NCBI RefSeq assembly: GCF_011045215.1
Contig: NZ_CP049201.1
DNA length: 64,000 nucleotides
Source: Escherichia coli
Lineage (GTDB): Bacteria; Pseudomonadota; Gammaproteobacteria; Enterobacterales; Enterobacteriaceae
Reading direction: 5' to 3' (one strand)
Positions 1 through 64,000 of the stretch are shown here, in pieces. The notes under the pieces were generated by a model, which saw nothing but the letters and a program-made list of their open reading frames with translations, was not told the origin of the DNA and made no database searches. The position numbers were made by a program, and so were the translations under genes. The stretch's first letter is position 1. Each line of letters begins with the position of its first letter.

Positions 1-28829: not shown

Positions 28830-28892
28830 GGTGATTACCTGTTCTTGATGCGTTGCCTGGTAAGCGGGTGCTTACCAGGCATTTTTAATGCG

Positions 28893-30782
28893 TTATGCGC
28901 TACGACGCAGCATACCCTGTTTTTTCAGCCACACCAGCAGAATGGAGATGGCCGCAGGCGTGACGCCAGAAATACGCGAAGCCTGGCCGATAGAGGCCGG
29001 TTTGTGATCGTTAAGTTTGGCGATCACTTCGTTAGAAAGACCGGATACCTGGCGGTAATCCAGTGTCGCGGGTAGCAGGGTGTTCTCGTTACGCAGCTGC
29101 TTTTCGATCTCATCTTGCTGGCGCGCGATATAACCTTCGTATTTAACCTGAATCTCAACCTGTTCCGCCGCCTGTTCGTCTGTCAACGCAGGGGCAAACG
29201 GCGTCAGCGTGGTTAATTTTTCATAAGTCATTTCCGGACGACGCAGCAGATCTTCACCACTGGCTTCACGGGAAAGCGGCGCAGTCAGGTGAGCATTCAC
29301 TTCGGCTGCAGCTTCCGCCGACGGGGTTACCCAGGTCGATTTCAGACGCTGACGCTCACGCTCAATATTCTCAAGTTTCTCGTTAAAGCGCGCCCAACGT
29401 TCGTCATCCACCAGGCCCAGTTCACGACCGATTTCAGTCAAACGCAGATCCGCATTATCTTCGCGCAGCATCAGACGATATTCTGCGCGCGAGGTAAACA
29501 TACGATACGGTTCTTTGGTTCCTAAAGTGCACAGGTCATCAACCAGTACGCCGAGATAGGCCTGAGAACGCGCCGGAGCCCAACCTTCTTTGTCAGCAGA
29601 CAGACGGGCAGCGTTAAGACCGGCCAGCAAACCTTGCGCAGCGGCTTCTTCGTAACCGGTAGTGCCGTTAATCTGACCAGCAAAGAACAGCCCCTGGATA
29701 AACTTGCTCTCCAGCGTCGGTTTCAGGTCGCGTGGATCGAAGAAGTCATACTCAATGGCATAACCCGGACGCACGATCTTCGCGTTTTCCATCCCCTGCA
29801 TGGAGCGGACGATTTGCATCTGCACATCGAACGGCAGGCTGGTGGAGATACCGTTCGGATAAATTTCGTTAGAGGTCAGCCCTTCCGGTTCAAGGAAGAT
29901 CTGATGCTGATTTCTGTCGGCGAAGCGCATGACTTTGTCTTCGATCGACGGGCAGTAGCGTGGGCCGACACCTTCGATCACCCCTGCGTACATTGGGCTA
30001 CGATCGAGGTTACTGCGGATCACATCATGGGTTTTCTCGTTGGTATGGGTGATATAACACGGCACCTGCTGTGGATGCTGGGACACATTGCCCATAAACG
30101 AGAATACCGGCATTGGGTTATCGCCATGCTGTTGCGCCAGCACGCTAAAGTCGATGGTTCGAGCATCAATACGCGGTGGTGTCCCGGTTTTCAGACGACC
30201 AACGCGTAGCGGAAGTTCACGCAAACGGCGAGAAAGCGGAATGGACGGCGGATCACCAGCACGGCCACCGCTGTAGTTATCCAGACCGATATGAATTTTA
30301 CCGTCGAGGAACGTCCCAACGGTGAGCACGACGGCTTTGGCACGGAACTTCAGTCCCATTTGGGTAACAGCACCGACCACACGATCGTTTTCGACAATAA
30401 GATCTTCAACCGCCTGCTGGAAGATCATCAGGTTCGGTTGGTTCTCCAGCGCCGTACGTACCGCCTGACGGTAGAGCACACGATCCGCCTGAGCTCGGGT
30501 AGCGCGAACTGCCGGTCCCTTGCTTGCGTTTAGTATCCTAAACTGGATACCCGCCTGATCGATCGCTTTCGCCATCAGACCGCCGAGTGCATCCACTTCT
30601 TTTACCAGATGTCCCTTCCCAATACCGCCGATCGCCGGGTTGCAGCTCATCTGCCCCAGAGTGTCGATATTGTGTGTCAAAAGCAGAGTCTGTTGACCCA
30701 TACGCGCCGCAGCCATCGCGGCCTCGGTGCCTGCATGACCCCCGCCAATGATGATGACGTCAAAAGGATCCGGATAAAACAT
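28893..30782 (-). CDS. mnmG: tRNA uridine 5-carboxymethylaminomethyl modification enzyme
   Basis: 629 aa, N-terminal FAD-binding [21 protein letters not shown]. Confidence 0.95.
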
Positions 30783-30886
30783 GGTGATTGCCTCGCATAA
30801 CGCGGTATGAAAATGGATTGAAGCCCGGGCCGTGGATTCTACTCAACTTTGTCGGCTTGAGAAAGACCTGGGATCCTGGGTATTAA

Positions 30887-31140
30887 AAAGAAGATCTATT
30901 TATTTAGAGATCTGTTCTATTGTGATCTCTTATTAGGATCGCACTGCCCTGTGGATAACAAGGATCCGGCTTTTAAGATCAACAACCTGGAAAGGATCAT
31001 TAACTGTGAATGATCGGTGATCCTGGACCGTATAAGCTGGGATCAGAATGAGGGGTTATACACAACTCAAAAACTGAACAACGGTTGTTCTTTGGATAAC
31101 TACCGGTTGATCCAAGCTTCCTGACAGAGTTATCCACAGT
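30887..31140. other. Chromosomal replication origin oriC
   Basis: Three AT-rich 13-mers GATCTnTTnTTTT (gatctatttattt, gatctgttctatt, gatctcttattag), DnaA boxes TGTGGATAA (30951) and TTATCCACA (31130), dense GATC sites, located between mnmG and mioC. Confidence 0.93.
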
Positions 31141-31160
31141 AGATCGCACGATCTGTATAC

Positions 31161-31604
31161 TTATTTGAGTAAATTAATCCACGATCCCAGCCATTCTTCT
31201 GCCGGATCTTCCGGAATGTCGTGATCAAGAATGTTGATCTTCAGTGTTTCGCCCGTCTGTTTTGCACCGGAATTTTTGAGTTCAGCCTCGAGTTTATCGA
31301 TAGCCCCACAAAAGGTGTCATATTCACGACTACCAATACCGATTGCGCCAAAGCGGACCGCAGAAAGATCGGGCTTCTGTTCCTGCAATGCTTCATAGAA
31401 AGGAGAAAGGTTGTCCGGAATATCTCCGGCACCGTGGGTGGAGCTGATAACCAGCCAGATCCCCGAGGCAGATAAATCTTCCAACAGCGGACCGTGCAGC
31501 GTTTCGGTGGTAAAACCCGCCTCTTCCAGCTTTTCAGCCAGGTGTTCTGCTACATATTCGGCACCGCCGAGGGTGCTGCCGCTGATAAGAGTGATATCTG
31601 CCAT
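31161..31604 (-). CDS. mioC: FMN-binding flavodoxin-like protein MioC
   Basis: 147 aa flavodoxin fold; synteny next to oriC. Confidence 0.92.
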   Translation of the reverse strand: MADITLISGSTLGGAEYVAEHLAEKLEEAGFTTETLHGPLLEDLSASGIWLVISSTHGAGDIPDNLSPFYEALQEQKPDLSAVRFGAIGIGSREYDTFCGAIDKLEAELKNSGAKQTGETLKINILDHDIPEDPAEEWLGSWINLLK

Positions 31605-31693
31605 AAACCGCCACCTTTATTAAGAGTGGCGTATTGTACGCTGTGAACGCGTTGGGATCTACCTGTGGAAAAGTATGGGATTAAAAAAGCCGA

Positions 31694-32152
31694 TCAGGGC
31701 TTGATGGTACGCATGATCGGGTTCTGCAGGACGATCAGTGTCTCGGTGGACTGAATTTCATCAATTGTTTGGATCTTGTTGATAAGTACATGCTGGAGAG
31801 CATCGATCGAACGGCACATCACTTTTATAAAGATGCTGTAGTGGCCGGTGGTGTAGTACGCCTCGGTCACTTCATCGAGACTTTCCAGCTTTGCCAGCGC
31901 GGAAGGATAGTCTTTGGCGCTCTTTAATATAATGCCGATAAAGCAGCCTACGTCATAACCGAGCTGCTTCGGGCTGACATCAATACGCGCCCCGGTAATG
32001 ATTCCCGCCTGCTTCATTTTCTCTACTCGAACGTGAATCGTCCCCGGACTGACGCCAAATTGTTTCGCCAGTTCGGCGTAAGCGGTGCGCGCATTGCCCA
32101 TTAATGCTTCCAGGATGCCACGGTCCAGATTGTCGATTAGATAATTTTCCAT
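31694..32152 (-). CDS. asnC: Lrp/AsnC-family transcriptional regulator AsnC
   Basis: 152 aa with N-terminal HTH; divergent from asnA. Confidence 0.92.
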   Translation of the reverse strand: MENYLIDNLDRGILEALMGNARTAYAELAKQFGVSPGTIHVRVEKMKQAGIITGARIDVSPKQLGYDVGCFIGIILKSAKDYPSALAKLESLDEVTEAYYTTGHYSIFIKVMCRSIDALQHVLINKIQTIDEIQSTETLIVLQNPIMRTIKP

Positions 32153-32303
32153 AGGATTTTCTTATGCGGATTGATGATTCATTCTATTTTAGCCTTCTTT
32201 TTTAATGAATCAAAAGTGTGTTAGGCTTTTTATTGAATGATTATTGCATGTGTGTCGGTTTTTGTTGCTTAATCATAAGCAACAGGACGCAGGAGTATAA
32301 AAA

Positions 32304-33296
32304 ATGAAAACCGCTTACATTGCCAAACAACGCCAAATTAGCTTCGTGAAATCTCACTTTTCTCGCCAACTGGAAGAACGTCTGGGGCTGATCGAAGTCC
32401 AGGCGCCGATTCTTAGCCGTGTGGGGGATGGCACGCAGGATAACTTGTCGGGCTGTGAAAAAGCGGTGCAGGTAAAAGTGAAAGCTCTGCCTGATGCCCA
32501 GTTCGAAGTGGTTCATTCACTGGCGAAGTGGAAACGTCAGACCTTAGGGCAACACGACTTCAGCGCGGGCGAAGGGCTGTACACGCACATGAAAGCCCTT
32601 CGCCCCGATGAAGACCGTCTTTCTCCGTTGCACTCGGTCTATGTTGACCAGTGGGACTGGGAACGCGTAATGGGCGACGGTGAGCGTCAATTCTCGACTC
32701 TGAAAAGCACGGTAGAGGCGATCTGGGCGGGAATTAAAGCAACCGAAGCTGCGGTTAGCGAAGAGTTTGGCCTGGCACCGTTCCTGCCGGATCAGATCCA
32801 CTTCATACACAGCCAGGAGTTACTGTCTCGTTATCCGGATCTTGATGCCAAAGGGCGTGAGCGGGCGATAGCGAAAGATCTTGGTGCGGTATTCCTTGTC
32901 GGGATTGGCGGCAAGCTGAGCGATGGTCATCGCCACGACGTGCGCGCACCGGATTATGATGACTGGAGCACCCCGTCAGAGCTGGGCCATGCGGGTCTGA
33001 ACGGCGATATTCTGGTGTGGAACCCTGTACTGGAAGATGCGTTTGAGCTTTCTTCCATGGGGATCCGCGTGGATGCCGACACGCTGAAGCATCAGCTGGC
33101 GCTGACCGGTGACGAAGATCGCCTGGAGCTGGAGTGGCATCAGGCGCTGCTGCGCGGTGAAATGCCGCAGACCATCGGCGGCGGTATCGGCCAGTCTCGT
33201 TTGACCATGCTGCTGCTGCAACTGCCGCATATCGGCCAGGTTCAGTGTGGTGTATGGCCAGCTGCTGTTCGCGAGAGCGTCCCTTCTCTGCTGTAA
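32304..33296 (+). CDS. asnA: Aspartate--ammonia ligase (asparagine synthetase A)
   Basis: 330 aa, [19 protein letters not shown]. Confidence 0.95.
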
Positions 33297-33300
33297 TAAT

Positions 33301-34752
33301 TTATCGCCGCCAGCGTCTGAGCAGGCGGCTTCGCATCCCGGTATCAAAGCGCCAGATATGATCGAAAATGCGCATGATGCCGGGTTTGCCATGTGCAGAC
33401 ATCGCCACGGCATGAAAGCGATGCTGATGTACCCGCTGCAGCTCTTTCACTTTACTCGTCACGTCGTCAGGCAACCGCTGGGCGATAAAATCAGAAATCA
33501 CCACCGCATCGGCATCAAACCATTCCCTGCTTTGCAAGCGTTCCATAATGGCGCGAAAACAACTGGCAAGATCGGTGCCGCCACGAAACTGCTGGCTTAA
33601 AAAACGGATTGCTTGTTCGATGCCTTGTGGGCCTGAAAGCTCATAACGGACGATCTCGGTGGAAAATAGCATAATATAGCAGCGCCGGTTTTCAGCGAGA
33701 GCAATGCGCATCAAAGCCAGGCAGAACGCTTTCGCACACTGTTCATTAAAGCCGCCCATTGAGCCGGAAGTATCCACGCAGACAATAAACGGTCCGCGCG
33801 GCTGTTCGTCGTAATCTTTATGCACCACCGGGCGTTCGATCACTTTTTCACGCCACGACTCACCGTGCAGGCGATAGGTGAGCAACTGTTTTTCCACCAG
33901 CCGACGGTAAAACTCATACTCCAGTTCCGTTATCCCTAGTGTCGCCAGTTCTGGCGGCAGAAGACGTAAAATATCATCGCTTTGTTGCAGACCATCAACC
34001 TGCTCAGGAACCGTCGCCGGTTCGCGCACCATGGTGCGGAAGGTTTCCATCTGCGCATCGTTGCGCGGTATTGATTTGGCTTCCCGGGAACGCCCCAGCT
34101 GTTCTGCCAGGCGTTTCAGTTCCGGCTGTTCGTTAAGAAATTCACCGTATTTCACAATCAACTGATAGTCGCCACGTTTAAGCTGACCGGCGCTCATATC
34201 CCACAGACGACCAGCTGCGGTATTGTTATCTGCGAGAATCGGTTCAAGTTGTCCGCTCAGCGTCATGCGTTCCTGAACTTCACTTAACAGTTGTTCGCGT
34301 TCTTCTTCTAATAGCTGTTGATTTAACGTCGTTGCTTGCACGATCAGACTTAAACGCCAACGCTGGAGGAAAAGCGTATGTAACGCTGAAGTGATCGTGC
34401 TGTTAGCATCAACCAACTGTCGGGCTTGTTCTGCCCATGGGGAATTCAGACGATGCAGTAAGTCCAGGATCTGTGGTAGCTGCACAATAAACTGCGGCGT
34501 GGAGAGGAGCTGGCTTTGCTGATAGCACATCACCTCTTCGGTGAGTTCCGGCGGGACTCGGGCATCTTTCAGCCGACTGCGCAGCGCCTCACGCCAGCGG
34601 GGAACATCATCAGTGATTGCCGCCTTCAGTCGTGGGAATTTTTCAAAGAAGACTGCCAGCTGCGGTGAGGCCAGCAGCGCGATGATCATCTCTTCGATCA
34701 ATCCCTCTTCGCTGACGGCCAGCATCACATTAAGCGTATCCAGCGTTAGCAT
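33301..34752 (-). CDS. viaA: VWA-domain protein interacting with RavA
   Basis: 483 aa, C-terminal VWA metal-binding region (VCVDTSGSM); overlaps ravA stop. Confidence 0.9.
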
Positions 34753-36242
34753 TGTTGTGCCTGGCGAATCTGTGCACTGACATCCTGTAGGCTGGCTTCA
34801 ATGCGACCTAACCAGTCGCCAGGGATAAACAGACATCTTTGCTGTTCGCTGAATAAAGCGTGTTGCTTGCGCCAGTCGCTTTCAAGCTCTTCCAGTTGTT
34901 GTTTTATTTCACCTGGCAGACCTTCAGCCGATGAACCGGGAAGTGCCAGCGTACTGCCTTGTAAACTTACATCGCGTACAACAAGATGTTGGGCGCTATC
35001 CACTTCCAGATTCAATTTCTGGGCAAAGCCGATACCGTTCAGTTTGCCGCGAATTTCACCACCTTTACTCAGCCACTGTTCCAGCGCGTTACGCTCAAAG
35101 GAGATATGAACCACTTCCATATCATGCAATTTTAACGGTTTTTGCAGCAGCAGAGTCAGAGTGGAAGCAGTAACGTTAACAGGAAGTTGATACTGCTGAC
35201 GACGGCTGAAAATGCCGCCCAGACGAATTACCGTTAAGGCTGTTTTATCGCTTTGTTGCTGCTGGAGTTGCAGGTGACGTTGCACAATCGCGCCAAGGCG
35301 AGTCAACATCCCTTGCTGTTGCCAGGCGTGACCGGTCATCAATACATCAATTTGTTGTTGTATCAAATTCAGGCTTTGCGCGTCATACCACAGGCAATCT
35401 TTTAGCAAAATGAGATCAACCGGGGCAACAGCACTGCGACCGCTAAAAAAGGCGCTGGCCTGCAATAATCGAATCGCTTTTTTCCAGCGACGATCCGAGA
35501 CATAAGGCGCATCCGGTAATTTATCCAGTTGCTGGCGCAGCATAAAAATCAGCTCAAATACATGATCGGGCAGCGTAATTTCACCAATCTCTTTCTGCCA
35601 GCGTTCATATTCTTCATCTGTGACCTGCAAGGAGGCTGGAACCGGATTGTCATTTTCATCCTGTTGACTGGTCAGCATGGAGCGGAAATTCGCTTTATCC
35701 TGCACTTTATCTAACCACAGACGAATCAGCATGCGGTCATATAACGCTTCCAGACTGCTGTCTGCTTCCGGCAGCTCGTTGGAGGCCGCCACCAGTAGAC
35801 GCATCGGGATTTTTTCTACGTGTGCACCGTTGCGGAACTGGCGCTCGTTAATGGCGGTGAGCAAGGTATTAAGAATTGCCGGGCCCGCTTTCCAGATCTC
35901 ATCCAGAAAGACAATTTCTGCTTCTGGCAGGTAACCGCTGGTTAAACGTTCATAGCGCCCTTCATCTTTTAGCGCCTGAATAGAAAGGGGACCAAAAACC
36001 TCTTCCGGCGTGGAGAAGCGAGTCATCAGATATTCAAACGCGCGGGCATTCTGAAAGGCGAATTTTAAGCGCCGGGCGATCAAACTTTTGGCAATACCTG
36101 GCGGGCCAAGGAGGAACACACTTTCACCACTTAATGCCGCTAATAAACACAAGCGGATGGCGTGGCTACGTTCATAAAGCCCCTTTTCCAACGAACTGCT
36201 CAGGCGGGAAATTCTTTCCGCTAATAAATGAGGGTGAGCCAT
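34746..36242 (-). CDS. ravA: MoxR-family AAA+ ATPase RavA
   Basis: Start taken at [11 protein letters not shown]; Walker A GPPGIAKS. Confidence 0.9.
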
Positions 36243-36464
36243 AATGAAGTGGCGTCCTTTCGTCAAAAGTTCTGCGTAAATTGCGAGTATAGACGTTTCT
36301 TGCTGGTGGCTAAAATAGTCTCAAAGGGGGGGTATTTTTCTTTGAGCCAGGTTAATGTGGCCGCATTTAGGAGTACGATTTTGCCGTTAATCGTGCATAC
36401 TGTGCGCTTTTTTGTGGGCCAAGGGACTAAGCACACATTTCATATTTCAACGAAAGACTAGTCT

Positions 36465-38333
36465 ATGAGCACTGATAATAAGCAATCATTGCCCGCGATT
36501 ACCCTCGCGGCGATTGGAGTTGTCTACGGCGATATTGGTACCAGCCCGTTATATACACTTCGTGAATGTTTGTCCGGCCAGTTTGGTTTTGGCGTTGAAC
36601 GCGATGCCGTGTTTGGCTTTTTATCGCTGATCTTCTGGCTGCTAATCTTTGTGGTTTCCATTAAATATCTCACCTTCGTGATGCGGGCAGATAACGCCGG
36701 TGAAGGGGGGATCCTGACGTTGATGTCGCTTGCCGGGCGTAATACGTCGGCGCGAACCACATCAATGCTGGTGATTATGGGGCTAATCGGCGGCAGCTTT
36801 TTCTATGGTGAAGTCGTCATAACACCCGCTATTTCGGTGATGTCAGCCATTGAAGGTCTGGAAATCGTCGCCCCGCAGCTGGATACCTGGATAGTTCCCC
36901 TCTCAATTATCGTTCTCACTTTATTATTTATGATTCAAAAGCATGGCACGGCTATGGTCGGTAAGCTGTTTGCGCCGATCATGCTGACCTGGTTTTTGAT
37001 TCTGGCAGGACTGGGGTTACGTAGCATTATTGCTAACCCGGAAGTGCTGCATGCGCTGAATCCGATGTGGGCGGTGCATTTCTTCCTTGAATACAAAACG
37101 GTTTCTTTTATTGCATTAGGGGCAGTGGTGCTGTCGATTACGGGGGTCGAGGCGCTGTATGCTGATATGGGGCACTTTGGTAAGTTCCCTATTCGCCTGG
37201 CGTGGTTCACCGTCGTATTACCTTCCTTGACCCTTAATTACTTCGGTCAGGGAGCGTTGTTGTTAAAGAACCCGGAAGCGATTAAGAACCCGTTCTTCCT
37301 GTTGGCACCGGACTGGGCGCTGATCCCACTGCTGATCATCGCCGCACTGGCGACGGTAATTGCCTCGCAGGCGGTTATTTCGGGCGTCTTCTCATTGACG
37401 CGTCAGGCGGTACGTCTGGGATATTTGTCGCCGATGCGCATTATTCACACCTCCGAAATGGAGTCAGGGCAAATCTATATTCCGTTTGTGAACTGGATGC
37501 TCTATGTCGCGGTCGTGATTGTGATTGTCAGCTTTGAGCACTCCAGCAACCTGGCGGCGGCGTACGGGATTGCGGTGACCGGAACCATGGTGCTGACGTC
37601 TATTCTCTCGACGACTGTGGCACGTCAGAACTGGCACTGGAATAAGTATTTTGTTGCGCTGATCCTGATTGCTTTCCTTTGTGTCGATATTCCATTGTTC
37701 ACCGCTAACCTCGATAAACTGCTCTCCGGCGGCTGGTTGCCATTGAGCCTCGGTACTGTGATGTTTATGGTGATGACCACCTGGAAGAGCGAGCGTTTCC
37801 GCTTGCTGCGGCGGATGCATGAACATGGTAACTCTCTGGAAGCGATGATTGCTTCGCTGGAGAAATCACCGCCCGTTCGCGTGCCCGGGACCGCGGTGTA
37901 TATGTCGCGTGCAATCAACGTCATTCCCTTTGCGCTGATGCATAACCTTAAACATAACAAGGTATTGCATGAGAGGGTTATTCTGTTAACTCTGCGCACC
38001 GAAGACGCGCCATATGTCCATAACGTCCGTCGGGTACAGATTGAACAACTGTCGCCCACTTTCTGGCGCGTGGTGGCAAGTTATGGTTGGCGAGAAACGC
38101 CAAACGTGGAAGAAGTTTTCCACCGCTGCGGTCTGGAAGGATTAAGTTGCCGGATGATGGAAACCTCCTTCTTTATGTCGCATGAGTCGTTGATCCTCGG
38201 CAAACGCCCGTGGTATTTGCGTCTGCGCGGCAAGCTGTACTTGCTGCTGCAACGTAATGCGCTGCGTGCACCAGATCAATTTGAAATCCCGCCAAACAGG
38301 GTTATCGAACTGGGTACTCAGGTCGAAATCTAA
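36465..38333 (+). CDS. kup: Low-affinity K+ uptake transporter Kup
   Basis: 622 aa polytopic transporter, [30 protein letters not shown]. Confidence 0.95.
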
Positions 38334-38469
38334 CGCCAGACGCCTCCTTTCTCCATAAGGGGGCGTTTTTGTTTTCATGGTTAATCACCATGTAAAACGT
38401 TTCGAGGTTGATCACATTTCCGTAACGTCACGATGGTTTTCCCAACTCAGTCAGGATTAAACTGCGGGT

Positions 38470-38487
38470 CAGCGAAACGTTTCGCTG
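38470..38487. promoter_or_regulatory. rbs operator (RbsR binding palindrome) in rbsD promoter region
   Basis: Perfect palindrome CAGCGAAACGTTTCGCTG immediately upstream of rbsD. Confidence 0.75.
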
Positions 38488-38499
38488 ATGGAGAAAAAA

Positions 38500-38919
38500 A
38501 TGAAAAAAGGCACCGTTCTTAATTCTGATATTTCATCGGTGATCTCCCGTCTGGGACATACCGATACGCTGGTGGTGTGTGATGCTGGTTTACCCATCCC
38601 CAAAAGTACAACGCGTATCGATATGGCATTAACCCAGGGTGTACCTTCTTTTATGCAGGTGCTGGGCGTCGTCACAAATGAAATGCAGGTCGAGGCTGCC
38701 ATTATCGCGGAAGAGATCAAACAACATAATCCGCAACTCCACGAAACGTTGCTCACTCACCTTGAGCAGCTGCAAAAACACCAGGGAAATACCATTGAAA
38801 TTCGTTACACCACGCATGAACAATTCAAACAACAAACCGCAGAAAGTCAGGCGGTAATTCGCAGCGGAGAATGTTCTCCGTATGCGAATATCATTCTCTG
38901 TGCTGGCGTGACGTTCTGA
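38500..38919 (+). CDS. rbsD: D-ribose pyranase
   Basis: Start taken at [20 protein letters not shown] (139 aa). Confidence 0.92.
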
Positions 38920-38926
38920 GGCCGTC

Positions 38927-40432
38927 ATGGAAGCATTACTTCAGCTTAAAGGCATCGATAAAGCCTTCCCGGGCGTAAAAGCCCTCTCGGGCGCAGCGTT
39001 AAATGTCTATCCGGGCCGCGTGATGGCGCTGGTGGGCGAAAACGGCGCGGGTAAATCCACCATGATGAAAGTGCTTACTGGCATCTATACTCGCGATGCC
39101 GGTACGCTTTTATGGCTGGGGAAAGAAACGACATTTACCGGGCCGAAATCTTCCCAGGAAGCCGGGATTGGGATTATCCATCAGGAACTGAACCTGATCC
39201 CGCAGTTAACCATTGCCGAAAACATTTTCCTCGGTCGTGAGTTTGTTAATCGCTTTGGCAAAATTGACTGGAAAACCATGTATGCCGAAGCGGATAAATT
39301 GCTGGCTAAACTTAACCTGCGCTTTAAAAGCGACAAGCTGGTGGGCGATCTTTCCATCGGTGACCAGCAAATGGTTGAAATAGCCAAAGTGCTGAGCTTT
39401 GAGTCGAAAGTCATCATTATGGATGAACCGACCGATGCGCTGACCGATACCGAAACCGAATCCCTGTTCCGCGTCATCCGCGAGCTGAAATCGCAAGGCC
39501 GCGGCATTGTCTATATCTCCCACCGTATGAAAGAAATCTTCGAGATTTGCGATGACGTTACCGTTTTTCGTGACGGACAATTTATTGCTGAGCGCGAAGT
39601 GGCATCACTGACCGAAGATTCGCTGATTGAGATGATGGTGGGTCGCAAGCTGGAAGATCAATATCCGCACCTGGACAAAGCGCCGGGAGATATCCGCCTG
39701 AAAGTCGATAATCTCTGCGGACCTGGCGTTAACGATGTCTCTTTTACTTTACGCAAAGGCGAAATTCTTGGCGTCTCTGGTTTGATGGGCGCAGGTCGTA
39801 CCGAACTGATGAAAGTGCTCTACGGCGCACTATCGCGCACCAGCGGTTACGTCACCCTGGATGGGCATGAAGTCGTTACCCGTTCACCGCAGGATGGCCT
39901 GGCAAACGGCATTGTGTATATCTCCGAAGACCGTAAACGTGACGGTTTAGTGTTGGGCATGTCAGTAAAAGAGAACATGTCGCTGACCGCGCTGCGCTAC
40001 TTCAGCCGCGCTGGCGGCAGTTTGAAGCATGCCGATGAACAGCAGGCAGTGAGTGATTTTATTCGCCTGTTCAATGTGAAAACGCCGTCGATGGAACAGG
40101 CAATTGGTCTGCTTTCCGGTGGCAATCAGCAAAAAGTGGCGATTGCCCGCGGTCTGATGACACGGCCCAAAGTATTGATCCTTGATGAACCTACCCGTGG
40201 CGTAGATGTCGGCGCGAAAAAAGAGATCTATCAACTGATTAACCAGTTCAAAGCCGATGGCTTGAGCATCATTCTGGTGTCATCGGAGATGCCAGAAGTA
40301 TTAGGCATGAGCGATCGCATCATCGTCATGCATGAAGGGCATCTCAGCGGGGAATTTACTCGTGAGCAGGCCACCCAGGAAGTGTTAATGGCTGCCGCTG
40401 TGGGCAAGCTTAATCGCGTGAATCAGGAGTAA
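38927..40432 (+). CDS. rbsA: Ribose ABC transporter ATP-binding protein (duplicated ABC domains)
   Basis: 501 aa, two Walker A motifs (GENGAGKST and GLMGAGRTE). Confidence 0.95.
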
Positions 40433-40436
40433 AAAA

Positions 40437-41402
40437 ATGACAACCCAGACTGTCTCTGGTCGCCGTTATTTCACGAAAGCGTGGCTGATGGAGCAGAAAT
40501 CGCTTATCGCTCTGCTGGTGCTGATCGCGATTGTCTCGACGTTAAGTCCGAACTTTTTCACCATCAATAACTTATTCAATATTCTCCAGCAAACTTCGGT
40601 GAACGCCATTATGGCGGTCGGGATGACGCTGGTGATCCTGACGTCGGGCATCGACTTGTCGGTAGGTTCGCTGTTGGCGCTAACCGGCGCAGTTGCTGCA
40701 TCTATCGTCGGCATTGAAGTCAATGCGCTGGTGGCTGTCGCTGCTGCTCTCGCGTTAGGTGCCGCAATTGGTGCGGTAACCGGGGTGATTGTAGCGAAAG
40801 GTCGCGTCCAGGCGTTTATCGCTACGCTGGTTATGATGCTTTTACTGCGCGGCGTGACCATGGTTTATACCAACGGTAGCCCAGTGAATACCGGCTTTAC
40901 TGAGAACGCCGATCTGTTTGGCTGGTTTGGTATTGGTCGTCCGCTGGGCGTACCGACGCCAGTCTGGATCATGGGGATTGTCTTCCTCGCGGCCTGGTAC
41001 ATGCTGCATCACACGCGTCTGGGGCGTTACATCTACGCGCTGGGCGGCAACGAAGCGGCAACGCGTCTTTCTGGTATCAACGTCAATAAAATCAAAATCA
41101 TCGTCTATTCTCTTTGTGGTCTGCTGGCATCGCTGGCCGGGATTATTGAAGTGGCGCGTCTCTCCTCCGCACAACCCACGGCGGGGACTGGCTATGAGCT
41201 GGATGCTATTGCTGCGGTGGTTCTGGGCGGTACGAGTCTGGCGGGCGGAAAAGGTCGCATTGTTGGGACGTTGATCGGCGCATTAATTCTTGGCTTCCTT
41301 AATAATGGATTGAATTTGTTAGGTGTTTCCTCCTATTACCAGATGATCGTCAAAGCGGTGGTGATTTTGCTGGCGGTGCTGGTAGACAACAAAAAGCAGT
41401 AA
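40437..41402 (+). CDS. rbsC: Ribose ABC transporter permease
   Basis: 321 aa membrane protein. Confidence 0.93.
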   Translation: MTTQTVSGRRYFTKAWLMEQKSLIALLVLIAIVSTLSPNFFTINNLFNILQQTSVNAIMAVGMTLVILTSGIDLSVGSLLALTGAVAASIVGIEVNALVAVAAALALGAAIGAVTGVIVAKGRVQAFIATLVMMLLLRGVTMVYTNGSPVNTGFTENADLFGWFGIGRPLGVPTPVWIMGIVFLAAWYMLHHTRLGRYIYALGGNEAATRLSGINVNKIKIIVYSLCGLLASLAGIIEVARLSSAQPTAGTGYELDAIAAVVLGGTSLAGGKGRIVGTLIGALILGFLNNGLNLLGVSSYYQMIVKAVVILLAVLVDNKKQ

Positions 41403-41426
41403 TAACGACTACAGGACATCTTGAAT

Positions 41427-42317
41427 ATGAACATGAAAAAACTGGCTACCCTGGTTTCCGCTGTTGCGCTAAGCGCCACCGTCAGTGCGAATGCGATGGC
41501 AAAAGACACCATCGCGCTGGTGGTCTCCACGCTTAACAACCCGTTCTTTGTATCGCTGAAAGATGGCGCGCAGAAAGAGGCGGATAAACTTGGCTATAAC
41601 CTGGTGGTGCTGGACTCCCAGAACAACCCGGCGAAAGAGCTGGCGAACGTGCAGGACTTAACCGTTCGCGGCACAAAAATTCTGCTGATTAACCCGACCG
41701 ACTCCGACGCAGTAGGTAATGCTGTGAAGATGGCTAACCAGGCGAACATCCCGGTTATCACTCTTGACCGCCAGGCAACGAAAGGTGAAGTGGTGAGCCA
41801 TATTGCATCTGATAACGTACTGGGCGGCAAAATCGCCGGTGATTACATCGCGAAGAAAGCGGGTGAAGGTGCCAAAGTTATCGAGCTGCAAGGCATTGCT
41901 GGTACATCCGCAGCCCGTGAACGTGGCGAAGGCTTCCAGCAGGCCGTTGCTGCTCACAAGTTTAATGTTCTTGCCAGCCAGCCAGCAGATTTTGATCGCA
42001 CCAAAGGTTTGAACGTAATGCAGAACCTGTTGACCGCTCATCCGGATGTTCAGGCTGTATTTGCGCAGAATGATGAAATGGCGCTGGGCGCGCTGCGCGC
42101 ACTGCAAACTGCCGGTAAATCGGATGTGATGGTCGTCGGATTTGACGGTACACCGGATGGCGAAAAAGCGGTTAATGATGGCAAACTAGCAGCGACTATC
42201 GCTCAGCTACCCGATCAGATTGGCGCGAAAGGCGTTGAAACCGCAGATAAAGTGCTGAAAGGCGAGAAAGTTCAGGCTAAGTATCCGGTTGATCTAAAAC
42301 TGGTTGTTAAGCAGTAG
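41427..42317 (+). CDS. rbsB: Periplasmic ribose-binding protein
   Basis: Start taken at [13 protein letters not shown] (signal peptide); the ORF track begins 2 codons earlier. Confidence 0.93.
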
Positions 42318-42442
42318 TTTTAATCAGGTTGTATGACCTGATGGTGACATAAATACGTCATCGACAGATGAACGTGTAATATAAAGAAAAGCAGGGCACG
42401 CGCCACCCTAACACGGTGGCGCATTTTATGGACATCCCGAAT

Positions 42443-43372
42443 ATGCAAAACGCAGGCAGCCTCGTTGTTCTTGGCAGCATTAATGCTGACCACATTCTTA
42501 ATCTTCAATCTTTTCCTACTCCAGGCGAAACCGTAACCGGTAACCACTATCAGGTTGCATTTGGCGGCAAAGGCGCGAATCAGGCTGTGGCTGCTGGGCG
42601 TAGCGGTGCAAATATCGCGTTTATTGCCTGTACTGGCGATGACAGCATTGGCGAGAGCGTTCGCCAGCAGCTCGCCACTGATAACATCGATATTACTCCG
42701 GTCAGCGTGATCAAAGGCGAATCAACAGGTGTGGCGCTGATTTTTGTTAATGGCGAAGGTGAGAATGTCATTGGTATTCATGCCGGCGCTAATGCTGCCC
42801 TTTCCCCGGCGCTGGTGGAAGCGCAACGTGAGCGTATTGCCAACGCGTCAGCATTATTAATGCAGCTGGAATCACCACTCGAAAGTGTGATGGCAGCGGC
42901 GAAAATCGCCCATCAAAATAAGACTATCGTTGCGCTTAACCCGGCTCCGGCTCGCGAACTTCCTGACGAACTGCTGGCGCTGGTGGACATTATTACGCCA
43001 AACGAAACGGAAGCAGAAAAGCTCACAGGTATTCGTGTTGAAAATGATGAAGATGCAGCGAAGGCGGCGCAGGTACTGCATGAAAAAGGTATCCGTACTG
43101 TACTGATTACTTTAGGAAGTCGTGGTGTATGGGCTAGCGTGAATGGTGAAGGTCAGCGCGTTCCTGGATTCCGGGTGCAGGCTGTCGATACCATTGCTGC
43201 CGGAGATACCTTTAACGGCGCGTTAATCACGGCGTTGCTGGAAGAAAAACCATTGCCAGAGGCGATTCGTTTTGCCCATGCCGCCGCTGCGATTGCCGTA
43301 ACACGTAAAGGCGCACAACCTTCCGTACCGTGGCGTGAAGAGATCGACGCATTTTTAGACAGGCAGAGGTGA
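42443..43372 (+). CDS. rbsK: Ribokinase
   Basis: Start taken at MQNAGSLVVLGSINADH; pfkB-family GG and DT motifs. Confidence 0.93.
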   Translation: MQNAGSLVVLGSINADHILNLQSFPTPGETVTGNHYQVAFGGKGANQAVAAGRSGANIAFIACTGDDSIGESVRQQLATDNIDITPVSVIKGESTGVALIFVNGEGENVIGIHAGANAALSPALVEAQRERIANASALLMQLESPLESVMAAAKIAHQNKTIVALNPAPARELPDELLALVDIITPNETEAEKLTGIRVENDEDAAKAAQVLHEKGIRTVLITLGSRGVWASVNGEGQRVPGFRVQAVDTIAAGDTFNGALITALLEEKPLPEAIRFAHAAAAIAVTRKGAQPSVPWREEIDAFLDRQR

Positions 43373-43375
43373 CGC

Positions 43376-44368
43376 TTGGCTACAATGAAAGATGTTGCCC
43401 GCCTGGCGGGCGTTTCTACCTCAACAGTTTCTCACGTTATCAATAAAGATCGCTTCGTCAGTGAAGCGATTACCGCCAAAGTTGAAGCGGCGATTAAAGA
43501 ACTCAATTACGCGCCATCAGCTCTGGCGCGTAGCCTCAAACTCAATCAAACACATACCATTGGCATGTTGATCACTGCCAGTACTAATCCTTTCTATTCA
43601 GAACTGGTGCGTGGCGTTGAACGCAGCTGCTTCGAACGCGGTTATAGTCTCGTCCTTTGCAATACCGAAGGCGATGAACAGCGGATGAATCGCAATCTGG
43701 AAACGCTGATGCAAAAACGCGTTGATGGCTTGCTGTTACTGTGCACCGAAACGCATCAGCCTTCGCGTGAAATCATGCAACGTTATCCGACAGTACCTAC
43801 TGTGATGATGGACTGGGCTCCGTTCGATGGCGACAGCGATCTTATTCAGGATAACTCGTTGCTGGGCGGAGACTTAGCAACGCAATATCTGATCGATAAA
43901 GGTCATACCCGTATCGCCTGTATTACCGGCCCGCTGGATAAAACTCCGGCGCGCCTGCGGTTGGAAGGTTATCGGGCGGCGATGAAACGTGCGGGTCTCA
44001 ACATTCCTGATGGCTATGAAGTCACTGGTGATTTTGAATTTAACGGCGGGTTTGACGCTATGCGCCAACTGCTATCACATCCGCTGCGTCCTCAGGCCGT
44101 CTTTACCGGAAATGACGCTATGGCTGTTGGCGTTTACCAGGCGTTATATCAGGCAGAGTTACAGGTTCCGCAGGATATCGCGGTGATTGGCTATGACGAT
44201 ATCGAACTGGCAAGCTTTATGACGCCACCATTAACCACGATCCATCAACCAAAAGATGAACTGGGGGAGCTGGCGATTGATGTACTCATCCATCGGATAA
44301 CCCAGCCGACCCTTCAGCAACAACGATTACAACTTACTCCGATTCTGATGGAACGTGGTTCGGCTTAG
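43376..44368 (+). CDS. rbsR: LacI-family ribose operon repressor
   Basis: 330 aa, N-terminal [26 protein letters not shown]. Confidence 0.93.
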
Positions 44369-45761
44369 ATTTACGCTGTCTTTTGATCAAATTATTACCA
44401 TCGGTTGTTTTCAGAAGCATGAACATTGCTGCTGAAGCAACAGTAATAATGCCCATTGTGATAAACGTATAGTGGAATTGTTCGACAGTCGTTGTGCCTT
44501 CCATTCCTTCATAAACGCGAAGGACGGCCGCACTTACAGCTACGCCTAAACTGATAGACAGTTGCTGCGTGACCGCCAGAACACTGTTACCGCTGCTGGC
44601 GTTGTCATCGGTCAGATCGGCAAGTGTGATGGTATTCATCGCGGTAAACTGCGTCGACATAGCCATCCCTAATATAAACAACGGCAAGATCAGCATCCAT
44701 ATTGCCATTGCCGGTGATTGCAAAGAGAACTGAGCGATCATTAGCCCAATAATCACCGTGATCCCCACTAATGTATGGCGATAGCCCAGACGACGTAAGA
44801 CTTGGGTAACCATCGATTTTGCAATAATGGAACCTAACGCTGTCGGTGCCATCATACAGCCAGCAATAAACGCCTGATAACCAAATCCTACCTGTAACAT
44901 TAATGGCATAAGGAACGGTACACAGCCGGTCCCCAGACGGGTTGCAATATTGCCTACGATACCGATCGAGAAAGTGCGGGTTTTAAATAAATCTAATGAA
45001 ATTAATGGGTTTGGCGTGCGTCGTGCATGGAGAATATAGAGAAGCAGTAACCCGATGCTGGTGACAATTACCGTCAAGGCAATCCAGCTGGCGACAATCT
45101 TTTCCCCGAATAGCTCTATTCCGCTTGAGAAGAGAACAAGGCTGAGGCCAAACAGCAAAAAGCCAGTGATATCGAATCTGCGTCGTGCGGTGGTGAAATT
45201 GGGCATATGTTTGCGCGCGTAAAGAAGGCCCGCAATACCTATGGGGATATTGATTAAAAATATCCAGTGCCAGGTTGCCCAGGTGACCAGCACGCCGCCA
45301 AGAACGGGGCCTAAAATTGGCCCCACCAGACCCGGCATGGCGACAAAATTCAATACTGGAAGAAGTTCATTACGAGGATAAGCGCGCAGTAAGGCCAGCC
45401 GAGCAACAGGCATCATCATTGCGCCGCCTATCCCCTGAATAACCCGGAAGACAACCAGCTGTGGTAGCGAATTAGAAAGTGCGCAGGCCAGAGAACCCAA
45501 TGTGAACAGACTCACGGCAAGGGTAAAAATGCGACGCGTACCGAAGCGATCGGCTAGCCATCCGCTTACCGGAATAAGCATCGCCACCGTCAGCGTATAA
45601 CTGATGATGGCTGATTGCATCGCGAGAGGAGAACGATTAAGGCTATGAGCGATTGCGGGTAAGGCGGTATTCAGAATAGTGGCATCAAGTGCCTGCATGA
45701 AGAAGGCCATCGCCGCGATCCACGGCAAACCCGCCATACTGCGCTTCTTTTTATCGCTCAT
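44334..45761 (-). CDS. hsrA: MFS transporter HsrA (YieO)
   Basis: 475 aa, 14-TM-type MFS; convergent with and overlapping the rbsR 3' end. Confidence 0.88.
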
Positions 45762-45783
45762 TCAATGTCCTGTTATCGGGTTA

Positions 45784-46476
45784 TCACTTATCAGGTGAGC
45801 GTAGCAGCGCCTGACAAGCTTTAAATGCCGCGTCGCCATCGCTTTGGATAATCGCATCGACAATCGCCTGATGCAGATCCAGCTTTATCACTGTGTCGCT
45901 GGTAATTGACGTGAAGTAAGTGTGATAAACCGAATGGAATAGCGAGGCGAATGAGGTCAAAAACGGATTGGCGCTCATTTCATAGATATGCTCATGCCAG
46001 GCCATATCGACTTCGATCCAGCGTTCACGGCGAAAGTTCTCTTTTAATGCCGCCATTTCGGCCATTAACGTATTGAGATGCGCTTTCTGTTCCGCGGTGC
46101 CAACCGTTGCTGCCAGTAGGCAAGCTTGTGGCTCCAGACAGATACGCATAACCAGAAAGTGATTGATGACCTGATGAAAGTTCTCTTCTGTCATCCACCA
46201 GGTAAGCAATTCCTGATCAAGAAAATTCCAGTTCGATTGTGGCATGACCCGGGTACCAATTCGCGGTCGCGGTAAAACCATCCCTTTTGCCGTTAACGTT
46301 TTGACCGCTTCGCGTACCGCTGTACGACTCACTCCAAATTGCTCGCCCAGCTCAATCTCACCAGGCAAAATGGTGCCGGGTTCATATTCACCTTTTAAGA
46401 TCCGTTGCGCCAGCTTCTCAGCCAGAACATACGAAAGGTTTTTCTGTGCAGCTAACTGTTGTGCGCTTAAAGGCAT
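45784..46476 (-). CDS. yieP: GntR/FadR-family transcriptional regulator YieP
   Basis: 230 aa, N-terminal GntR HTH. Confidence 0.88.
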   Translation of the reverse strand: MPLSAQQLAAQKNLSYVLAEKLAQRILKGEYEPGTILPGEIELGEQFGVSRTAVREAVKTLTAKGMVLPRPRIGTRVMPQSNWNFLDQELLTWWMTEENFHQVINHFLVMRICLEPQACLLAATVGTAEQKAHLNTLMAEMAALKENFRRERWIEVDMAWHEHIYEMSANPFLTSFASLFHSVYHTYFTSITSDTVIKLDLHQAIVDAIIQSDGDAAFKACQALLRSPDK

Positions 46477-46629
46477 TACTTATCTTCCTTTTTCTTTTTA
46501 TTCCTCCTTAGTATGCCACCAGGAAGTGTGATTACGGTTGCAAAAACGGCAAATTGCTTGTTTTATGGCACATTAACGGGGCTTTTGCTGAAAAAATGCG
46601 CGGTCAGAAAATTATTTTAAATTTCCTCT

Positions 46630-46840
46630 TGTCAGACCGGAATAACTCCCTATAATGCGCCACCACTGACACGGAACAACGGCAAACACGCCGCCGGGTC
46701 AGCGGGGTTCTCCTGAGAATTCCGGCAGAGAAAGCAAAAATAAATGCTTGACTCTGTAGCGGGAAAGCGTATTATGCACACCCCGCGCCGCTGAGAAAAA
46801 GCGAAGCGGCACTGCTCTTTAACAATTTATCAGACAATCT
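46630..46840 (+). promoter_or_regulatory. rrnC tandem promoters P1/P2 with boxA antitermination element
   Basis: ttgtcagaccggaataactccctataatgcg (P1), ttgactctgtagcgggaaagcgtattatgc (P2), boxA tgctctttaacaa. Confidence 0.8.
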
Positions 46841-46956
46841 GTGTGGGCACTCGAAGATACGGATTCTTAACGTCGCAAGACGAAAAATGAATACCAAGTC
46901 TCAAGAGTGAACACGTAATTCATTACGAAGTTTAATTCTTTGAGCATCAAACTTTT

Positions 46957-48498
<1,542 letters not shown>

Positions 48499-48583
48499 CC
48501 TTAAAGAAGCGTTCTTTGCAGTGCTCACACAGATTGTCTGATAGAAAGTGAAAAGCAAGGCGTCTTGCGAAGCAGACTGATAC

Positions 48584-48659
48584 GTCCCCTTCGTCTAGAG
48601 GCCCAGGACACCGCCCTTTCACGGCGGTAACAGGGGTTCGAATCCCCTAGGGGACGCCA
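48584..48659 (+). tRNA. gltU: tRNA-Glu (UUC) in 16S-23S spacer
   Basis: GTCCCCTTCGTCTAGAGGCCCAGGACACCGCCCTTTCACGGCGGTAACAGGGGTTCGAATCCCCTAGGGGACGCCA. Confidence 0.97.
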
Positions 48660-48852
48660 CTTGCTGGTTTGTGAGTGAAAGTCACCTGCCTTAATATCTC
48701 AAAACTCATCTTCGGGTGATGTTTGAGATATTTGCTCTTTAAAAATCTGGATCAAGCTGAAAATTGAAACACTGAACAACGAAAGTTGTTCGTGAGTCTC
48801 TCAAATTTTCGCAACACGATGATGAATCGCAAGAAACATCTTCGGGTTGTGA

Positions 48853-51755
<2,903 letters not shown>

Positions 51756-51848
51756 ACAACGCCGAAGCTGTTTTGGCGGATTGAGAGAAGATTTTCAGCC
51801 TGATACAGATTAAATCAGAACGCAGAAGCGGTCTGATAAAACAGAATT

Positions 51849-51968
51849 TGCCTGGCGGCCGTAGCGCGGTGGTCCCACCTGACCCCATGCCGAACTCAGA
51901 AGTGAAACGCCGTAGCGCCGATGGTAGTGTGGGGTCTCCCCATGCGAGAGTAGGGAACTGCCAGGCAT
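51849..51968 (+). rRNA. rrfC: 5S ribosomal RNA
   Basis: TGCCTGGCGGCCGTAGCGCGGTGGTCCCACC...CTGCCAGGCAT, 120 nt. Confidence 0.98.
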
Positions 51969-52020
51969 CAAATTAAGCAGTAAGCCGGTCATAAAACCGG
52001 TGGTTGTAAAAGAATTCGGT

Positions 52021-52097
52021 GGAGCGGTAGTTCAGTCGGTTAGAATACCTGCCTGTCACGCAGGGGGTCGCGGGTTCGAGTCCCGTCCGTTCCGCCA
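52021..52097 (+). tRNA. aspT: tRNA-Asp (GUC)
   Basis: GGAGCGGTAGTTCAGTCGGTTAGAATACCTGCCTGTCACGCAGGGGGTCGCGGGTTCGAGTCCCGTCCGTTCCGCCA. Confidence 0.97.
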
Positions 52098-52105
52098 CCC
52101 TAATT

Positions 52106-52181
52106 AGGGGCGTAGTTCAATTGGTAGAGCACCGGTCTCCAAAACCGGGTGTTGGGAGTTCGAGTCTCTCCGCCCCTGCCA
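52106..52181 (+). tRNA. trpT: tRNA-Trp (CCA)
   Basis: AGGGGCGTAGTTCAATTGGTAGAGCACCGGTCTCCAAAACCGGGTGTTGGGAGTTCGAGTCTCTCCGCCCCTGCCA. Confidence 0.97.
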
Positions 52182-52184
52182 GAA

Positions 52185-52218
52185 ATCATCCTTAGCGAAA
52201 GCTAAGGATTTTTTTTAT
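52185..52218 (+). terminator. rrnC operon rho-independent terminator
   Basis: atccttagcgaaagctaaggattttttttat hairpin plus T-run. Confidence 0.8.
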
Positions 52219-52276
52219 CTGAAATAACCCTCTCTGAAGTAAATCCTTCTACCGGCATCCTTGCCAGCCATTCAGA

Positions 52277-53116
52277 TTAATACACTTCATCCAGCACGTT
52301 AATTTTCAATAGATCGCGAATCAACGTATTTTTATCGCTATTTTGCAGCCATATGGCATAAAGCGGCCGTGAAAGTGTTGTGCTATCGACAACGGTATGC
52401 AGGCCGCCTTTTTTACGCGCCCAGCTGACGGGTAGCCAGGTGCAACCATTAAGCATCGCAATCTGTTGCTGTGCCAGTTCAGCAGAACTGGTTGTCAGAA
52501 TGGGCACTTCGTCAGCACCGATCAAACCTGCCTCATGCTGTTGAAAATCTGGCCCCCACTCCAGTCGCAGATAGTTAAGATCTCCCTTTAGTTTAGAAGG
52601 GGCACTGGTATAAAGCGCTAAAGTGAAATACCCCAGCAACTGACTACTAAATTCGTCCATTTTGGGCGCTTCAGTGGTAATAAGAAGATCAAGCTGGCGT
52701 TCATGCAGCTGTTTTACCAGAGACTGCCGTTGGGCAATTCGCGCTTCGAACTGTAAGCCTGTATGGGCATCCTGATTTTGATACAAACGTCCCAGCCACT
52801 GATTAAGCATACATTCCCACAATGAGGCGCTGGCACCGATAGAAAACTCGTTATGTCGTGAGGTATGCGCCACCTCCTTACGGGCGGCCTGCCAGGTGCT
52901 CATGAGCGTTTCTGCATAAGGCAGTAGTTTTTCACCGGCAGCGGTTAAACGGATATTGTTTCTGTGGCGGGTGAAAAGGTTCACACCCAGTTGATTTTCC
53001 AGTTGTCTGATTCGAAAGCTCACTGCTGACTGGGTCAGATAGAGCGATTCAGCCGCTCGACCAAAGTGACGCGTTCGGCTAACTTCCAGGAAAGTTTTTA
53101 ACAATTCCGTATCCAC
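52277..53116 (-). CDS. hdfR: LysR-family regulator HdfR
   Basis: 279 aa, N-terminal Lys[40 protein letters not shown]. Confidence 0.92.
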
Positions 53117-53234
53117 AGTGCTCTCCGCAAAATTATTTGTCGTTATGATTTAAATGTTTTGTTTTACACTCTGTCAAGCGTAACTAATACTCCGCGCCAT
53201 AACTAGCTCGGTCAAAGAATTAGGAGCGTGCAGG

Positions 53235-53573
53235 ATGGCGGAAAGCTTTACGACGACTAATCGATATTTCGACAATAAACATTATCCACGTGGATTCTCT
53301 CGCCATGGTGATTTCACCATCAAAGAGGCACAACTGCTTGAGCGTCATGGTTATGCCTTCAATGAGTTGGATCTTGGCAAACGCGAGCCGGTTACCGAGG
53401 AAGAGAAACTCTTCGTAGCAGTATGCCGTGGCGAACGTGAGCCAGTGACAGAAGCAGAACGCGTGTGGTCCAAGTATATGACGCGTATCAAGCGTCCAAA
53501 ACGTTTTCACACCCTTTCCGGCGGTAAACCGCAGGTTGAAGGTGCTGAAGACTACACCGATTCTGACGATTAA
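53235..53573 (+). CDS. yifE: YifE (MaoP) family protein
   Basis: 112 aa, [28 protein letters not shown]; synteny. Confidence 0.9.
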
Positions 53574-53600
53574 TAAAAAGGGCGAAATGCCCTTTTTTTA
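53574..53600. terminator. Bidirectional terminator between yifE and yifB
   Basis: aaaaagggcgaaatgcccttttttt. Confidence 0.7.
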
Positions 53601-55001
53601 TGTCAGTAGTTTTTGCAGATGGATGAGCAAACGGTCAATCGCACGATAGCTAACTGCCTCCTGCAAATGCTGACGTGTGATAATGTCAGACTGATCAATA
53701 TCAGCAATGGTTCGTGCAACTTTCAATAACCGCTGCCAGGCACGAATCGATAACCCCAGATGGATCAGCGTTTCTTCCAGCCACTGCGCATCTTCGCTCT
53801 CAAGCTTGCAGAATTTGCGTATTTCCGGACTATCCAGCCAGGCATTCAGTTTATTCTGCCGCTTAAATTGGCGCTCTCTGGCGGCCATTACGCGTTGTTT
53901 AACGGTGGCGCTGCTTTCTCCCGGCACTACCGTTTTACTCAAAATGCCGGGGGGTGGTAATGGGATCTCCAGTGAGAGATCGAAGCGGTCGAGAAAGGGC
54001 CCCGAGAGCCGGTTGAGATAACGTAATGTCTGTTCTGGCGTGCAGCGGTTATGGTTTCCCTGATAATGTCCGGTAGGGCTGGGATTCATCGCCGCAACAA
54101 GCTGGAAACGGGCTGGATAGGTTATTTTTGCTCGTGTGCGTGAAAGATGGATCTGCCCGGATTCAATCGGCTCTCGCAAAGCATCCAGTGTACGCCGTTC
54201 AAATTCAGGTAGCTCATCAAGAAAAAGCACGCCGTTATGCGCCAACGAAATTTCACCAGGCCCTGGAATTGCACCACCGCCCACCATCGCAGTTAACGAC
54301 GCACTGTGATGCGGTGAGCGGAACGGGCGCTGCCGCCATTGTTTTTGTACTGATTCAGCATTTACCAGACTTAATATCGCAGCGCTCTCCAGTGCCTCTT
54401 CATTGCTTAAATCTGGCAAAAGACCATTAATACGGCTGGCGAGCATTGTTTTACCTGTTCCCGGCGGTCCAATCAGTAAAAGGTTGTGCCCACCAGCGGC
54501 GGTAATTTCCAGTCCTCGCTTTCCTTGCTCCTGACCGACAACATCACTGAGATCATGTTGTAGCGCCCGGGATACTGCATCAGTTGGTTTCGGGCGTTCG
54601 AGAGTGTGCTTACCTTCCAGAAACGCACAGACAGCCTGCAGATGATCGGCTATCAAGCATCCTTCTCCGTTAATTAGCCCCACTTCATCTTCGTTATCTT
54701 TCGCGACGATAATTTTTCTGCCCGACTTAATAGCTTCAGTTGCACTGGAGATTGCGCCGGGAACGCCACGCAGAGCGCCTGTAAGCGCCAGTTCTCCGAC
54801 TAATTCATATTCATCTAACTTATTGGCTGTAAGCTGTTCTGAGGCCGCCAGCAACGCAATGGCGATAGGTAAATCATATCGTCCCCCTTCTTTTGGTAGA
54901 TCGGCTGGAGCAAGGTTAATGGTGATTTTTTTCGCCGGATATTCATATCCGCTATTTATAACTAAATTCGCATAACTTATTGAATCTAATTGATAAATCA
55001 C
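53598..55001 (-). CDS. yifB: YifB/ComM Mg-chelatase-like AAA+ ATPase, 5'-truncated with an element-derived 14-codon N-terminus
   Basis: ORF begins MIYQLDSISYANLV and then joins the conserved INSGYEYPAKKITINLAPADLPKEGG; the remembered native N-terminal ~45 residues (MSLSIVHTRAALGV...) are absent; Walker A GPPGTGKT present. Confidence 0.8.
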   Translation of the reverse strand: MIYQLDSISYANLVINSGYEYPAKKITINLAPADLPKEGGRYDLPIAIALLAASEQLTANKLDEYELVGELALTGALRGVPGAISSATEAIKSGRKIIVAKDNEDEVGLINGEGCLIADHLQAVCAFLEGKHTLERPKPTDAVSRALQHDLSDVVGQEQGKRGLEITAAGGHNLLLIGPPGTGKTMLASRINGLLPDLSNEEALESAAILSLVNAESVQKQWRQRPFRSPHHSASLTAMVGGGAIPGPGEISLAHNGVLFLDELPEFERRTLDALREPIESGQIHLSRTRAKITYPARFQLVAAMNPSPTGHYQGNHNRCTPEQTLRYLNRLSGPFLDRFDLSLEIPLPPPGILSKTVVPGESSATVKQRVMAARERQFKRQNKLNAWLDSPEIRKFCKLESEDAQWLEETLIHLGLSIRAWQRLLKVARTIADIDQSDIITRQHLQEAVSYRAIDRLLIHLQKLLT

Positions 55002-55386
55002 ACTATAAATAACGTTAGAAATCGCAAATTAACTACACCATTAACTACACCGTTCGGTGCACTGTATGGAACAACTTGGAACAAATAGACACAAGCGATA
55101 TACAGGAAGGGACAATTTTTCTATGCAGATTTGCATAGTTCCAAATGAAGCTGGTGGATGATCAGGGATAACCCGATATGGGAATCCCCATATCGGCATC
55201 GCGTAGTTAATCGTAGTGGCTACCGTAGTAGCCTCCGTAGTTGAGTCGCAGGGATGTAACAACCTGCCAGGAAGGAAATGATCGTGACTCGCCGTGACAT
55301 GACGTGATTAATCGTGACACCAAACAAAAAGCCTTACCCGTAGGCTTAATGCTTGGCTTGACTGTAGGCTTACCGTAACGCGCCGC

Positions 55387-55566
55387 TCACCGTCGCAGCC
55401 TGTCCGGTTTCCGCCACTGATACGGCCTCACATTATCATGCTGGTGGCGTTCCTGTTGCAGCACAACGGAAACAGGCGCTGAACACCTGTTAATTTTGCT
55501 TGCTGGTTGTTTGATTCCGGCAATGCTGCGGATCATCTTCAGCAAATCGGCTTCGGTGATGGTCAT
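55387..55566 (-). CDS. Possible small protein (59 aa) near element end
   Basis: Minus-strand ORF MTITEADLLKMIRSIAGIKQPASKINR... hand-translated; below ORF-track threshold; no clear RBS. Confidence 0.25.
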   Translation of the reverse strand: MTITEADLLKMIRSIAGIKQPASKINRCSAPVSVVLQQERHQHDNVRPYQWRKPDRLRR

Positions 55567-55589
55567 GGTTTACACCTTAGGAAATCTTA

Positions 55590-55860
55590 GGGGGCTGGTT
55601 GACACTTTCCGGCTTAAGACCTTAACAAACCTTAACATCGCAGGTTGACACACTTGACACTTTTTCGCGAAAAACCTTATCAAACCTTAGCATTTCTAAG
55701 CATGGCAACTTGACACTTTTCGCGATTTTTTTCGGCTTTTTGACGTGGTAAATCTGGCGCAAGGCCAGTAACGGCGGGGCTTACAGCGAGGTTGACACTT
55801 TTTCGCGTTCAGAGTGTAAAGTGTCAACCCGGCAAGCTGCTCAACTTGACACTTTTTGAT
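55590..55860. repeat. Array of at least 7 TTGACAC(T)n CGCG iteron-like repeats
   Basis: ggttgacactttcc, ggttgacacacttgacactttttcgcg, cttgacacttttcgcg, ggttgacactttttcgcg, gtgtcaacc (inverted), cttgacactttttgatg. Confidence 0.8.
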
Positions 55861-55861
55861 G

Positions 55862-56389
55862 TCATTGATGGTCTGATTTTTCCCATTCAGCCAGGGCGTT
55901 TAGCCCGGCTTCACTCCATGATTCCAGTTCATCGGCATAATCACCTGCAACATAGCAGAGTTCGCAACGCAGCATACGAATTGCCAGCCTGGCATTACCT
56001 CGCAAATTGTATTGTTCAAAGTAATGCTGCCCGTCGCAATCCTCAAGGCAGATAGCACCATCATCAAGAAAGTGCACTTCCCAGCCTAATTCCCCGGCTG
56101 CATCCAGCACACGCTGCTGTATGCCCTCGTCCGTTGCTGGCGCAGGAATTTTACCGTCTCTGGCCTTAACTGCTTTCCAGAACTCGCCCCACGTCATTTC
56201 CAGCGTTCTCTCTGGCCACATTTCAGAAACTGTGTCTTTTCCCTGTGCTGGTGGGCTGTTCCGCTGCTCTGTCGCTTCCACATCGATTTTTTTACCGGAC
56301 ATGACCACTTCGCCTTTCTCGATCCAGTCGTAAACTGTCTGGCGGCTTACGCCTTTGTGTTTGGCATATTCTGCCTTACTCATCAGCAT
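55862..56389 (-). CDS. HTH protein resembling phage small terminase subunit / packaging-redirection protein
   Basis: 175 aa; N-terminal MSKAEYAKHKGVSRQTVYDWIEKG helix-turn-helix typical of TerS-like proteins. Confidence 0.55.
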   Translation of the reverse strand: MLMSKAEYAKHKGVSRQTVYDWIEKGEVVMSGKKIDVEATEQRNSPPAQGKDTVSEMWPERTLEMTWGEFWKAVKARDGKIPAPATDEGIQQRVLDAAGELGWEVHFLDDGAICLEDCDGQHYFEQYNLRGNARLAIRMLRCELCYVAGDYADELESWSEAGLNALAEWEKSDHQ

Positions 56390-56395
56390 TATGAC

Positions 56396-57067
56396 TCACC
56401 CTTCTTTTTCCAGTTGAGCCAGCCGCCCGGATATTTCTTCCAGTTTTTCCAGGGCTGGCTTGCAGGCCGCATCAATAACGTCCCGGACCATTCCGGCAAG
56501 CTGCTCTTCTGCTGTCGGCGTTGTTACCTCCACACCCGATGGTTTCCCATCCTTATCCCATACGCCCAACGGTACGAGTGCAACGTGATCGATAAGAAAT
56601 GGCGTACCCTCAATAAAAAAATTGTCCTCGCCCATTACATCAGGAACTTCAGCCCCACCGGACGCACCACAAAACACAACCGACGGACTGGTGGATACCT
56701 CCCCCCGTGCTTTCTGGATGTAATCGATGATTTCCTGCCCGTAAATCCGGCATACGCCCCACACCTCGTCACCGCGAATATACGGCAACATGACGGTGCC
56801 AATAATGCGCGACCGTTCGCCCACGTCTTCAAGGGTTTTGCTTTCGGGATGGTCGATAATGACGGGTACTCCGGCGCAACGTTCCAGGAACTGCGGATTG
56901 AGATAAGTTTGCGGTGAACGCCAGACAAATTCTTTTTCTTCGGCGCGGTAGGCCATTCCGGTTCCTGTGATACGCAGGTTAACCAGCCACATGTTGGAAA
57001 ACTGATAAGGCGACGGTAGCTGTCCGTCCCGAATCTGCTTCGCCGCCTCAATTTCTGTTAAAAGCAT
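56396..57067 (-). CDS. Hypothetical protein (223 aa), element cargo or morphogenesis
   Basis: ORF with host-like GC, tightly spaced between neighbouring genes; no recognisable motif. Confidence 0.6.
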   Translation of the reverse strand: MLLTEIEAAKQIRDGQLPSPYQFSNMWLVNLRITGTGMAYRAEEKEFVWRSPQTYLNPQFLERCAGVPVIIDHPESKTLEDVGERSRIIGTVMLPYIRGDEVWGVCRIYGQEIIDYIQKARGEVSTSPSVVFCGASGGAEVPDVMGEDNFFIEGTPFLIDHVALVPLGVWDKDGKPSGVEVTTPTAEEQLAGMVRDVIDAACKPALEKLEEISGRLAQLEKEG

Positions 57068-57131
57068 AATGTTATCCGGTTATAAGCAATAAGCCCCGCC
57101 AAATCCGGCAGGGCTGAAATCAGCACGTTTT

Positions 57132-64000: not shown

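What the first reader, a model, noticed from the sequence alone, without database searches (positions are those of the whole stretch)
54900..55010. Mobile element has replaced the 5' end of yifB/comM, creating a chimeric N-terminus
The yifB ORF here starts MIYQLDSISYANLV and joins the conserved INSGYEYPAKK; the remembered native N-terminal domain (about 45 residues) is missing, and the next core gene (ilvL) is absent. comM is a known hotspot for genomic-island integration in other bacteria (for example Acinetobacter AbaR islands). The chimera may be non-functional or N-terminally altered.
Basis: partly seen in the sequence, partly recalled or inferred. Interest (0 to 1): 0.6.

Follow-up and report, generated by a model that had tools for sequence, protein, structure and literature searches.

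The report
Phage satellite island splits comM
A roughly 12-kb phage-satellite island has inserted itself by site-specific recombination into codon 53 of the E. coli comM/yifB gene, leaving a headless gene fragment; this is a real but ordinary and already catalogued kind of event.

Summary
The 467-aa ORF at 53598-55001 (- strand) is residues 54-506 of ComM/YifB, preceded by 14 residues read from foreign DNA. Homology to K-12 yifB stops at window base 54961.

The interpretation needs correcting. The 5' end was most likely not replaced. A PICI-type phage satellite integrated at a 15-16 bp attachment core (ATCCGCTATT[T/G]ATAA, window 54947-54961) and split the gene. The island runs off the window at 64000, so its integrase, its second att copy, the comM 5' fragment and ilvL cannot be seen here.

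In 26 complete E. coli genomes with the same junction type, the far side reads integrase, then core, then comM codons 1-58, then ilvL. The same integrase type (93-98% identical) also uses the smrA-abgR intergenic site. The island-borne core differs between the two sites only in a 6-bp stretch that matches the respective target.

The chimeric N-terminus is a by-product of ORF calling. It has no Shine-Dalgarno sequence and no promoter-like site, and a terminator-like hairpin lies upstream. The extension is not conserved in sister islands, and a third of the Lon-like hexamerisation domain is gone.

comM disruption by mobile elements is well documented, and yifB is already listed as an integration target. 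Interest is low.

The parts
53598..54961 (-). 3' portion of comM/yifB: last two bases of codon 53, codons 54-506 and the stop codon. A promoterless gene fragment.
   Evidence: 97.7% identical to K-12 yifB over 1413 nt, ending at 54961. BLASTP aligns it to YifB residues 53-506. Equivalent fragments are annotated as pseudogenes missing the N-terminus.
54947..54961 (.). att core at the integrase-distal junction, ATCCGCTATTTATAA. The crossover lies inside ATCCGCTATT. The T at 54957 is the island (attP) allele of a synonymous G/T difference.
   Evidence: The same core occurs at both ends of comM-borne islands in L001, L015 and L016: the T variant at the distal end and the G variant next to the integrase.
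54962..55001 (-). Island-derived bases read in the comM frame, giving the GTG start and residues MIYQLDSISYANL(V) of the mechanical ORF.
   Evidence: No Shine-Dalgarno sequence lies in the 25 nt upstream (TGCGATTTCTAACGTTATTTATAGT). The extension is not conserved in L001, L015 or L016.
54962..64000 (.). Left 9 kb of a PICI-type phage-satellite island, truncated by the window end. About 3.4 kb more is inferred beyond the window, carrying an antirepressor, alpA and the integrase.
   Evidence: Mosaic matches to islands in 1806 of 5426 E. coli genomes. The window is collinear with L012 up to window 64000 = L012 10671, and the L012 island ends at 14044.
55028..55096 (.). Block of arm-type repeats (ACTACACC x2, GGAACAA x2), a candidate integrase arm-binding region on the P' arm.
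   Evidence: A 59-69 nt block with 74-78% identity is found in direct orientation at both ends of L001, L011 and L012. The integrases carry the Arm-DNA-bind_3 domain.
55329..55347 (-). Terminator-like hairpin followed by a T-run, downstream of the last island gene and 330 bp upstream of the chimeric start.
55387..55566 (-). Conserved 59-aa island ORF of unknown function; the last gene of the island.
   Evidence: Annotated or called in L001 and in L004-L012 at the same relative position.
55599..55861 (.). Array of TTGACACTTTT(T) repeats (at least 5 copies) interleaved with CCTTAAC/CCTTAGC. A candidate packaging or regulatory site.
   Evidence: conserved in L001, L011 and L012.
55862..56389 (-). 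175-aa protein whose N-terminal helix-turn-helix resembles a terminase small subunit.
   Evidence: phrog_57 terminase small subunit, E = 1.4e-7, residues 1-42. No match to solved Rpp structures.
56396..57067 (-). DUF2213 protein (Pa193_gp24 family), distantly related to prohead proteases.
   Evidence: phrog_6216 E = 1e-80 and phrog_530 head maturation protease E = 5e-5; PF09979 in relatives.
57132..57725 (-). Protein matching the C-terminal third of the same phage family (phrog_6216).
   Evidence: Relatives are annotated 'NUDIX hydrolase' by PGAP.
58131..58418 (-). PerC-family transcriptional regulator.
   Evidence: phrog_994 and transcriptional-activator families; PF06069 in relatives.
58415..58957 (-). 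ProQ/FinO-family RNA-binding protein.
59098..59425 (.). CCCCACTTTT iterons with a 38-nt inverted repeat: a RepA-type replication origin.
   Evidence: the same repeats lie next to RepA helicase genes in L001 and L012.
59424..59771 (-). 115-aa remnant of the 3' end of a RepA-type helicase gene, a scar of a replicon-module swap.
   Evidence: Matches only the C-terminal part of phrog_2850. Window 58998-59836 matches L001 24654-25494, which includes the last 414 nt of the RepA gene.
59862..60113 (.). GGTAGATAG/TCTACC iterons with 22-nt inverted repeats (91% complementary), next to the primase gene.
60148..61896 (-). P4-family primase/helicase (D5_N, DUF5906), 582 aa.
   Evidence: phrog_864 E = 7e-143; TIGR01613 109.3 bits against a cut-off of 108.7; PF08706 and PF19263.
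61893..62183 (-). DUF4222 protein.
63330..63629 (+). 99-aa conserved island gene (phrog_6522), the only island gene in the window on the opposite strand.
   Evidence: The exact protein occurs in 317 blocks of the collection, always inside islands of this family.

Best explanation
A roughly 12-kb phage satellite of the Gram-negative PICI kind integrated into comM by tyrosine-integrase site-specific recombination. Its module order, from the far end toward comM, is int, alpA, small genes, DUF4222, primase plus origin, ProQ, PerC, DUF2213, TerS-like gene.

The island's attP core is an inverted repeat, TTATAAA-N9-TTTATAA. Its central stretch ATCCGC(TATT) is identical to comM codons 54-58 (I-N-S-G-Y). 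Strand exchange inside that stretch split the gene into two pieces. A 58-codon 5' piece stays attached to the comM promoter and now reads into the integrase gene. A 453-codon 3' piece has no promoter and no native start. The window shows only the integrase-distal junction and the first 9 kb of the island.

The 467-aa 'chimeric' ORF arises because the comM reading frame happens to stay open for 23 codons into the island arm and meets a GTG there. It is most likely not expressed. If it were made, it would lack the first 53 residues of the Lon-like domain that forms the ComM hexamer ring, so comM is functionally knocked out while the island is resident. Excision at the core would restore an intact comM, because the only core difference is a synonymous Ile codon.

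Shown here: the breakpoint, the core, the island's gene content, and the structure of both junctions in related genomes. Inferred: the far end of this particular copy, the lack of expression, the loss of function and the reversibility.
For: Breakpoint at 54961, in codon 53. The junction is identical in four comM-borne islands...GGATATTCATAT|CCGCTATTTATAA|island at the distal end, and island TTTATAAAAAT|CCGCTATTGATAA|TGGCG next to a 409-aa integrase, followed by comM codons 1-58 and ilvL.

The uninterrupted target is present in 5397 of 5425 complete E. coli genomes, and 26 genomes carry the integrase/comM-5' junction. The 59-aa truncated product ending ...INSGFL is on record in 2916 blocks of the protein collection. 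In all 10 contigs inspected it lies between ilvL and a 409-415-aa Arm-DNA-bind_3/Phage_integrase gene.

Arm-type repeat blocks occur at both island ends. Island gene content matches the described E. coli PICIs, which carry integrase, AlpA, PerC and a primase and lack structural or lysis genes (PMC11773190; PMC6092414).

The same integrase type (93-98% aa identity, one diagnostic residue among five sequences) also sits at smrA-abgR. There the core differs only in TCACGA versus ATCCGC, and each version matches its own target. The two targets are 20/27 identical.

No sigma-70-like site was found in 54700-56500, and a terminator-like hairpin lies at 55347-55329. There is no Shine-Dalgarno sequence, and the extension is not conserved. 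The ChlI/Lon-like domain spans residues 21-142. The Lon ring is the hexamerisation scaffold, and K43/K46/K64 contact DNA in L. pneumophila ComM (PDB 8rxd; PMC11612176).
Against: The integrase, the second core copy and the comM 5' fragment of this particular island lie outside the window and could not be retrieved. The exact chimeric protein and the exact primase occur only on short contigs of one SRA run, and two genome-contig scans found nothing. The far end is therefore inferred from relatives.

No excised attP form was found in viral contigs, so there is no direct evidence that this lineage is currently mobile. Expression was judged only from consensus scans; read-through past the hairpin or a non-canonical promoter cannot be excluded. 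The packaging-module proteins are not demonstrable homologues of characterised Rpp or capsid-redirecting proteins, so the label 'PICI' rests on architecture.
Confidence: 0.88

Rival explanations
1. Replacement or deletion. The element, or a later rearrangement at its far end, removed the comM 5' end and ilvL, so the gene cannot be restored.
For: Neither the comM 5' end nor ilvL is in the window, and the far end of this copy could not be recovered. The island is visibly mosaic and carries a truncated RepA gene, so it has undergone rearrangements.
Against: The break lies exactly on the att core. All 26 complete genomes with the integrase/comM-5' junction, and the 10 assemblies inspected, retain the 5' fragment and ilv genes. 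The window ends inside the island at a position collinear with intact relatives.
Confidence: 0.06
2. A functional neo-ComM. The island end supplies a new start and N-terminus, so an N-terminally altered but active ComM is made, perhaps driven by island transcription.
For: An uninterrupted 467-aa ORF with a GTG start exists and was called as a gene by an automatic pipeline. All neighbouring island genes point toward it.
Against: There is no Shine-Dalgarno sequence and no promoter-like site, and a terminator-like hairpin lies upstream. The extension differs completely among sister islands, and ETEC1748 has no in-frame start at all. Fifty-three residues of the Lon-like scaffold domain are missing, including the residues aligned with DNA-contacting K43 and K46.
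Confidence: 0.04
3. Selected targeting. The satellite uses comM because inactivating ComM protects the island from recombination-mediated curing, as proposed for comM-targeting elements in naturally competent species. On this reading, comM is not merely a convenient conserved sequence.
For: comM is disrupted by unrelated elements in many Gram-negative species (PMC12378983). In S. Typhi the prophage ST35 core lies 3 nt from this core in comM (PMC7192596 supplement). yifB is listed as a regulated-gene-integrity candidate.
Against: comM is occupied in only about 0.5% of complete E. coli genomes. The sister site of the same integrase type is intergenic and is discontinuous in about 29% of genomes. 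The two targets are 20/27 identical, which is sufficient to explain capture of comM as a look-alike site. E. coli is at best weakly transformable (general knowledge).
Confidence: 0.12
4. A Tn7-like or other transposon insertion, as for AbaR islands in Acinetobacter comM.
Against: No transposase-like genes occur in the 9 kb seen. The junction is a 15-16 bp core shared with the island's other end rather than a short target duplication, and a tyrosine integrase sits at the far end in relatives.
Confidence: 0.01

Closest known systems
Gram-negative phage-inducible chromosomal islands (EcCICFT073, EcCIEDL933, EcCIMP1; Fillol-Salom 2018, PMC6092414; PMC11773190)
   Same: Size of about 12 kb, near-unidirectional gene order, a primase with adjacent iterons, a PerC-family regulator, no capsid, tail or lysis genes, and (in relatives) integrase plus AlpA at one end. 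Integration is at a dedicated chromosomal att site.
   Different: The packaging module (TerS-like HTH protein, DUF2213 protein, phrog_6216 C-terminal protein) shows no detectable similarity to the solved Rpp proteins. The att site lies inside a coding sequence and inactivates it. I found no statement in the accessible papers that yifB is one of the eight E. coli PICI att sites.
Capsid-forming PICIs (cf-PICIs) resident in comM of other E. coli strains (e.g. O177:H21 NZ_CP016546, E203449)
   Same: The same integrase type, the same att core, the same junctions, and the same int-alpA-DUF4222-replicase-ProQ backbone.
   Different: Those islands carry capsid, protease, portal, connector, HNH, TerS and TerL genes where the window's island has PerC, DUF2213 and the TerS-like gene.
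Integrative elements that split comM/yifB, catalogued by TIGER (Mageeney 2020, PMC7192596), e.g. S. Typhi prophage ST35
   Same: Integrase-mediated insertion within the 5' part of comM that truncates the protein. yifB is named there as a regulated-gene-integrity candidate. The ST35 core begins 3 nt from this core.
   Different: ST35 is a 34-kb prophage with a different 26-bp core (aatttccggctaaaaaaataaccatt). I did not compare its integrase with this one.
AbaR/Tn6022-type resistance islands in Acinetobacter baumannii comM
   Same: The same target gene and the same consequence (comM interrupted).
   Different: Those are Tn7-like transposons carrying transposition genes. This element is a tyrosine-integrase satellite with a 15-16 bp recombination core.
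Lambda site-affinity (overlap-region) logic of tyrosine integrases
   Same: Two att specificities differ only in the central 6 bp between conserved inverted core repeats, while the integrase is essentially unchanged.
   Different: This is inferred from natural variants only. No recombination assay was done.

Membership tests
Tyrosine-integrase site-specific integration (attL/attR junction) | The same core sequence is present at both ends of the element | tested here: inconclusive
   Only one end is in the window. In L001, L015 and L016 the core CCGCTATT[T/G]ATAA is present at both ends.
Tyrosine-integrase site-specific integration (attL/attR junction) | Integrase gene adjacent to one junction | tested here: inconclusive
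   Not in the window. It is present in all 26 complete genomes with this junction and in all 10 contigs inspected.
Tyrosine-integrase site-specific integration (attL/attR junction) | An uninterrupted empty site exists in related genomes, and the break falls exactly on it | tested here: met
   5397 of 5425 genomes have the contiguous site. The break at 54961 is in the core.
Tyrosine-integrase site-specific integration (attL/attR junction) | Arm-type repeats flanking the core, and an integrase with an arm-binding domain | tested here: met
   Window 55028-55096 matches the repeat block found at both ends of L001, L011 and L012. PF13356 is present in the integrases. Binding itself was not tested.
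Gram-negative PICI | Integrase plus AlpA regulator at one end | tested here: inconclusive
   Outside the window; present in collinear relatives.
Gram-negative PICI | Own primase/replicase with an adjacent iteron origin | tested here: met
   Primase at 60148-61896; iterons at 59862-60113 and 59098-59425.
Gram-negative PICI | No phage structural or lysis genes; size 12-15 kb | tested here: met
   No capsid, portal, tail or lysis families among the 10 proteins scanned. The inferred size is about 12.4 kb. The last 3.4 kb was not seen.
Gram-negative PICI | Induction and high-frequency transfer by a helper phage | not testable with these tools
   This needs an experiment. No attP form was found in viral contigs.
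P4-like satellite | psu, delta and sid capsid-size genes together with the alpha primase | tested here: not met
   Only the P4-family primase domain matches. No psu/delta/sid-like families were found.
AbaR / Tn7-like comM island | Transposition genes (tnsABC/tni) and a short target-site duplication | tested here: not met
   None among the ORFs of 55002-64000. The junction is a 15-16 bp att core.
Regulated gene integrity (reversible gene disruption by an integrative element) | Integration interrupts the coding sequence | tested here: met
Regulated gene integrity (reversible gene disruption by an integrative element) | Precise excision recreates an intact gene | tested here: met
   By reconstruction only. 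The cores differ by one synonymous base (ATC/ATA Ile54), so either product is in frame.
Regulated gene integrity (reversible gene disruption by an integrative element) | Excision is regulated and changes a phenotype | not testable with these tools
   This needs an experiment.

The most novel reading that the evidence does not exclude
Integration places the satellite's integrase directly downstream of, and co-oriented with, the comM promoter and the first 58 codons of comM. The rest of the island reads in the same direction toward the comM 3' fragment. If comM in E. coli is induced with the competence (Sxy/CRP-S) regulon, which I recall from memory and did not test, host competence signals would drive integrase transcription. 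They could then trigger excision that simultaneously restores comM. That would be a reversible switch coupling satellite mobility to the host recombination state, and this coupling (or protection from ComM-dependent curing) would be what selects for comM as a target.
Probability: 0.08. Interest if true: 0.55.

Novelty: new member of a known kind. Interest (0 to 1): 0.22.

Why it matters
For annotation, the 467-aa ORF should be called a comM pseudogene fragment next to an att junction, not a variant YifB. The strain should be regarded as comM-negative while the island is resident.

More generally, the locus is a clean natural example of one satellite integrase type serving two chromosomal targets. 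The choice appears to be set by six bases carried on the island. This could be used to retarget PICI-based delivery vehicles. It also adds E. coli to the list of species in which comM is a landing site for mobile elements. None of this overturns current understanding.

Tried and rejected
1. I tried to recover the far end of this exact island. Exact-protein look-ups of the primase and of the chimeric ORF returned only 2.6-kb and 7.5-kb contigs from a single run, SRR11014969. None of ten contigs carrying the 59-aa ComM fragment holds the same island.

2. Two scans of one-genome-per-species contigs, using the distal and the integrase-proximal junction patterns, found nothing.

3. Scans of viral contigs for the excised attP of the comM type and of the abgR type found nothing.

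4. I tested whether the TerS-like 175-aa protein is an Rpp homologue. There was no significant PDB match and no NCBIfam match.

5. I looked for a lambda/phi80-type cos core in the island. The only hit was a 2-mismatch match inside the primase gene, at chance level.

6. I searched the PICI and cf-PICI papers and supplements for yifB or comM as a named att site and found none.

7. I considered a transposon origin and a functional neo-N-terminus. Both were rejected on the evidence listed under the rival explanations.
Full report
**What is at the coordinates**

The window carries the E. coli rrnC region followed by tRNA-Asp, tRNA-Trp, hdfR and maoP (yifE). The yifB/comM reading frame follows on the minus strand at 53598-55001 (the gene order matches the annotated records). 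The mechanical ORF is 467 aa with a GTG start and begins MIYQLDSISYANLVINSGYEYPAKK.

Against K-12 YifB (506 aa), ORF residues 14-467 align to residues 53-506 at 99% identity. Nothing aligns to residues 1-52. At the DNA level the match to K-12 runs from 53549 to 54961 at 97.7% and then ends abruptly. Base 54961 corresponds to nt 158 of the CDS, in codon 53.

- 53 native residues are missing, not about 45.
- The foreign part is 13 island-coded residues plus one hybrid codon.

No sequence resembling the first 157 nt of comM, ilvL or ilvX is present anywhere in the window.

**What the foreign DNA is**

From 54962 to the window end the sequence belongs to a mosaic island family that has matches in 1806 of 5426 complete E. 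coli genomes. Reading from the junction, the window holds:
- a conserved 59-aa ORF;
- a 175-aa protein whose N-terminal helix-turn-helix resembles a terminase small subunit;
- a DUF2213 protein, distantly related to prohead proteases;
- a protein matching the C-terminal part of the same phage family;
- a PerC-family regulator;
- a ProQ/FinO protein;
- a 115-aa remnant of a RepA helicase gene;
- a 582-aa P4-family primase flanked by iterons;
- a DUF4222 protein and several small genes.

All but one of these genes are on the minus strand. No capsid, portal, tail or lysis genes were found. In collinear relatives the island continues with an antirepressor, an AlpA-family regulator and a tyrosine integrase.

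This is the architecture described for Gram-negative phage-inducible chromosomal islands: integrase, AlpA, primase, often PerC, about 12-15 kb, transcribed in one direction (PMC6092414; PMC11773190). The window ends at a position equal to L012 10671, and that island ends at 14044. About 3.4 kb of this copy therefore lies beyond the window, and its full size is inferred to be about 12.4 kb.

**How it got there**

Three complete genomes carry a closely related island next to comM. In ETEC1748 the annotation reads as follows: yifB pseudogene missing its N-terminus, then the island, then a tyrosine integrase, then a 174-nt 'magnesium chelatase domain' pseudogene missing its C-terminus, then ilvL.

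Aligning both junctions with K-12 shows a duplicated core:
- Distal junction: ...GGATATTCATAT CCGCTATT T ATAA + island.
- Integrase-proximal junction: island ...TTTATAAAAAT CCGCTATT G ATAA TGGCG...

The window's junction (54947-54961) is the distal one and carries the T variant. Two further comM-borne islands, in E203449 and O177:H21, have the same two junctions, although they are capsid-forming PICIs with a different cargo. The G/T difference is synonymous (ATC versus ATA, Ile54). It places the crossover to the left of that base, within ATCCGCTATT.

The reconstructed island attP reads TTATAAA-AATCCGCTA-TTTATAA, a perfect 7-bp inverted repeat around a 9-bp spacer. This is the usual layout of core-type sites around an overlap region (read directly from the sequences). 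A 59-69-nt block of short repeats (ACTACACC, GGAACAA) occurs in direct orientation near both ends of three islands, and at 55028-55096 in the window. The integrases carry the Arm-DNA-bind_3 domain.

Together these features mark lambda-type site-specific integration. They do not fit transposition or deletion.

**How common it is**

A 501-nt probe spanning the site is contiguous in 5397 of 5425 complete E. coli genomes. Twenty-six genomes carry the integrase/core/comM-5' junction. Occupancy is therefore about 0.5%.

The hosts are diverse: pig and human ETEC, chicken isolates and a wild rodent isolate. Nucleotide identity across the integrase gene and junction probe ranges from 93.5 to 100%, and the cargo differs among islands. 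This points to repeated independent insertions.

The truncated 59-aa product (MSLS...AIINSGFL) is on record in 2916 blocks of the large protein collection. In all ten contigs inspected it lies between the ilv operon and a 409-415-aa integrase. The exact chimeric 467-aa protein and the exact primase of the window occur only in one sequencing run, SRR11014969.

**One integrase type, two targets**

Integrases from comM-borne islands are 93-98% identical to those of islands inserted between smrA (ydaL) and abgR. The O177:H21 comM integrase is closer to the abgR-site integrases (98%) than to the other comM-site integrases (93-94%). Only one residue separates the two groups among the five sequences compared.

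The abgR-site junctions are GATTATTCAT TCACGATATT T ATAA + island, and island TTTATAAAA TCACGATATT A ATAA TGTAAC. Aligned from the right, the two chromosomal targets are identical at 20 of 27 positions. The two attP versions differ only in the central ATCCGC versus TCACGA, and each matches its own target.

The reconstructed empty abgR site exists at up to 100% identity in 3824 of 5426 genomes. That site is therefore discontinuous far more often than comM, although part of this reflects a divergent locus rather than occupancy.

My inference is that target choice is set by the overlap bases carried on the island, and that comM was captured as a look-alike of the intergenic site. This follows the established requirement of lambda-type integrases for overlap identity. 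It was not tested here.

**Is the chimeric protein real?**

Four lines of evidence argue against it.
- The 25 nt upstream of the GTG (TGCGATTTCTAACGTTATTTATAGT) contain no Shine-Dalgarno sequence.
- No sigma-70-like site was found on either strand between 54700 and 56500, against 2.2 expected by chance. A hairpin plus T-run follows the last island gene at 55347-55329 on the coding strand.
- In sister islands the in-frame extension is IVLI with no start codon (ETEC1748), or 10-15 unrelated residues with a TTG near the junction. The extension is therefore not under selection.
- Pfam places the ChlI/Lon-like domain at residues 21-142 and the AAA+ core at 189-386. The cryo-EM structure of L. pneumophila ComM (8rxd) aligns without gaps over the first 102 residues. 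It shows the Lon-like domains forming the hexamer scaffold ring, with K43, K46 and K64 contacting DNA (PMC11612176).

Removing residues 1-53 deletes a third of that domain, including the residues aligned with two of the three contact positions. PGAP annotates the equivalent fragments as pseudogenes. I conclude that the ORF is a by-product of ORF calling and that comM is inactive while the island is present. Excision at the core would restore it.

**Comparison with what is known**

Interruption of comM by mobile elements is documented in A. baumannii, Aggregatibacter, Mannheimia, Pseudomonas syringae, Francisella and V. cholerae. It has been interpreted as protection of the element against transformation-mediated curing (PMC12378983). 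E. coli is not in that list.

The TIGER survey names yifB among genes whose integrity is controlled by integrative elements (PMC7192596). Its supplement maps the S. Typhi prophage ST35 to a 26-bp comM core that starts 3 nt from the core described here. I found no paper in the accessible library that names yifB as a PICI att site.

The finding is thus a further member of a known kind: a PICI-type satellite at a catalogued but minor att site.

**What remains open**

The far end of this copy is inferred, not seen. No excised form was found in viral contigs, and neither junction occurs in any species-representative genome. The packaging module is uncharacterised, and the TerS-like protein is not detectably an Rpp homologue.

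It is untested whether comM targeting is selected or incidental. It is also untested whether the comM promoter, which now reads through 58 codons into the integrase gene, influences excision.

Noticed in passing
window 55599-55861: At least five copies of TTGACACTTTT(T), interleaved with CCTTAAC/CCTTAGC motifs and a 21-nt inverted pair. They lie between the TerS-like gene and the 59-aa ORF and are conserved in related islands (L001 20528-20795, L012 2927-3188). Possibly the island's packaging or regulatory site.
   Followed up: partly
window 55275-55320: A run of CGTGAC(A/T) motifs at about 10-bp spacing (cgtgactcgccgtgacatgacgtgattaatcgtgacacc). L012 has three 20-nt copies at 2591-2630. The binding partner is unknown.
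   Followed up: no
window 59098-60113: Two different iteron sets sit side by side. CCCCACTTTT repeats with a 38-nt inverted repeat lie next to a 115-aa RepA helicase remnant (59424-59771). GGTAGATAG/TCTACC repeats lie next to the intact P4-type primase. This looks like a scar of a replicon-module swap that left two origins.
   Followed up: partly
window 56396-57725: Two adjacent ORFs (223 aa and 197 aa) match positions 115-328 and 402-544 of one 545-position phage family profile (phrog_6216). The first is also weakly protease-like. It may be a split or remodelled prohead protease/scaffold used for capsid interference. PGAP calls the second a 'NUDIX hydrolase' in relatives, which the profile searches here did not support.
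   Followed up: no
window 55002-55386; L004, L009, L010, L011 near their integrase-distal ends: In relatives, the slot between the att core and the 59-aa ORF holds variable cargo: a SEFIR/TIR protein, SocA_Panacea, DUF3800, a CoiA-like nuclease, a lytic transglycosylase, or DUF4747. That suggests a defence-gene hotspot. The slot is empty in the window's island.
   Followed up: no
window 54936-54951: The comM codons for G-Y-E-Y-P form a near-perfect palindrome (CGGATAT TC ATATCCG) that abuts and overlaps the crossover stretch. The sister target at smrA-abgR has no such palindrome, so it is probably coincidental.
   Followed up: no
comM codons 53-67 (window about 54915-54961) compared with S. 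Typhi CT18: Two different elements use adjacent segments of the same conserved stretch IINSGYE(Y/F)PAKKITI: this satellite's core, and the 26-bp core of prophage ST35, which starts 3 nt away. This is a micro-hotspot within comM.
   Followed up: partly
L015 6707-10498 (E. coli E203449): The cf-PICI resident in comM of this strain has its major capsid gene split by an IS21-family element (istA/istB), so that copy is probably no longer able to form capsids.
   Followed up: no
window 58131-58418: The island carries a PerC-family regulator. Homologues on other E. coli PICIs have been reported to activate or silence the LEE pathogenicity island (PMC11773190).
   Followed up: no
window 62765-63967: The 400-aa minus-strand ORF listed here is a mechanical artefact. 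It overlaps, in antisense, the conserved 99-aa gene at 63330-63629, and it spans a region that related islands annotate as several small genes.
   Followed up: no

What the first reader, a model, noticed from the sequence alone, without database searches (positions are those of the whole stretch)
55270..55570. CGTGAC direct repeats and an unannotated 59-codon ORF near the element end
atcgtgactcgccgtgacatgacgtgattaatcgtgacacc contains four CGTGAC copies, followed by gtaggctta duplicated; a minus-strand 59-codon ORF (MTITEADLLKMIRSIAGIK...) lies just inside. These could be att-proximal integrase arm sites or regulatory sites.
Basis: seen in the sequence. Interest (0 to 1): 0.3.

Follow-up and report, generated by a model that had tools for sequence, protein, structure and literature searches.

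The report
Phage-origin-like repeats in satellite island
The short repeats lie at the far end of a phage-parasitic island inserted in the E. coli comM gene; they are not integrase sites, and one set matches the replication-origin repeats of very common E. coli prophages, so it may bind a phage replication protein.

Summary
There are three exact CGTGAC plus one CGTGAT at an exact 10-bp period (55283-55318). A sister array of four CGTAGT (55202-55241) was missed. gtaggctta occurs twice, and there is a 59-codon minus-strand ORF (55387-55566).

The setting is the integrase-distal end of a PICI-type phage satellite inserted in comM. The integrase arm-site reading fails: the repeat block occurs with three different att/arm types, and about 97% of islands with this arm type lack it. 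Better arm-site candidates are 12-bp doublets found at both island ends.

The block sits in the island's 3' accessory hotspot, where relatives carry Fic, SocA or SEFIR genes.

CGTGAC at a 10-bp phase is the origin iteron of a large family of phage O-like replication initiators. It hit 106 viral contigs, and in 55 the array lies inside the initiator gene. This origin type is in 40% of complete E. coli genomes. Two adjacent island copies match phage Evi's origin 18/18.

Best reading: non-coding phage-origin iterons carried as cargo, binding a helper or competitor phage initiator. A functionless relic is a serious rival. The CGTAGT array is unexplained. The first gtaggctta forms the operon terminator. 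The ORF is real and conserved, with unknown function.

The parts
54947..54956 (.). att core (ATCCGCTATT) at the island/comM junction. comM (53598-55001, minus) loses its first ~44 codons.
   Evidence: The same 10-mer is at both ends of the homologous island L001, at 12047-12056 and about 23896-23905. The smrA-site relatives have TCACGATATT in the same position.
55028..55051 (+). Best candidates for integrase arm-type sites: ATTAACTACACC x2 in tandem, followed by TGGAACAA x2 at 55067-55086.
   Evidence: The same doublets, in the same orientation, are on the integrase-proximal arm of L001 (23746-23769) and L003 (26815-26838). Other doublets replace them in islands with other att sites.
55145..55199 (.). 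Conserved terminal backbone module with the near-palindrome CCGATATGGG-AATC-CCCATATCGG (55173-55196). It is present whatever the integrase type. Function unknown.
   Evidence: Shared by the window, L001-L005, L009, L043 and L053. The left arm varies without compensating changes, which argues against an RNA stem.
55202..55241 (+). CGTAGT x4 array (spacing 10, 12, 12) with unrelated spacers. Unexplained sister array.
   Evidence: All four hexamers are kept in the window, L002, L003, L043 and L053; three are kept in L004; they are decayed in L005. No parallel was found in phages.
55283..55318 (-). CGTGAC/CGTGAT x4 at an exact 10-bp period, read as GTCACG on the minus strand. Phage-origin-type iteron array.
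   Evidence: The pattern is in 106 viral contigs, and in 55 it lies inside an Evi-type initiator ORF. There is 18/18 identity with phage Evi origin iterons.
55319..55347 (-). Intrinsic-terminator-like hairpin plus T-run that ends the island's operon. It contains the first gtaggctta copy.
   Evidence: Conserved homology with about 800 related islands starts here.
55364..55372 (.). Second gtaggctta copy, in the 3' UTR 15 nt past the ORF's stop codon.
   Evidence: It is not strictly conserved: L001 has gtagcctta.
55387..55566 (-). 59-aa ORF, the last gene of the island's operon. Shine-Dalgarno AAGGTG at 55573-55578.
   Evidence: It is intact in 37 of 37 related islands. The 96-aa form keeps both termini. 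It hits phrog_1561 and phrog_7271.
55597..55861 (.). TTGACACTTT repeat field (6 direct plus 1 inverted TTGACAC; 55-bp units) between the TerS-like HTH gene and the small ORF. Context only; candidate packaging or regulatory site.

Best explanation
The window holds the integrase-distal end of a PICI-type phage satellite integrated in comM. Just past the terminator of the island's single long operon lies the accessory hotspot. In this island the hotspot holds no gene, only a ~120-bp non-coding block with two phased hexamer arrays. The CGTGAC array (GTCACG x4, one per helical turn, on the same strand as island transcription) is a set of replication-origin iterons. It is of the type used by a very common family of lambdoid-phage O-like initiators (the phage Evi type, annotated 'phage replisome organizer'). 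The island encodes no such initiator, so the protein that reads the array would have to come from a co-resident phage. The most likely mechanism is that the phage initiator binds the array. That binding would either soak up initiator once the island has amplified (a decoy that interferes with the phage) or give the island a helper-driven boost to replication. Shown here: the array, its phasing, its identity to phage origin iterons, its position in the hotspot, and its independence from the integrase. Inferred: initiator binding and any effect on fitness. The gtaggctta repeat is terminator and 3'-UTR sequence. The 59-codon ORF is a real, conserved small protein with a basic tail and unknown role.
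For: Island identity and layout: with the PICI architecture from PMC6092414. Hotspot: relatives carry Fic (L006), SocA/Panacea (L009), SEFIR (L005) or ~570 bp of other DNA (L001) at this position. The minimal variant L024 joins the terminal module to the terminator with 15 bp. Iteron identity: the exact pattern CGTGAC-N4 x4 hits 106 IMG/VR contigs, against my own estimate of about 0.001 expected by chance. In 55 of the 106 the array is inside an ORF with the Evi-type initiator N-domain. Most of the others I looked at lie in other initiator-like ORFs, where the array encodes SRDVT-like repeats. These ORFs hit the PHROG 'replication initiation protein' families and are followed by a P-like loader or a DnaB-type helicase. 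The hexamer falls in all three reading frames, so the constraint is on the DNA. The enteric iteron consensus is ACRT-GTCACG-ACRW. Island copies 3-4 are 18/18 identical to Evi iterons (TGTCACGGCGAGTCACGA), and the only phage BLAST hits of the array are the O genes of three E. coli phages plus one Pseudomonas phage. This origin type is in 2186 of 5426 complete E. coli genomes. No island protein carries that DNA-binding domain. The island's own origin uses different iterons (GGTAGAYA). Hexamers are conserved while spacers differ: 8 of 8 hexamers are kept in three of the four distinct full-length variants, and substitutions and indels fall between them.
Against: Only 24 of 5426 genomes carry the block, so it is dispensable for the island. 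In L003 two of the four hexamers have changed (CATGAC, GATGAC), and in L005 the block is decaying. There is no AT-rich unwinding element or initiator gene next to the array, unlike real origins of this type. The third copy is CGTGAT. Only 2 of 4 copies fit the flanking consensus. The 18-nt identity alone has BLAST E = 4. The partner CGTAGT array has no phage counterpart. No binding or phenotype data exist.
Confidence: 0.4

Rival explanations
1. Functionless relic. A ~40-bp scrap of a lambdoid phage origin, and an unrelated repeat next to it, were captured by recombination in the island's highly mosaic 3' hotspot and simply hitch-hike.
For: The block is rare: 24 of 5426 genomes, against about 800-1000 with related islands. 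The region is mosaic, with different breakpoints in L001, L004, L005 and L009. Hexamers have decayed in L003 and L005. There is no flanking unwinding element.
Against: Within both arrays the hexamers are identical while the spacers are unrelated, which simple duplication followed by drift does not predict. The block is kept intact across three integrase and att backgrounds. No homology to the phage initiator gene extends beyond the iterons.
Confidence: 0.3
2. Binding sites for an island- or host-encoded protein unrelated to phage initiators. An example would be a regulator acting on read-through from the island operon into the downstream host gene (comM' here, smrA in relatives), or a factor acting on the circular form upstream of int.
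For: The arrays are phased direct repeats at 10-12 bp. The island end lies upstream of, and is co-oriented with, the truncated comM and, in relatives, smrA. Islands have other 10-bp phased arrays (TTGTTC/CGTTGT) between the alpA-like gene and int.
Against: No candidate reader co-varies with the block: L001, L002 and L003 share an identical AlpA-like protein but differ in having the block. The motifs differ from the int-proximal arrays. No promoter-like site is present.
Confidence: 0.15
3. Integrase arm-type or excisionase (RDF) sites of the attachment region.
For: The block is near the att site (240-360 bp from the core). Tandem phased repeats resemble lambda P'1-P'3. The first CGTAGT copy shares GTAGTTAAT with the inverted arm doublet.
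Against: The block occurs with three different arm and att types. It is absent from about 97% of islands with this arm type and from L001 at the same site. It is not found on the integrase-proximal arm.
Confidence: 0.04
4. An RNA-level element: a small RNA or a structured 3' UTR, for example a partner of the island's ProQ/FinO protein.
For: The island encodes a ProQ/FinO-family protein. Small hairpins exist in the block.
Against: Folding energies are not unusual: z = -1.7 and -1.2. There is no Rfam match. There is no promoter-like site. On the transcribed strand the arrays lie after the terminator. Variants show no compensatory changes.
Confidence: 0.05

Closest known systems
Replication-origin iterons inside the initiator gene of lambdoid phages (ori-lambda within gene O; here the Evi-type 'replisome organizer' family, PHROGs 1408/3729/15931)
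   Same: Four direct GTCACG repeats, one per helical turn, on the transcribed strand. There is 18/18 identity to two adjacent iterons of E. coli phage Evi, and the general consensus fits.
   Different: The array is not inside or beside an initiator gene. It has no adjacent AT-rich unwinding region. It is carried by a satellite that has its own primase and its own, different origin.
Helper cis-sites carried by phage satellites: the helper-like cos sites of EcCICFT073 and P4 (PMC6092414, PMC6739421)
   Same: A satellite carries a short non-coding copy of a helper phage's cis-acting site, so that a helper protein acts on satellite DNA.
   Different: Those are packaging sites read by terminase. 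This would be an origin-type site read by the replication initiator. The part of this island in the window has no lambda-type cosN.
Iteron titration (plasmid incompatibility by cloned iterons) and helper-type iterons on geminivirus satellites (my own knowledge; PMC10880892 appeared but was not read)
   Same: Extra copies of initiator-binding repeats in trans either sequester the initiator or allow trans-replication by the helper's Rep.
   Different: Neither effect has been shown for any PICI. The analogy is by mechanism only.
Arm-type integrase sites of lambda-family attP (P1, P2, P'1-3)
   Same: Short tandem direct repeats at about 10-bp spacing near an att site.
   Different: Defining properties fail here. 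See the membership test.

Membership tests
Integrase arm-type sites | Motif co-varies with the integrase and att type | tested here: not met
   The same block is found with three different arm doublets and att sites.
Integrase arm-type sites | Present in essentially all elements that use that integrase or arm type | tested here: not met
   The arm type is in about 996 genomes and the block in 24. L001, at the same comM site, lacks it.
Integrase arm-type sites | Copies on both arms of attP | tested here: not met
   No CGTGAC or CGTAGT is on the integrase-proximal arm of L001 or L003, whereas the 12-bp doublets are on both arms.
Integrase arm-type sites | Bound by the integrase N-terminal domain | not testable with these tools
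   Needs footprinting or gel shift.
Phage origin iterons (Evi-type O-like initiator) | At least 3-4 direct GTCACG repeats at a ~10-bp period | tested here: met
   Copies at 55283, 55293, 55303 and 55313; the third is CGTGAT. The phage arrays have the same hexamer and period.
Phage origin iterons (Evi-type O-like initiator) | Lies within or beside the cognate initiator gene | tested here: not met
   No island ORF matches the initiator N-domain profile; the best E-value is above 2.
Phage origin iterons (Evi-type O-like initiator) | Adjacent AT-rich unwinding region | tested here: not met
   The phages have ACAGATAAAGAT repeats after the iterons. The island has GC-balanced sequence and a terminator there.
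Phage origin iterons (Evi-type O-like initiator) | Bound by the initiator; supports or perturbs replication | not testable with these tools
   Needs gel shift or ChIP and replication assays.
PICI (phage-inducible chromosomal island, Gram-negative type) | Gene order int - alpA - pri/rep - ori - interference/packaging - accessory genes, transcribed in one direction | tested here: met
   Window genes are all on the minus strand: DUF4222, D5_N primase, ProQ, PerC, DUF2213 and a TerS-like HTH protein. The integrase and the AlpA-like gene are seen only in homologues L001-L003, because the island runs off the window.
PICI (phage-inducible chromosomal island, Gram-negative type) | Origin downstream of pri/rep with two iteron sets flanking an AT-rich region | tested here: met
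   GGTAGAYA and TCTACC iterons at 59842-60130. This matches the description in PMC6092414.
PICI (phage-inducible chromosomal island, Gram-negative type) | Induction and packaging by a helper phage | not testable with these tools
   Needs experiments. No lambda-type cosN is in the window part of the island.

The most novel reading that the evidence does not exclude
A phage satellite carries, as non-coding cargo in its defence and accessory hotspot, a decoy array of the origin iterons of the commonest E. coli lambdoid replication module. A second array (CGTAGT) may serve another initiator type. Once the island has amplified, the arrays would sequester the phage initiator and throttle phage replication, or let the island replicate on the phage's initiator. 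This would be a gene-free interference or piracy device.
Probability: 0.2. Interest if true: 0.7.

Novelty: new variant of a known kind. Interest (0 to 1): 0.42.

Why it matters
Satellite hotspots are currently mined for protein-coding defence systems. If a 120-bp gene-free block can act on a phage through its replication initiator, non-coding cargo would need to be included in such surveys, and there would be a new, easily testable mode of satellite-phage conflict. The analysis also gives practical annotation: where this island's att core, likely arm sites, terminator and origin are. It further shows that GTCACG at a 10-bp phase marks replication origins in many phage genomes, including prophages in 40% of complete E. 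coli genomes. If the block is only a relic, the finding is ordinary mosaic DNA at an island end.

Tried and rejected
- **Lambda-type cos site.** GGGCGGCGACCT has no better-than-chance match in the island, unlike EcCICFT073 cos1 and cos2.
- **Is the 175-aa HTH protein an Rpp?** It has no sequence match to any solved structure, Rpp included. It shows only weak hits to HTH_17 and to the TerS N-terminus.
- **Known RNA family.** None found. Fold z-scores are unremarkable.
- **Promoter scan.** Nothing found.
- **BLAST of 55150-55900 against phages.** No match at E <= 0.01.
- **Island Rep iterons.** They differ by Rep type, and none is GTCACG or ACTACG.
- **CGTAGT array in viruses.** The fixed-spacing pattern gave 5 hits. 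One lies in a lambda-O-like initiator (L161), but that iteron is a longer unit (TCAACGTAGTAGAC), so the link is weak. The variable-spacing pattern returned mostly perfect 12-bp coding tandem repeats. BLAST of the array against phages gave nothing.
- **Mini-ORF ATGATCGTGACTCGCCGTGACATGACGTGA.** The peptide is not conserved: MIVTRRDMT here versus MTDDDMA in L003 (read).
- **Small ORF.** pN/pS is 0.59 and variable sites are spread evenly over codon positions, which is inconclusive. Pfam gave nothing, the solved-structure (PDB) sequence search gave only insignificant hits (E >= 0.2), and tblastn against phages gave nothing. The AlphaFold model has low confidence (pLDDT 67, one helix), so no fold search was run.
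- **Literature.** I found no report of helper-origin iterons on a PICI.

Full report
**1. Setting**

The window is E. coli chromosome (atp, rbs, an rRNA operon, hdfR, maoP). The comM gene (53598-55001, minus strand) lacks its first ~44 codons, because a mobile element is inserted there.

All element genes in the window are on the minus strand:
- DUF4222 protein
- D5_N-type primase
- ProQ/FinO protein
- PerC
- DUF2213 protein
- a 175-aa protein with a TerS-like or excisionase-like helix-turn-helix domain
- the 59-aa ORF

Homologous islands that are complete in public genomes add an Icd-like gene, an AntA/B gene, an AlpA-like HTH gene and a tyrosine integrase at the far end. This is the architecture described for Gram-negative phage-inducible chromosomal islands, or PICIs (PMC6092414).

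The island runs off the window at 64000, so its integrase is not visible here. The finding therefore lies at the integrase-distal end of a PICI-type satellite.

**2. The observation**

- The quoted string is at 55281-55321.
- It holds three exact CGTGAC and one CGTGAT, starting at 55283, 55293, 55303 and 55313. That is an exact 10-bp period, with unrelated 4-nt spacers.
- Such clusters are rare. The whole window has 7, against 0.93 +/- 0.93 in simulations, and 5 of the 7 are in the island.
- gtaggctta occurs at 55340-55348 and 55364-55372.
- The ORF is at 55387-55566 on the minus strand, with AAGGTG six bases upstream of its ATG.

**3. Anatomy of the island end**

Comparing both ends of the homologous island L001 gives a 10-bp core, ATCCGCTATT (window 54947-54956). 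Moving inward from the core:
- ATTAACTACACC x2 (55028-55051) and TGGAACAA x2 (55067-55086).
- A conserved module with a near-palindrome (55145-55199).
- The two hexamer arrays.
- A terminator-like hairpin plus T-run on the minus strand (55347-55319).
- The ORF.

Homology with the ~800 genomes that carry related islands begins at about 55320, which is at the terminator.

**4. Why these are not integrase arm sites**

- The 12-bp doublets and the TGGAACAA pair recur, in the same order and orientation, on the integrase-proximal arm of L001 and L003. The hexamer arrays do not.
- Islands at other att sites have other doublets: TTCTATACACATT x2 in L004, L009 and L043, and AAGTACCCCCAA x2 in L053. L043 and L053 nevertheless carry the complete hexamer block, and L004 part of it.
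- The ATTAACTACACC arm type is in about 996 E. coli genomes, while the block is in only 24.
- L001, at the same comM site and with an AlpA-like protein identical to that of block-bearing L002 and L003, lacks the block.

The arrays therefore neither track nor are needed by the integrase or the AlpA-like protein.

**5. Where the block sits**

Between the terminator and the terminal module, relatives carry a range of inserts:
- a Fic gene in L006
- SocA/Panacea in L009
- a SEFIR gene in L005
- ~570 bp of other DNA in L001
- only 15 bp in L024

This is the 3' accessory region known for PICIs. In the present island the 'cargo' is just the ~120-bp non-coding block.

**6. What the CGTGAC array resembles**

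A scan of viral contigs for CGTGAC-N4-CGTGAC-N4-CGTGAY-N4-CGTGAC found 106 contigs. From the pattern's information content I estimate about 0.001 would be expected by chance. Only one of the 106 is this island.

Location of the array in those contigs:
- In 55 of the 106, the array lies inside an ORF that carries the N-terminal domain of one replication-initiator family, with the motif WLRLWHDMPNDPKW.
- That family hits the PHROG 'replication initiation protein' families. It is followed by a P-like helicase loader or a DnaB-type primase-helicase, and lies downstream of cI/cro-like genes.
- Most of the remaining contigs I inspected place the array in other initiator-like ORFs, where it encodes SRDVT-like repeats after a basic stretch.
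- One places it beside a perfect DnaA box.

The hexamer recurs every 10 bp and so falls in all three reading frames. The constraint is therefore on the DNA, not the protein.

By analogy with ori-lambda inside gene O (established knowledge), these are origin iterons.

Match to the island array:
- In E. coli phage Evi, five GTCACG lie at spacings of 10, 10, 11 and 10 bp, followed by an AT-rich repeat.
- The enteric consensus is ACRT-GTCACG-ACRW.
- The island's copies 3-4 are 18/18 identical to adjacent Evi iterons, spacer included.
- The only phage-database hits of the 55-nt array are the O genes of Evi, vB_EcoS-640R1 and vB_EcoS-813R8, plus one Pseudomonas phage. These are individually non-significant (E = 4) but fall exactly in the iterons.

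This origin type is in 2186 of 5426 complete E. coli genomes. The island encodes no protein with that DNA-binding domain. Its own origin, just downstream of the primase gene, uses GGTAGAYA iterons, and other Rep types in relatives use yet other iterons. GTCACG is on the same strand as island transcription, as it is in the phage initiator genes.

**7. Interpretation**

The best-supported statement is that the CGTGAC array is a phage-origin-type iteron set carried by the satellite outside any initiator gene.

What it does is inferred. Binding of a co-resident phage's initiator could titrate that protein once the island has amplified, or could recruit it to the island.

Points against a function:
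- The block is rare.
- Two hexamers are altered in L003, and the block is decaying in L005.
- No unwinding element is adjacent.

A functionless recombination relic is therefore a serious rival.

Points in favour of selection:
- Both arrays keep identical hexamers with unrelated spacers.
- Three of the four distinct full-length variants keep 8 of 8 hexamers, while substitutions and indels accumulate between them.

**8. The CGTAGT array**

This array remains unexplained.
- Its first copy shares GTAGTTAAT with the inverted arm doublet.
- It does not behave as an arm site (section 4).
- It has no convincing phage counterpart.

**9. gtaggctta**

The first copy is half of the terminator stem. The second lies in the 3' UTR and is not strictly conserved.

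**10. The ORF**

- It is intact in 37 of 37 related islands, with 24 distinct alleles and lengths of 59, 60, 63 or 96 aa.
- It is found in E. coli, Salmonella and other Escherichia.
- The 96-aa form has a different middle, yet keeps the first 24 residues and the C-terminal Y-x-W-K-K-P-x-R-L-R-R. It thus keeps the reading frame across an unrelated insert, which is the best evidence that the ORF is translated.
- The C-terminus hits phrog_1561 and phrog_7271, both of unknown function.
- pN/pS is 0.59 and is uninformative at this low divergence.
- Pfam and tblastn against phages gave nothing; the solved-structure (PDB) search gave only insignificant hits (E >= 0.2). The AlphaFold model shows one helix (residues 5-16) and otherwise low confidence.
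- RefSeq already annotates it as a hypothetical protein.

**11. Verdict**

The arm-site reading is rejected. The CGTGAC array is most likely a copy or mimic of a common prophage origin's iterons, sitting in a satellite's accessory hotspot. Its function is untested. Interest is moderate: the question is cheap to test, and if the array is functional it would be a new, gene-free form of satellite-phage interaction.

Noticed in passing
window 59830-60135: The island's own replication origin. GGTAGAYA iterons are direct at 59842-59866 and 59929-59945. TCTACC copies are inverted at about 60030-60130. They flank an AT-rich stretch just downstream of the D5_N primase gene. Relatives with other Rep types use other iterons (CGGGATAC in L003, TACCCA in L001).
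   Followed up: partly
window 55597-55861: A dense field of TTGACACTTT repeats (6 direct plus 1 inverted TTGACAC; 55-bp units that also hold CCTTAnCAAACCTTAnCAT). It lies between the 175-aa TerS-like HTH gene and the small ORF and is conserved in about 800 genomes. It is a candidate packaging or regulatory site. The island part of the window has no lambda-type cosN, and the HTH protein has no match to the solved Rpp structures.
   Followed up: partly
IMG/VR loci L054-L159; phage Evi (L164 2889-2935): GTCACG at a 10-bp period, usually next to a short AT-rich or pyrimidine-rich repeat run, marks replication origins embedded in initiator genes across many phages (GC 41-73%). It gives those proteins recurring SRDVT/SRNVT/CHD peptides in their linker. 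The Evi-type version is in 40% of complete E. coli genomes, often annotated only as hypothetical protein.
   Followed up: partly
window 53598-55001 and 54947-54962: comM is interrupted by the island. A GTG at 55001 opens a fusion ORF whose first 14 residues (MIYQLDSISYANLV) come from island DNA and which continues in frame into ComM residue ~45 onward. Relatives at the other att site sit directly upstream of smrA in the same orientation. Whether the island end supplies expression signals to the downstream host gene was not tested.
   Followed up: no
window 55145-55199: A terminal backbone module with the near-palindrome CCGATATGGG-AATC-CCCATATCGG and two DnaA-box-like 9-mers on the minus strand. 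It is present in every island examined, whatever the integrase type or cargo. Its function is unknown.
   Followed up: partly
L001 22409-22462; L003 25481-25534: Other 10-bp phased arrays (TTGTTC x3 then CGTTGT x3-4) lie between the AlpA-like gene and the integrase gene of related islands. They are plausible AlpA or Int regulatory sites, with motifs unlike those in the finding.
   Followed up: no
L001 12303-12870: At the same comM site, strain ETEC1748's island has ~570 bp of unannotated DNA in place of the repeat block. Part of this DNA is shared with L004 and L006. It may hold a small non-coding or very short coding cargo.
   Followed up: no
window 62765-63967 (minus) and 62648-63629 (plus): The 400-aa minus-strand ORF has only a C-terminal repressor-like PHROG hit and overlaps two plus-strand ORFs that have no family match. 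It is probably over-called, and the island's regulatory region here needs proper gene calling. GCCAGA recurs at 63629, 63650 and 63673.
   Followed up: no

What the first reader, a model, noticed from the sequence alone, without database searches (positions are those of the whole stretch)
55590..55860. Dense TTGACAC-T(4-5)-CGCG repeat array at the element terminus
Seven or more copies of a roughly 16 bp motif (one inverted) within 270 bp, lying 3' of the TerS-like gene, interleaved with ccttaRc repeats. Candidate packaging (pac/cos) recognition site, a second origin, or a cluster of protein-binding sites. Each copy also contains a consensus -35 hexamer (TTGACA), so a promoter array is an alternative reading.
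Basis: seen in the sequence. Interest (0 to 1): 0.55.

Follow-up and report, generated by a model that had tools for sequence, protein, structure and literature searches.

The report
Satellite's binding-site array for packaging-like protein
The repeats are real and form the conserved docking array for the small DNA-binding protein encoded next to them in a phage-satellite island; it most likely marks the island's DNA for packaging, but it has no recognisable cutting site and instead holds a short element typical of replication origins.

Summary
Six exact TTGACACTTT copies, plus four variants, lie in 55569-55855 and nowhere else in the 64 kb. The "16-bp ...CGCG" unit holds for only three copies.

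The array sits 630-900 bp inside a PICI-type satellite inserted in yifB/comM. It begins just 3' of a 175-aa gene whose N-terminal 42 residues form a TerS(Nu1)/Rpp/Xis-type winged helix.

The gene and the array travel together in both directions. 341 of 369 TTGACAC copies in 90 related loci fall within 450 nt after the gene's stop. 156 of 165 loci picked by the repeat alone encode the protein.

A sister satellite family shares only this DNA-binding domain. There the same repeat is placed between a genuine cosQ-cosN and the gene, which is the cosB position.

In EcCICFT073 and EcCIIHE3034 the same slot, between the rpp or terS gene and the small ORF, holds an inverted cos site.

Best reading (0.42): a private packaging-recognition array of cosB/pac type.

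Complication: no cosN of the two types tested (lambda, BZS1) exists. The centre instead carries a 22-bp element otherwise found inside iteron origins, including the validated EcCICFT073 ori. A second origin is therefore the main rival (0.27). The promoter-array reading is rejected.

The parts
55569..55575 (+). Variant R site (TTTACAC), next to the start codon of the small ORF
   Evidence: Sequence read. The TTKACAC class is defined by the position matrix.
55599..55608 (+). R site, TTGACACTTT
   Evidence: Exact match.
55645..55651 (+). R site, TTGACAC (7-mer only), abutting the next copy
   Evidence: family D9.
55654..55663 (+). R site, TTGACACTTT, with the TTCGCG tail
55574..55700 (.). Eight CTTAR-type short repeats with 10-bp phasing, interleaved with the R sites. 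They belong to a duplicated unit of about 55 bp (55599-55638 and 55654-55693). Similar blocks are conserved in the Raoultella, Enterobacter and Pantoea arrays.
   Evidence: families D2, D4.
55710..55719 (+). R site, TTGACACTTT, with the TCGCG tail
55740..55746 (+). Degenerate R site (TTGACGT)
   Evidence: Conserved as ACGTCAA or ACATCAA in the E. coli relatives.
55765..55786 (+). 22-bp origin-type core, CCAGTAACGGCGGGGCTTACAG, followed 5 bp later by an R site
   Evidence: the only match in the window. The same pattern sits inside iteron arrays of the EcCICFT073 ori, other PICI oris, O-like initiator genes of lambdoid prophages and a P1-like oriR.
55792..55801 (+). R site (in the 'R3' position), with the TTCGCG tail
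55814..55827 (-). Two abutting inverted R sites (GTGTAAA and GTGTCAA on the + strand), in the 'R2' position
   Evidence: inverted repeat I3.
55846..55855 (+). R site (in the 'R1' position), 7 nt before the stop codon of the 175-aa gene
   Evidence: The forward-inverted-forward order next to the gene is conserved in several lineages.
55862..56389 (-). Gene for the 175-aa protein. Residues 1-43 form a Nu1/Rpp/Xis-type winged helix; residues 60-170 form a family-specific alpha/beta domain. This is the inferred binder of the R sites.
55387..55566 (-). Small ORF (59 aa). It is a homologue of the 93-aa ORF that follows the inverted cos site in EcCICFT073 and EcCIIHE3034, and so marks the same slot.

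Best explanation
The array is the DNA half of a conserved protein-DNA module of a PICI-type phage satellite. About ten TTKACAC(TTT) sites ('R elements') are bound by the N-terminal TerS/Nu1-type winged helix of the 175-aa protein encoded immediately upstream.

Several protein copies loaded on the three site clusters, helped by the 10-bp-phased CTTAR tracts, would build a bent nucleoprotein complex. That complex would mark the satellite's DNA for the helper phage's packaging motor. It would be a private cosB/pac-like recognition region, working on the logic of Rpp and the PICI cosB.

Shown:
- the repeats exist
- they are linked to this DNA-binding domain, in both directions of the association
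- the same motif is used as cosB in a sister family
- the array occupies the slot that holds a cos site in related islands

Inferred:
- binding itself
- contact with helper TerS or TerL through the C-terminal domain
- packaging as the outcome

Not explained: where the DNA is cut. No lambda-type or BZS1-type cosQ-cosN, the two types tested, is present. The place where cosN would lie is taken by a 22-bp origin-type core.
For: 1. Gene to array. In 90 related loci, 341 of 369 TTGACAC/GTGTCAA copies fall 0-450 nt after the gene's stop. The lineages include Pantoea, Raoultella/Klebsiella, Lelliottia, Enterobacter and Serratia.

2. Array to gene. Of 165 loci picked only by an inverted TTGACACTTT pair, 156 encode a relative within 330 nt or less, median 47. 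Rpp-type PICIs have a different DNA-binding domain and no such sites (nR = 0).

3. The N-terminal 42 residues are nearly invariant across proteins that are only 35% identical overall. This matches the conserved motif.

4. Fold of the N-domain:
- PHROG terminase small subunit family phrog_57, E = 1.4e-7
- AFDB neighbours outside the family are Nu1-type TerS

5. Sister family B (about 190 aa) shares only this domain (hhalign probability 97.7%, E = 2e-12). It places 8-10 TTGACAC/TTGACAG sites between cosQ (GGGTCCTT) plus cosN (GCATTGCGCGCC, the annotated cohesive end of phage BZS1) and the gene start, which is the cosB position. These elements are satellites. The phages BZS1 and phiNP have the same cosN but a different cosB (GGTAACA x3) and a different TerS. 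This is the Rpp pattern described in PMC6739421 and PMC9026076.

6. Slot equivalence. In EcCICFT073 and EcCIIHE3034 the interval between rppA or terS and the homologous small ORF holds an inverted cos site, with cosB next to the gene's stop.

7. The three R sites nearest the gene run forward-inverted-forward, like lambda R3-R2-R1 (lambda sequence).
Against: - No lambda-type or BZS1-type cosQ-cosN exists in the window part of the element or in complete relatives. Best local scores were 13-14, equal to shuffled controls; the positive control EcCICFT073 scored 47.
- The C-terminal domain is unlike TerS, Rpp or family B, so any contact with a terminase is pure inference.
- No phage in the 50,697-record collection has a TerS with this DNA-binding domain or a comparable array. 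No helper is identified.
- The centre of the array carries an element typical of replication origins.
- Binding has not been measured.
Confidence: 0.42

Rival explanations
1. A second, iteron-type replication origin. The TTGACAC sites would be iterons for the 175-aa protein acting as an origin-binding initiator or adaptor. The 22-bp core would be the functional centre of the origin, as in the pri-ori of PICIs.
For: The core CCAGTAAYGNCGNNGCTTNCAG (55765-55786) is otherwise found in the middle of iteron arrays whose iterons differ from one replicon to the next:
- the experimentally validated EcCICFT073 pri-ori (L005 4182-4203, GGTAGA iterons; PMC6092414)
- EcCIIHE3034
- many other PICIs, next to the primase gene
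- lambdoid prophages, inside the O-like initiator gene (phrog_345) just upstream of a DnaB-like helicase gene, with CCGCACA iterons
- P1-like RepB oriR, 27 of 28 bp identical to variant L020, E = 5e-3 over 7.3 Gb
- elements with GGTTGGACA, CTGCACTT or CCTGTGACA iterons

As in those origins, an iteron follows the core within a few bp.

The layout 'gene, stop, iterons, core, iterons' and the core's orientation relative to the gene match pri-ori in EcCICFT073.

The core is kept in the E. coli and Klebsiella/Raoultella arrays, which are otherwise diverged; Pantoea L006 has only a degenerate copy.
Against: - The element already has a pri-proximal origin with GGTAGAYA iterons at 59830-60140.
- The array has no A+T-rich unwinding stretch (GC 44-49%) and, from reading the sequence, no DnaA box.
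- Several lineages of the same family have R arrays without the core: L012-L016, the L062 type and L087-L093.
- The 175-aa protein resembles no known initiator.
- The same motif and DNA-binding domain serve as cosB in family B.
Confidence: 0.27
2. An operator, roadblock or decoy array. The protein would bind its own downstream sites to regulate read-through into the small ORF and accessory genes. Alternatively the module would act mainly in interference, by titrating or competing for TTGACAC-type cosB sites of rival elements, without itself directing packaging or replication.
For: - The fold family (Xis, BldC, Cox, MerR-like) includes regulators that bind arrays of direct repeats. UniRef names one homologue 'Repressor'.
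- The array lies in a transcribed intergenic interval. The only terminator-like site follows the small ORF, at 55329-55347.
- The family B cassette also occurs as cargo in the moron slot of a P2-like prophage, which fits a role in interference.
Against: - Ten sites over 290 bp downstream of the gene is atypical for an operator.
- This reading does not explain the origin-type core.
- It does not explain the equivalence with the cos slot in related islands.
Confidence: 0.15
3. An array of sigma-70 promoters, with each TTGACA serving as a -35 box.
For: Every copy contains the consensus hexamer TTGACA.
Against: - No copy has a -10 partner at 16-18 nt: 0 promoter-like sites were found in 55000-56500 against 1.7 expected.
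- The conserved bases extend beyond the hexamer (RGTTKACACTTT). Variants such as TTTACAC break the -35 consensus yet are kept.
- Copies occur in both orientations.
Confidence: 0.02

Closest known systems
Rpp and the private cosB of cos-type E. coli PICIs (EcCICFT073; Fillol-Salom 2019, PMC6739421; Murialdo & Feiss 2022, PMC9026076)
   Same: - It is a PICI-type satellite.
- A small protein with a Nu1-like winged helix is encoded at the distal end, between capsid-related genes and a homologous small ORF.
- A private set of binding sites lies beside the gene.
- The interval between the gene and the small ORF is the one that holds a cos site in EcCICFT073.
   Different: - Sequence similarity to RppA is limited to 9 of 25 residues in the helix-turn-helix, and the C-terminal domain is unrelated.
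- There is no cosQ or cosN.
- There are about ten sites, against the single R3-type site proposed for Rpp PICIs.
- An origin-type core sits where cosN would be.
Lambda cosB (R3, R2, R1 and R4) bound by gpNu1
   Same: Repeated sites of 12-16 bp for a Nu1-type winged helix, in forward-inverted-forward order next to the gene. Further sites lie on the other side of the central element, as R4 does in lambda (established knowledge of lambda; lambda sequence).
   Different: - The sites lie 3' of a convergent gene, not 5' of terS.
- No terL follows.
- There is no cosN.
- The spacing is much tighter, and no IHF consensus was seen.
Sister 'family B' cassette: cosQ, cosN (GCATTGCGCGCC), TTGACAC array, then a wHTH gene of about 190 aa. 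Found here; I found no description of it.
   Same: A homologous DNA-binding domain (hhalign probability 97.7%), the same TTGACAC core motif, and satellite hosts in Enterobacterales.
   Different: - Family B has genuine cosQ and cosN, with the array upstream of the gene.
- Its C-terminal domain differs.
- It has no origin-type core.
Iteron origins of PICIs (pri-ori), of O-like lambdoid replicons and of P1-type oriR
   Same: Two or more clusters of short repeats flank the same 22-bp core. The whole lies immediately 3' of the gene for the presumed binding protein.
   Different: - There is no A+T-rich stretch and no DnaA box.
- The binding protein is not a primase, helicase or Rep/O-type initiator.
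- The element already has a pri-ori.

Membership tests
Lambda-type cos site | cosN: a defined nicking site that gives 12-nt cohesive ends (GGGCGGCGACCT in lambda and phi80; GCATTGCGCGCC in BZS1) | tested here: not met
   No match to the BZS1-type cosN at 3 or fewer mismatches. Matches to the lambda 12-mer at 3 or fewer mismatches are at the chance count, 48 against 46 expected, and none lies in the array. Complete relatives score no better than shuffled controls, while EcCICFT073 scores 47. The core shows only loose resemblance (GTAACGG...CG), not above chance.
Lambda-type cos site | cosQ (GGGTCCT) upstream of cosN | tested here: not met
   Absent from the array and not found by alignment.
Lambda-type cos site | cosB: repeated sites for the winged helix of the small terminase | tested here: met
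   About ten TTKACAC sites are linked to a Nu1-type winged-helix protein. The same motif occupies the cosB position in family B. Binding itself was not measured.
Rpp redirecting system of PICIs | The protein is homologous to RppA, RppB or RppC | tested here: not met
Rpp redirecting system of PICIs | The PICI carries the helper's cosQ and cosN together with its own cosB | tested here: not met
   A private site array is present, but cosQ and cosN are absent.
Rpp redirecting system of PICIs | Heterodimer with the helper TerS; blocks helper packaging | not testable with these tools
   This needs two-hybrid or pull-down assays and phage titres. No helper has been identified.
Iteron-type replication origin | Clusters of iterons flanking a central region, beside the gene for the binding protein | tested here: met
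   R sites lie on both sides of 55765-55786, and the array starts 7 nt after the gene's stop.
Iteron-type replication origin | The conserved origin core shared with validated origins | tested here: met
   Exact match to the pattern. The same pattern occurs in the EcCICFT073 ori and in other replicons. It is absent from some family members.
Iteron-type replication origin | An A+T-rich unwinding element and/or DnaA boxes | tested here: not met
   GC is 44-49% across the array, against 25-37% in the element's other repeat regions. No DnaA-box consensus was seen in the sequence. The EcCICFT073 ori has both features.
Iteron-type replication origin | Supports autonomous replication together with its protein | not testable with these tools
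   This needs a plasmid maintenance assay.
pac site with a satellite-encoded TerS (SaPI type) | The adjacent protein is a small terminase, with a DNA-binding domain, a ring-forming oligomerisation core and a TerL-binding tail | tested here: inconclusive
   The DNA-binding domain is TerS-like. Residues 60-170 are predicted as a compact alpha/beta domain with no TerS or other PDB match.
Sigma-70 promoter array | A -35 hexamer paired with a -10 hexamer at 16-18 nt | tested here: not met
   0 sites found against 1.7 expected.

The most novel reading that the evidence does not exclude
In this satellite family a terminase-type DNA-binding domain and its cosB-type sites have been rewired around a universal 22-bp origin core. 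The array would then be a second replication origin, or a hybrid origin-packaging site where replication-generated ends replace a cosN cut. The 22-bp core itself would be an undescribed origin element shared by PICI, lambdoid and P1-type replicons.
Probability: 0.25. Interest if true: 0.8.

Novelty: new variant of a known kind. Interest (0 to 1): 0.62.

Why it matters
Gram-negative PICIs spread virulence and defence genes. How they get packaged is known for only one system, Rpp with lambda-type cos sites.

This module is widespread: about 3% of complete E. coli genomes (168 of 5426) and many other Enterobacterales. It gives:
- a defined DNA motif for a TerS-like domain, which is still lacking for Rpp
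- a sister cassette that looks like an Rpp analogue for phages with a different cosN
- a satellite family that has a cosB-like array but no cosN of either tested type, which raises the question of how its DNA ends are made

The 22-bp core shared by origins of unrelated replicons is a separate lead for replication biology. It can be tested directly.

Tried and rejected
- Lambda cos. Aligning 400 bp of lambda cos to the region gave only chance-level scores. Searches for lambda and P2 cosN were negative.
- BLAST of the array against phages and plasmids returned nothing except the 28-bp core match to a P1-like oriR. That match redirected the analysis.
- The protein is not RppC or RppA by sequence. 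Pfam and NCBIfam give only weak HTH_17 or excisionase hits.
- Xis or attP arm sites were rejected. The array lies 630 bp or more from the junction, and in strain O104:H4 it is more than 2 kb from the element end, with PARIS-like genes in between.
- Promoter array rejected.
- RNA element rejected: no Rfam hit in the array.
- I first took the family B protein for a helper-phage TerS. Its neighbourhoods showed satellites, and a moron slot in a P2-like prophage, with no adjacent TerL.
- 'One core per element' was tested and rejected. Some elements carry the core both in the array and near pri, and others have none within 6 kb.
- Literature searches by core sequence and on P1 oriR found no description of the core.
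- The C-terminal domain gave no informative fold match.

Full report
**Observation.** The sequence at 55560-55870 holds six exact copies of TTGACACTTT: five on the + strand and one on the - strand. No other exact copy exists in the 64-kb window. My arithmetic expects about 0.12 exact copies. Four further 7-mer copies or variants bring the total to about ten sites in 287 bp:
- TTGACAC at 55645
- TTTACAC at 55569
- TTGACGT at 55740
- GTGTAAA at 55814

The repeat finder returns the same families. It also finds a duplicated unit of about 55 bp made of one TTGACAC site followed by two CTTAR-type repeats 10 bp apart. A position matrix from 369 sites in 74 distinct related loci gives RGTTKACACTTT.

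**Context.**
- Nearly all E. coli genomes (5425 of 5426) match the window only up to about 54961, inside yifB/comM. An island therefore starts there.
- Its genes all lie on the - strand: a small ORF, a 175-aa protein, protease/scaffold-like proteins (phrog_6216), PerC, a ProQ/FinO-like protein and a P4-type primase.
- Annotated relatives show the standard PICI layout.
- Next to the primase gene is an origin-like region with GGTAGAYA iterons, at 59830-60140.
- The TTGACAC array fills the interval between the stop codon of the 175-aa gene (55862) and the small ORF (55566).

**The adjacent protein.**
- Its first 42 residues match the PHROG family of small terminase subunits (phrog_57, E = 1.4e-7).
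- Residues 60-170 form an alpha/beta domain with no informative match.
- It is not an Rpp by sequence.
- Homologues, all annotated as hypothetical, occur across Enterobacterales. The N-terminal 42 residues are almost invariant even between proteins 35% identical overall.

**Linkage of gene and array.**
- I fetched 13 loci from species genomes and 80 from IMG/VR using the protein. In 90 of them, 341 of 369 TTGACAC/GTGTCAA copies lie within 450 nt after the stop codon.
- This includes Pantoea, Raoultella/Klebsiella, Lelliottia, Pseudocitrobacter, Enterobacter and Serratia, where the spacers have diverged.
- In the other direction, I scanned IMG/VR for an inverted TTGACACTTT pair only. Of the 165 loci held that contain the pair, 156 encode a relative within 330 nt or less.
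- Rpp-type PICIs have a different helix and no such sites.
- I conclude that this winged helix binds TTKACAC. This is an inference from co-inheritance, not a measurement.

**The exceptions define a sister family ('B').** A protein of about 190 aa shares only the first 43 residues with ours (hhalign probability 97.7%, E = 2e-12). Its gene is preceded by these elements in order:
- cosQ (GGGTCCTT)
- cosN (GCATTGCGCGCC, the annotated cohesive end of Serratia phage BZS1)
- 8-10 TTGACAC/TTGACAG sites, which is the cosB position

These elements are satellites with a DUF927 primase and PerC, and no terL follows the gene. One copy sits between the tail-fibre-assembly and sheath genes of a P2-like prophage. 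BZS1 and phiNP have the same cosN but a different cosB (GGTAACA x3) and a different TerS. This is the pattern described for Rpp: the helper's cosQ and cosN combined with a private cosB and a private specificity protein (PMC6739421; PMC9026076).

**Slot equivalence.** In EcCICFT073 and EcCIIHE3034 the gene in this position is rppA or a genuine terS. The interval between it and the homologous small ORF holds an inverted lambda-type cos site, with cosB next to the gene's stop. Our array occupies that interval. Its three sites nearest the gene run forward-inverted-forward, like lambda R3-R2-R1.

**What does not fit a cos site.** No lambda-type or BZS1-type cosQ-cosN exists in the window part of the island or in complete relatives. 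Scores were 13-14, the same as shuffled controls, against 47 for EcCICFT073. No phage in the 50,697-record collection has a TerS with this domain or a similar array.

**The surprise in the middle.**
- The only database match of the array was 25 of 28 bp to P1-like phage-plasmids. There it lies in oriR, between the RepB iterons and the GATC repeats. A family variant matches 27 of 28 bp (E = 5e-3 over 7.3 Gb).
The 80 loci examined fell into the contexts below.
- Apart from our family, every hit whose neighbourhood I examined in detail lies in the centre of an iteron array whose iterons differ from replicon to replicon:
  - GGTAGA next to PICI primases, including the experimentally validated EcCICFT073 pri-ori and EcCIIHE3034
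  - CCGCACA inside O-like initiator genes of lambdoid prophages, followed by a DnaB-like helicase gene
  - GGTTGGACA, CTGCACTT and CCTGTGACA next to primase or helicase genes
- In our array an R site follows the core after 5 bp, as iterons do elsewhere. The orientation of the core relative to the upstream gene equals that in pri-ori.
- The array is therefore also built like an origin.
- Against that reading:
  - the island has its own pri-ori
  - the array has no A+T-rich stretch and no DnaA box
  - several lineages of the family lack the core
  - the protein resembles no known initiator

**Other readings.**
- A promoter array is rejected: no -10 partners.
- There is no Rfam family in the array.
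- Xis or attP arm sites are rejected on distance from the junction.

**Verdict.** The repeats are a genuine, conserved array of binding sites for the neighbouring TerS-type winged-helix protein. I rank a private packaging-recognition role (cosB/pac-like) first, at 0.42. The grounds are the domain's kinship, the use of the motif as cosB in the sister family, and the slot equivalence. A second iteron-type origin comes next at 0.27, because of the origin core. A regulatory or interference role is at 0.15. I found no description of the module, its sister cassette or the shared 22-bp origin core in the papers searched. I class the finding as a new variant of a known kind.

Noticed in passing
window 55765-55786; L005 4182-4203; L101 1501-1528; L113 about 2171; L103 about 5646; L137, L176, L134: A 22-bp element, CCAGTAAYGNCGNNGCTTNCAG, sits in the centre of iteron arrays of unrelated replicons whose iterons differ: PICI pri-ori, O-like lambdoid origins, P1-like RepB oriR and others. 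I found no description of it by sequence search in the papers.
   Followed up: partly
window 59830-60140: The pri-proximal origin of the island. GGTAGAYA iterons in both orientations surround a 14-bp-stem hairpin (60050-60082). The right half of the hairpin (GGCGC..TTTCAGCGGGTAG) resembles the 22-bp core.
   Followed up: partly
window 58960-59420: A very A+T-rich stretch (GC 25-33%) with five or six CCCCACTTTT(T) repeats in both orientations, upstream of the ProQ/FinO-like and PerC genes. It may be a control region.
   Followed up: no
window 55200-55380: Short repeats near the island end: CGTAGT x4, CGTGA(C) x4 and GTAGGCTTA x2. They could be integrase arm-type sites.
   Followed up: no
window about 54961 (yifB/comM, ORF 53598-55001): The island is inserted in the 5' part of yifB/comM. 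The remaining ORF starts with foreign codons. 5425 of 5426 E. coli genomes match only up to this point.
   Followed up: yes
L314 7250-8141; L322 4000-4911; L237; L260 8667-9540; L323 9001-9588: The sister cassette is cosQ, cosN (GCATTGCGCGCC), a TTGACAC array and a wHTH gene of about 190 aa. It occurs in E. coli and other enterobacterial satellites, and in the moron slot between tail-fibre-assembly and sheath genes of a P2-like prophage. It looks like an undescribed Rpp analogue for phages with BZS1/phiNP-type cohesive ends.
   Followed up: partly
window 56396-57067 and 57132-57725: Two adjacent ORFs (223 and 197 aa) match different parts of one PHROG profile (phrog_6216, with a weak hit to head maturation protease). 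A relative in strain O104:H4 has a single 380-aa gene in this position.
   Followed up: no
window 59424-59771 and 60148-61896: The N-terminus of the 582-aa primase and a separate 115-aa ORF beyond the origin match the two ends of one PHROG profile (phrog_2850). The origin therefore lies between two parts of what is a single protein family profile.
   Followed up: no
L002 8703-10659 (E. coli O104:H4): In this relative an AAA ATPase plus a DUF4435 gene pair (PARIS-like) lies between the array and the island end. The interval beyond the array therefore acts as a hotspot for accessory or defence genes.
   Followed up: no
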